Source: Schizochytrium sp. TIO01 (taxonomy: Eukaryota; Protista; Bigyra: Labyrinthulomycetes). Taken from it: 64,000 nt of DNA. The translations under genes and the position numbers were made by a program. The stretch is taken from assembly GCA_004764695.1 (NCBI GenBank), contig SMSO01000034.1, positions 62,001 through 126,000 on the forward strand, in the 5' to 3' direction. This document shows, piece by piece, positions 1 through 64,000 of this stretch. Within the stretch, counting starts at the first letter, position 1, and every line of letters begins with the position of its first letter. Under the pieces are notes generated by a model. That model made no database searches. It was not told the origin of the DNA and was given only the letters and a program-made list of their open reading frames with translations.

Positions 1-3000
1 CCCTGCCACAATTACACGGTTATCATTCGTCCAACCCAAACTCAAGCCGAGACCGTTGGTCATATCCACAGTAACATCAAACTGGTTATTTGGTAACTCG
101 TGGTAAGCCAAAGGCTTGAGCTTGCGGAAACGCATGTGGTAGGGAATTGGCTGGCCATCCTCGCCATACATTTCCTCGTGGTCACGTTGGGGCGGTCGGA
201 AGATGTCCGGAATCGGGTCATTTGCTGGCTCGCGCAACTCACGCAGGCGTGCAATGGAAACATTCGCCTCCACATGCTCGTCATCGAGGTACTTCAACTT
301 GTAAGTTTCATTCTTATCGTTGAAGTCAACAACCTGAGCACGCCGCCAGTCCCGAGACTTACTCGCGTCCTCTACGTTGCAAAGAACGACAACTTGGTCG
401 CCCACAGTAAAACTAGATGTACTGTTCACATCTTGCTCATAAAGACCAGGGGGGCGCTTGATACGTTCTACACCCACGCCGTCCTCGTCATTATTTGAAT
501 CCTTGAAGCATACAGAATAGGAGTCCGATGAAGTAGAAACCTTTGTAATACGAGCAGCGATCCAAACTTTGGCAGAGGCGCTGCTGTCGCCGTCGGAAGA
601 AGACGCACCGGTGTTACCACCGGCAACACTGGCTTGACAAGCTTCGATGGTCTGACCAATGACAAATGCAAGACGATGCACCTGGGCAAACGGGATATTG
701 GCAATCTTCTCAGCAGTATCTTCATGGACCAAGGAACACATTGAGCGACCAATATCAACAGAGGACACTATGCCACGCACGACATCTTTCTCAGGTTCCT
801 TGACCTCCACCAATTCACCAACCATCGGTACAAAGAGACGCACGTTCTCACGATTCATTGGCACGGTAGCAGCAGCAGCTTGCTCTGGGTTTTGCTGATG
901 TTGGTCAGGGAACATTTTCTCAACGCTGTTACCAATTGGATCGAACAGCACGTCATATCGCTCAGCCGGAATATCACGAGAGCTAATGACAGCACGCAAA
1001 AAGCGATTTTCTTCCGGGTGCAGTGCCTCAACTACTGTACCAGGCTCTAATGTCATGAGTGGAGAGCGGACCAGTCCGCCAGCCACAAAGGTCTCCGGAG
1101 CAAGGCTGGCATCCTCATACTGTAGATCATATGAGTCATTCGGGTTAACCCTGGAAACCACAGCACCGTGCCAAGTACGACCAGCGCCGTACATTGCCTC
1201 AACGCGTTCTCCAGCTGCAAAATCAGAGCGTGCAAAGCGCAGCGCACCGAGGGCAACGACTTGCTCGCGCTGATCTAACGGAACATTGTCCAAGTGCACA
1301 GAGTACAGACCATCCTTGTGGTTGCTGACAATTGTGCCCTTGTGCCAAGCTTCTTCAGCGCCAGACAGAGCAAAATCACCCTGGGCCTCAATACGATCAC
1401 CAACATTAAACTCCTGCTTAGCACCTTCCGCAGGATTGTCAATGATTATAGCTTTGGCCGGGACAGCGGCTTCCAGGTCGGGGTCAGCCTTGACGACAGG
1501 CTGTTTTTGTTGATTGCGTCGGCGCATAACCAGTAACGCAGCAGCAATAAGAACTACTGCAACAATAGCAACAACAATACCGACAATCATACCTACACTT
1601 GAGCTTTTTCCATCGCCGCCAGAGGTAGAATCAGGAGGAATTATTGCTGCGCTTAAACAGGTTGCGTTGTCCATACTTACAGATCCACTAGCCAAGCTTA
1701 CATTCTTATCCGCGACAAGAACCACAGAATAAACATTGTATGCATTATCTGCTGAGCAAATAGCGGATGTAGAATTTCCATACGATTTGCTGGGCGTGGT
1801 TTGCACAACAGCACCGGTGGTAGTGTTTGTAAGAATGCAAATAAAACTAGACAGATCAAGGAGTTCTAAGGAAGACCCACTTAGCTCGACGTCAGTATAT
1901 GCATCGCTGTTCGAACATTGAGCATAGCTGTAGGGAGACTGTAGGCAGGAAGCCTTATTCTGCGCTACCTTCACCTGAACCGTGTGAGACGAAATCAATG
2001 TGACACCATCCAGCTCAACACTGATGGTCTCTTCCAGCTGAGCCCGTGTCATAGAACTACTTAATGAACACACAATTTCGCTTTCTGAGTCTGTGTCTTC
2101 AAATGACACGGCATTACTGCCGAGGCACTCCGTGCCCGAGAAAGATCCAGACAAACTCAAATATGCACTCAAGGATGTGCCAGTTACGGATGCACTTACT
2201 GCGCTTCCTGCACATACTTCGTACGGAGTCGTTACGTCAAGACAAATACGAGCCGCAGTTGGTGCTAATTCAATAGATTTAACTACTTTGGTTGTTACAC
2301 CGTCATCCATTTGAGTGTAGAGAGCAATGCTTGTATAGTTACCCGACGAAGTGTTCTTTGGGTCCCAGCCCGGTGCTTGGCACTCTACTGACGGGCTCGA
2401 ACCTCCATTAAAGAGCGGATCTGCGATCTCAAGGCCACTGGGGCCATCAAATGAGCAGAATACCTGCGTGCTCTGCTTAGCAAGCGTAATTGCTGACCTT
2501 CCACCAAGGACTAACTCAACACTCTCACGCGCACAGTCAGCATCGGAATCAGAAACGCCATTGCCTTGTGAGACATCACCAGAGCACACTTGTGCCTTAT
2601 AGCCACTCTCAAAATCAACAGGGTCACCGACTGCGTCATCTGTAATTAAAAGGACCAGAGTCACCGATGAGTAAGCACCATCATTGAAGGAGCTAAGATT
2701 GAAAGGACTCCAGACCTTGGACTGACAAAGAATAGAATTGTCTGATTGAAGGATGGCCTCAGTCTGTTGCACCCCACCACTTGCGTCCCAATCAGAATCA
2801 ATGGTCCAATTGCACGCCCACTGAGTCAATACAGACACAGTTTCGTTGCTAGAGTCATCGTACTCTTCGGTGGTCTCGTTGTAGAGGGCCAACAAGGCGA
2901 CGACGGTCTGCCCCCCGAATGCTGTAGCAAGGCCATCACCAAGACAGTATGAAGGATCAGAAGAGTCTTGCAAAGCGCGACGGCTTGAATCGTCACTCTG

Positions 3001-5952
3001 AGCGGTTACTTCAATAACATTCGATAGGCATTCACCAGCGCCATTAAGACTATACCCACTCACATTCACAGAGACATACTCCGCAACACTGCCAGCAGGC
3101 CGCTCAAGCAAAAGAGCTGTGACGCGACCGCTGTTAAGAGTCGCAGTAGCAGGAAGTGGGCAAGACACAAAGGTATCCTGAACCGTGCCTTCACTAGTTT
3201 CACCAGTGTCAAACTCACACTCAACAGAACCATTCCCTAGTTCAGAAAGTAAGCTTTCAAGACTCGAACCTCCATCTACAAAAACCTTTGCATCGCGAGA
3301 GCCCATGCAAGCAACATCATCACCAACTGGAGAATCCAGCTCACTAACAGTGGAAGTAAGGCAAGGGGATCCAGTAATAACTTCCAGAGCGAAGCCTTCG
3401 TTACCAATTGTAGAAACATAAGTAGAACTATCGGTTCCAGAGCAGCTATATATAAGGTGCGCTCGGACATCGGAGGTGATGCCATTTCCTTCGCCTAGGA
3501 AGAGTTCATCAGGGATATCACAGAGAATACCTCCGGTGTTTGAATCTGTTCGAGCATCCACGTAGATGGATGACGCGTTTCCAGCAACAGGCAAGCCACC
3601 AGAGAAACGGCACTGGGAATAGCCAGCATTAAGACTTAATGCGGTGCTTCCAGTGAACAGAATAGCTGCACCTAACTCACTGTTGTTCTGTGCCCAGCAT
3701 GCAGACACTTGGCCGCTTTCAACAAAGTCATCACTTGAGGAAGATCGTGCACTCAGTTGTAGACATTGACTCGTGGTATTGCTCAGTTGTCGTGACACTA
3801 CAACAACACCGTTACTAAGAAGCTCGAAACGTTTAAATGTAAGGGCACATTGACCTTCTTCAGTAATGTATTGCGTACTACACTCGAATTGTCCACTACC
3901 CAGATCAGTTTGTGTTCCTGTTACGTAAACAACATTATCCTCCTCATTATCATCAACAAATTGGCAGGTGATCGAGGAATCAGAGCCATCAAAGACGACA
4001 TCAGAGTTGCTTGAGGGCACAAGAGTTACTGAAGCGTCAGCACCGTAGCAAGGCTCCTTCTCTACTTGCACTGAAAAGCATGGTTTGAGGGTGTACGAAA
4101 AATAGTCACTGTTTGCGTTGAGAGACAAGGCACGTTTTTGGCTGGGATTGACCAAGTATAAACCAGCTGAGACATCGCGAATCATTGTACCATCTGCCAT
4201 GGGTTCAAAGAGTTCCGCCGGGTAGGAGCAGGTTACTGTAGAAGCATTGACAGTACTGGGTTGCACCAAGTATGAATATGCTGACCCCTTCACACTATAC
4301 ATTCCAATTAAACACTGGAGGTTAAGGCTACTAGATGATTCAGCCTGTGACTTTGCCCACTCCACAGCTTCACCAGAAAAAGTTGCTGAGGCCTCGTCAT
4401 CCATACGCCAACACGCAGAGATGGCGGCTTTGGAGGCGAGGCATGATGCTGCATCTAAGGAAAGGGCAGATGTAACATTGTAAAGGTCCGAGTATGTAAG
4501 CGAGGTCGCATCCGTACCAGGGATATCATCACCAGAACTCAAACTAATTTCAACTTGGATATTGGACACCATCGGGGGGGGTGCGACCTGGACACTTGAA
4601 ATGGCTGCAGACGTGAGGGTTACCGATGAAGTGTCGATACCTGATGCGAGAAACTGCGTTATTGACTCATCCGACAAAGTGCATAAGAAGGAATCCTCAG
4701 AGTCTGACAACGTTGCTGCCACGGTCCGTGTGTAAGAGTAGCCATCGTTTTCAAATTCAATGATGCAATTCACGTCAAAGGAAGATGTGCTGTTTATAAT
4801 AGCGTCAATTGTTGCATTTGTAAGTTCATAGCTGATGTCATCACCAATGCAGCGCTCGGCTTCCACAGGTGTAGCAGTGATGCACGAAGGGCGAGAGAGC
4901 TGAAAAGTCGAGGTGCCCACCAGACGACGGATTGTCGGCTCAACGTTGATCAGCTGTACGGTGATCGTCTCATATGTGCCTGGGGAACTGTAAAACGAGA
5001 TTGGTGTCTCGCATAAGTAGCCTCCAGATATTGCTGTTGGATCCACATCTGGGTACGTGTAACTTGGGTTTCCAGAGAGTGTAAACGAGCAAATCAAATT
5101 ATCCATCTCAGATACAGATGACCCAGTGACTTGAATGGAAGGACGTTCGCCAGCACAGACGCCCCTTGAGGAATCAGGCTTCACAAGTGCTATACTAAAA
5201 TCACCGTAAATAAACGCTGTGAGAGAGTTGATCGTATTGTTCAATGCGTTGACGCTGTCGACAGGGAAAATCAGGTTCTCATCGCCTGTGATCTCTGTAA
5301 CCTCCTCAATCTGTCTCTCCTTCTTCTTTGCAGTAAACCCATCAGAAAGAACAATGGCAAAAATTTGCGTATTGTTTTCCGCATTAATCTCATCAGCAAT
5401 AGCTTCTGAGCGACGCTTGGAGTCTGTATCTTGGTTGGCGTTGCTATTTAGAAAACCATCGGTAACATAGAGAACACTAGATGTCCGTGTTGGGGGGGCA
5501 AGCGCCTCGGCTTCCTCTATCCAGTGCAATGTCTGATTGAGCGCAGTCTCGGCACATGTTTGGCCAGTAGGCTTTATTTTGTAAAGCTTTTGGAAAGCTT
5601 TATCGATGAGCGTTTTGTTTCCTGTAGGCTCAAGGATAACGTTGGGGTCAGAGTCTTCATTCATACAACGAAATAGAGTGATTCCGATGCGAATGCCATT
5701 ATTTTCCTGATCTTCATAGTATGAACCGACTAGCTTCGCCATGGCGGTCGCGGTATCTTCACAAAAGTTGGCCAGCAGTTGCATGCATGTCAGACCGTCT
5801 GAATTTTTTTTACAGGTATTGTCGTTATCATCAATACTGCCAGATGTATCAACAACAAAGTAAAAGTCTTGCGCTTCATTGACCGCTAGTGCTGGTTGGA
5901 GCTGGGCACTCAAGGTGAATACAGTCACCAAAAGTAGGAGAAAGAATCGCAT
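1..5952 (-). CDS. Large type-I transmembrane protein (3'-partial, >=1984 aa): signal peptide, VWA domain, Cys-containing Ig/IPT-like repeats, TM helix, tandem Tudor/Agenet-like repeats, start of a PDZ domain
   Basis: Manual minus-strand translation from ATG at 5952 gives MRFFLLLLVTVFTLSAQLQPALA (signal peptide), then DFYFVVDTSGSI (MIDAS DxSxS), KPTGQT and VLYVTDG. TM segment VGMIVGIVVAIVAVVLIAAALLVM-RRR lies at ~1596-1516. The cytoplasmic part has FxxGDxVE...W...Y-type repeats and ends MTNGLGLSLGWTNDNRVIVAG at base 1. The same frame held at every spot checked. The ORF track lists no stop-terminated ORF in this frame, consistent with one open frame running off the window. Confidence 0.9.
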   Translation of the reverse strand, partial: MRFFLLLLVTVFTLSAQLQPALAVNEAQDFYFVVDTSGSIDDNDNTCKKNSDGLTCMQLLANFCEDTATAMAKLVGSYYEDQENNGIRIGITLFRCMNEDSDPNVILEPTGNKTLIDKAFQKLYKIKPTGQTCAETALNQTLHWIEEAEALAPPTRTSSVLYVTDGFLNSNANQDTDSKRRSEAIADEINAENNTQIFAIVLSDGFTAKKKERQIEEVTEITGDENLIFPVDSVNALNNTINSLTAFIYGDFSIALVKPDSSRGVCAGERPSIQVTGSSVSEMDNLICSFTLSGNPSYTYPDVDPTAISGGYLCETPISFYSSPGTYETITVQLINVEPTIRRLVGTSTFQLSRPSCITATPVEAERCIGDDISYELTNATIDAIINSTSSFDVNCIIEFENDGYSYTRTVAATLSDSEDSFLCTLSDESITQFLASGIDTSSVTLTSAAISSVQVAPPPMVSNIQVEISLSSGDDIPGTDATSLTYSDLYNVTSALSLDAASCLASKAAISACWRMDDEASATFSGEAVEWAKSQAESSSSLNLQCLIGMYSVKGSAYSYLVQPSTVNASTVTCSYPAELFEPMADGTMIRDVSAGLYLVNPSQKRALSLNANSDYFSYTLKPCFSVQVEKEPCYGADASVTLVPSSNSDVVFDGSDSSITCQFVDDNEEDNVVYVTGTQTDLGSGQFECSTQYITEEGQCALTFKRFELLSNGVVVVSRQLSNTTSQCLQLSARSSSSDDFVESGQVSACWAQNNSELGAAILFTGSTALSLNAGYSQCRFSGGLPVAGNASSIYVDARTDSNTGGILCDIPDELFLGEGNGITSDVRAHLIYSCSGTDSSTYVSTIGNEGFALEVITGSPCLTSTVSELDSPVGDDVACMGSRDAKVFVDGGSSLESLLSELGNGSVECEFDTGETSEGTVQDTFVSCPLPATATLNSGRVTALLLERPAGSVAEYVSVNVSGYSLNGAGECLSNVIEVTAQSDDSSRRALQDSSDPSYCLGDGLATAFGGQTVVALLALYNETTEEYDDSSNETVSVLTQWACNWTIDSDWDASGGVQQTEAILQSDNSILCQSKVWSPFNLSSFNDGAYSSVTLVLLITDDAVGDPVDFESGYKAQVCSGDVSQGNGVSDSDADCARESVELVLGGRSAITLAKQSTQVFCSFDGPSGLEIADPLFNGGSSPSVECQAPGWDPKNTSSGNYTSIALYTQMDDGVTTKVVKSIELAPTAARICLDVTTPYEVCAGSAVSASVTGTSLSAYLSLSGSFSGTECLGSNAVSFEDTDSESEIVCSLSSSMTRAQLEETISVELDGVTLISSHTVQVKVAQNKASCLQSPYSYAQCSNSDAYTDVELSGSSLELLDLSSFICILTNTTTGAVVQTTPSKSYGNSTSAICSADNAYNVYSVVLVADKNVSLASGSVSMDNATCLSAAIIPPDSTSGGDGKSSSVGMIVGIVVAIVAVVLIAAALLVMRRRNQQKQPVVKADPDLEAAVPAKAIIIDNPAEGAKQEFNVGDRIEAQGDFALSGAEEAWHKGTIVSNHKDGLYSVHLDNVPLDQREQVVALGALRFARSDFAAGERVEAMYGAGRTWHGAVVSRVNPNDSYDLQYEDASLAPETFVAGGLVRSPLMTLEPGTVVEALHPEENRFLRAVISSRDIPAERYDVLFDPIGNSVEKMFPDQHQQNPEQAAAATVPMNRENVRLFVPMVGELVEVKEPEKDVVRGIVSSVDIGRSMCSLVHEDTAEKIANIPFAQVHRLAFVIGQTIEACQASVAGGNTGASSSDGDSSASAKVWIAARITKVSTSSDSYSVCFKDSNNDEDGVGVERIKRPPGLYEQDVNSTSSFTVGDQVVVLCNVEDASKSRDWRRAQVVDFNDKNETYKLKYLDDEHVEANVSIARLRELREPANDPIPDIFRPPQRDHEEMYGEDGQPIPYHMRFRKLKPLAYHELPNNQFDVTVDMTNGLGLSLGWTNDNRVIVAG

Positions 5953-7940
5953 GTGTTGGCTCAGTCTTGGCAATCCTCCTTGTGAATGCTGTGTTATTGA
6001 TGTTGACAGCCTTGCCTGGTCCAGAGATATGTGGGTGCCTTGCGCTCCTCCTCTGATCATTGCTGCTAATTTACTGGTTGCATATTTCTGTTGAGAGGCT
6101 GTACGCAAGCCTAGGCTTGAAATTTGATTTTGTAAAGCTGCCATTTTCTGCGAATCAGCTGGGTACTTACACGGGACGACTTTATGTGCAATGTCTTCTT
6201 GGCTGGCCTCTTGTTTAAGCCACCGATGCACGAGTCTTGCCCCAGCGCTCTAAAGCGCACTTGCAATTTTAGTTCTGCTTACTGGTACTGCTGACTTTAA
6301 AAAACCCAAAAGACCAAGAATGTGAAACTCTTCCTTCTCCTAGTAGCACTCTCTTCTATCACTGTGCTAGCTTAGTGCTACCTACTATTTTCGGTAGAAG
6401 TACGGTATTTTCAAAACAAACAGAGGAACTAACTCTATTCTACGTATGTCTCTATTGTTGTAGAAATCTCCCCTTGAGATTGACACCAAGCCTTTTAGAG
6501 CGAACCCAGCACCTGGGGAGTGAGTTTAGATGCTGCACTAAGGACCACACACTAGGTATCAGGTTTGTTGAGGGTCGCCGAAGTGATTTCTTTCTTTCTG
6601 CTGTAGCTATTACTTTCCCTCCTCCTTTGCCAGGTAGTATATTGTTTGACTTCTTTATATTGTGTCGTCAATCAGCCAGTCGATCAGTCAATCGGTCAAT
6701 CAGACACAGACCCCCCTTGCACGGCTGCTTTTGCTGTTGGTTATGATTGGCTCTCGTCTTGCGCACAACACGGACGAGCCAGTCTCTTCGCACACCAGCT
6801 GCACCACCGGCGATCAATCGGGCTCTTCACCTCTTCACCGCGCCCTGGAGCAGTCGCTTCTTGGATTGTACACGAAGTTGCTGCACTTTAGTTGTTCTTG
6901 GTTTGCAACTCTGTTCGCGCTGTCCTCTCAACGACACTCCCTTTTCCTTTCTTGAGCCTTTTCTTAGAAATAAAAACAATCTTGAAAAAAGAAAAGAAAA
7001 GGAAAAAACTCAAAAGAGAAAAGAGAAAAGCTTATGTTCGGGAAGAGACTTTCGAAATTGATTTGACGTCCTTGCAAGCCTGTAGATACCTACTGGGTAG
7101 AGAGAAAGATACCTGCCTGCCTCCTTCCCGTTCCTTGCAGACTGACCAGCGGCCAGAAGCCAAAGCGAATTCCAAAAGGCGGGAGCAATTGAATTGTTAT
7201 AAAAAAACAAAAAAACAGCACCAATAACAGGAAAACCAAATTGACTCCCTTGTAGCCACCTTGGTACGCACCTATTGCGACAAATAGGAGTACCTAAGGA
7301 ATGACAAAGAAACACCTCAGAAAAGAACGCCTCTCTACACTAGAAAAAAGAAAGGAAAAAAGAGACAAGCTCCAAATAGAAATGTGCGATTTGGTTACCG
7401 GTCTGTGGCAACGAATGAAAAACTCGTCTAGTAGAGCGAGCGCTCAAGGTTCCCGCTTGATGTCCCAGCCTGCCTGCTTAAAATGACTTGCCAGGACCGC
7501 GTCTCGATTCGCCTACTCGCTGCGAGCAAATGTTTGAGAGTTTGGGCTCGCAAAAGCCTTCGAATGGATGCACTTCATATTCGAAAGAAAAGGGAACGAT
7601 CCGAACTGAAAATAAAAACACCTTTTTTCCTCTCTCTTTCTATTCCCCTCTGAAATGAAAAGTTTTTATTCAAAATCAAATTCCATTCTCGTTCTCCTCA
7701 ACGCCGCCGATCAGAGGCACCGATCTCGCGGGATCGGGCGATCCGTCGATTGCCGCGGCTGCGCCTGCTGCAGGCCGCGAGAGAGATCTCGGCCGGGCTG
7801 TCGGGCGTGCTGATCGGTGCTCCGCAGCCGCTTCGAAGGCTGATCGGCGTCAGTCAATGGAGAGGAGGTTTACGACTTGCTGACGGAATTCGAATTTTGA
7901 TTGAATGTTTCTCTTTCCTTTCCAACACTGGAATATGATC

Positions 7941-8040
7941 AATTTTGAATTTCGAATATTGAATTTCGAATATTGAATTTTGAATTTCGAATTTCGAATA
8001 TTGAATTTCGAATATTGAATTTTGAATTTCGAATTTTCGA
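7941..8040. repeat. Heptamer array GAATTTC/GAATATT/GAATTTT containing a 42-bp higher-order unit repeated twice
   Basis: From 7947 the units read A-B-A-B-C-A-A-B-A-B-C-A-C (A=GAATTTC, B=GAATATT, C=GAATTTT). The array sits inside a GC-rich island (~7700-8400). Confidence 0.9.
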
Positions 8041-11000
8041 GGATTCCATCCCGAGACCCTCGCTCGAACTCAGGCCTCGCGACGCCTCCCTGCGCCGCCC
8101 AAGCCGCCCACGCGCTGCCGTGGCTTGCCTAGGCCCGCCTGCACACACTCACGTCAGCCGAGGGATCGATTGGTTCTTCGAGCCCAACGGAGCATTTGAG
8201 AACAGACCGCGCGTTATGGGGACCCTGCACCGATATTGGCCTTCGTCCCGGCTCGACTCCTTTGGGGCGGGTTGAATTAGGATGCCAGGCGGCCAGGGGA
8301 GAGCCCGAGGAGGAGGCGCGGCCCTGCCTGCGCTGCCGCCCTCCGCGCCTGCGCTAGGGGCGCCAGCTCTGCGATGAGCGGCACTGCGCTGGCGGAAGCG
8401 ATTTTGACCAAGATTTTGGCGAAGATTTTCAGAGTGACAACATGATCTTCGTGTGTTCCTCTCGCGTTCAAAGTAGAGAACGCAGGCCTAAGGGTGAATT
8501 GTGGCCTCTTAGCATCGTTCTTTTGAGTCAAAGTTTTATTTTCTTTTCAAACTAGTCATTCTCAGAGCTCCACCGGCAGAAAAGAAAACTTTTGAATCGA
8601 GAAACCTTTTTCCCAGAAATGAAAATTCTGTCTTCGAGTGATTTTTATTTTTGAAAACTTTCGAGTTGCATTTGTGTATTGCACTGTATGCAAATACTAT
8701 GTCCATATTAGCTAAAACTGTAGGACCGAAGGTCAGCAATGTTCTAGGAGGGTGGAAAAGGACCTCTCTGTGAGGGCATACTTTTACAGTGGACATGAGA
8801 GGGGAGAGGCGAAGGTTTGAAAGACCCGAGGACGACTGGTACTGATTAGAGTAAGAGACCTTTCATCAAATGAAGGCGAGAGTGGATAACACTCAGGAGA
8901 TCGAGTCGATCAAAAAGTCCAACTTGTCAATTCAATTCACGTCGATCAATTGCAAAGCTAGAGGACAGACCCTCATGATTGAGACACATCTCTCTCAATA
9001 TTTTTACCGCCGACAAATGAAGCCAATTTATTGGTTTTCGCTTGGCTAAGTTAGACTCCGATGTGATCTTCACCAGTATTTGCACGTCATTCATGGAGCT
9101 CCCAATCAACTTTTGAAAAGAAAAAGAAAAAAAAAAATAGATAAAAGTTTTGTTCATTCACTATATAAAGTTTTAAAAAGGTTTTTTGAAACTATATTAA
9201 ACAAATCTTAATCAGTTTCTTGTCTCCCAAGCCTTTGTGATGATGAAAACAGGAAGCGAGGCACTAATCAATCTGTGTAATGTCAGTGATGGTCATGAAT
9301 GATTGATACATTTTAAATAGTGAATGAAACATGGTAGATTATATATCAGGACGTGTCCTTCCTTATACTACTCCTTTTGCTCAGGAAGAATAGAGAAAGA
9401 AAGAATTAGTATTCAAAGTTTTCTGGCAAATGTTTTCGTGATACTTTTCATTTCTTCTGTATCCGTCTCCTTCGGTCACCTACCATAATGAATGACACCT
9501 GGGTGTCTGCTGCTCATGCTGCAGTTGTGGTGTGATGCAATAAATTCTATAACAAGTTTGATTCAGGTATAACTTGAACAAGCGCGTTCCAATACTGAAG
9601 TAACTTCCAAGCAAAAATGTTTGGTGTCCATCGCGGACTTTCTAGGCACGCACAGCAGTCATGTGAGATTCGTCCGCCTCAACAGCTATGCTTGGCTTGA
9701 AACCTGGAGATTGTTTATGCTTGCCCGCACGGTGCAATTTGCTTCACACCAAAGTTCCCCTGTAAAGGTTGCATATGAAACCTTGGCCTTTAATGATCCC
9801 CAATCTGTGAGACGAATTACGCTGCCCAAGTTGGCCAGTTCAAGGATACTGCGACGAGGCTTTCTATTGAGTAAAAAACAGAATGAGAACATCTCCAACA
9901 GTGAAGGCAGCGAAATGTGCAGCATATGATAGGTAGAGAGACATAGTGTGGCAATACCTAACACATCGAGTAAGATGAAGTCAATTAGGCCTAAATCACT
10001 ACTAATATTTTCCAGCACGTTGAGCATTTATTGAAGTGCACTACAAAGTGACTTTAAATTGGTCCGCATACAATTCATGATAAAGGTGAGAAATCATGGA
10101 GGCTTTCCAGCTGATGGTTTACTTGATTAAATTATCTCATACGTATACTCAGCATTTATAATGTCTTTGTCTGCGGTTTAGTTAGCAAAATTTGACCAGT
10201 ATCGTTCCTATGCCCACCACTTTTACTACTAATGCTGGCATCAATTTCATCACCAATCGCTCAGAATCGCCCATCCCTTCTTCGCATCTCAAAAACTTCA
10301 TCACCACCATTATCGACACTTATCACAAGCTGAGGTGATGCATACCAAAAACCACACCATAAATAATCTTCACACATTTCAATTGACGAAGGATCGACTG
10401 CAAGAAGGAGTATACTAGGAAGCCTCGATAGGGGTGCGAGAATGCAAATGATTAAGATAGCCGCACAGGTTGGTCAAAATCTTTCATCGGGCGCTCTCGA
10501 TTTCACGAGACCCTCCACATCTCCACAGCACTATCTCCTCCCAGTTGGTGGTTAATTGAAAATTCTGCAGAGTGATTGGCTCATCCTCCTGAGAGAACCC
10601 CACGCACGGTAGGCAGGCAGCTCAAGTTTGTAAATAACAAAATAAAAACGAAAGTTTTTTCCTTCACCTTTTTTTTTTTTTTTTCATAGTAGCCCGTTGG
10701 GGGGACCGCTTTCAAAAAAAAGAAAGAAAGAAAGAAAAAGGAATGCCCCAAGATGGATCAGCTGCCGCTGTACTTTGTCTCGTATGAACAGCGTCAGTCG
10801 CGTGTCTTTGCGCATGCTCTATTAGCTATAGTACTACTGGATGGTAACAGTAAATTGCTGAGCTCCAAGGACGCACATGTTACACCTACTTCCAAGGCCA
10901 CAGTTGTGTCCCATTCAGCTAGGTAATATCAACTTGAAGACAGGCGTAAACTCCCCCTTTGCAGCTGTTTGAGCAGTCAGTCAGATGCCCTCCTGGCTTG

Positions 11001-11277
11001 CTAGACATGGTCGCCACCAGGCTGTTGAAAACTATGTTGTATGTTGAGCGGGAAACTTGATTGCTTGATGCTCAGGTATGTGCTGCTAAAATGCCAGCAC
11101 CACTGGCGGAGATGTTTTTTATTTATTTTATTTATTTATATGTTTTTACCTTGTCCTCGTCTTTGCGTACAATTTGCGCTGACCTTTGTCACCTTCGTGA
11201 CAGTTTTCCCCTAGATCGCTTTAACATTCTACGTGAGGCCTTATTCAGCTTTCGAACCTAGGTGATACACGTATAGT

Positions 11278-11374
11278 CAGAATCTATGGACTTGCATGCC
11301 GTGTGAAAGATCATAGTCGAGATAATCAGAGTCTATGAACTTTGTACGCCCATGTGAAAGATCATAGTCGAGAT
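11278..11374. repeat. Imperfect ~50-bp tandem duplication
   Basis: cagaatctatggacttgcatgccgtgtgaaagatcatagtcgagat is followed by cagagtctatgaactttgtacgcccatgtgaaagatcatagtcgagat. The core tgtgaaagatcatagtcgagat is identical in both. Confidence 0.85.
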
Positions 11375-13220
11375 CTCTGTCATGAAATACTCACTTCAAG
11401 ATTAAGTCAATTGTCAAACGAGGCACCCATCTCTCCATCTTTTACCATTCGGAAGTCCATCATAGTAAGATACAGCGACAGCATTTGCCAAAACCTAACA
11501 TGAGCTTGCTTGGCATTGTCGCAGGATTTATAGTATTCATGGCAAATAACAGGATCATGAACATGGAACTGCCATTTGGCCGGATAGGGCGGACGAGAAG
11601 ACCCCCCCGCACGTTTATGATCTTTCGTTGTAGCTTGTGATTCCGCAAGCTGCTGACGATATTTAACTTCTTGTGGAATCTAATGTGCAAGCCTTTTCAG
11701 CTGGAACTAATTGGCACCTTCTGCATCCTTTACAAAACTCTTATCAAGTATCGTTATTTTATATTCAAGCTGCATCGACTTTCAAATTTGTAAAGATTCT
11801 GTGAATCGAAAGTTAACCCACTCAACACCATCATCTGTCCCGTATTTAGCTCTTGAGAGAGGTTGGGGAACGGTGTTCTGAGCATGTTACTGATATCGCG
11901 CCGATAATGATTAGGCAATAATTATTTTATAATATGTCATAATTTAAAAAATAAAATAAACAAACGTTTTGTGGTGTTAAAAATTAATCACTGCTAATAG
12001 ACAAGGTTAGTTACTACCAAGAAGCAAACCAAAAAAACAAGAAGAATGACCCTCCCTACTGGCACCATGACTGATGCTGCTCGCAAAGTAGTCATATTGT
12101 ACGCAGTACAAAGCGTCAGCGCTGACGAGAAGGAGCCCGTGTTATCAGCTTGCAGGCGTTTTCTGAAGTAGGTCAGGAGGCCACTGGCTCGGTATAAAAT
12201 TGTATTCTTTTAATTTTGGTGATTTGAATTCCTAGCTCTACAAAATAATACTACCACAAGAACTCGACAGCTATAAGCTTGTTTGCAGCAAATCCCGATT
12301 CCTCTGGTTCTACTGTAATTCCCAGCCTGCCTTGAATTAAGGAAAGCAAGCATGGCATAATCCATGTTTCCCCTGACCGCTAGCGCTGTCTTGTTTTAAC
12401 TGACATAATAGAGCGATGAGCGTGCGCCGCAGACTTTCCTTAAAGTACGGTAAAACGGGGCTCCATTGTCATCATAACAAACAACCACAAGAGAAATGAC
12501 ACCCTCTTTGAATCTCCCTTAACTAATTGATTGTAACACCAATTGCCCCACCAGGAGGTCTCTGAGAGTCGCTTGGCCCGATAAAACATTCAATCTATAG
12601 GCTGCTTATATGTTTTCTGTAGCAGTAAGGTACTACTACTACTGGTAGTAACCTAAAGACACAGACTCCTACTGGTTGATTGGACTAGGGAAGAACAAGA
12701 AGGTGGTTATCGGTATTGCAGGAGACATAAACTACTACACAGGCCAACTATTCGGGCATTTGCTTGAACGCTGTCTCTAGGAAACGGTTCTTTCTCAATC
12801 AGTCTGCGTAGAAGCATGGTCATAGCATTATTAGCAAACCAGCAGCAATCCTCAGTGACAATATGATGGAAAATAGAGATTTTCCATGCCAAAGGAATGA
12901 ATTCTGCGGCTCTCAAACACAAAAAATATGTCATGTAACGAAGAACTGAAGGCCAATATCATTGACTCTGTCGCAACGAAAAAAAAAAAGTGATGTGAAG
13001 ATATGCACCGTATCGTAAGGACGACATATACCCCTTTGAACCTCTGGAAACCGTTCTTTGATGTCTAAGAACTAGGCTACAATCCCACCTCAACAGCGTG
13101 ACAAGTGTACAGCACATCTCTGACATGAAGAATCCTGATGATCAGGTTTTACAAAGCAGTGCTTTCGGATCATCTAGAAAAGGATATCACTGTCCAATAC
13201 CAGGGGCAAATGTATCAAAC

Positions 13221-13850
13221 TCAACCAGAAAGCGTCGCAAGTGCACGACGCATTTCTGGCATGAGAAATTCTGGGGATGGAAAACCAATGACCATGGCAG
13301 ATCTTAGCTTTAAAGCTTTCCCCAACAACTGGGGCGAAGTCTCCTGAAGAGAGTACATGCGAACCCCGCGTGCCTTACATGCCGCGCTGACTTGTTTTGG
13401 GAATGCCTCGTCTACTGCCTCGGGCTTAGCACAGACCACAACTGCAGCTAGCTCGGATTTTTTCCCGGCGTCCTCCTCAAGTTTACGCAGGACAGCCCGC
13501 AAGCCAATCACAAGCAAACCTTGGCTTCCCGTCCCTGAAAGCGCTGAAGGCATCAAAGGAATAAAAGTTTGCTCAAGCTCAGCTTTAGATGACGAAGAGT
13601 TCTTAATTTTGACCATATCACTGGTTGAAGTCCCCGGCATACCATGTCTTTGCTGATGCCTTTGCTGCTTGGCACGTAGTTCTGCAAGACGCTGCTTACG
13701 GCGAGACTTTTGCACTTGACGAGCTTGTACAGAGGTCTTCCAGCGCGTACCGGATGCAGAGAGTCTCCACGCATTTTCGAGTGCCGCTGTGAAAGCGCAC
13801 TCGTCGTAGACTTGATTCAACTCCGCAGGACCACCCGTGCCAGTGCTCAT
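13221..13850 (-). CDS. L7Ae/L30e/S12e/Gadd45-family RNA-binding protein, possibly RNase P/MRP subunit POP3/RPP38-like
   Basis: 209-aa ATG ORF. The C-terminal half LVIGLRAVLRKLE...AAVVVCAK...ACKARGVRMYSL...LGKALKLRSAMVIGF matches the L7Ae fold pattern. There is a basic N-terminal extension. Confidence 0.75.
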   Translation of the reverse strand: MSTGTGGPAELNQVYDECAFTAALENAWRLSASGTRWKTSVQARQVQKSRRKQRLAELRAKQQRHQQRHGMPGTSTSDMVKIKNSSSSKAELEQTFIPLMPSALSGTGSQGLLVIGLRAVLRKLEEDAGKKSELAAVVVCAKPEAVDEAFPKQVSAACKARGVRMYSLQETSPQLLGKALKLRSAMVIGFPSPEFLMPEMRRALATLSG

Positions 13851-14502
13851 GCTGATGGCTAATCACCGCTGTTTTAATAATAAGAAAAAGCTCGTCCTGG
13901 CAAAAGCTCGTGCCGTGTCTGAGTCCTCCACAGGAGCTTTGCTGTTAGAGTTTACCTTGCCTTCGAGATATTCTGCTCCCGCCAGCACTTGTGAGTATAC
14001 CGTGGTAAAGCCAAATCGTGAAAAAGTCATACTACCCTACCCAGGTAGCAGTATTATATTGTTTTTATCTGTCCACTTCTAGAGTTCTCTCTATTCCACG
14101 CTAGAGTTATAATACGTAGTGGCATGTTGAGAGGCGAGGAATCATGTCAAGGATCATGAAAGAAAACTCTGAGCCTACTTGTTTTTTATATACACCTAGT
14201 CCGAATGGCTCGTTGATAATCCGTGCCCTCTCTGAATCTTGTGTTATGTTTTTTCATTCAAACTTCAAAAATTCTTCTTGTTTTTCAAGAATTGCAGCAA
14301 CCTACCTACCATTTACAATCACATCTAAAATTTTCTATGCTCATGCTCATGCATATAAACAACACGGTTGTGGATTAAAGTCTAGGCACTTTGTTCATTT
14401 TGCAATGATTGTTTATATGCAAGCTAAAAGATTTCAAGGTTTGTCTGACAAGATTGTTCATGCTGGCGAAAATTCAGAGAAATACTGCCTCGAGCTTAAA
14501 AA

Positions 14503-14717
14503 AGGTTTTAGATGTGCTCTCAGGAATGTTTAAAATTTGTAAACTCCAACTCGATCTGTTGAGAAGTGCTACCCAATATCTGAGGAACTATCGCAACCAC
14601 TTCTTGGAATCACTACTATATCTCAAGAAACGTCGTAGTTCTAACTCGCCATTTACGTCTTCCTCGACCTGGTCTGGTGGTTTTAGATATGCTCTCAGGA
14701 GTATTTAAAATCCGTAA
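14503..14717. repeat. Pair of ~40-bp imperfect direct repeats about 175 bp apart
   Basis: ggttttagatgtgctctcaggaatgtttaaaatttgtaa (~14504) versus ggttttagatatgctctcaggagtatttaaaatccgtaa (~14679). Confidence 0.75.
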
Positions 14718-15446
14718 GCACCTACATGTACTGCTCGATGGTTTCCTTCAAGTCTACCAACTATTGATCTTTCGATTTGGGATGGGTTAGCCGCCTGCTG
14801 TCATTTTCGCGTTTTACTCCCTAGATATGTTATAGATTCAGTGCTTGAACCTCTGAGCTCGGAGTCTGCTCTTGTAGACAGCTTCTATTTAGCTATGTGC
14901 GGGAATGAAAGAGAAGAACTCACGGCAAGTATTCTACACCAACCTCAGGGTGAAGAAGCTAATAACCATCTCCAAGCGGCAACAGGATCAGGACTACAAT
15001 GTTGTCTTTCCTGTAGAGGTGGATTCCGTATGAACATCACACAAAAAATCAAACAAAAGAATACATTACTGCGGAGAATGCTGACAATGAGAGCAACAAA
15101 AAATTAGAACATAGAAATTACTAAATCACGAAAAAATTGGGGGAACTTTGTGTAACGCCGACACAAAGTGAAATGATGATACGAGTATATGAAAAGAAGT
15201 GAGGGACTGCTTATGAGTTCAACATGACTACAGCTCTGGTGCTGTTAATGAATGTTCGTCGATGTCGTACTTCGAGACCACCACCACAGTGATAGCAGAA
15301 GCGGTAGAGCGACTGCACCTGGACGCAAAACATTTTGCGCTGAAAAGTCAAAAAGGAGTCGACTTTTGATTTTATAGCTTTCTGTTTGGGGAGCACGCAT
15401 AATTTTATTCAAGAGAGGTGTACCGAGGCAGGAACAGCCATTGAGC

Positions 15447-17438
15447 TTACTTACCCTGGAAAAGAGCAGTAAACAACGTGTTGTACTCTGCCTGCTCCTC
15501 GTTGATGCTCGTGACAGTCATGGTGTTAGGGAGACCCTCTTGTTTGATGTATTCGTCAGCAACGTGCATACCGGAAGCGCGTTCATACGCAGTGGCGCGG
15601 CTGCCGAGCCAGATCCAGATGCCGATGTTAGCATGGACGAGGAAGACATCATCCGGGTCAAGGGCGCGTCGTGGCACCTTTCCTTCGGCTTCAAGTTTAA
15701 AGGAGAGGGAACCGCTGGCGTCAGAAATACGCCACAAGCGGATTGAGGAAGAATCAAGGCGCTCATCACCATGGAGTTCAATCTCGAACGGGTCTTCTGA
15801 GGGCCGAACATCATCGATGGTACCACCAAGAGTCTTCCAGAAAAGATCATCAGCGTCGGCCTTGACAGCCTTGCCGTGGCGAGACGAGCAAATATTAGCT
15901 TGCAAGAGACCACTACGGTTCTTCTCAAAGACGTTAGCCTCATCACCAACCCAGCGATAGACGACGCGGCCTGTGTCAAGCACAAAAGCATCACCATGGT
16001 TCATGCACCGAGCATCAACGGGAATGCTGAATGCTTTGGTGACACGTGATGCATGGCGAATCATGAGCAGACGAGGCTCGTACTCCGTAGGCAAGACCTT
16101 GCGGAAGCCACTCTCGTGACCTCCATTCAAGTAAATAAGCTCCTTGAAGTAGCTCAGGAAGAGCTTTGATTCGTGTCCCTGGATCTCGCGATGGTGTACC
16201 GGACGGTCGTCGAGAATAGCGGATAGTTCGACAGTCTTGATTGCCGCCGTACCGATCTCATCCTGACTACTCTCAGAACCAAGCCAGAAGTGGACGTCGT
16301 ACTCGAATTTGCGGTCATTTTTCTTACGCGTGTCCTTGTCAACAGGGTGGTATGTGTTGAGGATGATGTAAGAATCACCTGAATAAAAGCTACCATATTC
16401 GTCCTTGGGCCATTTACGGACGCCAAATTCAGGGGTATCGTTCTTAGTGCGTTTGTTCTCGACACGCCAGATTTCAAGACCTACCTTGCGACCAGCCTTG
16501 GCAATGTACTTGTCAGTGAGAGCAGCGGCCTTGCGAGCTGCACGGTCTTCCACACTTCCAATACCGGCGATGTTGCTGTCTTCAAGACGTGCTTGAACAG
16601 CCTCAATCACCTCAGTGTTGCCATCCTCCTGAATAGAGTGCAGCCTCGGCCCGCGGCCTGCGCCACTCATACGAGAACGGCGCCATGACATGCGGCTCAC
16701 GGAGCTACGCTGGCCACCACTGGCAGAGTTGTTGCTGCTTCCTGAAAAGCGCCTCAAGCTGTTACGGAGAGAAAATCTTCTTGAGCTGCTCTGCGAGCTT
16801 GTGCTGTTTCTGCGAGATGCCGATTCGCGAGCTGCTGCCGCAGCTGTCGCGGCTGCTGCTGCCGCTGCTACTGCCGCCGCAGCGTCTTCGTCATCAGCCT
16901 CCTCATCGGCAGCAGATTCTTCGGTCTCCTCTTCCTCAGCAGAGTCCTTGGCATCCTCATCCGCATCGTTTTGTTCTTCATCGGTATTCGAAGCCTCTTC
17001 CTCGTCCTTGGCTTCATCTTCTTCGGCCTCCTCAATCTTGCGCTCGTTCTCAGGCTCTTCCTCCTCAGAAATTGCATCAAGAGTCTCCACGGCCGCTGCC
17101 TCAGTGCTCAGTTCCTGCATTGACCTCTGCGATTGCGAAGATCCTCGTCTTGACCTCACGCTCCGCAAGCTGTTACGGATCGAGCTTCGAATCGAAACTC
17201 TCCTGGGAGTCATTTGCCTCTCGTCGTCCTTTTTAAGCACGCTCACAGGTTCGTCTGCGTCGTTCTCTTCGTCGTCCGAGTTGTTACCGTGTTCTGCGGC
17301 CTTTGTCTCGTCTTCTGTGTCCAAAGCCCAGGTCACGGTCCGGCTGAACATGTCGCGAGCTCCGTTCCAGTAGGTTGAAATAGTAGCGAGGTAGCCCTGC
17401 TCCTCCGTCGACGTTTCCTGCTGCGACGTCGAAGCCAT
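15447..17438 (-). CDS. Gelsolin/severin/fragmin-type actin-binding protein (3 gelsolin repeats) with a long acidic and Ser/Arg-rich N-terminal extension
   Basis: GLEIWRVEN...YGSFYSGDSYIILNT...DVHFWLGSESSQDEIGTAAIKTVEL...HREIQGHESKLFLSYF (G1), MNHGDAFVLDTG...W (G2), LDPDDVFLV...IWIWLGSRAT (G3). The first ATG is at 17438 (MASTSQ, 663 aa). The ORF-track extension upstream of it is a GATT microsatellite. Confidence 0.93.
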   Translation of the reverse strand: MASTSQQETSTEEQGYLATISTYWNGARDMFSRTVTWALDTEDETKAAEHGNNSDDEENDADEPVSVLKKDDERQMTPRRVSIRSSIRNSLRSVRSRRGSSQSQRSMQELSTEAAAVETLDAISEEEEPENERKIEEAEEDEAKDEEEASNTDEEQNDADEDAKDSAEEEETEESAADEEADDEDAAAAVAAAAAAATAAAAARESASRRNSTSSQSSSRRFSLRNSLRRFSGSSNNSASGGQRSSVSRMSWRRSRMSGAGRGPRLHSIQEDGNTEVIEAVQARLEDSNIAGIGSVEDRAARKAAALTDKYIAKAGRKVGLEIWRVENKRTKNDTPEFGVRKWPKDEYGSFYSGDSYIILNTYHPVDKDTRKKNDRKFEYDVHFWLGSESSQDEIGTAAIKTVELSAILDDRPVHHREIQGHESKLFLSYFKELIYLNGGHESGFRKVLPTEYEPRLLMIRHASRVTKAFSIPVDARCMNHGDAFVLDTGRVVYRWVGDEANVFEKNRSGLLQANICSSRHGKAVKADADDLFWKTLGGTIDDVRPSEDPFEIELHGDERLDSSSIRLWRISDASGSLSFKLEAEGKVPRRALDPDDVFLVHANIGIWIWLGSRATAYERASGMHVADEYIKQEGLPNTMTVTSINEEQAEYNTLFTALFQGK

Positions 17439-17454
17439 AGCGTTTTGCTGTCTC

Positions 17455-17479
17455 AGTCGATCGATCGATCGATGAATCA

Positions 17480-17510
<31 letters not shown>

Positions 17511-17526
17511 TATCAATTAATTGATC
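17455..17526. repeat. (GATC)n/(GATT)n microsatellite immediately 5' of the gelsolin start codon
   Basis: gtcgatcgatcgatcgatgaatcaattgattgattgattgattgattgattgatttatcaattaattgatc. Confidence 0.9.
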
Positions 17527-19109
17527 AAAAGTGCTCCCTCCCTCAAGTAGCAATTACCACGTACTATAAGAAAGTTATTCTCTCTTTTCTTGCTATTTCT
17601 TTCTCTCTCTCTCTCCCTCACACTTCCTTCCAAAAGCAAGCACCAAAATCAGAGGAGATGATAGACAGACAGACAGACAAACAGCCAGAAGTCAGAAGTC
17701 AGCGAGAGCCGCGATTGATCTCTCGCAGCACAAGGGGCGAGACGAGACGCCGCACTGGCGAAAAGGATGACCAAGCAGGAGCTGCCGACCTCCAGCGACG
17801 TCTCCTCTCCTTTTCCCTTCGATGTCTCTTTTGTTTCCTTGCTTCTTCTTTTCTTTCTTCTTCCTGGCTCACACGTGCGCAGGCGCTCAGCACTTTTTTT
17901 TTTTTTAATTTTTTTTTTTGGAGCCTCTTCCTTCTCTTTTAAGTGGACTGATTGTTTGTTTGCTTATTCGTCTGCTTGTTTGCTTTCGATTGCCTGATTG
18001 ATGGATCGATTGATTATACGAAGCTTGCTTAGACCCGCTCAGGCCAGGGCTAATGCGGACGTCGGGAGGGGTAGCCGCGAGGCTCGTCGCCGCTGGCGTC
18101 TGCTGCCGCTGGCACTCGTGAAGCTGCGAGTGTTCTGCAAGTGCGCCTTCACCTTTCTTTTATTATAAACAACTTTTTAAAAATGAACGAATGAAAGGAT
18201 ATAAGAAGAATGAAAGAAAGGAAGAAAGAAAGAAAGAAAGAAGAAAGGAAGGGGATCTCTAGCACCCTTCAGGCTGTATGTAGCAGAAAGAAACCTAGTG
18301 GCACGGCTGAGTCCCTCGCGAAGAAGCCCTGTGCGCTCCCGAGATCCTCGCTCGAACCCGCTCTCGCTTCGTCTGTCAGCTCTAAAGTCAAATGGATCAA
18401 AATGCTCAGTCAGTCATCCACTCTGTGAGTCGATCTACCCACCACAAAGGAAAGGAAACGAAAACAAGCGCTCTGTCGGGAAGGAAGAAGAAGCGTCGCG
18501 AGGGGGTCCCCTGGTCACGCGCAGTGGTTTCTTGTGTGCAGGCCAGCTCGCAGCAGCCTCCACAAGAAAGCTAGAAAGCAAGCCCAGCAATGTACTTTCA
18601 GGGCCTGAAACCTCCCTCTCCCTGCCTCAGAGCCTCCACGGCGCCCCAGGCCTGGCCAGCCACCTGGTCAGCAGCCGCACGGCATCCCGGGCTCCTGGCC
18701 GCCCTCGACGGCCACCAGCGCGTGCACGCTTTAGTCTCCTCTCCTTGTCAATTCTTTCTTTACTTTTTAAGGTTATTCCTTTTTTAATTTATTCATTTCT
18801 TTAATTTATTCTTTTTGTACGCGCTGTGATTTTTATAAATAAGTGAATGAATGAATAAATGAATGGAATAGGTCCAGAATACAGTAGAACATAATGAAAG
18901 AACTGGAAAGGGCCAATGAGAAATCCTCTCCCTTTCGCGCTTTCCTGCTCGCCATCCACGCCATTACCTACGAGGAGTAGATTCCCTCCCTCCTCCCTCC
19001 CTCACGCTCCTTCATCTACAAAGCACCTACCGCCGACATAGGCTCCTTCCTACTGAGAGGCTTACTTACCTTTTCTTCGCTCGAACGAGTGTTATTTTAA
19101 TTATTCCAA

Positions 19110-19161
19110 TCAAATTGAATGGAATTGAATGGAATATGGAATGGAATGGAATTGAATTGAA
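19110..19161. repeat. (GAATG/GAATT)n pentamer-type microsatellite
   Basis: attgaatggaattgaatggaatatggaatggaatggaattgaattga. Confidence 0.8.
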
Positions 19162-22100
19162 CCTCTCGTCCCTTCAAATGAACAGTTGCTAGCTGGCTAC
19201 TGAAGCGACAGCGGCAGCGCAGCACTGCGAGAGAAGAGCACAGCGAGCAAGAGGCTGATCGTTGAATTGAACTGAGTTGGATATTCAGTGGATTGAGAAT
19301 AATTCAATTGCGTTGAAAAGGAATGAATAACTCGAAGAAGGAAAGAACTAGAATTAAGCAAGCGCCTTTGCCGCTGGGAACCGCGCTCAGCCTCGCGCAC
19401 CCAGCCTGCGAACGCTGCACTTGGAGCTGCTCGAGCTGCGTCGGCAAAGGCCTCCTGAAAGTTCTTTGACCGAAGTAGTCGCGAAGTCTCGATACCTGTA
19501 CGAAAACGCGGCAGCTGATCTTCAGCTTTGACTGTCGAGGAACCTTGATCGAAGGGACTGATCGCAAGACCTCTCTTTTCGCACTATATCTTTGGCCGTG
19601 AGAGCGCTCGTAAGCTGAGGCAGCTGCTGCCGCACGAGTGAGCACTACCCTGTCTGCACGAAAGGGGATTGGATGCAACGATGAGCTGCTGGCAGGCCAG
19701 AGGGCGGGCTGTCGAGGGAGGCGGGTAGGTACGAGCGAGGCCCGCTCGCTTGCACGAAGCTGGGGCTGTCTTTTATTGAGGGTACCTACCTCAGATGCTT
19801 AGTGACATGGTAGGAGCTCCTAGTAGGCACATGTCGAAGTTTTATTTTTTATTTCCTATTCTTCAAATTTCCGCAGTGATTCAAGTATCAGGGATCGATT
19901 GTCGTCGTAACTTGCTTGCGTGAAAGATGATGACCGTGATAGACCTGGCAATCGTTGTAGAGTAGAGCGAACGAGGATATTGAGGCCTGGAAGTTAATCA
20001 ACATCGTTCGTTTACTGCATTCTCGCAGAGCTGATAAGTGCTAGTAATATTCTTCAATTGGGCAAAAACAACTCAAGTCAAAGAATGCAGTCACAGCGTT
20101 TGTATGCATGCTAGATTATTGTTGGGTGACAGCTGCGCCGTGTTTTCCATGGATGGTAGATAGATAAGAAAGCATGGAGACCAAAAGAACAAATGGCGCA
20201 TGAGTGAAGTTGAAATGGTGGTGAAGACCCATGCGAGTGTCAAAAAAGTGAACAATTAAGAGTTTCCACACTCGATGTTGATGCTTACACTATTACTATT
20301 TTCAAATAACAAATATTTAGTGAGTAGTCACGGTAGGTAGGCAGGTAAAAATTGATCATTGGTGCGGAGGAGTCCAATGGAAAGCAGCTATGCTCAAGAT
20401 GAATTGAATCAAAAACAGAGGGCGCTGCGCAGTGAAATCGTGGGGGGAAAGCACCATGAAAGAGCTTGGAGTATGTTGCCTTTTATAACTTTTTTCTTTC
20501 TTTTCTTTTCTAACGATTTGGATTACTACTCATACGGACCATGACGATGATGGTAACAACCTTTGTGCACACCCACATGCAAAACACCATGCATAAGCTG
20601 CGCTTCTCTCATGTCTATCTACTTCTTACAACTATGAAAGCTATTGTAAAGCTAGGATTGTTCAAAGTCTATCTTCATAGCCAATTCTCTACGGGAGGAA
20701 ATGAAACTTTGTGACTCGCCCTTCTCGTTGTATGGACACGTGCTGGCCTTGGCAACTATAGTAACAAGAGTGCTGCAATCAATCCTTGTTCTTCTTCCCT
20801 CTTGCAGCCAGGCGAATTGCTAGTAGCGATGCTAATTAACTTTCACTTTTTTTTTCATTCTTTTCAAATAAGAATAAATAAGAAAAGAAAAAGTAAGAGA
20901 AGAATAAGAAGAAACATTCAAGTGTTTAGTATTTATTGCCAATAATAACAGGGAGATAAATAAATCAAGCTATGCTCAACAAGACGGCCTGATTAGGTAT
21001 AGGTATATATGGTTAGCGTTTAGCGTTTAGCGAGAGCCACTAAACCTTTCTTCAAGGTTACTTTCCTTTGCTTTTCGTTTCAACCTTTCCATAACAAGGC
21101 TTTCTATTTAATTTAGCTACTGCTACTAAAAGCTCTACCTAGTCAATGGAAGAGCCCAAAAGTCCTGAACCCCACACGACCCGTGTACGCAAGGGATAGA
21201 TTTAAGTATAGTTGACCCTTATGAACATCACGTGCAAAGAATAGGGGAAAATACACCCCACAATCTCCTTAACAAACCCATAATTTGATAAAGAAATCAG
21301 GGTACTTTTAAGGTAGGAAGGGTAGGAAGAGGAGTGCTGCAGGAGCCAGAGATGTCGCGAAATTCAATAAAATCTTAGAGCTCATTCGTCCGCCAAAGTC
21401 AGCATCAACAGCACCAATGGTGTTTCAAGTTCGCTTTAAAACCCGTTGGTACTAGAGCAGCTCCAAGAGTGATTTTTGTAGAACTTAATTCGCGAGAATG
21501 AGATTGTGTTCAGGTGTGGAATGGGTTATTGGTGCTGGACAAAACGTCAAGTTGGCAAGCAACAACCCAAAGAAGTAGTGCGGAAGGCTTGAGGTGACAG
21601 TTTTTGTCAAGATTTTTAAGCGTTGGTGAAGCGCACGCTATATCAGCCACTACCTACCTACCAGTCTATCACTAGCAACTGTGGAATGATAAAATTCTTA
21701 GTGAGTACACAATCGCAGTGATCTAGATGACATAGATTTTGATCGATTAATAATAGATATTTTGCAGATACTCGAAAATATCAATCTGCACCAGTTCAGG
21801 TTGGTTGTACATCTGAGTAGGGATAGCATCTGACTACTCTGAGGAACTTGGCTGAGTAGTTTCGCTACCATCATACCACGCTTCCAGAGAAAGTTCAAGC
21901 AGTGAAATGGGAATTTGTAAACAATAAGGAATATGATTTATGATCAAAAGCACCAAACTAGAAATAAATAAGAAATTGAATGGAAAACACAGTACTATAG
22001 GCATCACATCCCAAGTGCCCGAGGTACCTTATAGCTAGCTGACTGGCCTGGACAGTACTACCGAGCTTTTGACAAGAAGAGAGAAGATGTCTTTTCAAGT

Positions 22101-23952
22101 TGTTTATTTATTTATTCAAAAGTTAAAGATTCAGAAGAAGAAAAAACCTAATAAAAAATCATAGGGAAGATCTACAGCACTTCCAGGAAGCAAGAACTGC
22201 GCTTAACTGCGAGCAGCCGCAAGAAACCTTTTATAACGTCCTTCCTTCCTTCCTTCCTTCCCTGAGTTTGACCTTTATGTGTTTCTAAAATGTTTCTCTC
22301 TGTTCTTGTCTGATCTGGAAGCGGCACGAAGGGCAGCACGTGAAAATATGCAAAGGAGCTTTGAACATCACGCACATCATCACAGACAAGAACAGAACAG
22401 ATCGATGAAAGTAAGCGTGAGCGGTGGGCCGCCATAATTCAAGAATCTCACTCCACGAGCGTTGGGTCAATATTTGGTTGAGGTCAGCATAATAAATCAT
22501 AGAATCGTTATAGCGTTGAAAGGTTTAATTTACATTTTACAATGATGTGCTATTCGGAAGCATCGCTGCATCGGAGAGGTCAGTGAATTGATCCGACTAT
22601 GAAGGCAAACCTGCAGTGATAGTTCAAGCGCTGACCAGTTGAGCGGAAGCTGTGACAAAGGCATCTGAAAATTCTTCTGAAAAGCTGGGACTGCTGGTAT
22701 GTATGCTGAGGTGCCAAAAGCTGTAGAATTCGCGTGCAGGAACGTAAACAGCTTGTAACGTAGTGAAGAGCCATTGCATAGCACAAAGTGAACGTGCTAG
22801 GTACTGTTATAGAACATGTGCCCTCTTAGCGCAATTACCACCGTTGTGCTAAAAAACATGGCTCGCGACCATTATTTGTCATATCCTCCTTGAATCTATA
22901 GAAGAAAACGCCTGGAAAGAGCTAGTTATGTGTATGAAACAAGCCTGTTCGGATCCGCATTAAAGAATAATGCCGCTCTTCCTGTTGTCACTTTAATACC
23001 AAAGTCCCTCTTCAAGTCAGTAAAGCGGAAGTGGCGACACGTTTCCGGCTTTTGCAGTTCCCTGTTGAACAGTTTGACCTCAATAGGCGCGCAAGGGTCA
23101 GATCACTGTAAACAATGGCCGCGTCAAGGTTGGAGCTGCCCCTCAAGGCTTACGCTTTCTTCACTAACATCCAGTTTCTATCAAAGTAATTCGAATGTTT
23201 AACCCTTCAAGATTTAGCAGCACACACTCGTAGCTAGACTAGTAATATAGGGTTTCAGGTGGGCACAGAGAGAGCTGGGCGAGGGAGAGGGCTAAGCTTG
23301 TGACTATACAACAGGGGATTTGTTAGCCTTTATTTTTTCTCCTTTAATTTAGCAGAGGGAAAGAGGCGGAAACACACAACAACAGTATGCCCCTCCCAGA
23401 GATGATGAAACTCTCGACCTGTCAATGAGTGTTTGCCTTAGCTTGAGGTTTTACCCAAGTCTTTTCTTTAATATTATTGCAGAGTAGCCTGTGATTAATG
23501 AGAGTGTCCGTCTTTTATCTTTTTGGACAGATATACATTTGTTTAGGTATTCACAACTCTAGATTTCTTTCTTTCAAATAACGCATTGATTTCATCTAAA
23601 CTGAAGTCATTCTCTAGAGAACATCTACTGTCTCAGAGCTCGAAGAGACAATCATGACAAATATTACTAGATATCTTCTGAGAGCTCAAGCTACGGAAAT
23701 GAGAAACCGGTTTAGCTTCGCCAAGACATTTTGTTCTGATCTTGACGAGAATTTTTAAAGGAAAATGTCAACATTCGAGTAAAATGAAGTCCCTTGAAAG
23801 ACTGAAGATCGTTGTGATAAATTGGCGAATGACTATTCTAAAATAATGAATTAATCACATGATTAGCTTTTAAATATGAGCTAGCTAAAATTTCCTAATT
23901 TTCTCATAGAAATTAGTGCAGATTAGTCCACGCGCACTATTGTGATGAATAA

Positions 23953-25563
23953 CTAAAGATCCTGGTCTTCTTGATGACTAAAGCCCCTTTTCTTGCCTTG
24001 TGCAATCTGAACAAATTGATCAATAAGATGGAAGGCATGCGAAGGTTGGTCGGCCGGCACCATATGGCCAGCATTACGAATGACAACTGTTGTGAGCGAG
24101 CCAGCAGTTTTCCAGTACCCAGCAACCATACCTTGAGAATCCTTCCAGATCTTTTGACCTTGCGCGTGATACTCCTTCGCCTCTGGAAATTGCAAGCGCT
24201 CTAGCATGCCCTCGGTAAGAACAGGGTGGATAATGACATCCAACATACCATTGTAAATAAGTACGGGCACGGAGGAATTCAGGAGCTGCTCTACTTCAGG
24301 GCGAAAGGAGACCATGAAGTCCGAACGGAGAGCCATTTCTACATCTCGACTATGGGCTCCAAATGGAATGGAGCCCACATGAATCCCACGCCTGACGTGC
24401 GGCTGGTCCACAAACTTGCCAAACAGGTCCTCCTCAGGCGGCTCCTCTGTGCGCATGTAATTAAAGTAATCCGTAAGTCCTGTCACGTTTGCGAAATAAC
24501 TTGGTTCACCCGAAAGGTCACCGTTGATCATTTCATCCCACACAGCAAACGCCTCACTCATCTCGTTTGCGATGATGTGATTGGTTGCTCGAGTTGTGTA
24601 GTTTGCAATTTGCTTTCGCTCAATAGCAGAAATAAGTCCCACATTATACAGCACGTCCGGATAGCGAGGTACGTGGTGAACTGGGTCGATCCACGCATTG
24701 CCGGCACTAACACCAATAAAAGGAATAAAATCTTGCTTTGCCAAAAGTGCAGACAAACCCATCGTGTAGTGACCACCGTAGCTCTCGCCTGCAACAATCA
24801 AATCGCCCTTTTGAAGCTCGGGGAACATGGTGTAAAAGCTTTGCAGTAAAGATACGAGCTGATGAGACACTTGATCCCTCGTATTATCACAGTATTCTCC
24901 CTTTTGAGCGACACTGAAACCAGTACCTGCGGGGTTATCTACAAACAGCATGCCATACTTTCGTGTCCAGGACCACTCGCGCCATTTCAAATCTAACCGT
25001 GAGTCTAAGCTAAATGGGCCGAGTTCGCCAAACATTCCAAAGAGCGACGAAGATCCTGGACCACCTTGCAGCCACAATATCACAGTCATGGGCTCAAGGC
25101 TCTCCACCGAATTGGCAGATCGACCCTCCTCCTTCACAGGTGGCACAAACCACCAGAAAAGTTGGTTCTCAGCAGTCTCATTAACAGTTGCCAGGCACGC
25201 CCACGAGTCTACACCGCCGAGGACTTCGTTAGGAACACGGCAAGCGTCACGAGCTTCGTTGATGCGGTCAGGCAAGAATTGAACAACGTCGATAGGTTCG
25301 CCAACGTCGTCGTTCATTTCGCCATCCGTGGCTCCATTTATATTACGTACGAAATGTGAGCTCGAGTCTGAGAACCTGTGACGAACGGTCGCTCCATGCG
25401 GCGAGCAGCAGTGTCCAAGAGCAATGAGCGTTAGAGTCAAAGCCACCACCGCGCCGAAACGCAACAGACGTCCACGCAAGCTGCGCGGGACCTTGCCAGG
25501 AGCTTCAGAGGCCGTTGAGGATGCCTCCATGAGCGGCGCTCCCATACTTCTATAAGATGACAT
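23953..25563 (-). CDS. Serine carboxypeptidase, family S10 (CPVL/vitellogenic-like)
   Basis: Motifs WLQGGPGSSSLFGMFGELGP, LFVDNPAGTGFS, catalytic Ser in GESYGG, Asp in YNGMLDVII and His in NAGHMVPADQP. N-terminal hydrophobic anchor FGAVVALTLTLIALG. First ATG at 25563 (536 aa). Confidence 0.95.
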   Translation of the reverse strand: MSSYRSMGAPLMEASSTASEAPGKVPRSLRGRLLRFGAVVALTLTLIALGHCCSPHGATVRHRFSDSSSHFVRNINGATDGEMNDDVGEPIDVVQFLPDRINEARDACRVPNEVLGGVDSWACLATVNETAENQLFWWFVPPVKEEGRSANSVESLEPMTVILWLQGGPGSSSLFGMFGELGPFSLDSRLDLKWREWSWTRKYGMLFVDNPAGTGFSVAQKGEYCDNTRDQVSHQLVSLLQSFYTMFPELQKGDLIVAGESYGGHYTMGLSALLAKQDFIPFIGVSAGNAWIDPVHHVPRYPDVLYNVGLISAIERKQIANYTTRATNHIIANEMSEAFAVWDEMINGDLSGEPSYFANVTGLTDYFNYMRTEEPPEEDLFGKFVDQPHVRRGIHVGSIPFGAHSRDVEMALRSDFMVSFRPEVEQLLNSSVPVLIYNGMLDVIIHPVLTEGMLERLQFPEAKEYHAQGQKIWKDSQGMVAGYWKTAGSLTTVVIRNAGHMVPADQPSHAFHLIDQFVQIAQGKKRGFSHQEDQDL

Positions 25564-26468
25564 CTTGGTAGGAGGCAAACCCAGTCTTGGGTTTTTTGGA
25601 TTTGATTTGTCCTGGGATTTTCGTCTCCTTCTTGACGTATCTCTAGCTAGTACTACTATCTACCTTTATTCACATACTTCTACCAACAACAATCACTTTT
25701 AAAAAATTAATTCAAAAAATTAGAGTTAGCAATAGATATATTTACTTAGTACCTCCGTAGCTTTGGATAATCCTGAGCACGAGACTCAAACAGTAATCTC
25801 AACAAGAAACTGTGTCGCTATTCGTCGCGAAATAATAGCACCAAAAGAGTATGTCAACTGAAGCAAACTGTGATCAAACTTGACGAAACGTCCAACTGGT
25901 GGTTTTTACTTCAAACATATCAGAATAGTATCATAATAAAATGCAATTTTCTTTTTCTGGATTCTGAATCTCTGATATCTACTACTAGTGGGTTGACGCG
26001 ATTCTCAAAAGAGCAAGAAGCATATGCAAATGAAGAATCTGGTGATATGACTAGGTTCTTCTGTCAGACCAAGCTTATTTTCTGAAAAGACGGGCTTCTG
26101 TCAATTGTAGACAAGAGAGGACGCACGAATGTTGGAGTCATTGCACATACATAACTACGGGGTGAGGCGAGACGCACAACATAAAGAAGAGGACAATAAA
26201 GCAGTGTGAAAAGAAAATAGCATTTGACTGCACAGCAAAGGAAATCTGAGAAGGCAAAGAGGAAAGGGAAAGGCAGCACAGCGAATCGCGAGAATGAATG
26301 GTGCGACAGAGCAATGGGACATGGCCAATGACGCAGGAGCGTGACAAAGTGCTAGCGAGGAGGAGACAAAACAGTAATAGTATGGTAGAGGATTGTGTGT
26401 TGTTGGTGTGCATATATGAATGTGTGATGTTATACTATCGTGAAAGTTAACAAGGGGGGGGGGGTAAA

Positions 26469-27416
26469 TCAGGGAAGGTGGAACTGCACCATGGTGCGGA
26501 GCTCATCGAGGGAGTGAAAGCTGGGGACCTGCTGGCCGGCGATGGTCCAGCACGGGTAGCCGGGGAGCTTGGCCTTTTCACACTGCTCCTTGTTCTCGGG
26601 CTTATCACAGAGCACGACGTTAAGCTTGTCAGCGTACTCGCCGAACTCAAGGATCTGACGCTGGGTCCATTGGCAGGAACTGTGTCCGTAGAGCACGGCC
26701 TTGTTTTCACTGAGGCGGTTGGCGACCTTCTCCTGGATCTCGCCAGGGGAGTAGATGGGGCGGTTGTCAACGAGAGCAATAGCCTGGTGCTGGCCGTGGA
26801 AGACCTGATCAATGATAATGTAAGAGAACTCGCCCTTGTCCATGTTCTCGGCAACCTCAGCAAAGACGGCAGCCTTGCCTCTGGATCCCTCGACGTTGAA
26901 CTGAATGCGGATGCGCTTGACACCATCAATATCACGGTACTCCTGGTGCTCAATGTGGTTGCGGCGACCCTCCTTGCGGCGAGAGTACTCTGCACCGTAG
27001 GCCCTGATGTTGTCTCCGAGACGCGAGGTCACCTCGGGCTTGTTGCGAATCTCCTCAAAAGCGGCGTTGAAGACCGAGTTCGGGCTCATCTTTGTGGGCA
27101 TGAGCTCCTTCACGATGTAGTATCCGCTCACGCAGACCAGACCGAGCACACCAACCCAGACCATGCTGGAGGCGGCAGTCTTGGCGCCCTGCTCGAAGCG
27201 AATGGTGGTCGGGGGCGGTGCACCCTCGGCTGTCTCCTGCACGGACGAAGTCTTGGGCTTCTCGGTGTTCAAACGCCGGGTCTGCTGCTGACGGAGCGCA
27301 GTGGTGCGGCGCATGGCGAGGCGGCCATTGCCACGGGCGACGACGGCGCGCGAGGAGGCGGCCACGCGGAGAGGCGCGGAGGCGCGGGAGAGCGCGAGGA
27401 AGGCAGAGGCGGACAT
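26469..27416 (-). CDS. TIM21: Mitochondrial import subunit Tim21 fused to a C-terminal thioredoxin/glutaredoxin-like domain
   Basis: Arg/Ala-rich presequence, TM MVWVGVLGLVCVSGYYIV-KEL, and Tim21 signature SPNSVFNAAFEEIR...LGDNIRAYG...GRRN...IQFNVEGSRGKAAVFAEV. An extra ~85 aa follows: AVLYGHSSCQWTQRQILEFG...VLCDK...QCEKAKLPGYPCWTIAG...HSLDEL. Confidence 0.88.
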   Translation of the reverse strand: MSASAFLALSRASAPLRVAASSRAVVARGNGRLAMRRTTALRQQQTRRLNTEKPKTSSVQETAEGAPPPTTIRFEQGAKTAASSMVWVGVLGLVCVSGYYIVKELMPTKMSPNSVFNAAFEEIRNKPEVTSRLGDNIRAYGAEYSRRKEGRRNHIEHQEYRDIDGVKRIRIQFNVEGSRGKAAVFAEVAENMDKGEFSYIIIDQVFHGQHQAIALVDNRPIYSPGEIQEKVANRLSENKAVLYGHSSCQWTQRQILEFGEYADKLNVVLCDKPENKEQCEKAKLPGYPCWTIAGQQVPSFHSLDELRTMVQFHLP

Positions 27417-27611
27417 CGTCGGCGCGGCGGAGCAGGCGGCGGAGCAGGCGGCGCGGAGCGAGCGATTCGGATTTGACTTCGCGACGATGCCTTCAGTGCT
27501 TTGCTTTCCTCTCCTCTGCTCTGCTCTCCTTGGCTTTCCTTGGAGACCTTTGGTTTCCTATAGGAATCTCAATAGTCAAAAGCAGACAAAGAAAGAAGAA
27601 TCACTCAATCA

Positions 27612-27748
27612 CTCTTCTTCTTATTACTCTTCCTATTCCTATTACTCTTCTTACTCTTCTTACTCTTCTTACTCTTCTTACTCTTCTTATTCTTCTTCTT
27701 CTTCTTACTCTTCTTATTCTTCTTACTCTTCTTCTTATTATTATTGTT
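27612..27748. repeat. (TTACTCTTC)n / (TTC/TTA)n low-complexity microsatellite
   Basis: Repeated ttactcttc and ttattcttc units upstream of TIM21. Confidence 0.9.
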
Positions 27749-27789
27749 ATCAATATCACTCTATTGTTGTTACTGCGCCCTCATAGCTA

Positions 27790-28500
27790 GCTACTATCTA
27801 CCTAGCTAACCCGCACTCCTAGCGGCCAATAGGAGAAGGCGTAGGAGTCCGGAGGCGTGCCCGCGATGGGTTGCTTCAGAAAAGGACAGAGCAAGCCTCG
27901 GATTGGACTCGCTCGAGAGGAGAAGCAGAGGACAGGGCACGGCGGGAAGTGCAGGCAGGCTGGAGGTTCGCCGACATGCGTGCAGCCTTGGGCTGCTCGA
28001 GCGAGCGAGCGAGCAAGCAGGCAGGCAGGCAGGCAGGCTTGGGCTCTGGGCTCGCCCGGGGTTTTGAAATTTGAAATCTGAGTTTGAATTTTGAATTTGC
28101 GGATTTTTGAATTCAATTTTTTGCAATTTGAATTTGAAGTCGGTTGAATCCCAGCAATTTCAAGAATGCGAGGCTGGGAGGAGAGAGGTCTGGTGCGCCC
28201 TTCGCGCGGCTTGGGGTCCTCTGCGAGGAAGCGAGGTGCTGGCCTGCCTGCCTGCCTGCAGTGGAGGAGCCCAAATGTAAAGCGGAATCTCGAAATCTGG
28301 ACAAGCGAAAGAGCAAAAATCTTGGTCGAAAACTTGAAAATTCGAAAATTCGAAAATTTGACGATTTTGAAAATTCAAATTCAAATCCGAATCGCCGAAG
28401 CGTAAACTCTGCTCCGGGGTGCTCCGCTCCCTCCGCCAGGGCTTTGTTGACCGCGCCGTTGATCGCTCCCGAGTCCACAGATCAGCCCTGCTGAAGCCAA
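27790..28500. promoter_or_regulatory. Probable divergent promoter region between TIM21 (-) and IFT70 (+): GC-rich island with (GCGA)n/(AGGC)n tracts and two oppositely biased TTTGAA/TTCGAAAA blocks
   Basis: Lies between head-to-head genes. Contains CCAAT/ATTGG at ~27826 and ~27902, and blocks at 28062-28140 and 28326-28392. Function is inferred from position only. Confidence 0.45.
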
Positions 28501-29357
28501 GAACGCCCTCGGTGTTTAGGAAAGAGACTGCTCAACTTTAGAAAAGAAGAAAAGAAAAGAAGAAGAATGGCCATGAGATTGAGATTGTTCTGTCTTTCGC
28601 GCTCTCCCACCCCCTCTTTCTCTCTTTGTTCCAAGGTCCAACTCTGCCGCGCGAGGCACCGCTATAAGCCAGGCCACAGGCCAGAAAGTCCACACCAAAC
28701 TCCAAGGAACCTGCATCACCTGGGAACGAGTCGGGTTCCGAGGCGCGAGGTCCTTGTATCTAGGCAATAGAGGAAGAAAAGAAGAAAGTGCAGCCGTTCT
28801 TCGTGAAGTCTGCAAAGCAAAGCAAAGCAAAGCAAAGCCACGAAACAGAGTCACAGACTGCGCAACCCGCCCATAATTGGAAAGCTGCGTGGACTGCGCA
28901 ACTCTTGCAAAACCCAAATTTAAATTATAAAGGGTTGTGCAGACCGCGGCGTAGCTCAACGGTCATTTATACATGCGACATGATAACGAGGCACATTATG
29001 TATATAGGAACGTGGACAGAAAGGCTTCGATTGTTGAGAATGGAAACAGAGGCAATATGACGGTAAAGCTGGGATGCAAGAATTGAACAGCTTGAAAAAA
29101 GTTGCCTGTTAATTTGGCGGTTTAATCTGCTCACTATCTGATTGAGACCAATCGAGCTATACATAAATTAATTGAAAGGAGTGTTTCATCTATTTTAAAG
29201 GACTGCTAAAAAGCGAATCAGAGAACCAAGTGCATTTCTTGCTACTTTATCGGCATCCATAAGGAAGCGAGTAGACGGATAATAACAAACGCAGAGTCAA
29301 AACGTCGGGCGTGCAATTGTCAGAGAGAGCAAGCCCAACAAGCAAACGAGCGCAAGA

Positions 29358-31418
29358 ATGACAACGCTGCATACGTCCAGTGGCCTCGCTACGAGCCATG
29401 GTGGCGGAGGTATGGTATTTGGTAACCAAATCGCCGAAGGTGCTTACACAGAGGTAATCTATGGCCTTATCAAGGAAAGAAAGTATGACGAAGTCATCAA
29501 TAAACTCACGCTTGAGTTACAGAACTTTCCTAGGAGCCGCGCTGCGCTTTCTCTGCTCGCCTACTCGTACTACATGTTGCAGGATTATCCCAACGCAGTA
29601 CGCCTCTATGAGCAGTTGACAAAGTTGCACCCTGACGTTCAAGAGTACCGCATTTATTTCGCTCAATCACTCTACAAAGCCGGTTTGTACCCAGAGGCGA
29701 CACGTGCATGCTTTCAAGTTGACGACCCGCAATATGCGCAGCGTATGGCCATGCTGCAAGCAAGCATCAAGTATCAACAAGACGATTTACGAGCATGCGA
29801 ATCTCTTGCTGACCAGTGCCTTCCTGATGACCCCGAAACTATTGTATGCCATGCCTGTGTAGCGTATAAAGAGGGCAAATACGAGGAAGCACGCGAAAAG
29901 TTTCAAGAGGCCATGAATACGCTTGGCTTTCAGGCCGATCTTGCACATAATATCGCTTTATGCCACTACCAGCAGGGTGAGTTTGGACCCGCACTCAAAC
30001 AGGTTGCAGAAATTATTGAACGTGGCGTTCGCGAGCACCCCGAGCTAGGAGTTGGAAGCAACTCAGAGGGCATCGATGTACGGAGTGTAGGAAACTCCCA
30101 AGTTCTCAAGGAAACCGCTCTTGTTGAGGCATTTAACCTCAAGGCTGCCATTGAATACTCAATGAAGCCCACTGGCAACCTCGACGCTGCACGCGAGGCG
30201 CTTAACGACATGCCCCCAAGAGCTGAAGAGGAACTTGACCCCGTGACTCTCCACAACCAAGCTCTCATGAATATCGACCAGGATTTTGCTACCGGATGCA
30301 GGAAGCTCAACTTCTTGCTTGGAAACCCGCCCCACCCTCCTCAAACATTTGGTAATCTGTTGATTTTGTATTGCAAGTATGCACTCTATGACTTAGCTGC
30401 CGATGTTCTTGCTGAGCACACACATCTTACCTTCAAGAACCTATCGCCAGAACTCTATGAGTTTCTTGATTCCACCATCATGGTAGAAACCTCACCCAAC
30501 GAGGCCTTTCGCAAGTATGATGAACTTGCCAAAAAACACGTCGAGAATCTCCGTAAACTCACCAAAAACATTCAGGACTCGCGGACAAATCGAGATAGCG
30601 ATGCTGTGCGCGATGCCCTTGCCGAATATGACCAAGCCCTCGAGCGCTACATCCCTGTACTCATGGCCCTTGCGCGCATCTACTGGGAGAAGGAGCACTA
30701 TCCAATGGTCGAGAAAATCTTCCGGCAAAGCTCAGAATTCTGCTCGGAGCATCCTGTTTGGAAACTCAACGTAGCTCATGTCTTCTTCATGCAGGGCAAA
30801 TTTAAGCAAGCAATTCACTTCTATGAGCCCATTGTAAAGCCATCCTTTTCCAACACACCTGCTGGAGGTTCTGCAGGCAGCACAAGTAATTCAAGCAACG
30901 GTGGGTCTATTCTTGACGTAACAGCAATTGTCCTCGCTAATCTTTGTGTTGCTTATATTATGACGTCACAAAACGAACGCGCAGAGGACCTTATGCGACG
31001 AATTGAGAAAGAAGAGGAACGCGTTGCAGATGACGACCCTGATAAGCAATGCTTCCATCTTTGCATTGTCAATTTAGTCATTGGTAACTTGTACTGTAGC
31101 AAGGGCAACATGGAATTTGGTATTTCAAGAATCATCAAGAGTCTTGAGCCTTATGACAAAAAACTTGGCACAGATACTTGGTTTTATGCCAAGCGCTGTT
31201 TTCTTGCGCTTGCTGAGAGTCTATCTAAACACATGATGATGCTTCCAGATGCATCGTATCGAGAGATTATTGATTTTCTCGATGCTGCAGATAAACATGG
31301 TAAAAAGGTGCCTACTATCATTGAGTCTGGCCCAGAGGCCAATGTTGACAAAGCTATTCACAATGTCTCCTATGAAGCACGCCTGCTTAAACGAATGTTT
31401 CTTCGTCTACTTGATTAA
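29358..31418 (+). CDS. IFT70: Intraflagellar transport protein 70 (TTC30/fleer/DYF-1), TPR protein
   Basis: Family motifs YTEVIYGLIKE, SRAALSLLAYSYY, IIERGVREHPELGVG, ALVEAFNLKAAIEY, DMPPRAEEELDPVTLHNQAL, HLCIVNLVIGNLYCSKGNMEFGISRIIKSLEPYDKKLGTDTWFYAKRCFL. The start may be the second ATG at 29412. Confidence 0.97.
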   Translation: MTTLHTSSGLATSHGGGGMVFGNQIAEGAYTEVIYGLIKERKYDEVINKLTLELQNFPRSRAALSLLAYSYYMLQDYPNAVRLYEQLTKLHPDVQEYRIYFAQSLYKAGLYPEATRACFQVDDPQYAQRMAMLQASIKYQQDDLRACESLADQCLPDDPETIVCHACVAYKEGKYEEAREKFQEAMNTLGFQADLAHNIALCHYQQGEFGPALKQVAEIIERGVREHPELGVGSNSEGIDVRSVGNSQVLKETALVEAFNLKAAIEYSMKPTGNLDAAREALNDMPPRAEEELDPVTLHNQALMNIDQDFATGCRKLNFLLGNPPHPPQTFGNLLILYCKYALYDLAADVLAEHTHLTFKNLSPELYEFLDSTIMVETSPNEAFRKYDELAKKHVENLRKLTKNIQDSRTNRDSDAVRDALAEYDQALERYIPVLMALARIYWEKEHYPMVEKIFRQSSEFCSEHPVWKLNVAHVFFMQGKFKQAIHFYEPIVKPSFSNTPAGGSAGSTSNSSNGGSILDVTAIVLANLCVAYIMTSQNERAEDLMRRIEKEEERVADDDPDKQCFHLCIVNLVIGNLYCSKGNMEFGISRIIKSLEPYDKKLGTDTWFYAKRCFLALAESLSKHMMMLPDASYREIIDFLDAADKHGKKVPTIIESGPEANVDKAIHNVSYEARLLKRMFLRLLD

Positions 31419-31908
31419 GCCAAGAGCTGCTCAAGCTCTCGTCCAGCTTCAACAGCAGAATTGGAAGATTTTGGTAAGGTGATTGATTGAGACTTAACCA
31501 AGAGAACCTTCCCAGCAAATAGTCTAAGCCACTTCACATCACCACTATTTCCGCTAAGCTAACTAACTCGTTATGAAATCACTAATTTTTTTTGTTTTAG
31601 TCCAAATATATGAGGTTCCAATTTTAAAATAAGCGCAGCTTCTGCATTTTACCAAAAGAGCATAACCCTAGAAGGTAATACTGTTCACACAATCATGTGC
31701 TGCACTACGCGAGCGCCGAGAATATATTTACTCTTTTTCTTTCTTTCTTTTTGAAAGCGAAAAGGCAAAAAAGAAAATATTGTATTATCCAAATTTTAAG
31801 ATTCATTGCGCTCCTCGCAACCTCATGTTTTTAAACCTCCAGTAAAAGTAGATAAGTTGCCTGGGTTAGTTAGAAAACAAACTTAGCTTTCGTTGAGAAC
31901 GACAAGTA

Positions 31909-34900
31909 TTACCTTGGTGGATCTCGATCGCCAAATGCGCGATCCATGCCGCGTAAGCCATCATGGACAACCGCCAAGACTGCTTCTAAATTGTCTGTGA
32001 GCGCAACATGGGTTTTCTCAGGCAGCTTCTCTTTATTCAAGTCAAGCTGTGACATGGCCAAATTCAAGGCAATTGTCGTGGCATCACCGAGAACTGATAC
32101 TTGTGGGTTGAACACAAATGGTTCCCTCTCATTTGTATTTGGCTTGAAAATTCTACGGGGCTCGCTCGTGCTACTACCTGATCCACTGCCTTCTGCACCT
32201 CCAGCACCATCTGTACCACTATTACCTGCTCCCTGGTCTTTTGAACCTGGCATGCTTGCTCCAGTACCATTCATATCTCCATGAACAGTCGGAAAACGCC
32301 CGGTGTGACCTGTCAAGTTTCGCGTACAAGATTGTGCAATTTCTCGTAAATAGGTCAAGTCTCGAATGTCCGTTGTTGTATTTAAAGGACCAGTAAACTC
32401 TGAGTGGAAAACATATTCCATCGACGGTAGTAAGTGGAAGTATTTTTGAGCACCAACAACCTTTTCTCGTACAAGTGAGCGATCAGGTGAAATAAGATTT
32501 TGTATGGTCTCCATACGAATCTTAAGAGGTGGAAGTCCAAAAATACCACGGATTCGCTTACGTCCTTTCTGATGGCGCTTGGTATCAAGACTTGGAAGCG
32601 AGGATGCAGCATCAGTATTTTGAGATCCACCCGGTGACGACGACAGAGTGCCTTTACTAGTATCAGCGTTACCTGCATTGCTGTCAATACCGTTTTGACC
32701 ATCACCCCCATCTGTCGAAGCACGAGACGAACCATCAACACTCTTGTCCCCGTCTCGTCTAGATGTCTCATTGGGGTTTACGGACCCGCCATCTTTGCCA
32801 GATCGTAATGATGTTGAAACGGTGGAAGTCGCTGAATTTGTCGCTCCACTAGTTGCTGTTGGCCTTTGAGCCCATGTCTGGTCAGAACCAAACATCCCCA
32901 CAGTCGTAAGATCAGATTTGACTAGTAGCTTTTGGAATCGTGTCACGTCACATTTACCATGCAACTCAACGACAAGCTCCCGCACCAATGTGTGCCGACG
33001 CTTCTCAATCTCCAAAGAAAACTTTGCAGACCGATCAATTGATATTGCTGCTGCCGCAGACCGCCGCACATCGTTGAGAACACCATGAACAACTGATATA
33101 TCAAAGCGACCAATCTCAAAGTAGATCGTTCCAATTGCCTTTAATGATCGTGTAGTTGCGTTGTCCGCTCCAGATAGCTCTTGTGAGGCATGATTGCGAC
33201 TATCATCATTAGTTGTACCACCACTATCCCGGGACAGATGTCTTCTAGTAGCAAGCCTTCTTGAAGCAGTCTCACTCAAGAACTTAGGGCGAGTGGCTTT
33301 TTTGGCATCAGACACTTGTTCGCGCATTGTATTCATTAGCTTCAATAAAATAGGCACCATCTCACTCGATGCTTGTAAATCAAGCATTGAAGAATATACA
33401 GATACAAGCTGTGTACACACATTATTCTCTGGAATCACCTCAGAAATATACACAGAAAAATCATGTGAATCAAAACTGAACAACATTGTTCTTTGACGTG
33501 TGGCATCATTGCCAAATACCAACGACATTTGAGCACAAAGTTGGTCACGCATACGAAACACACAGTGATTCAAAGCACGTTTTCTCTTCATCCATTGTTG
33601 CCACTCATTGATTGGTGCAGGTCCACTTTCTTGGTATCGCTTAAACTCGTTTGCTGAGATGTAAGATGGGTGGTTCATCAGCTCCTCCAGGGACGGCATA
33701 TTTTGCGAGTCGCGCATCAAATGGACAACCAATCCAGAGTCAAGACGCATGCCGCCTTCAAGACGCCCATCAAACTGCACGATAACAGACCGCATATCAA
33801 GATATAAGTGCGTAGTTTCTACCTCGGTTTCGTTGGCACGTTTTTCAGGTTGAAAATAACGAGTCGCCAGACCAGAAGCTCGGAAACGCATTTTGGAGTG
33901 TAACATGCCTAGATCCACAAGAACTTCAACGCTTGCTACCCGAGCTTGCACCATCATGGTCGCCAGAGGCTTCCGACGCTCTGCAACCAGAGACCCAAGC
34001 ATGAACTCGTCATCCAAATCAATATCTGAGTCAACTTCCTGCGAACCACCCAAGTCATCCGGTAGATCAGACAAACCTCGCCCACCTGCCGAGTCTGCAA
34101 ATAATTGTGAAGAACTGTGCTGGCCCACTAGCTTATAGTCCCCTGGGGCAATTTGGGCGTGCGAATATACAGAAGAACTTGTAATGGAAGGCTCAGAAGC
34201 AGCAAATGCCGCTGTTAGCAGCCCTTCTGCTTCTAACCAATCACGTTGCCAGCCATACTGAACACCAAACAGCTTGTCCATGCTCCACACACTTGCATCC
34301 ACATCAACGCGCTCAATGTCAAAGTATGATACTACAACAGGAAGTTGCATCAGACCATGCGCACGATTTACTTGTGCTTGTAGTGAGTGAACCATTCCCT
34401 TTGAAAAGTGCGATGCACGGTTTATCACAAGCTCAATCGTGGGAACATTCACGCTGACACATTCGAGAACAAATTGGTCAGCCTCTTCATCATCTTCACG
34501 CATTCGCATCATACCACTGCTCCATGATACCTCAACACCTTGCGTGATTACTATTGTCGCATCAACATCATCACCTGTGCTCAAAGCACTAAATTTTGAT
34601 GATGCCTCAAATGGAGAGATGTGAACCAGAACATTCCAGCTCACGTTTGACCGTAGGCTAATTGGCGCTTCTGAAATACCGCCATTCCCTTCACTTTCCT
34701 GATCAGAGATATTTTCATGGAGGTCATCGTGAGCAGCTATATGGCTCATATCAATTGACATGCCATCACCAGTATCCTCGTCAAAATCAGACTCTTTTGA
34801 ATCTTCACCTGCAGGACGATTAAAGCCTGTTGGTGGATACTTTCCTTGACGATAATCATCAAGATGTTTTAGCAAATGTTGCAAAGTAAGCAATAACAAC

Positions 34901-37900
34901 GGCGTTACGGGCATGTCAGGAATATCAACCTCAATCTTGCTGTTGATCTCTGTGACCGGTTCATAGAAGGCACCAACTTCAAGAGATGGTGAACTCACTT
35001 CATCAACTCCATCTAGATGAAAATGTGTAGTAGAGGGTGTTCGACCTCGCATGCCGGCAACATTGTGTGGAACTGATGTACTTGATGAAGCACGCCGACG
35101 AGACCCAGCAGTTTGACTCCGCGCTTGCGTTGTTGGTTCGTCTGCGCTATCACTAGGAGCAAGCCGCGCTGGCCATGGAGTTTCTTCCCAGTCTCTCGAT
35201 ATGAAAGTCGTCAGAGACAGGCTTGGTACTGGGATGCGCTGTTGCAATTGAGGCCGAAGTGGGGTGCCAAAAAGGATACCAGGGCCTTGAAGCACGCGAG
35301 CTGTAATCTCGATCTTCGTTCGATAAGGCTTAATCTTAAACCAGGTTGGGAAAAGACCTTCATCCTCTGGTCCTCCATCGCCTCCAGAGCGCTCCGCAGC
35401 GCGAACCGTACTACTTGCTGCTGTATTGTAATCATGGGGCACAGGGTTGAAATCTGAATGGCTTTTATTTCGTTGGATGGTTGCTTCGTTGCTAGCTTGG
35501 TTGACGCCGACCCAGTGTGTGGCAACGAGTCCTGCGAGAAGGGGCATGTGTCCAACACTCACAAAAATGTCTGGTCCAGATAACGTTGAAGACAGCACAA
35601 GACGAACTTCTGTGCTTTGACTGTTTCCGCCCAATGAGCATGTAATACTACTTAACTTACCACGCAAGGGGCTTGCGTTGTAAACCTGTCGAACGCACTC
35701 TATCGTTGTCATTTTCTGCTCAAGCTTTGGACGATTTGACCTCACAGCAACACCAACTGGAGGAGAAATCAAGCTCTCATCAAAGTTTCCACTGAGTCCT
35801 AAGCAGCTCACAGACTTGTGATCAGATGTCACGCAGATTTTCACCTCTTGGCAAATAATAGTTCCAAGCAGAGAGCTTTCTCGCTGCCTCATCATTGGAG
35901 TTGGCCCAGACCCAGCTTCGGATGTCTGGCTTGACTCCTCAGGCGTATTAAGACTCGCATACAAACGGTGAGAGGACTTTTGAATACGCCTGTGAAGACT
36001 TTCTACAGACTCACCCTCGCTCAGATGATCAAAGAGAGCAGTGATTAGATTGTCCACATATGATCGGCAACGCAACTGCTCCATGAAAATAATGCCTGCT
36101 GCTGGACCTCCACTTGGGCTTTTGAAGGGAAACAATATCATAGTATTGTCAATACCTACATTCACCGCAAGGCGACGCAAGGCTTGCAAATACGTACGTC
36201 GATGAGTCAACTCTGAGCGAATAGGGTCGCGGACATTCTTCCATACAAGCTGAACGTATCGGTCCATTTGCTCGAATTTGTTAGGCATTGCATCTCCAGA
36301 GACTTCAGAACCACGACGAGAGACCTCGCCTCCCACCTTCTCGTTTGCACGCATGTATCGGTACATCCGTAACGCTTGCAGATAATCGTCAGTAAGGATC
36401 TGTCCGGAGTCAATAAAACCTGGTTGGATTTCAACGCGAGTGTTATTAACCGTGACAGTGCACGTCTGATTCCAAGCCGAGCGAGCCACGCTTGCCATAT
36501 CATCATTATGTCCAGCAAAGCGCTGAATTGATGAACGAGGGTCATAGAGGATCTTTAGATCCGTCTTTGCGTCGAAGAGTACGCGATCCTGGCCCCGGCG
36601 CTGCTTCAGGGAGCACTGGAGCCCGCGGAAGTGCACAGTCGCAAACCAAACCATCTCTTTATTCTCTAGTATGAGTGCGTCGGAGACTTCATGTTCGTGC
36701 GGTGTCGCAAAATCTCGAGCTAGGCCTGATTTGACAAGCAATTCGAATTTCCCAGTATTTACATGTGCATAGGGCCGGCGCGCACCCTCTCGGTCATCTT
36801 CATCAGCATGGGCGGTAAGAGAGACACCTCCAAGCATGAAGACAAGCACATATCGCATTGGCCGGAGAGGCTTACTTACTTGATCATAGTGATGTTCTTC
36901 TGGCTCCTCAGTTACAGTGGAAATCATATTCAGTCTTGATCCATTCTTATGTACTTTGCGTCTCCCGCTTCGTGTACTGCCTGACCTTCGCATACGTGTA
37001 TCAACATGAAGTGGTGGACGGCGCCTCATTTTACCGCTAAGATCTCTGAAGTTGTCACCATCATTCTCGACAGATAAGTCATTGTTGGCTAATTTCTCTT
37101 GTGCAGTGGAGGCTTGCTCATGTATTGTAGACTCCAATTTATCGGGGGCGTTATTGTTTGAACGCTTCTCTTCCTTTGTTGCACGGCGTTGCTCCTTTTT
37201 TGACTGTCGGGACTTGCTTGACTTTGCGAAACTGGCGGAGACACGTGAAACGGTAGCAAGAAGCATATTAATCTCGCTTGCAAGACCAGTTTGAAGAATA
37301 AGAAATTGCTCAACAATGTCTGGTGTAAAGCTATTGCAGATTGGTTCTACAACAACTCGGAGGCGCAATACAAGCTCTTGGTCATCTTGTTTTCCTTGTA
37401 GAACACCACCAAGCCCTGGAATCCGTACCTGAGGAAGAGTGCTACCGCTCCGGCGAGATCCAGGTTCAGAGTTGAGACTGACACTCTCCAGGCTGTACGA
37501 TTTACGATGCCGGGGCTTGACATTTCGTGTAGAATCCATAAATCCATAGTCATCCTCCTCGTCGCGTGAATGAGCTGAGTGCAACGGCTCGTGTTGTTCA
37601 CTCGCTTCATCTTCGTCACGGTGGTTGAATGATACAGGTAATCTTCTGTTCGAAGCGGCAAGACATGCATGAATCCACACGCATGGCAAAGACTGTTCAA
37701 AGGAAACCTCTGGTGCAGCACCATGACTACTACCCAGGCTACCTGTCTCAGACGACCCAATAGCACGGCGACGTTTGTCGAATGCCACTTGGCTTCGACT
37801 TAAATGCAGCTGGGTATCCAGTTGTCCATTTGGCAACTTGCGTAAAGTAAGGGTTATGCTTTCCATTTCGTAGGTCATTAGCAGTTTTGAATGAGGTTGG

Positions 37901-40900
37901 AGTAGTGTTGAGAGGTTTCGAATGCGCACTACGACAGAGTAACGCACTTTCACAAGGCCCGAAGCTTCTGCATCTAGAACAGCAGCTTTGTTTGCTAATG
38001 CTTCAATATGTTCTTGAATAGAACGTCGCCTTGCGCGTTTGGCTTTTTTGTCTCTTTTCGAACGCCTGGAAGCGCGGACCTCTGCAGCGATGCGGGACAA
38101 TGGAGACATTGTTGAGGACCTGTATTGTTTCTTTTTCGCCTGGCTATTATGCCCTTTTTGAGACTGCGAAGTATGTGCATTGTTATTCACAGCAAAAGAT
38201 GCTGTTGCTGGTGGCGAGGGTGAGGGCCAAACAGGCTCCATATTTGCAGCAGCGTAAACTTTCCATTTTTCTGCGGCTTCTCTATACGCAAATGCCCATG
38301 CATCAACAAGATCATGCAAACGACGGTGGTCAATCGCATGCAAAGGAACCTTACCAGAGGCCTCGCTCATGGCCCACAATACTTGCACGTCAGTGAGGTG
38401 TTCATCCCCAAGTCCAAGCGTAGCCCTGGAATTTGCGACGGCAAGCATAACGTTTACACAAAGTCCACCCAGCACCCCCTTGATCTCCCAAAGTCGACTG
38501 GCTCGATGCTTGCTGCTTTTAGCCGAAGGCCGCTTCGCACCAACAATTTTGCCAACACATTCCTTTACATCGAGGAGAACAAAATCACGCAAGCGGCCTC
38601 GCAGGCGTCCAGTATCTGCAGCGTTGGAAGATGCAGAATCGCCCATCCCAGAAGGTGGTGGTCCTGATGAATCCTGCGTCTGTCCCTTGTTGTTATTGTT
38701 CGCTGTGCCGTTGGTGTGGCTAGAGTGATCCTCACTGTCAGATTTCCGATCCTCAAGGCGCATAGCCCTCTCAGTGCGCTTCGTTAACAACCCACTGTAA
38801 CGACTCCATCCGAATGTGAAGTCTCTCAATTGGGCAACTGCACGAGTTTCCTCACCATCGTTTGAAACATTTGATTCGTTTCGATTCGGTTCCATTGCAG
38901 AAGATTGTACCTCACAATCTACCTCACCAATAGTTGTTGAAAAGAAGATCGAAATCTGCTCGGTTGTTACAGGTGTCTCTGCATCATTGTCTCCGTCAGG
39001 AGAGGCGTCCGAACGAAATGAATCTTGCGCATCGATTTGCATTTTGCGACTTGATCCGTTCGCTGATGATGAAGTGGGAAGGCCATCAGACTCAACAGTA
39101 TGAAATAAGGAAGTGCGTAGCGGAGACATGATATTCCGTGGAAGATCCATGGACTGTGGTCTGCTTCCATCATATCTACGAGAACGTGTTCCCGGCTGAG
39201 GAGGAACTGCAGGCCCAGTGCTCGCTCCAAAGGTTTCCGTCCGCAGGATTGAAGAAGTATTAGGACTTGTAATTTGTAGGTCTGCACCGTCTCGTCTCTG
39301 AAAACCAGCCATGACAGATCCTCGACGTCTAGAGCCATCATTTGATTTCTTGTCTGGGCCTTCATTCGACACACTTGATGAGTATGGGCGAGTAAACCCT
39401 CCTCGGAAAGACTCCTGACGCTGGTCCGGAAGATCGAGTTCTCCAATGGCATCGGCAAAGCTCCCACCCTGCCCTACAGCAATTCCCACATTGCCCCCTA
39501 CGTTTTTATGCGCACTTTGACGAGCCTGTGCAAACGGGATACTCAGGTCTATTGAACTTGGCAACTGAGTAAAGCGCGACGTGCGAGGTGCTTGGTAGCT
39601 TCCAAAATCAATCGGTTCCGTATACTGCTCAAACTGCGCATCGAAAATCCGATTGTTGAACGGGTTAAGACCATTCACAGGAGCCATGTCTTCGTTGCGA
39701 CGGATGGTGCTGACTTCCTGCTCATGTAAGTGGGCAGCAAGTCTCCTACGATAGTAATAGTCAGAGAGTACAGCTCCGGACTGATGCACTACTGCTTGAA
39801 CCGCACTCACTGCTCTAACGATCTCTGGTGAAATGGACAACCAAGTTCGATCGGTTTTAGCGGTGATGTTAAATTCGATATCATACAGCCAGGGTACTGC
39901 ACCTTCTTCTTTGATCTGCATTTGGCGCTGTGGTCGGCGCATTTTTTTCCGCTGATTCTCAAAAACAATTTTATGCATTGTAACAGAGGTTCCAGCAAAT
40001 GCACAATCCATACTGATATATCTCGCCGGTATCATAACAATAGTATTCCACTCCCGCTTTGGAGAGCTTGCGCTTGGCTGATGTTCTGCATGTTGCTTAG
40101 TCGACTCTCCTAGGCTACCGTTATTTATTGATGAAGTAACATCGAGGTCCCGCGCAACACCAGTGCCAGCATCCTGTGGGACCTGTGCACTCGATGGTGC
40201 AGACCAATGACCTTGCTGAAAAACGCCAGCCATAGACTGTCGTTGAGGCGCAAGCTTTGAGATATAAACCTTCATGTCAATGCCGCGAACAGATACGCTC
40301 AGTTCTAGACCTTCCGGCTTACGGCTAACAGATGCTAGCTTCTGAGGTGCTGCACGTTCTGTGCAACCCTCTAATACCTCGCGGAAAAAGGTGCTTGTCC
40401 CTGGTAAAGCAGCTGCAATACCGTTTTCAAAAAAATCTTCCATGTAGACTCCAACACCCGCCAAAATATCAAGTGGAATTGGGTTCAGATGTGCGTTGCG
40501 GTCAAGTTGGCAATTAGCGATTTCCTGATTAAGATGCTCATACTCTGGAACAAAGCATGCAATTCGTCGAAACAAATCCATAATCAAAACAGAAGTCAAG
40601 TTCACCTCACCGGTGTTATACTGTCTCCACTCCTCCAAAGGGCACGTCTCTACAAGACTTTGCACTTTCTCATGTTCAGTGTGTAAATCTCGTGCATCAA
40701 GACTGTCGAGACGGATCGCCAATTTCAAAACTTGACCTGCAAGTAAAGCCCATTGGTGTTGTCGGCGAAAGTAAATACCGGTGCGAGCTTCGTACAAGCT
40801 CTGCACAGCCTGTACCCATACGTATGCAGTATTGTAGATGGCGTGCACTGCATCACTTGCACACTGCATACGAAGAACATCTAGGTGCATATTAAATGCA

Positions 40901-43900
40901 CTGTCCGCTTTAGTGGCGTCAGCTTTGTCTAGTCGGGGTGTAGTTGTGTAGCCATTGGCTCGTAGCTCATGTACCCCAAAGGACGCGAGGTTACAAACAT
41001 TTTTGAGAAATAATGTTGATGCCCTAGGTCTTTGATTGGCTGTGTCGAAATTTCGTACAATGCTACTTGCGTGCAAGATTCCCAAGCGTACTTCAAAGTC
41101 ATGCAAAGCGATTTTAATTCTTCGTTCTGAATCAATGTTAGAAACTGCCATAGCTGCATGAATATTACTCGTTAGCTCGTTCTTCCGAGGAAGCCCAGCA
41201 ACGGCGGTTGCTCCTCCTAGTGCAAATTGAGAGGACTCGCCGATTTTTTGTACCATTACAATGGAAATCTGCCTTGAACACGCCTGCAAGAGGTATGGCA
41301 CTGGTTTCTCACGGCCCGGCCTTCCTCGTCGACGCCGGTCATTCTGACGGTCACCAGGCTTCTGTTGTCCAGGCACCTGCGACGTAGCTTTATCACCAGC
41401 TTCTTCATTAGGTTGTTGGCTTTTGGATTTTCTCTCTCTCTCAAAAAATGGTATACATGTATGCAAGAGTCGAAGATTAATGCCTTCAATCTTTACACTT
41501 ACACGCAGAGATGAGGACACCATTTCACCCACATCGGGTCCAGCTGATGTCTGCGAAGCCCCTGGGGTAGACATGTAAGATTTTTCAAAGAAGTTAAGCA
41601 TCTGGTCCATGTTGGGTGCCACAGGATAGTAAGCCAACATAACCTGCTCCATTTCACGAATCGCCTGAGGGGTCGCAAACACGTCGATAATGCGGCACGC
41701 ATCCACTCGAAGAATTTGGGAATGCATAGCATCCTCGATAGATTTATTGTCATCGCTACGCTCACCGGTGTGATCATCTGTCTCATCCATATAATCTTGA
41801 TAGAGTGATCTCTTGCTGAATGGCTTACCTGAGTCCACCGGGAGCATACATGATCCGCCCCCGAGAGAGGAGATTGAAGTAAATTGAACTTGTGACTCGC
41901 CAACGTTCCCGCGAAGAACGCCCTGTCGAAATGAGCTAGCAAGATTAAGAGGGTTCGACCGCCCACCATAAGACGTAGTAGGAAACTCATGCATCGAAAA
42001 CTGGCGAGTTTCCAAGTCAAAATGCTCGAGATATGGCGCGAGATTTGCAACTTCAACTTGATTAGAGCTTTGTGTAGAGCTTGTATATGACTTGAGATCC
42101 GCAGCGACAAAGAGAAGCGGGCTAGTATCTTCATTTTCTGATCGGAGACCTCGTCGTTCAAAATAGTTACGGCTATCAACACTTTCTGAAGATTTATCGC
42201 TCATTGACTCCTCAGAAGAAGACTGATAACCGTCCAGAGAACTATCTTCAGGCTGGATAGCATGTCTGTTCTTTCTCCTTGAATTGCGGCGTTTTGTGTG
42301 GTGAGGTAGCAGAGGAGGAGGGGCCGGTGTTGGGGAAGATGAAGACGAGGAATGCCCTGACGAAGATCCAGATGAACTTGATGAAAGATCAGAACCTGAG
42401 GAGGAAGACGTCAAGGATGATGATGAGGAATCTGAGAATGAAGATGAGGAACCAGATGAAGAAGATGATGAAGAAGATGATGAAGAAGATGACGACGACG
42501 AGGAGGAGGAGCCAGATGATGATACTGACGACTCCTTCGGAGTCATCATCGGAGGATCAGACGATTGGTGCTCAAATAGCCTCTCATGGGATGCAATATT
42601 TTTTGAGCCTAATGAAGTGCCAGAATGCCAGCTGGAACGGGCCGAGCAAAACGACGCATTATCATCCGAAAGGTTGCCTGAGGGCTCTGGGGAGAAAAAG
42701 TGAGCAGACTCGCTACGTTCAAGGGAGTTGTATAGCTCTTGGGTCGGATCTAGATCCTTGGTCTCGACCTGTAGTGTACTTTGGTTGACGTCACTTGAGG
42801 CGTCTGTCAGGACCTCTTTTTCCTCAACGTCATAATCGTGCTCGCCGTCATTCTCTGAGCTAGAGGAGGCACAGGAGTTATCAACTGGTGTGACGCCCTC
42901 GCTCTCTGGTACCTCCAAGGACTTATAGTTAAATCCACAAAGCTGAAGACCATACTTGTAGTCAACTTTAAAAAGTTGAGATTCGATTGGTAGAACCAAG
43001 CTTGCAGTTACATCATTAAACTGCCTTACTTGCTGCTCACGAACCTCGTTGTAGGTATCCCAAAAGATCTTCTGTTCAAGAGCTTCTACCTCTAAGTTTG
43101 GTATGCGGCCCTCAAGACAAATTCGCGCTGCACCCTGCAGCAGCCCGACCTGGACCCACGTATCCAACAGATCTTCCACTGTTCCCGATCCTGATGCGTA
43201 TGGATTGAAGTACATGCTAGACTCAACATACCGCGCGTAAGAAGGGTTCTGACGATAGGCATGTTTGGGACTGCTTGTTTTGCTTCGACGCTCGCTTGGT
43301 TTATCTGCTCTCGACAAATGCCGAAGAGTAAGACTCAGTTCTTCCAAAGACTGAATAAACCATGCTTTTTTTTCGTCAATCAACGAATCGCCACGGAGCT
43401 CGAATGGGGAAATACCGAAAGAAAACAAACTTTTGCCCGACGGCATCCATAAAGTCACATCTAGCCCGCCTAGTACTACAGATGTTGTTGACCGGCTATA
43501 AAGCTTTTCCTGCAAACGAACGCGGTCTTCGTCAAGAAGAGAATCAAAAATTCCTTGATCGAGCGTTCGTGACGGGTTATGCCCGCCGATGATTGCATCG
43601 TCAAATTGTGTGCCATACTGTGAAGACTCATATGCATATTCAGGCTCTGAGTTTGTTTCTGTTGCTTGCGAAGATGCCCCAAATTCAATGTCTCTTGCAT
43701 TCCGAGGTCCCATCATAGAATTTACACTCGCGCGGCTCCCGTTGTAAAACGATGAATTTGCACCATTGCCATTGGTGGTATTGTTGTATATAGAATAGCT
43801 AGTACTATTGATACCGCTGCCGCTACCACCACCGACATTAACATTACTGCTGTTTCCAACACCATTTCCTTGACTGTTAGTAACAGAGCTGCGACGGTAA

Positions 43901-46900
43901 AAACCTTCGTGTGGTTGTAATATTGGTAAAGAGCCATCGTTGGCAACTTCCATATCATAATCAGTACGCACGTTTTTCCAGCGAGCAGAAGCAAACCGGT
44001 AAGCGTCAAGAGCACTGATGGAGGGAAAGTCTGCATCTCGCTTTAAGACTTCTTGTAAAGTTTGGTCAGATACAGAGAACACTGCCATTGCAGTTTTGAC
44101 ACGTGCAAGGCGCTTCTTACCGTATACAAATCGTGGATGCCCGGCCGCTACTGCAAGGGGATGGGCCAGGGGTTTCTTTGAAGGGTTTGGTGCAACTTTG
44201 CGCAGTTTGGCATACACAGGGTCTGCATCAGAAGCGTCTAGATCAACCTTGCTTGTGGTCAATGGTTGAAACAAACTTATGCTGGCATCTGGTACCTCTG
44301 TATTTGCCGTGCTTGCTGTTGCTCCTGTGACTCCTGTTACTGTTGTCGTTGCTGTTGCAGCACCTGAGGACTTATGTTTGCTCTTTTTCGAACCGCTTTC
44401 TTGAAACAACGGCGCTTGAACATCGAGTAGGGACGTGCATTCTTCGAGTGATAATTCTCGTAGAGTATTTTCACCCTCCGGTTCTTGATTTTCGAGAAAC
44501 CTTGCTACGTCCAACACAATTTTGCCAATGAGACGTTGCCGACCATATGATTCATCATAAAGATGTACTCGAACTTGAACATCCAAGGATGAAGTAAAGA
44601 AAATGCACTGAGAACCCCAGGTAACCTTATCTGAGGTGCTTGCAATGATGGGAGTTCGAAAAATCTGGCCATTACACTCAACTTGCGTAAAAATACCTGC
44701 ACTGAGCTTGCTGCTATTTCGATGTGATGATGACCCGCTAAGTTTTGCAAGACTGGGAAGGTATGACGCCTGGTCTAGATCAATCCGCACTAGGTACTTG
44801 GCCTTGCTTTGCACAAGTCGTGTCCAGATCATACGAGGATTGCGAAGCATTGCGCCCGCGCGAAGTGGTGATTTAACTCCGCCTTCGTCACGGTCCGATG
44901 ATCTGAGACGAGAGGAGCCTTTCACAAATGAGTCTGCGGCCTCATAAATCGCATGCATCTGGGCCATTTGCAAATCACCACGGATCTTCCCAGCATCCGC
45001 CTTCATGGAGGAACTGTATGCCACCAGGGGGGCCATGCACACGCCTTGATCTCGCCCGTAAAGCCATTGTATGCTGTACGCACCTCCATCCCACAGTAAG
45101 CAACCTTGCAGGGGGTTTCCTAGCCCATTCTCACGGACAGGGCGCTTCAGACGTCGACGTTTAGACGCTGCCATTCGTGGCTCGAGGAATCGTGGGTATG
45201 GATATGACGAGGAAGAACCTTTGTTGGTTAGACGCTGACGTCTATGTTTGCGTGAGGTGGTTTCTGATTGGGAGGCACCATCATATTCACGACTTCGTCC
45301 CGAGGAACGAAACGCATGAGTGCTGTGCATTGAGTTTGCTGATCTATCGAAATGCCGCCGTGTCCATTCCCCATGACCTAAGTCTACCGGAGTCACAGGC
45401 GAAGTGGCATGGCCTTGGGGGCTGTTACTCCCTGCGATATCATCATTGCTTGTTTGAAACGAAGAGTGTGCCGAAGTGATACTAGTATCCCAGGCAAAGC
45501 TATCCGATCCATGCAAACCACGCATATCAAGAATTGGGCTATCACTTGCGGCAGCTACCGCTGCAGCGGCAGCGGCCGCAGCTGCTGCATTCACGGAGGT
45601 CGACAGACCTTGATTAGATTCTGACGGCATTTGTGCAGTTCCTAATGCATGAGATGACGGACATTGGAGCCGTACATGATTGATGCGGATGTCCAAATCC
45701 ATGTAACGATCGTAGTTATAGCGCATGTCAAGAACGAATTTGTTTGTCAAAAGCGTTACTGTACTATGGTCGGCATCTTGAATATCACCCTGTGCATTGA
45801 GGCACGGTTGCAAGCAAATAGGTAGTTGAACTGAGCCATCTGTTACATGCAAGCCAAAACGTAATTCAAATTCATTCGATGGAGAACGAAGAATGATGTT
45901 GTCTGCAAGAGTCCAATTTTGAAATGCTACACGAGACCGCAAGTTCCGGTTTCCGCAAGCCGCAAAATCATCAGGTGTAATGAGAAACATTGAACCGCCA
46001 AAGTAGTTAGCTTGGAAATTCACGAACGCATCAATAGCCTCTGGAAGAGCAAGGATCTTAGGGTGCATGAAATGTAGATTCACTTTGAGTAGATCTGTGT
46101 TTTCCCCTACCTCGTTGTGGTAGACATACCGTCCCTCAATGTCAAGTCGATCAAAAGTTAAGATACGTGGGTCTCTCCACGAGATCTTATTCTCGGCCAT
46201 TGCAGGCCGCGGGTGTACTACCTTGCGTCGTGGATGATCAACAGGTAGCCTGAGGGTGGCTGCACAGGTAGATGCCCATGTATTTGCTGCTTTAATGTTT
46301 TCAAAACTCAGAGTCCAGGTGAATTCCTCGCGCAACGCTTCAAACTCTGTGGTTCGCATTTCGGAGCGGAAATGAACCTTTGGAACATCCACATCAACAA
46401 TGTGATTAAAAGAGTCATCAGACAATGTACCAACCACATTTTTCTCATTCACATTGAGAATCCAGTTGACTCGGTCCATATCAGCCTGTATACTGTAGGT
46501 AATAGGCGTGAAAAATTCCAGTTTCTGAGCCTCTTCGCTTTGTGGTTTAGAGGTCCAGTCCGTCACAAAATCCATGATGCAATTTACATTCTCACGAACA
46601 AAGCGGACCTCGGAACGCTTCATAGTTTGGTTTATAGACCACATCTGACGACCGTTCCACTGATTAGAGTAAAGAATGCTCGTGCGCATCTTGTACTCCA
46701 TACTGCGCAGCATTTCGGACTGGGTTACAGAGGATCGCAACACTGGTTTTTTCATGGTAAGCTCGATAATTGTTTCATACCCAGACTCACTTGTAGACAC
46801 AAGCGGGATACTCACGGTCATACGAGAATCATCCCCAATATCTAGGTCGAGCCAACCACACGCGGCACTATGCGCTTTGGCATATGACAATGGACCGCTA

Positions 46901-49900
46901 TAGCCAGTGTCTGTTTCGTCAATGCTTGATGATTCTTGCCCAGAGGAGTCGCTTGGACGAGCACGACCTGGGCCTCCGTTCTCCAAGCTTGGCCATTGAC
47001 TATCCATTCCTTCTCGTTGAAGCACTACAGGGGGGTCATCCATGGTGTCTTCTTCAAAATCTCCATCCGTCATTGTCGCTGAAGATTGAGGTAACAAGAA
47101 CGACTTCAAGTTCGCCTCGAACTCCGCAGGAAAGCGAGCAAGGTTATCATGCATGACACGTTTCATTTCTTGGATTTGTGGGTGGTCATACCCATATTGT
47201 TCAGATAGTTCGTGAATTAGATCCTCCTCGGCGCCAACAGATTGACTTACTCGTTGCCTAGATTCGTCCGCTGAGTTGGCCTTCTTCATACCAAACAGGA
47301 AGGCCACGAAACGATTCTCGAACTCATGAGCGATGGGAAGATACCTGACTACTTCATCAATGTCGTCAGTTGCAGGGCAACTTGGGCAAAGGGTGCGTAG
47401 ATGCGCCGAGACCTTGCGTTCGCGACCTGCATAACGAACCCAAAGCTCGCGAGCCCACTCTTCTGCGTCACGCTGCGTGCCAGCTTTTACAACGACTTTG
47501 TCTTCGTTTTCGGGAGCCGAAATATAAACAGTTGCACGTAATAAATGGCTCTGGTACTCCGCGATCGTGGCGAGTGCGGACTGGGCCTCGGTACTCTTTG
47601 CAAGCATCGATCGGGTACTGACTGGAAGATGTACTATCCAACCTGTTGCAAGCGAACGACCAACACGAAGTGGGCGATTAGGGAAGCTTCCATGTGTCGA
47701 AATCGAAGACTGACTCAAATTTCGTGGCCCGCGAGAATTGTAAGACGCCATAGCAGCTGCAGAAGCAGAAGTAGCGGTACTGCTAATACCATTTTGGATA
47801 CCTCCGCGAAGAGAGCCGCCCTCGTCCAGGGTTTGCATGCTGCCAAGCCGATCACTATTTTCATTTGATTCATAATACATGTTACCCATAGTAGCCGAGG
47901 TAAGGCTGTCAAGCCGTCCACCTCCACCTGAAAAGGCTGCAAATGATGTTTGGCGATGCTTCTGCTCAGTTTTCATCTCCGAAGCACGCGCAAAGGCATC
48001 GAGGTGCTGTTGAATGGTTGACCATACATTTACGTTCGAAGCATTTTCGCCATTTTTTGTACCATCATACCACCCCGTGTGACGCACACGGTATGGCATG
48101 CGAATGCTACTACGCCCTTTGAAAAATACATTGGCCTCAAGGAATAAAGGGACGCGCGGTTCTCCTGCGCGGTAGGGGTGGTAAATGGGTGTTTCTTGAA
48201 ATTCAACAGGCCAGAATCGTTGCAGAAATTGGCTTCTCTCTTTGTCTGCCCAAGGCCCATAGGTAATGATAGTTTGCGAATCTTCAGAAGAGGAGCCCAA
48301 GTAAATGTTCAAGGAGAATTCAGGCTGCTGCTTTCCATCAAAGCTCTCGATCTGCTCATGGGTTACCGGACCCGGTTCGTCAAACTTGTACACAAACTCA
48401 AGGCGGTTTGTGACAAGAAGGTCGGGCTCCTCCTGTGCTCCAGTTTTCAAGCCGCTTGAGTCTGCCGAAGTAGATTTGCGTTTACGTCTGCGAGAGGCCT
48501 TCCGAGCGCTTGTTTCAAAAAGTGGGTTTCTTTCTAAAAATGATTTGCGAGGTCTCATTCGAGCATCATTTTGAACACCGTGTTTCCGACGTCGAAACAT
48601 ACGAGAAATGCCCCACAACCCGATTGAAGACTCACCGTTGTGGTGGTGATATTGTTTCGAGTCACCAAACCCCACAAAACGGGCCATTTCGCGGTCCTCA
48701 TCGTCCTCATCCTCCGCAGACTGGTCTTCCGAGTCATACTCCCGTGGAGATTCCACAGGGTATCGCCCTGACATACGTGCCGAAGAGGATCTGCGACGAG
48801 AAGAGCCCCCTACCGCACTGCCGCTTCCAGTGGCGCCAAAACTATGGGTTGATGCTACCTCGATTCCAGAATCATTGGAATCAGAAGAATCATATCTCGA
48901 GAGTGTAGTGCTCGCGTGGCCCAGAGACCCTCTTCTTACATTATTTGAGTTCCTCATTAAGTTTTTTATTTTCCCAAAAGCATCATCGAGGCTATTACGA
49001 CGAGGCCCACGGTGCGGAGTCATTTCCCCACTACGATTGCGCTCGTCTTCAGGATAGTTGTCACCGTAGAGATCATCATCATCGTCTGATGGCTCTACAT
49101 CAGAAGCCCTGCGACGTCTCGAGCTACTTCGTGCATCACTTTCATCTTCTTCGTCTTCGTCTTCGTCCTCGTCCTCGTCCGTGCTATGCCGATGCGGCCC
49201 TTTACCAACGAGTGCTGCAAGGCGGGGAGTTCGAGGCACGTGCGGAGATGATGCGTCAGACGTTGGCGTGATAGGTTCATCCGAGCCAATTCCTAAAACA
49301 CTTGCGCGGTGCTTTGACCCGCGGTAGTCAGTCATGGTAATTTCTGAAAACAATTCACGAAAAAAGTTTACGACTGCGCGGCCACCACGCTCCAATAGAT
49401 CGTCGTCTTCAATTGGGTGTCGCTCCATCAGACGCTGAGTTCCTACGTATTCCTCATTTTTGACGAGACGGAGCCGCGTATTGGTCCACACCAATCGACT
49501 TACGACCTTAAATCGATCCATTTCGAATGTTGGTTCCTCAACATAGTGAATACCGAGACCCTTTTCTGCGTGCATGATAAGTGTTGTGCGTAAACTTGGA
49601 TCTGACACATAAATACAAAATTGAGAAAGTTCAAATCGTGATATTGGGAAAACATGATAGAACCACGGGTTCTCCTCAGTGTACGTGGAGTTCACACTGG
49701 CTTCGTCGTCAACAGCGTACACAGACCCCTCGCGTTGGTCATCACTCATGTGAATATTTGTATCCAGACGCATTGCAGGAGGACCCCCATGAGCTCCATT
49801 TTGTGCAGAAGCAGAACCGTCGGCACCGTCTCTGTCCCGTGATGAAAGAGGGCCTTGGGGCGGCGATCCCAGCTTTGAGGTTGCATAGCTTTGGGCTGAT

Positions 49901-51195
49901 GAAGATGATCTAGAGCGAGAGCCGAGACAAGGACAGCAGTAATAACAGCACGATATTACACGACGACAGAAGGAGGGTTTCCCTTTAGACCTAGTCCTGC
50001 CAAGTCTTGACTGATTGGAATTGCCAAGGCCACTCTCCATAGCATCGAGGTCTGTAGCCGAGGGTTCACGAGTTGGAATTGGCATATACCGTGTGAGGAA
50101 CGTTTCAATCGCGTTGAACTTCTCAACATTATTAAATACACTAAGTTCAACACCTGAGACATAACCTGTAAGGCGTGGGGGGCGTTCATCAACCACTCGT
50201 GAGCGCGCTCGTTTTTTGCCACTTTGTGTTTGGCCCAATGCGTGAGTGGCAGCTGCCTTGGCAGTTTTCGATGATCGCGACCAGCGATTTGAATAAGATG
50301 CGTCAGTATCTCCTTCAGACGAACCACCCTGATCCGTGTCTTCTTTGGAAAGGAAGAACGCAGCCGGATCCTGCATGATACCGTCTGAAGAAAGCCACCA
50401 ACGAACGCTAACGCCACCCTCTACAATTCGCAGATGAATATTTGCGGACGCGTATTCAAGCTCCTCAAAGGTAACGCGTCCGCCAAAGAGCGCAATGCGA
50501 AGAGAGCTTATTCGAAGTGCTGCTGAGAATGGGTCAGACTTATTTGGTTTGAGAACAAATGTATTGATCATCCGGCAAAGCGTCCATGCAGTAATTGCTG
50601 GAGCAATGCGTACCGTGAGAATAATAGAGAAGCCAAGCATAAAATTCCAAAACAAGTATCCAATAGGTAACCCAGTGCTACCCCAGTAAACTTCCGCGAG
50701 CTCGTCCCAAAAGTTCCTTGCCTCACAAACCTGTGCACCGCTCGATAGCTCTCTTACTACACATGACTCTGGGCATCCATGCGGGTATGCAATGGAGTAA
50801 TTTAGCTTCACGTCACATGGGTCCTCACCATCTGTGGAGCTGATGGACTGGCAAGATTGGATACCCGTAGTGGAGGTTGCCACCTCGCAATTTGTATTTG
50901 ATGTGCACGTCGAGACATCAAGAGCCGAACATAATTCTGCTGTACTTTGAGCATTTGCAGGGGCGCTCCACTGCCCCAGGAGGATACCAATCATGAGAAG
51001 GACCATAGTTCCGCCTCGTTGTATCCATAAGCCTCGCCGGAAGGTCATTTTCTCGTTTTGTGATGTGTGTTTGCCGCAATCAGCGTTCTTCAAGTGTGGT
51101 TCAAATCTTCTATTTCGACTGAGATCTTCGGTTTCAATTCCTCCTTGTTCACATTGGTGACTCCTTTCGTAATATGGCACCATCACGCGTCCCAT
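31909..51195 (-). CDS. BLTP1: Bridge-like lipid transfer protein 1 (BLTP1/KIAA1109/Tweek/Csf1 family), ~6400 aa, single open frame
   Basis: An N-terminal TM is followed by LRISSLRIALFGGRVTFEELEY...IVEGGVSVRWW (Csf1_N-like). Also ITYGPWADKERSQFLQRFWP, YSNQWNGRQMW, FFTPITYSI, WILNVNEKNVV, and C-terminal FVFNPQVSVLGDAT (FSA_C-like). The ORF-track start at 51228 is a TTG. The first ATG is 51195; the ATG at 51048 gives a better signal peptide. Confidence 0.88.
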   Translation of the reverse strand: MGRVMVPYYERSHQCEQGGIETEDLSRNRRFEPHLKNADCGKHTSQNEKMTFRRGLWIQRGGTMVLLMIGILLGQWSAPANAQSTAELCSALDVSTCTSNTNCEVATSTTGIQSCQSISSTDGEDPCDVKLNYSIAYPHGCPESCVVRELSSGAQVCEARNFWDELAEVYWGSTGLPIGYLFWNFMLGFSIILTVRIAPAITAWTLCRMINTFVLKPNKSDPFSAALRISSLRIALFGGRVTFEELEYASANIHLRIVEGGVSVRWWLSSDGIMQDPAAFFLSKEDTDQGGSSEGDTDASYSNRWSRSSKTAKAAATHALGQTQSGKKRARSRVVDERPPRLTGYVSGVELSVFNNVEKFNAIETFLTRYMPIPTREPSATDLDAMESGLGNSNQSRLGRTRSKGKPSFCRRVISCCYYCCPCLGSRSRSSSSAQSYATSKLGSPPQGPLSSRDRDGADGSASAQNGAHGGPPAMRLDTNIHMSDDQREGSVYAVDDEASVNSTYTEENPWFYHVFPISRFELSQFCIYVSDPSLRTTLIMHAEKGLGIHYVEEPTFEMDRFKVVSRLVWTNTRLRLVKNEEYVGTQRLMERHPIEDDDLLERGGRAVVNFFRELFSEITMTDYRGSKHRASVLGIGSDEPITPTSDASSPHVPRTPRLAALVGKGPHRHSTDEDEDEDEDEEDESDARSSSRRRRASDVEPSDDDDDLYGDNYPEDERNRSGEMTPHRGPRRNSLDDAFGKIKNLMRNSNNVRRGSLGHASTTLSRYDSSDSNDSGIEVASTHSFGATGSGSAVGGSSRRRSSSARMSGRYPVESPREYDSEDQSAEDEDDEDREMARFVGFGDSKQYHHHNGESSIGLWGISRMFRRRKHGVQNDARMRPRKSFLERNPLFETSARKASRRRKRKSTSADSSGLKTGAQEEPDLLVTNRLEFVYKFDEPGPVTHEQIESFDGKQQPEFSLNIYLGSSSEDSQTIITYGPWADKERSQFLQRFWPVEFQETPIYHPYRAGEPRVPLFLEANVFFKGRSSIRMPYRVRHTGWYDGTKNGENASNVNVWSTIQQHLDAFARASEMKTEQKHRQTSFAAFSGGGGRLDSLTSATMGNMYYESNENSDRLGSMQTLDEGGSLRGGIQNGISSTATSASAAAMASYNSRGPRNLSQSSISTHGSFPNRPLRVGRSLATGWIVHLPVSTRSMLAKSTEAQSALATIAEYQSHLLRATVYISAPENEDKVVVKAGTQRDAEEWARELWVRYAGRERKVSAHLRTLCPSCPATDDIDEVVRYLPIAHEFENRFVAFLFGMKKANSADESRQRVSQSVGAEEDLIHELSEQYGYDHPQIQEMKRVMHDNLARFPAEFEANLKSFLLPQSSATMTDGDFEEDTMDDPPVVLQREGMDSQWPSLENGGPGRARPSDSSGQESSSIDETDTGYSGPLSYAKAHSAACGWLDLDIGDDSRMTVSIPLVSTSESGYETIIELTMKKPVLRSSVTQSEMLRSMEYKMRTSILYSNQWNGRQMWSINQTMKRSEVRFVRENVNCIMDFVTDWTSKPQSEEAQKLEFFTPITYSIQADMDRVNWILNVNEKNVVGTLSDDSFNHIVDVDVPKVHFRSEMRTTEFEALREEFTWTLSFENIKAANTWASTCAATLRLPVDHPRRKVVHPRPAMAENKISWRDPRILTFDRLDIEGRYVYHNEVGENTDLLKVNLHFMHPKILALPEAIDAFVNFQANYFGGSMFLITPDDFAACGNRNLRSRVAFQNWTLADNIILRSPSNEFELRFGLHVTDGSVQLPICLQPCLNAQGDIQDADHSTVTLLTNKFVLDMRYNYDRYMDLDIRINHVRLQCPSSHALGTAQMPSESNQGLSTSVNAAAAAAAAAAVAAASDSPILDMRGLHGSDSFAWDTSITSAHSSFQTSNDDIAGSNSPQGHATSPVTPVDLGHGEWTRRHFDRSANSMHSTHAFRSSGRSREYDGASQSETTSRKHRRQRLTNKGSSSSYPYPRFLEPRMAASKRRRLKRPVRENGLGNPLQGCLLWDGGAYSIQWLYGRDQGVCMAPLVAYSSSMKADAGKIRGDLQMAQMHAIYEAADSFVKGSSRLRSSDRDEGGVKSPLRAGAMLRNPRMIWTRLVQSKAKYLVRIDLDQASYLPSLAKLSGSSSHRNSSKLSAGIFTQVECNGQIFRTPIIASTSDKVTWGSQCIFFTSSLDVQVRVHLYDESYGRQRLIGKIVLDVARFLENQEPEGENTLRELSLEECTSLLDVQAPLFQESGSKKSKHKSSGAATATTTVTGVTGATASTANTEVPDASISLFQPLTTSKVDLDASDADPVYAKLRKVAPNPSKKPLAHPLAVAAGHPRFVYGKKRLARVKTAMAVFSVSDQTLQEVLKRDADFPSISALDAYRFASARWKNVRTDYDMEVANDGSLPILQPHEGFYRRSSVTNSQGNGVGNSSNVNVGGGSGSGINSTSYSIYNNTTNGNGANSSFYNGSRASVNSMMGPRNARDIEFGASSQATETNSEPEYAYESSQYGTQFDDAIIGGHNPSRTLDQGIFDSLLDEDRVRLQEKLYSRSTTSVVLGGLDVTLWMPSGKSLFSFGISPFELRGDSLIDEKKAWFIQSLEELSLTLRHLSRADKPSERRSKTSSPKHAYRQNPSYARYVESSMYFNPYASGSGTVEDLLDTWVQVGLLQGAARICLEGRIPNLEVEALEQKIFWDTYNEVREQQVRQFNDVTASLVLPIESQLFKVDYKYGLQLCGFNYKSLEVPESEGVTPVDNSCASSSSENDGEHDYDVEEKEVLTDASSDVNQSTLQVETKDLDPTQELYNSLERSESAHFFSPEPSGNLSDDNASFCSARSSWHSGTSLGSKNIASHERLFEHQSSDPPMMTPKESSVSSSGSSSSSSSSSSSSSSSSSSSGSSSSFSDSSSSSLTSSSSGSDLSSSSSGSSSGHSSSSSSPTPAPPPLLPHHTKRRNSRRKNRHAIQPEDSSLDGYQSSSEESMSDKSSESVDSRNYFERRGLRSENEDTSPLLFVAADLKSYTSSTQSSNQVEVANLAPYLEHFDLETRQFSMHEFPTTSYGGRSNPLNLASSFRQGVLRGNVGESQVQFTSISSLGGGSCMLPVDSGKPFSKRSLYQDYMDETDDHTGERSDDNKSIEDAMHSQILRVDACRIIDVFATPQAIREMEQVMLAYYPVAPNMDQMLNFFEKSYMSTPGASQTSAGPDVGEMVSSSLRVSVKIEGINLRLLHTCIPFFERERKSKSQQPNEEAGDKATSQVPGQQKPGDRQNDRRRRGRPGREKPVPYLLQACSRQISIVMVQKIGESSQFALGGATAVAGLPRKNELTSNIHAAMAVSNIDSERRIKIALHDFEVRLGILHASSIVRNFDTANQRPRASTLFLKNVCNLASFGVHELRANGYTTTPRLDKADATKADSAFNMHLDVLRMQCASDAVHAIYNTAYVWVQAVQSLYEARTGIYFRRQHQWALLAGQVLKLAIRLDSLDARDLHTEHEKVQSLVETCPLEEWRQYNTGEVNLTSVLIMDLFRRIACFVPEYEHLNQEIANCQLDRNAHLNPIPLDILAGVGVYMEDFFENGIAAALPGTSTFFREVLEGCTERAAPQKLASVSRKPEGLELSVSVRGIDMKVYISKLAPQRQSMAGVFQQGHWSAPSSAQVPQDAGTGVARDLDVTSSINNGSLGESTKQHAEHQPSASSPKREWNTIVMIPARYISMDCAFAGTSVTMHKIVFENQRKKMRRPQRQMQIKEEGAVPWLYDIEFNITAKTDRTWLSISPEIVRAVSAVQAVVHQSGAVLSDYYYRRRLAAHLHEQEVSTIRRNEDMAPVNGLNPFNNRIFDAQFEQYTEPIDFGSYQAPRTSRFTQLPSSIDLSIPFAQARQSAHKNVGGNVGIAVGQGGSFADAIGELDLPDQRQESFRGGFTRPYSSSVSNEGPDKKSNDGSRRRGSVMAGFQRRDGADLQITSPNTSSILRTETFGASTGPAVPPQPGTRSRRYDGSRPQSMDLPRNIMSPLRTSLFHTVESDGLPTSSSANGSSRKMQIDAQDSFRSDASPDGDNDAETPVTTEQISIFFSTTIGEVDCEVQSSAMEPNRNESNVSNDGEETRAVAQLRDFTFGWSRYSGLLTKRTERAMRLEDRKSDSEDHSSHTNGTANNNNKGQTQDSSGPPPSGMGDSASSNAADTGRLRGRLRDFVLLDVKECVGKIVGAKRPSAKSSKHRASRLWEIKGVLGGLCVNVMLAVANSRATLGLGDEHLTDVQVLWAMSEASGKVPLHAIDHRRLHDLVDAWAFAYREAAEKWKVYAAANMEPVWPSPSPPATASFAVNNNAHTSQSQKGHNSQAKKKQYRSSTMSPLSRIAAEVRASRRSKRDKKAKRARRRSIQEHIEALANKAAVLDAEASGLVKVRYSVVVRIRNLSTLLQPHSKLLMTYEMESITLTLRKLPNGQLDTQLHLSRSQVAFDKRRRAIGSSETGSLGSSHGAAPEVSFEQSLPCVWIHACLAASNRRLPVSFNHRDEDEASEQHEPLHSAHSRDEEDDYGFMDSTRNVKPRHRKSYSLESVSLNSEPGSRRSGSTLPQVRIPGLGGVLQGKQDDQELVLRLRVVVEPICNSFTPDIVEQFLILQTGLASEINMLLATVSRVSASFAKSSKSRQSKKEQRRATKEEKRSNNNAPDKLESTIHEQASTAQEKLANNDLSVENDGDNFRDLSGKMRRRPPLHVDTRMRRSGSTRSGRRKVHKNGSRLNMISTVTEEPEEHHYDQVSKPLRPMRYVLVFMLGGVSLTAHADEDDREGARRPYAHVNTGKFELLVKSGLARDFATPHEHEVSDALILENKEMVWFATVHFRGLQCSLKQRRGQDRVLFDAKTDLKILYDPRSSIQRFAGHNDDMASVARSAWNQTCTVTVNNTRVEIQPGFIDSGQILTDDYLQALRMYRYMRANEKVGGEVSRRGSEVSGDAMPNKFEQMDRYVQLVWKNVRDPIRSELTHRRTYLQALRRLAVNVGIDNTMILFPFKSPSGGPAAGIIFMEQLRCRSYVDNLITALFDHLSEGESVESLHRRIQKSSHRLYASLNTPEESSQTSEAGSGPTPMMRQRESSLLGTIICQEVKICVTSDHKSVSCLGLSGNFDESLISPPVGVAVRSNRPKLEQKMTTIECVRQVYNASPLRGKLSSITCSLGGNSQSTEVRLVLSSTLSGPDIFVSVGHMPLLAGLVATHWVGVNQASNEATIQRNKSHSDFNPVPHDYNTAASSTVRAAERSGGDGGPEDEGLFPTWFKIKPYRTKIEITARVLQGPGILFGTPLRPQLQQRIPVPSLSLTTFISRDWEETPWPARLAPSDSADEPTTQARSQTAGSRRRASSSTSVPHNVAGMRGRTPSTTHFHLDGVDEVSSPSLEVGAFYEPVTEINSKIEVDIPDMPVTPLLLLTLQHLLKHLDDYRQGKYPPTGFNRPAGEDSKESDFDEDTGDGMSIDMSHIAAHDDLHENISDQESEGNGGISEAPISLRSNVSWNVLVHISPFEASSKFSALSTGDDVDATIVITQGVEVSWSSGMMRMREDDEEADQFVLECVSVNVPTIELVINRASHFSKGMVHSLQAQVNRAHGLMQLPVVVSYFDIERVDVDASVWSMDKLFGVQYGWQRDWLEAEGLLTAAFAASEPSITSSSVYSHAQIAPGDYKLVGQHSSSQLFADSAGGRGLSDLPDDLGGSQEVDSDIDLDDEFMLGSLVAERRKPLATMMVQARVASVEVLVDLGMLHSKMRFRASGLATRYFQPEKRANETEVETTHLYLDMRSVIVQFDGRLEGGMRLDSGLVVHLMRDSQNMPSLEELMNHPSYISANEFKRYQESGPAPINEWQQWMKRKRALNHCVFRMRDQLCAQMSLVFGNDATRQRTMLFSFDSHDFSVYISEVIPENNVCTQLVSVYSSMLDLQASSEMVPILLKLMNTMREQVSDAKKATRPKFLSETASRRLATRRHLSRDSGGTTNDDSRNHASQELSGADNATTRSLKAIGTIYFEIGRFDISVVHGVLNDVRRSAAAAISIDRSAKFSLEIEKRRHTLVRELVVELHGKCDVTRFQKLLVKSDLTTVGMFGSDQTWAQRPTATSGATNSATSTVSTSLRSGKDGGSVNPNETSRRDGDKSVDGSSRASTDGGDGQNGIDSNAGNADTSKGTLSSSPGGSQNTDAASSLPSLDTKRHQKGRKRIRGIFGLPPLKIRMETIQNLISPDRSLVREKVVGAQKYFHLLPSMEYVFHSEFTGPLNTTTDIRDLTYLREIAQSCTRNLTGHTGRFPTVHGDMNGTGASMPGSKDQGAGNSGTDGAGGAEGSGSGSSTSEPRRIFKPNTNEREPFVFNPQVSVLGDATTIALNLAMSQLDLNKEKLPEKTHVALTDNLEAVLAVVHDGLRGMDRAFGDRDPPR

Positions 51196-51833
51196 TCGGA
51201 GGAGGGGGGGGCGTTCAGGATTGCTCAACTTTTTTTTGTTTCAATAGTACTTGCTCTGCAACTGCGCTAGAATATCTTTTCATGTAAGCTCCACTTCAGG
51301 CGTTTCTTGAACTCTGTGTTTCTAGTTTATGTTTTCAAGTTTCCAGGCGAGGTCAGTTTACAAGACCCCAATCTCGTTTTCGAAATAGCGGTCGGCCAGC
51401 TGGGGTTGGAAAGGCTGCTCCGTGCCAAGAAATGCCAAACCACGCAAGTGTGCGGTCGTAGTTCGTCCCCGCCAGCGTGTCCGCGGCGCTGACCTCTCTC
51501 GAAGCCCGCTACAGCGCCTTGGAGGTCCCAGAGAGAACTCTATTTGCTGCTCGCTCCGCTCGGTCCGTGAACTCCGCCGTGGAGACCGAAAAAACGAAAC
51601 ACATTCAATTCACAATTAGGCCTAAATAAACCATACTAAAGTACACTCAGAGATGTTAGTATGTAGTACTGGCTATGTATAGTACTAAGAGTCTGGCATT
51701 CGTTGAGTGCAAATAAGCAAACAACTTTAAGAAGAGGCACCATATGATGAATGCAAAAATAGCCAAGACCAGGGTTTAGATCCAGGCGAGTTATTCGTTT
51801 ATGTTTGAGCTCTAGCTCATCTATTTCGAATAA

Positions 51834-51922
51834 GCATTTGCATTTGCATTTGCATCATTTGCATTTGCATTTGCATTTTTATCTGCATTTGCATTTGCAT
51901 TTCCATTGCATTCGAATTCGAA
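51834..51922. repeat. (TTGCAT)n hexamer microsatellite ending in TTCGAATTCGAA, in the divergent BLTP1/cyclophilin intergenic region
   Basis: gcatttgcatttgcatttgcatcatttgcatttgcatttgcatttttatctgcatttgcatttgcatttccattgcattcgaattcgaa. Confidence 0.9.
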
Positions 51923-52460
51923 CTTTAGAATTTGAAGCTGTGATCTAGCAAGTCCTTCGAAATCATAAACCATGACTCCATCTAGTTCATGTCAGTTCCT
52001 CCGTTTCGAGTCAGATCGACGATCATTGATCCTGCTGGTAAGGAAGCTTTGGTGATTTACAACCGATTGCTGCCAATGAGCTCATCTTATTCAAGTTGAT
52101 CCTTCTTTTTAAAATGAAAATGAAAATGAAATAAAAATAGAAGTATTTTCAAGTTGTTAGTGTTAGTGCTATTGCTATAAAGGGTTTTCCAACGTTGGTA
52201 TATGTTCCATTTATTCCAAATGATTCAATTGTTCTCGTGTAGGAATTGGTGTTCTTTATGTTCTTGTATACTGTTCTTTTTATGGAAATGGGTTGTGGAA
52301 AAAAGAGTTGCGCTGGTTGTTGGTTGGTGGTCTTGGAGTCCTGTTGCTGTGGCAAACGAAGAATCCTTCAACTCTGCTTTGGTCTACCACGCTTCCTGCA
52401 GGAGCCGGAAAATCAGACTTGCTTTCGTTGGATTAAGGGTCGCAAAATTTTCAGGCTACC

Positions 52461-52958
52461 ATGAGTCTCCCCGTCGTGTTTATGGACGTTGAGATCGCTG
52501 GCGAGTACGCTGGACGTGTAGAGATTGAGCTGAGGTCCGATGTTTGCCCAAAGACTGCTGAGAACTTCCGTTGCTTGTGCACTGGTGAGAAGGGGTTTGG
52601 CTTCAAAAACTCTGGCTTTCACCGCATTATTCCTGGCTTCATGGCCCAGGGTGGTGATTTCACACGCCACAATGGCACTGGTGGCCGCTCCATCTACGGT
52701 GAGACCTTCCGCGACGAGAACTTTAAGCTCAAGCACAATGGACCTGGTGTGCTTTCTATGGCAAATGCCGGACCCAACACAAATGGATCCCAGTTCTTTC
52801 TCTGCTTTGCTGAAGCCCCCTGGCTTGATGGTAAGCACACTGTCTTCGGTAAGGTAGTCAAGGGTCTTAACCTCCTCAAGTCTCTTGAGTCCGTTGGCAC
52901 CCAGAATGGCAAGCCTAAGGGCAAGGTTACCATTATTGAGTCTGGCCAGCTCCGCTAA
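52461..52958 (+). CDS. PPIA: Cyclophilin A-type peptidyl-prolyl cis-trans isomerase
   Basis: 165 aa with [62 protein letters not shown] and [10 protein letters not shown]. Strong codon bias. Confidence 0.98.
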
Positions 52959-54796
52959 GTTATATGCATGCATCCCTCATCCCAATGGCCACGTCTCTTC
53001 GTGAGATGCTCTCGAAATGATGGCTTTAGTCTGGGCTATTTCGAGTTCGGGTCATGTTCCAATATTTTATGATTTGATTCTGCAACATAGGAAGGCTCGG
53101 AAGGATACCCCAACACGATTCCCTGTGCATTTGACGATGGGGACCTGGCTAAACCCCGTTGCGGCATCTCTCAGTGTTTATCGTAGTGCTTTAGAGATGG
53201 TATTTGCTTGCGCACGACTCCCTTTTACTTTACCTTTTTCTTCTTTTCTATCCTTACTGTCGAATATGTTGTGTCGCGACACGCTTTAAGGCTACTCGCA
53301 GGAAACGCGAGGATTAATACCCCACGCACGATTCGCTTCGCTTAAAACAATGAAACTTAGACACTCAGTACCTACTGTCATCCTCGTCATGTAGTGGAGC
53401 TGGGATATCTACTAGTTTTAAAACTAACAAACTCTAAACGCTTCAATTCTTCTCTCCCCTCTCTAGTTTTGTTTCCAATTCTTGATCAGTTTGTAACTTG
53501 CCTCCAAGCATTTTGTAAAATCTTTGCTTGTATGCAGGGTTCCATTTAGAGACGGTCATTTAAATCATTTAAGCTGCTCCATCCTCAACTCTCCAAGGCT
53601 GAGTTCTTTGTAGATTCCTTCAGATTTTCCCATGATATTCTGCACCATCTTGCAATTCAATCGCCTAAACGTGTCTTTCCGCTTGTTCCTGCCAAATTTC
53701 CTCGCAAGTTATTGGAACGTTATCACCTCCAGACTTTGATACCTAAACAGTATCAGAATAAACCGAAACCTCGCAGTGAGTGGGCCTAGTAACCAATAAA
53801 TAGGTCTTAGAGCGTGATGCGGTGCTTCTTGGTATACCCAGTATTAGACTAAGAGCGTCACTTAAGGACCCCTCGGTGTCGTATCCACCCGATGCTCATT
53901 AAGCAGGAGTGAGTGGCCAGACTCCCAACCCACTTCTCGCAGCGTCCTGAGCGCAAGCGAGCATCGTTGGAGACCTTTAGGTGCGTGCGAGCAGGCTTAC
54001 ACAGAAATGAGTTGTCCTCCGCTGGACGGCTTGCACCCGCCCGGCCCGTCGGATCGGCGGTCTTGGCATTCCCATGGGCGGCAGCCGCTCCTTCGTTTTC
54101 TCTCGTCGTCTGCGTCTCTCTTTGTCTCCTTGGTATAGTAGTGTACTTGATACAACTGCCTCTATTTCTTTTTCCTTTGCTTTCGCGAGTTTGCCCTGAA
54201 TATTGGTCAATCACTGCAGTGTTGTCTTTTAGCCTTGCGAGGGAGCCATAGGTTGACCCATTGTTGAGGCGATGCTATCTGTGTTTCCGATTTCCCTTTC
54301 AATGTTGTTTAGGTCCTGGTTCCCATGAGTTTGCAGAGCATGATCAAGGAGCGTCTGGAGTTTGTACAATTCACACGTATGTAATGCATAAGATTTCTAA
54401 TGCATTTGACCAGATGAGCGGGATCGTAGAAGACTTCTTCAATGGAGGCGGAGAAAAAGATTAGGAGATAAGAAGACACTGTGAGACTTTCACTTTGGTG
54501 TTCTATTCATCTTTACTGCTAGAGAAGAATCTGATGACTAACTTTGTTGTTTCATTATTTGCATGTATTTAACTGCTCACCGTTTTGCCTCATCTTTGGA
54601 AAAACAAAACAAATGACTTAAAACAACTTACGTCGCGTTTATTGGGAAATTTAACGGTTTATTTGCAAAAAAAATTCATCATGTTCGTGATCGATAACCT
54701 GTTATTACGTTCTTCCAAACCTTCCGCAACACAGAATCTCATCGTAGGCCTTTTTAACACTTGCTCTGAGCGAGCTTTCGACTGAGCTTTTGCACC

Positions 54797-56542
54797 ATGA
54801 ACTCAGACGCCAAGGAATGGACGCCCAACGCCGGCGCCAACGAGTGGAAGCCCTCGTGGCTCCAGGAGGACCCTGCTCCCGCCCCTGTTGAAGCCCCTGA
54901 ACCTGCCGAGGCTCCCGTTGCTGCTGAAGATGATGCTGCCGTGGATGCTCAGAAGGAGGTTGTTGAGGAGGAGTCCGCTCCTGCCCAGACCGAAGACGCT
55001 TCTGCTGAAATCACTCCTGGTTTTAAGAACGTGTCCCTCGGAGGCACCACCCCCGCCAAGGAGGAGGAAGAGGAGGTCGAGGCTGCTGAGGAATCCACCG
55101 AAGCTGCCTCCGACGTTAAGGAAGAAGCCGCCCCCAAGGAGGCCGCCCCGGCACCTGTGGAGGAGCCCGAGGAAGTGTTCGACTCGAAAGATCTCGTGAA
55201 GGAGATCAAGAAGGGTGAGGAGGCTATTCAGGGCCTCGACCCCCGCCCTCATCTTAACGTGGTGACCATTGGCCATGTCGATGCCGGCAAGAGTACTCTG
55301 TCTGGATCAATTCTGTACCTTACTGGCAAGGTTGATAAGCGTACGATTGAAAAGTTCGAGCAGGAGGCGAAGGAGCGCAACCGTGACAGTTGGTTTCTGG
55401 CGTACATTATGGATGAGTCTGATGAAGAACGTGCCAAGGGTAAGACTGTCGAGGTCGGCCGCGCCTACTTTGAGACGGAGGACCGCCGCTTGACCATTCT
55501 TGACGCACCGGGCCACAAGAACTACGTGCCGGCTATGATCAGCGGTGCCAGTCAGGCAGATGTGGGTATTCTTGTGATTTCTGCGCGTAAGGGAGAGTTC
55601 GAAGCTGGCTTTATCCAGGCTGGTCAAACCCGTGAGCACGCCATGCTTGCCAAGACTCTTGGTATCCAGAAGCTGATTGTTTGTGTTAACAAGATGGATG
55701 AGCAAACTGTCAAGTGGAGCAAGGACCGTTATGATGATATCGTCAAGCGTCTCCGTCCCTTCCTCAAGGCCTCTGGATTCAAGGTCAAGAAGGACGTCGT
55801 TTTTATTCCTATCTCTGCACTCTCTGGTATCAACGTCAAGGACCCTATTACCAAGGATGTCTGCGACTGGGCCTCTGAACTCAATGACGGCAAGTCCCTT
55901 CTTCAGGTGCTCAACGAGATCAACATGGGTAACCGTGACTCCGAAAAGCCCCTTCGTGCTACCATTGTGGATCGCTACATTGATCGTGGTGTTGTTCTTA
56001 TGGCCAAGGTCGAGTCTGGTGTCATGTATGTTGGCCAGGAACTCCGTGTTTGCCCAAACCAGATCAAGTGCAAGGTCGAGTCCATTTCCATCAACGAGGA
56101 GGAGGTTCAGGGCGCGAAGCCTGGTGAGAACGTTCTTGCTCGTCTTACTGCGTTGAACGAAAACCAGGTCGCCAAGGGCCACGTTATTGCCTCCCGATTC
56201 TCCCCTGTTCAGGGATGCACAGAGATCATTGCTCAGCTCTTTATTTGCCACTTGCTTGAGCACCGCCCGTTGTTCTCGGCCGGTTACAACGCTGTCTTCC
56301 ACGCTCACACCGCCGAAGAGGAGTGCACTGTATACGAGATTGCTGCTGAGCTTGACAAGACTGGTAAAATTGCTAAGCGCAACCCTGCTTTTGCCCGCAA
56401 TGGTGCTACCATCATTTGCAAGATCCGCCTCAACAAGTCCATCTGCTTGGAGCCTTACGAGAAGACCATGCAGCTCGGTCGCTTTACTCTCCGTGACGAG
56501 GGTAGCTCCATTGCCATTGGTATCATCAAGAAGTGCCGTTAA
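54797..56542 (+). CDS. SUP35: Eukaryotic peptide chain release factor GTP-binding subunit eRF3
   Basis: GHVDAGKST, ERAKGKTVEVG, DAPGHKNYVP, ISARKGEFEAG, GQTREH, NKMD and C-terminal LGRFTLRDEG. The N-terminus has overlapping PAM2-like motifs and an acidic linker. Confidence 0.97.
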   Translation: MNSDAKEWTPNAGANEWKPSWLQEDPAPAPVEAPEPAEAPVAAEDDAAVDAQKEVVEEESAPAQTEDASAEITPGFKNVSLGGTTPAKEEEEEVEAAEESTEAASDVKEEAAPKEAAPAPVEEPEEVFDSKDLVKEIKKGEEAIQGLDPRPHLNVVTIGHVDAGKSTLSGSILYLTGKVDKRTIEKFEQEAKERNRDSWFLAYIMDESDEERAKGKTVEVGRAYFETEDRRLTILDAPGHKNYVPAMISGASQADVGILVISARKGEFEAGFIQAGQTREHAMLAKTLGIQKLIVCVNKMDEQTVKWSKDRYDDIVKRLRPFLKASGFKVKKDVVFIPISALSGINVKDPITKDVCDWASELNDGKSLLQVLNEINMGNRDSEKPLRATIVDRYIDRGVVLMAKVESGVMYVGQELRVCPNQIKCKVESISINEEEVQGAKPGENVLARLTALNENQVAKGHVIASRFSPVQGCTEIIAQLFICHLLEHRPLFSAGYNAVFHAHTAEEECTVYEIAAELDKTGKIAKRNPAFARNGATIICKIRLNKSICLEPYEKTMQLGRFTLRDEGSSIAIGIIKKCR

Positions 56543-57196
56543 ACACATACAATCCTCCCTCTCAAATCAAACTCGTACTTACCCGGTTTCTCTTTGCCTT
56601 CACGATCATGTTCCAAAGATAAAACAATTGGTCAGAGATGACTCGCGTCCTTTTCCAATTCCTTCTCTTTTCTGCTTTTGTTTCCTTAGTTTCTTTCCTC
56701 TAGCTTTTTCCAACTTGTTTCTTGTCATCTTTGTCTCGTGCTCTTTGCACTAATCTCTGACAGCAACGGTGATCATCTACATGGTACCTGCTCTTTACAT
56801 TCCGAGCCTGTCGAATTGATACTGACGCAGGCATTGCAACTAGCATTTGCTTGCGTGTATTCTTGTTTGTTTGAATTTTTTAATTTATTTGTTTGCTCAA
56901 ATCAAAATAGGAGGAGCAACTTAGATTAGACCTCAAGCTAAAAGCCTTCACACGTTCATTTTAAGAAGCAAAATAACAACCGGATTTTATCTAGGTAGTA
57001 GTATCACGGGTGACTGTCTGAGCAAATTTTGAAGAGCCCCATCCTTGAAAGGCTGTAATCAACTTGCGTTGACGAAGGCCTAAAACAAAATAAAATTTTC
57101 GAGCAACGCAAATAAGCGCAGATGAGAAATTGTCAAAATACTTAAAAAATAGTTTTGAGGCGTACATGTAGCAAATATTTTAAAGAAAAGAAAAGG

Positions 57197-59353
57197 TTAC
57201 TTGTCGTTGATATCCTTTTGGCCAGGCTTGTAAGGTGGGGTAAGGAAGGACTTGGTGGCTAGTGCAGCCAATGAAAAGCCGCCCATAACCATAATGGCAT
57301 TGTCATACAGAAACGGAGTCGGGTCTTGCACGGTGTCGGGAACCAAATCCATGAGGCGAGAAATCGTAACAGTCTTTGTGTCAATGAGCTCAGGAAGAAC
57401 ATCCTTATCAGCACCAAATGCATGATGGAAAGCTCGGTCATCTACATGGGTAGAAAGTTCTTCAATAGCCTTGTGGGTGCTTCCTTCTCTGCAATGAGCC
57501 ACAATTTGGGGACCCAAGAATGCAGCTGGTAGAACCACGGAGAGCTGACGGGCAGTCTGGACTGCCGTAGAACGCTCACCATAGGCATCAGACATGAGAG
57601 CCGGTCGAGTAGCGGTGGTGCCACCGAAGCTAGTGAGCAGGGTCAAAAATGAAGCAGAGAACACAGCGAGTGGGAGAATGGACGGATTGCGGACACATTC
57701 GTGGACACCCCAGTAAACTCCACCATAACAAATCGGCGATACAGCCCACATCGCAAGATAGGTTTGCTTACGGGCGTAAAAAGGGTTGCCACCTTGGTAC
57801 TTCGCAATGACGTCACTGACTGTGGGCCAGAACAAGCGGCCACTGAGATTAGCCATGCTCATTGCTGCTACAAAGGAGGAAGTGAATCCTGCCGTGACAA
57901 TATTTGGCAGGTTACTGCCAAAAGTCTCGGCCATCATCAGTTTGCCTGAGGAAATTAGACCATATGCAGGGGCAATAGAAAGACCAAAGCCCATAAACAT
58001 GAGATAGAAATGATGCGTTCTCAACGATTCCTCCGGGGTGATGTCAGGGGGCGTGTGAGCCGGCATTGTCATTTTGCTCTTCTGTTGGCTAGCTTTGAAT
58101 TCCTCTTCACTGAGTTCTCGGGAATCAACAACAGGGGGGGTAGCAGCATTTTGCACCTCTGTAAGAATTCTATCAGCATGACCATGGGGGGGAAGCTTAA
58201 AGACCATGCTAGTGGCAACCATAGCAAGGCCATAGCCAAGACCAAGCGTAGCAAACACCTCGGCAACACCAGTGGAGCCTGTACCAACGAAGTAAGCGCC
58301 TGCATCGGCAATCTCAGCCATACCCGAAGTTTGGAGGTCAGACTGGGTTGCGACCACAACCTCACGAAGACCTTGTGCAGTGTCAAGAAAGAGCTTTCCA
58401 CCTTGGTTGATAAATTCGAGGTCACCTGCAGGGCCAGCGTACTCAGGAACCTTACGGAATTTTTCAATCAAAGGGCCGTACAGTGTGGTAGTCAGCATTG
58501 CGCCACCACCATAACCGAGAATCGCCATTCCTGAGGCAAAACCTTTCTTATCAGGAAACCAGCGCAACAGAGTAGATACTGGCGGCACATAGGCCCAGCC
58601 GTTGGAAATACCCCACACTGTACCTGCAAAATAGAGCAGTGGGAGGCTCTCAATACTGGAACTGAAGCCCGCACACACATAGCCTGTCGCTAAAGCACTT
58701 GCACCGATGAGGCATGACACGCGTGGGCCATAGGTGTCAAGACGGTTTCCAAAAAGGGCACCCCACGCAAATCCGCCCATGACCAGAGAAAATGTCACGG
58801 TGACGTCACCAAGGAGCCAATCGTTTGCAGCAGGAGCTACGACACCACTGAGGCGTGTGAGCGGGGTGTTAAAAATGGACCATGCAAAAATGGACCCAAT
58901 GCACATGTGGTTAAGAGTAGCAGCTGGGAGGAGTGCCCAGCGGTTGAAGTTTGCTGTATCGTTGATCCGAAGGCTTTCCGGATCCCAGCCAAGCTTTTTA
59001 ATGAGTGCCGGTGTCTGGGCAGACTCATCTTTGAACGGCACATCAGCCACTGTCTTGTCGAGTTCAGGAGTGGCCACATGTTGCTGCTGATCCTCCTCAA
59101 AGGGTTTAAGTACCTTCACGCGATCCTCAATGTCTTCCTCGCGTCTTTGTCCAGCAAAGTGAATTGGAAATGCAGTGGTAGTTTTGGTTCTCCAAAGGAT
59201 ACGCCTTCTCGGTCCTAGCGGGTCCGACCATGCGTCAAGTACCGTATCAGGGCTCGAGGCACCGGCTCGGGCCACTGGGGGTGCTACCCATGCTCGAGCA
59301 GCCACGACTTGGGATCGAGTGTTTCGCGTGGTGAGCCTTCCTGCACGCCACAT
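57197..59353 (-). CDS. MFS transporter, oxalate:formate antiporter (OFA/YhjX)-like, with an N-terminal presequence-like extension
   Basis: NRWALLPAATLNHMCIGSIFAWSIF, GNRLDTYGPR, YVPPVSTLLRWFPDKKGFASGMAILGYGGG, ANLSGRLFW...SD, and about 12 hydrophobic segments. First ATG at 59353 (MWRAGRLTTRN, 718 aa). Confidence 0.9.
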   Translation of the reverse strand: MWRAGRLTTRNTRSQVVAARAWVAPPVARAGASSPDTVLDAWSDPLGPRRRILWRTKTTTAFPIHFAGQRREEDIEDRVKVLKPFEEDQQQHVATPELDKTVADVPFKDESAQTPALIKKLGWDPESLRINDTANFNRWALLPAATLNHMCIGSIFAWSIFNTPLTRLSGVVAPAANDWLLGDVTVTFSLVMGGFAWGALFGNRLDTYGPRVSCLIGASALATGYVCAGFSSSIESLPLLYFAGTVWGISNGWAYVPPVSTLLRWFPDKKGFASGMAILGYGGGAMLTTTLYGPLIEKFRKVPEYAGPAGDLEFINQGGKLFLDTAQGLREVVVATQSDLQTSGMAEIADAGAYFVGTGSTGVAEVFATLGLGYGLAMVATSMVFKLPPHGHADRILTEVQNAATPPVVDSRELSEEEFKASQQKSKMTMPAHTPPDITPEESLRTHHFYLMFMGFGLSIAPAYGLISSGKLMMAETFGSNLPNIVTAGFTSSFVAAMSMANLSGRLFWPTVSDVIAKYQGGNPFYARKQTYLAMWAVSPICYGGVYWGVHECVRNPSILPLAVFSASFLTLLTSFGGTTATRPALMSDAYGERSTAVQTARQLSVVLPAAFLGPQIVAHCREGSTHKAIEELSTHVDDRAFHHAFGADKDVLPELIDTKTVTISRLMDLVPDTVQDPTPFLYDNAIMVMGGFSLAALATKSFLTPPYKPGQKDINDK

Positions 59354-61021
59354 GCTTGATTCCGTTCTCGAACTACTCCGCCACGCCGATTCGGATTTGC
59401 TTGCTTGATCACAACACCACTTGAACTCAAATTCTTTTCCTTTCTTGTTTTTACAAGTAGTAGATGTAACGTAGGTATGTAGGTACGACACTTTCTTTGA
59501 TATAAAAAGTAAAATAAATATTTGTATATTAAAATTATTCTGAGAAAAAATATTTGTTTTTATTTTATTTTTTTTTTTTTTTGGGGGGGGGGGGGATTTA
59601 TCTTTGAAGCTTGCCAGTAGCTATAGCTATGGCGAACACGTCTTGTGCCCCCCGTCTACGCAGCCCTAGCACACAGCTCCAAACTCGATTTTGCCAATCA
59701 CGCTACTAAACTGTCTCGAAGATGTCATATTTGCTTTGTTTTGGAAAACGTTTTATGAATTAAAAAAGAAGAGAAAAAGAAATTAAAAAGAATGAAGCAA
59801 GTTAATTTTGGATCTGGGAATTTGTTTCCTACTAATAGCCTTACAGCTTAGTTACCTACACGGATCATGCTATAGTGAAACCTTGACACTCTCCATGATC
59901 AGAGAAAGCGCGAGCTTCTTGAGTTATTCAAGGGTCTCCAGGAGGACTGGGATGCTCTAAACCTGGATTGTGCATCAGTATCGAGCTTCAAGGTCACCGT
60001 ATTTATGATTTCTAGAGCTGGAGCACGGGGCCTTGCGAGAGCAGTAAAGCTCGTACGAAGGCTTGCTCTTCCCCTTCCGCATTACGACTTGAGTTCGCCA
60101 TCCTAGAATTTCCAGTCTTACTATTACCATTCCTTCAAGTTTCACATTGTAAAACTTTATATCTAAAAATATTTAAAATATTTAAAAATATTTAACGTTA
60201 AAGCTTCCTTAAGATCAAGGTTGAAGAATATAGTCACGATCCGGATCCGGCGCGACGCGAGGGACACACCAGCAAAACAAACAAAGGGTTTCACGCGTGG
60301 CTTTCTCTGACCATTCCACGAGCCTTTACTGCGTCTCGATCGCTTCTTAGCGTCTGCGGCTCTGCCACAGTGATCCACTTCCGCATAGCTGCTTCCCCAG
60401 GATCTCATTATGAGCCTTTGAGACAATAGGGCGGTGCCCGGGGAAGCTCACGGTCTGTCCCTTCGAGGTAGTCTCCGTTTCCTCCTCGAAGACATAGCAG
60501 GATTCTTATTTTCCCGCGACGTCATGATGGGGAAGGGGCGCCCTCCATCCAAGATAGCTATAGATAAACGCTCACAAGAGAAATAAATGCCCACTCAGAG
60601 AAGCTTTGCTTTGCACTGGAATCCGAAGGCTTTTGCTCACTCCAAAGACGCCACGGAAAAGAGTAGATAACCATTAGGTACCTAGCTACCCATTATAATA
60701 GGTTCTTTCTTTCAACGTAAAGAAAAAAGAAGCGGCATACGTTTGCCCTTTTATTGTTCCTACTTTTGCATCTTCTTTTTTTTTCTTGCTAAAGAGCTCG
60801 AGTGAGACGAACAACAGTGCGCAGAAGGCACCTACGCGCAGACAGAGGTCATGATATGGCTTGGTTTTGATAGAAGCCGGGTATGTATGTCAATGTATAT
60901 ATATGTATGCACACTCGCACTGGTCAGAGGTACTCCTGAGTTAAAGCCTTTTAATAAATAAAATTGGTAAAAAAACTCAAGTCAAAATAATCAGCATGCA
61001 TCATAATATTTGTGTATGGTA

Positions 61022-61043
61022 CGATATGATATGATATGATATG
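61022..61043. repeat. (GATAT)n microsatellite
   Basis: cgatatgatatgatatgatatg. Confidence 0.8.
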
Positions 61044-64000
61044 GTACGTCGGCATCATCATGGCGTTTCGTTCTTTTCTCTCAGTGATCGTTACTACTAG
61101 GTACCTACTAGGCACCTACTATGGGTCGATTCAGAACATATCTTGTTTCCAAATGATGTCTGTCATTCCTTTCTTTCTTCAGGGTCGAGTTGGGTTTTCC
61201 CCAAACTCGCTCTGCCAAGCCGCTCGTAAGCCTTTAAATCTCCCCTGCTTGAGCGCAGATGCAGGAACCTCAGGGCTACAAACTCGCTGCTATGCAATTG
61301 GTTTTACGCGAGCAATTGCATTTGTAATGAGTTAGATACGTACGTATTTACGAACGTATATGCATTCATTCATCTTTCTGCTTTTTGTTTGCATTTTCTG
61401 TTCAGGCGACACTCCTATCGTTAGTGTTAGCTGCGTCCTACTGCACTTTCATGGTCAAACCAACCATCATCTTCACGATCTTGAACACGAATACCATGAT
61501 CTTGACAGAGTTCATCCCATTCTACGAATATAAATCCGCTTCGGCGGCTTCCGCCTGCAGAAACCCATGGCTCTTCAATCCAGCTTGCCTGCCACGCAGC
61601 GAGCCGGGTTATTTGCAGGAGCTCGTTCTGGCGACGACGAGCTAGTTTAGACAGAATTCCCTCTCGTGGCTTTTTGTATTCCCTTTTACTCCCACTCATT
61701 TCTTTCTTTCATTCGATTAGAAACTTTAATTTAGGAAAACTATTTTTGTTTTAAAATGAAAATGAAAATGAAATAAAAATAAAAATAAATCATCAGAATA
61801 AAACTCTTACTGAGATCCCCGTGCACCTCTGTCCGCCTAAACTACATACAAGCAAAACTTGCCCCCAATACTAACCTGTATCAGGGTCTCGTGGGCAGGG
61901 TTCTCCTTCCGCCACCTGCGCACGCTCGCGCCTTCTCTATTGTGTATATGAGAAACGTCGAAAGTGAGAAAGCATCTTTCAAGTTCAACGAGATCTGAGA
62001 ACTCAGGACCCGATCTTGGAAAAAAACAAACAAACAGCCCAGGCTACTACCAAACTCGTTGCAAAAACGGCCAAAACGTTGGCACCCGAGCTTCAACGCC
62101 CGGTGTCCACAGCCGGGACTCGCTCGCTGTTGCAAGCGCATGCCCAAGCGAAGAAAGCCGTGGCTTGCCTGGAGCTTGGTAGCGACGACAGCGAAGGAAA
62201 GCGCCGAACCGAGAGATAAAAAGATTGACTGCCTTTCAGCTCAGTCTGCCCTTTTGGCCGTGGTTAAATTTGGACCCGACGCACAAGAATTACATCTGCT
62301 CCTAGCATCAGCTAGACGATCACTAGCCCATTTATTTTAAAAGCCAAAATAAAAGTATTTTGGGGAGGGAGGTTGACTATTTTTATTTTTATATGATTAT
62401 TTTCTGAAAGAACGTGTTTATTCTGAATTCTAAAGCGTAGTAGGAGTAGGTAGGCGGGTACTAGACGCCTACGATCGATTGGCTTTTCATCTTGGAAACG
62501 TTAATTTTCTGATGCAGAACTCGGCAGAGATCATTCGAAGTAAGTAAGCGTTTGTCCCTTTCAAAAAGGAGAACCAAGAGGTTGTAGTGCTGTTAATCCA
62601 ATAACTTTAGGCGCTCTTGAAGGATCACCAAACCTTGAAGTGCTCTGTACCTACTGCTGAGTAGGCTCTGGGTATCTACTAGAGGTCACCGACGTACTCT
62701 ACTTTTGAAGGTCTGCCAATGATGGCCAAAGGCGATACATGTAATGTAAATGCCTTATGGACAAATCGTCGTCTTTTGGATCACGAGGAGGAGGAGGAAG
62801 TGCCTTTAGCTTTCAGTTGAGAAAAGGCTCCAGGCCGCGAGGGAACTCGTACCGCGTGAGCGAGGTGAGGTTTTCGAGGGAGTGCAACTCTTCACCTCTC
62901 TGAATCCTACATTCGAAGAGTGCACGCTTCAATGGTCTTCAAGCAAAATCGTGAGCGGCTGTAGAAAACTTGAATGTAGTACTCTATATAGAACGAATGG
63001 TGCTACAATCTACCATCTGCCGACCTGGAAGTAGCACTCTTTCTGAGATGGTGTTTCAGACAGAATATACACCCAAGCCGCGAGCCGATCTTCAATTCTT
63101 GTTCATAACGATGAAGGCCATCATTATTTCGACTGCTGGCCGGAGTGGGAAGCCTTATTGGCAGCCAGTGCTTGCGTTTTGCGGTGGTTGATGACAGTGG
63201 TGCGTTGAGATTTGTGAGGCATTTGAATGGTCAACCAAAACGTTCTACAACACACCTACTGCTTGTTTCAATTTTATGCCATCGTCGATTTGCATGAGGA
63301 ATCTGGATCTGCTGCGACACACGTTTGTAGTGCTAGTACATGCAATAGAAGGACCATTCTGGATTGACATATCTCATCTTTGTTTAGGTTCTGGCTGATT
63401 GATGTATAAGTAAAGCACGAGTGCGTTGGTGTTTTATTTTCTCGTTTCACTCGCACGGGATGTCAATTTGTATCTAAGCCTGATCGTAGTAGAGGCTTTA
63501 CGAAGTAAGACCTTATGCAGCCGGAGTTTCGGCCTGCTAACTCCGCCACAAGTTTCGGAATGAGCTTCCAAACTAGCGCGGGCTAGCCCTGAAACACCTA
63601 CAACAATCGATAACTTGAATCAGGCTCGCTGAGCTCGAGAGACTGTCTGCATCATCCGCAAAGCAGCTTTCATTCATTCTGTTTCTATGAATTGTTCGTA
63701 AATATCTATAGGTTGGACCTAGCTATTAATGAGCCAGTGAGTACCTAGTCTCTCTCTCTCTCTCTCTTTTTATTTTTTATTATTTTATTATTATTTAAAT
63801 TAAAATTTTATTGAAATAACAAAAAACTCCTTTAAAAGGCAGTAAGAGTTTTTTTTTTTTCCCTTTCTATTTTGAAGCCAACCTTGAAAGACTGCCTGAG
63901 AACCTTTTGAATTAAGTAAATATCTCTATATTTATAACTGATTCTTTATAAGGATAAAAACTTTGGAAACCGAAAAATCAGCCCATTAGCATACAACTCA

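Follow-up and report, generated by a model that had tools for sequence, protein, structure and literature searches.

A predicted thraustochytrid surface receptor with an ANTXR-like VWA head and a cytoplasmic tail of Tudor/Agenet barrels and a PDZ domain

A real, intron-free gene of a thraustochytrid protist encodes a predicted surface receptor of about 2,064 residues. All of this gene except its 3' end lies in the window, i.e., the whole stretch of 64,000 nucleotides that was analysed. Its sequence supports a type I protein with an ectodomain carrying a VWA domain and its MIDAS, one transmembrane (TM) helix, and a cytoplasmic part in which Tudor/Agenet barrels are followed by a PDZ domain at the end. 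The family is conserved, and its architecture is without a description in the literature searched. The earlier note's observation was confirmed overall, with each named element present and two corrections, one to the span of the barrels and one to the first AUG.

Gene, transcript and start codon

Translation of the minus strand from window position 5952 to 1 gave 1984 codons without a stop, as had been claimed (at least 1984 codons, with the stop outside the window). These codons (1..5952, minus strand) are the CDS for aa 1-1984 of the protein of 2064 aa. Leftward extension, which the earlier note had called for, reached the stop codon (G000:C33:61758-61760) after 80 more codons and met no in-frame stop; these 80 codons with the stop occupy G000:C33:61758-62000. 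Strain differences over the gene (29 synonymous vs. 10 non-synonymous) indicated purifying selection along the whole frame.

The gene is probably read out as one unspliced transcript, because an MMETSP-labelled protein was colinear and gap-free with all 2064 aa (2057 of 2064 residues identical, 99.7%), and because unspliced contigs of about 7.2 kb shared their ends across runs. These contigs came from several runs, covered the gene with no gaps, joints or indels, and ended coincidentally about 110-145 nt beyond the stop and at about window position 6890 in runs from different studies. The runs were guessed to be RNA, and the contigs by themselves are no proof of a transcript.

The mRNA 5' leader was placed at 5953..6893 (minus strand), with upstream contig ends at about 6882-6893 in three runs. 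The 749-nt leader part at 6145-6893 contained no ATG, against about 13 expected (Poisson P about 3e-6). Closer to the frame, in-frame AUGs were present at 6144 and 6060, and an out-of-frame uORF of 5 codons at 6083. The Met at 5952, which had been taken as the first start, was replaced in that role, the first AUG of the mRNA lying 64 codons upstream of it. Counted from this AUG (6144), the product would have 2128 aa, and the signal sequence would sit 64 residues in, as an internal signal.

Ectodomain, membrane helix and cytoplasmic tail

Hydropathy analysis found exactly two hydrophobic segments, one N-terminal (ending ALA|VN) and one at aa 1448-1480. The former agreed with the signal peptide that had been claimed (aa 1-23, MRFFLLLLVTVFTLSAQLQPALA|VN; 5884..5952, minus strand), and orthologue models begin with a similar hydrophobic N-terminus. 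The predicted ectodomain holds 47 of the 51 Cys and 23 of the 27 N-glycosylation sequons.

The VWA domain (aa 24-250; 5203..5883, minus strand) follows the signal peptide. Its MIDAS, proposed earlier to be complete, comprised DTSGS at aa 35-39 (D35, S37, S39), T132 in PTGQT and D165 in TDG. None of these five residues varied among 8 orthologues, and the three segments aligned to DKSGS, GET and TDG of ANTXR2. Pfam matches on this sequence were below the cut-off (VWA_2, PF13519, 25.7 bits vs. 27; VWA, PF00092, 19.6 vs. 23.8), and the VWA match in an orthologue reached E 4e-17. All 13 matches in the PDB sequence search with the VWA domain were ANTXR2. The AF2 model of the domain (pLDDT 85) was compared with the VWA domains of CMG2/TEM8 (target-normalised TM-score 0.82-0.85, rmsd about 3 Å), and the Rossmann-like alpha/beta fold and the DxSxS...T...D MIDAS of a VWA domain were both present in the prediction. 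The beta-sandwich that comes next after the VWA domain (aa 251-351; 4900..5202, minus strand) took the position of the Ig-like domain of ANTXR in the Foldseek comparison, and Pfam Anth_Ig matched one orthologue (7e-6). The best Foldseek match for the head was the VWA+Ig ectodomain of ANTXR2 (9rt4_C1, E 2e-16, 341 columns); integrin aX and aM chains were also among its fold matches.

The remainder of the ectodomain is a stalk (aa 352-1445; 1618..4899, minus strand) built of about nine further, divergent beta-sandwich units, each about 100 aa long and typically holding 4 Cys, delimited by Cys spacing and unit profiles. From aa 266 to 1432, Cys recurred at intervals of about 100 aa, in agreement with the Cys-repeat stalk of about 1200 aa noticed earlier. 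Unit profiles matched one another at E 1e-3 to 1e-6, a weak Pfam match to TIG_plexin was obtained, and the AF2 model of aa 24-640 had three sandwiches following the VWA domain. With the Ig-like one included, the ectodomain has about ten Cys-bearing beta-sandwich domains. The basic motif SSRRALQ (aa 989-995; 2968..2988, minus strand), in an inter-domain linker in the middle of the stalk, is a candidate processing site of the kexin/furin type, at which cleavage would occur; the pattern [RS]RRxL[QA] was found in 6 of 8 orthologues.

Hydropathy and the orthologue alignment placed the single TM helix at V1453-M1476, followed by the RRR stop-transfer at 1477-1479 (1516..1596, minus strand), both as claimed earlier. 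I1456 and G1458 were invariant among orthologues, and the region gave weak Pfam matches to the TM models of ErbB1 and EphA2. The GxxxG of the helix (G1454, G1458) is conserved and is possibly a dimerisation motif.

Six Tudor/Agenet barrels follow in the tail. Barrels 1 and 2 (aa 1514-1632; 1057..1413, minus strand) were the best-conserved pair (pLDDT 80-90; 40-45% identity to orthologues), with W1536, W1594 and Y1608 invariant. Barrels 3-6 (aa 1634-1709, 1710-1763, 1764-1831 and 1847-1908; 229..1053, minus strand) were placed by AF2 strands and repeat alignment, and barrels 3 and 5 bear loop insertions. Pfam matches on the tail were above the cut-off for Agenet (E 2e-12, 47.8 bits vs. 27), SGF29_Tudor (1e-9, 38.7 vs. 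23.8) and TUDOR (1e-5, 26 vs. 23), and Agenet was matched in all 8 family members. In the PDB, a direct sequence search (phmmer) with the barrel region gave no match and the six-barrel repeat profile gave marginal matches to FXR1 and SGF29 (E 5e-3), so that comparison of folds was needed for the assignment. Barrel 1 matched the Tudor domains of FMRP and SMN, and barrel 2 those of UHRF1, TDRD3 and PHF20 (Z about 9, rmsd 1.5-2.2 Å); barrels 1-2 together matched the tandem Tudor of SGF29 with Z 9.6 but rmsd 8.7 Å; and barrels 4 and 6 matched the Tudor domains of PHF1, TDRD3 and SMN (rmsd 1.2-2.2 Å). The matches at rmsd 1.2-2.2 Å extended over 52-61 residues (Z 9-9.6). For the whole array, the best Foldseek match was Agenet domains 1-4 of AGDP3 (E 1e-8). 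Profiles above the cut-off and a five-stranded barrel fold were both obtained, and the Tudor-like region claimed earlier stood as to its repeats but not as to its length of about 500 aa, the six barrels spanning about 400 aa.

The barrels are followed by a PDZ lead-in (aa 1909-1957, IFRPPxR...HxRFxKxKPLxYxELPNNQF; 82..228, minus strand; 54% mean identity), which accompanies the PDZ domain in other proteins too. Invariant residues here were R1919, P1920, P1921, R1923, R1941, P1947, L1953, N1956 and F1958. The PDZ domain starts in the window (aa 1958-1984; 1..81, minus strand) with the GLGL carboxylate-binding loop, of which G1967, L1968 and G1969 were invariant, and ends beyond it at aa 2045. 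It was the most conserved region of the protein (69% mean identity). A phmmer search of the PDB matched an InaD-like PDZ (E 6e-5 over 97 residues), and the 44 PDB matches at E up to 10 were all PDZ domains except two marginal ones (E > 1). With the family profile E was 3.7e-11, and every match listed was a PDZ-containing chain. The GLGL-type PDZ start read from the sequence was thus borne out by similarity over the whole domain, despite Pfam giving no PDZ match on the last 130 aa even at E 10; Pfam PDZ_6 and PDZ matched relatives of the protein. In the AF2 model this part had pLDDT 50-70, and the ESM Atlas gave PDZ-like leads only, all sub-threshold (scores 0.84 or less). The first residue of alpha-B is Phe and not the His of class I, which suggests a ligand with a hydrophobic residue at position -2.

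Relatives and comparison with known systems

The same layout was present in at least 10 proteins of 1,400-2,250 aa from different sources. Taxon labels on three of them were Hondaea, Mucochytrium and Aplanochytrium, all labyrinthulomycetes; further labels among relatives were one Pythium and one doubtful Batrachochytrium. Some relatives are named automatically as "Anthrax toxin receptor 2", "VWFA domain-containing protein" or "PDZ domain-containing protein". In the same genome, a paralogue of 3175 aa has TSP1 in its ectodomain and the same TM–Tudor–PDZ tail. The order of TM, barrels and terminal PDZ was also found in P0039 (VWA) and in P0020 and P0048 (no recognised ectodomain), and TM plus terminal PDZ, with no barrels detected, in P0052 and P0076 (VWA) and in P0050, P0066 and P0128. 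On these comparisons the TM–Tudor–PDZ tail is read as a reusable cassette common to different receptors. A search of homologous proteins for shorter ones with the PDZ module was blank, a result of little weight. Cytoplasmic Tudor arrays were very common, both in this genome and among further public sequences, one of them labelled Pythium insidiosum (oomycete).

The earlier note did not recognise the architecture, and a literature search likewise found no paper on the VWA–TM–Tudor–PDZ architecture or its family. The impression of uniqueness is weakened, however, because at least 10 relatives share the layout, the tail is a shared cassette and Tudor arrays are so common. In the available parts of a paper on the zoospore and vegetative proteomes of Aurantiochytrium, which gives candidates for the ectoplasmic net, VWA, Tudor, Agenet, PDZ and anthrax were absent from text and supplements.

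The head is closest to that of the anthrax toxin receptors ANTXR1/TEM8 and ANTXR2/CMG2, animal matrix receptors of type I that likewise combine a signal peptide, a VWA domain bearing the DxSxS-T-D MIDAS, an Ig-like domain directly after it and one TM; ANTXR2 was the sole PDB match by sequence for the VWA domain and the best by fold. The present protein differs from them in about nine extra stalk domains between Ig and membrane, in a Cys-rich insertion of its VWA domain after the first MIDAS loop, and in a tail with six Tudor barrels plus the PDZ domain in place of the ANTXR cytoplasmic domain. Sequence identity is only about 20%. The Pfam models matched in the tail at E up to 1 were all of the Tudor or TM type, and the ANTXR cytoplasmic domain was not among them.

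The apicomplexan gliding adhesins TRAP/MIC2 and integrin alpha I-domain chains are likewise single-pass receptors with MIDAS-bearing VWA heads, and they couple outside ligands to the cytoskeleton. TSP1, the other module of TRAP, is present in the paralogue with the same tail. The present protein lacks a TSR, a short acidic tail containing Trp, a beta-propeller and a partner domain for a beta-subunit, and any coupling would go through folded tail domains, not through a short adaptor-recruiting motif. Membership in the integrin and TRAP/MIC2 families was rejected: Pfam found no TSP1 in this protein, and its tail, 580 aa of folded domains, ends in -DSDSEE with no Trp there.

With the tandem Tudor/Agenet readers (AGDP3, FMRP/FXR1, SGF29, UHRF1 TTD, 53BP1) the barrels share the five strands, the motif G-x-x-VEA...W...Y-x-V and the arrangement in adjacent pairs. 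Those readers are soluble and mostly nuclear binders of chromatin or RNA, whereas here the barrels lie on a receptor tail and the complete aromatic cage is not conserved. Membrane-tethered Tudor domains facing the cytosol occur in AKAP1 and TDRKH, which differ in being N-terminally anchored mitochondrial proteins with no ectodomain. Among PDZ scaffolds (InaD, GRIP, syntenin), the PDZ domain was most similar to InaD-like and GRIP PDZ. Classical receptors recruit a separate scaffold by a PDZ-binding motif, whereas this receptor carries a PDZ domain of its own.

Proposed function and biological meaning

Surface location, adhesion, metal-dependent ligand binding, dimerisation and all binding by the tail are what we infer from the predicted organization. 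The protein is fairly probably a type I membrane adhesion receptor of the thraustochytrid, with a tail that docks cytoplasmic partners. Its ANTXR-like VWA domain would bind an extracellular ligand through a metal ion held by the MIDAS, and the Ig-like domain and about nine disulfide-stabilised beta-sandwich domains would carry this head tens of nanometres off the membrane. The single TM helix with its GxxxG would lead into a cytoplasmic tail acting as a built-in scaffold, in which the six Tudor barrels, the first two most constrained, would be protein-docking modules and the C-terminal PDZ domain would recognise a conserved partner by its C-terminus or by a motif within it. In this way the tail may link the receptor with cortical or sorting machinery.

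It is unlikely that the same head belongs instead to an intracellular or self-directed receptor, for sorting or assembly of wall scales or matrix, or for recognition between cells or gametes. In its favour, ANTXR2, to which the head is most closely related, also internalises matrix components by endocytosis, a juxtamembrane D-L-E motif conserved in the orthologue alignment resembles di-acidic ER-export signals, and the conserved RR motif of the mid-stalk hints that the protein is processed along the secretory route. Against it, surface adhesins typically have a stalk of this length (about 1,200 aa) and a complete MIDAS, and the same tail occurs on a receptor with TSP1, another adhesin-type module; neither point is decisive.

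Somewhat less likely still is that at least one of the barrels (barrel 2 in the first place, possibly barrel 1 too) reads methyl-arginine or methyl-lysine on cytoplasmic proteins, with methylation switching the coupling of the receptor. The barrels superposed on the reader Tudors of SMN, TDRD3, SGF29, UHRF1 and PHF1 (rmsd 1.2-2.2 Å). In barrel 2, three cage-type positions were aromatic in 8 of 8 orthologues (W1594, the beta2 Trp; Y1608, the beta3 Tyr; and the position at the end of beta3), and 4 of 8 have Tyr, Phe or His at the fourth, in the beta1-beta2 loop, cage positions being placed from known structures and not from model coordinates. Barrel 1 keeps three cage-type aromatics and barrels 3-6 are degenerate. 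Against methyl reading, a complete and conserved four-residue cage was found in no barrel, barrel 4 lacks both core aromatics, and the barrels had the blank or marginal PDB sequence matches given above.

A broader proposal, which we regard as improbable, is that the tail is the receptor end of an undescribed coupling system of labyrinthulomycetes, perhaps also of other stramenopiles. Adhesins with VWA or TSP1 and ion channels would dock through their barrels onto methylated cortical proteins or giant poly-Tudor scaffolds, and methylation would be a membrane-proximal code for attachment and formation of the ectoplasmic net. If true, such coupling would be a functional counterpart of integrin-talin or TRAP-GAC made of chromatin-reader parts.

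A fusion, by chance or in assembly, between an ectodomain gene and a cytoplasmic Tudor/PDZ gene separate from it was rejected as close to refuted: the contig runs are not certified as RNA, but the parts follow one another in the relatives as they do here, the MMETSP-labelled protein covers the full length, the contigs are free of joints and indels, and purifying selection runs along the whole frame.

A unique ectoplasmic net serves labyrinthulomycetes for attaching to detritus and host tissue and for digesting them, and we know of no molecule that holds these protists to the substrate. As predicted adhesion receptors, the members of this family are a conserved, single-copy candidate for substrate attachment, and the genus Aurantiochytrium is genetically transformable. 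Tudor-fold domains are known mainly as readers of nuclear marks, and here they stand in series on a receptor tail beside an intrinsic PDZ domain. Binding of methylated partners by the barrels would extend the reading of methyl marks to cell-surface signalling; without such binding, the tail would be a clear reuse of the Tudor fold as a generic docking module. An ANTXR-like head of VWA and Ig outside animals also bears on the origin of the ANTXR receptor family.

Ectodomain and membrane span

Just two hydrophobic segments were found in the receptor by hydropathy (aa 3-24 and aa 1448-1480, numbered from the Met at window 5952), and 47 of its 51 Cys and 23 of its 27 NxS/T sequons fell between them, so that the predicted pattern is that of a type I membrane protein. 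These segments match the signal peptide and the single transmembrane (TM) helix with an RRR stop-transfer described in the earlier note, the helix being V1453-M1476, followed by R1477-R1479. A GxxxG motif in the helix is conserved among orthologues, which suggests dimerisation; weak Pfam matches to the ErbB and EphA2 TM models agree.

The VWA domain and its apparently complete MIDAS, also recognised at first reading, were confirmed at the level of residues and of fold. Pfam VWA_2 and VWA scored slightly below their cut-offs on the receptor (E 4e-17 in one orthologue), and the MIDAS residues D35, S37, S39, T132 and D165 were invariant across eight family members. All matches of aa 24-260 to the PDB by sequence were ANTXR2/CMG2 (13/13), with DTSGS paired with DKSGS, GQT with GET, and TDG with TDG. 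In the AF2 model of aa 24-640 (pLDDT 85, pTM 0.68), three beta-sandwiches come after a VWA fold. Foldseek placed the VWA+Ig ectodomain of ANTXR2 first for this model (E 2e-16, 341 columns), followed by integrin aX/aM chains, Gram-positive pilus tip adhesins and the isolated CMG2/TEM8 VWA domains, to which the target-normalised TM-score was 0.82-0.85.

In the remaining stalk the Cys repeat noted earlier had a period of about 100 aa, and stalk unit profiles matched each other (E 1e-3 to 1e-6), with a weak match to TIG_plexin. The ectodomain would thus comprise about ten divergent beta-sandwich domains, an Ig-like one included. One linker in the middle of the stalk holds the basic motif [RS]RRxLQ (S989-Q995, window 2968-2988), shared by six of eight orthologues. 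The motif is a candidate convertase (kexin/furin-type) site, at which cleavage may split the ectodomain.

With moderate confidence, the protein is read as a surface adhesion receptor whose ANTXR-like, MIDAS-dependent head stands on a long stalk and whose tail serves as a scaffold in its own right. That the receptor serves sorting, assembly or recognition in place of substrate adhesion is appreciably less probable. Strict membership of the ANTXR family was rejected, since the receptor, unlike ANTXR, has no ANTXR cytoplasmic domain and carries about nine extra stalk domains; TRAP/MIC2 or integrin identity was likewise rejected.

Cytoplasmic barrels and PDZ domain

The cytoplasmic Tudor-like repeats of the first description were recovered both by profile and by structure. 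Agenet matched the tail above its Pfam cut-off (E 2e-12) and was matched in 8/8 family members; SGF29_Tudor (1e-9) and TUDOR (1e-5) also matched the tail. The AF2 model of the tail (mean pLDDT 68, barrels 80-90) contained six five-stranded barrels (aa 1514-1576, 1577-1632, 1634-1709, 1710-1763, 1764-1831 and 1847-1908) and then a PDZ-like unit, and the barrels aligned with one another along the motif G-x-x-VEA ... W ... Y-x-V ... V...R. In Foldseek the top match was to Agenet domains 1-4 of Arabidopsis AGDP3 (E 1e-8); SPT5 KOW arrays, MBT repeats and the SETDB1 triple Tudor came next. Four barrels (1, 2, 4 and 6) could be superposed with VIA-align on the Tudor domains of UHRF1, PHF1, FMRP, TDRD3, SMN and PHF20, at Z about 9 and an rmsd of 1.2-2.2 A across 52-61 residues; for the pair of barrels 1-2 against the SGF29 tandem Tudor, Z was 9.6 but rmsd 8.7 A.

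Identity among orthologues was 40-45% in barrels 1 and 2 and 26-31% in barrels 3-6. All orthologues kept three aromatic positions in barrel 2, and half of them kept a fourth; in barrel 4 the core aromatic residues were lost. From these residues a methyl-mark reader function of barrels 1-2 is possible, and that they are true readers is improbable, slightly more so than a role of the receptor other than substrate adhesion.

The receptor sequence had no PDZ match in Pfam. The GLGL-type PDZ start reported at first reading was nevertheless substantiated: phmmer against the PDB gave 44 matches at E up to 10, all PDZ domains except two marginal ones (E > 1), with an InaD-like PDZ as the best (E 6e-5). 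A PDZ family profile gave 130 matches at E up to 0.001 (best E 3.7e-11), the best 60 of which were all PDZ domains or PDZ-containing proteins. Conservation in the receptor was highest in the PDZ (69% identity) and its 50-aa lead-in (54%), and the GLGL loop was invariant among family members. The class I His position is an invariant Phe in the family. A Phe there goes with a hydrophobic residue at ligand position -2, which points to such a ligand for the receptor PDZ. The receptor's own C-terminus is unlikely to be that ligand, because its extreme end is not conserved.

Gene extent, transcript and start codon

The long minus-strand frame was open as first described, with 1984 stop-free codons from window 5952 to 1; leftward extension of the contig (G000:C33:62001-126000 is the window, in a 64-Mb genome of 37 contigs) added 80 codons up to a stop at C33:61758-61760, giving 2064 aa in one piece without in-frame stops (L003:1761-7952:-). 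A protein labelled MMETSP, a transcriptome collection, in the receptor's 90%-identity cluster was identical at 2057 of 2064 positions, colinear and gap-free from signal peptide to C-terminus. Contigs of four runs from four studies, guessed and not certified to be RNA, were compared with window 400-6399, which single contigs of 7239 and 10075 nt spanned with no gap, indel or joint. Contigs ended 350-385 nt left of position 400 in 4/4 runs, about 110-145 nt beyond the stop, and at window ~6882-6893 in three runs. The single transcript sought by the earlier note is thus backed by the colinear protein and by joint-free contigs with common ends; since the RNA nature of the runs is a guess, the contigs are supportive rather than conclusive. 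That the frame is an artefactual fusion is very improbable.

Of 39 strain differences listed in the coding sequence, 29 were synonymous and ten non-synonymous, which indicates purifying selection. Four of the ten fell in codons 45 and 49 (window 5806-5820), in a Cys-rich loop directly past the DxSxS MIDAS motif, and may represent variation on the ligand-binding face.

No ATG occurred in window 6145-6893 (749 nt, minus strand), against ~13 by expectation (Poisson P about 3e-6); among 2532 windows of 749 nt sampled on both strands, 20 lacked ATG. The stretch looks like a scanned mRNA leader. Position 6144 holds the first AUG, in frame with the receptor and in good context (aaaAUGg), 64 codons before the signal-peptide Met; the precursor may therefore have 2128 aa, with 64 hydrophilic residues ahead of the signal sequence, and the annotated start is uncertain. 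An out-of-frame uORF of 5 codons follows at 6083, and further in-frame AUGs at 6060 and 5952, the latter in weak context. Models of the orthologues, among them one derived from a Mucochytrium transcript, begin right at the signal peptide, and public models of the receptor use three starts (2064, 2100 and 2128 aa). Neither strand of the ~7 kb preceding the gene (window 5953-13220) has an ORF of at least 150 aa; one contig of run X10 extends to about window 9707, and a GC-rich patch (60%) lies at window 8001-8500.

Relatives and the tail cassette

A word-indexed search returned seven full-length relatives (1894-2253 aa), among them 'Anthrax toxin receptor 2' of Hondaea fermentalgiana and 'VWFA domain-containing protein' of Mucochytrium quahogii. 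Sequences with the receptor architecture are already public under automatic names; no paper describing this VWA-TM-Tudor-PDZ architecture, unrecognised in the earlier note, was found in the literature.

Exhaustive phmmer with the tail gave 336 proteins at E up to 1e-3, most without a taxon label, in two sets. Proteins of the first have a single TM helix and then a PDZ module at the extreme C-terminus, with barrels present or absent, and their ectodomains vary (VWA in P0039, P0052 and P0076; none recognised in P0020, P0048, P0050, P0066 and P0128); Aplanochytrium stocchinoi 'PDZ domain-containing protein' (P0026) is a member. One VWA-TM-PDZ-module protein, P0076, shows 47% identity over the PDZ module and carries the label Batrachochytrium salamandrivorans (KAH9249623.1); it could be protist contamination of that assembly or a true chytrid homologue. 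The second set (one protein labelled Pythium insidiosum) has 10-32 tandem Tudor barrels related to the receptor tail, mostly without a hydrophobic segment; P0009, P0011, P0013-P0019 and P0031 lack such a segment altogether. P0018 has SAM and EF-hand domains in addition, and P0031 ankyrin repeats. Together these features suggest a large family of cytoplasmic poly-Tudor scaffolds.

The genome, that of a thraustochytrid judging by the best relatives, has one copy of the full architecture; the search also matched a locus at C33:1785997. Among VWA paralogues the nearest, an ORF of 839 aa (L014:1790-4306, G000:C36:600790-603306), has a VWA-like N-terminus joined to a PQQ/BamB-type beta-propeller. 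On contig C31, an intron-free, minus-strand paralogue of 3175 aa (L013:294-9818, G000:C31:651294-660818) combines an ectodomain that contains TSP1 with a TM helix (aa 2667-2689), Tudor barrels and, at its C-terminus, the PDZ module seen in the receptor; by its predicted domains it is the receptor's tail cassette on a different ectodomain. Cytoplasmic Tudor arrays are a lineage-wide theme, of which the receptor is one instance.
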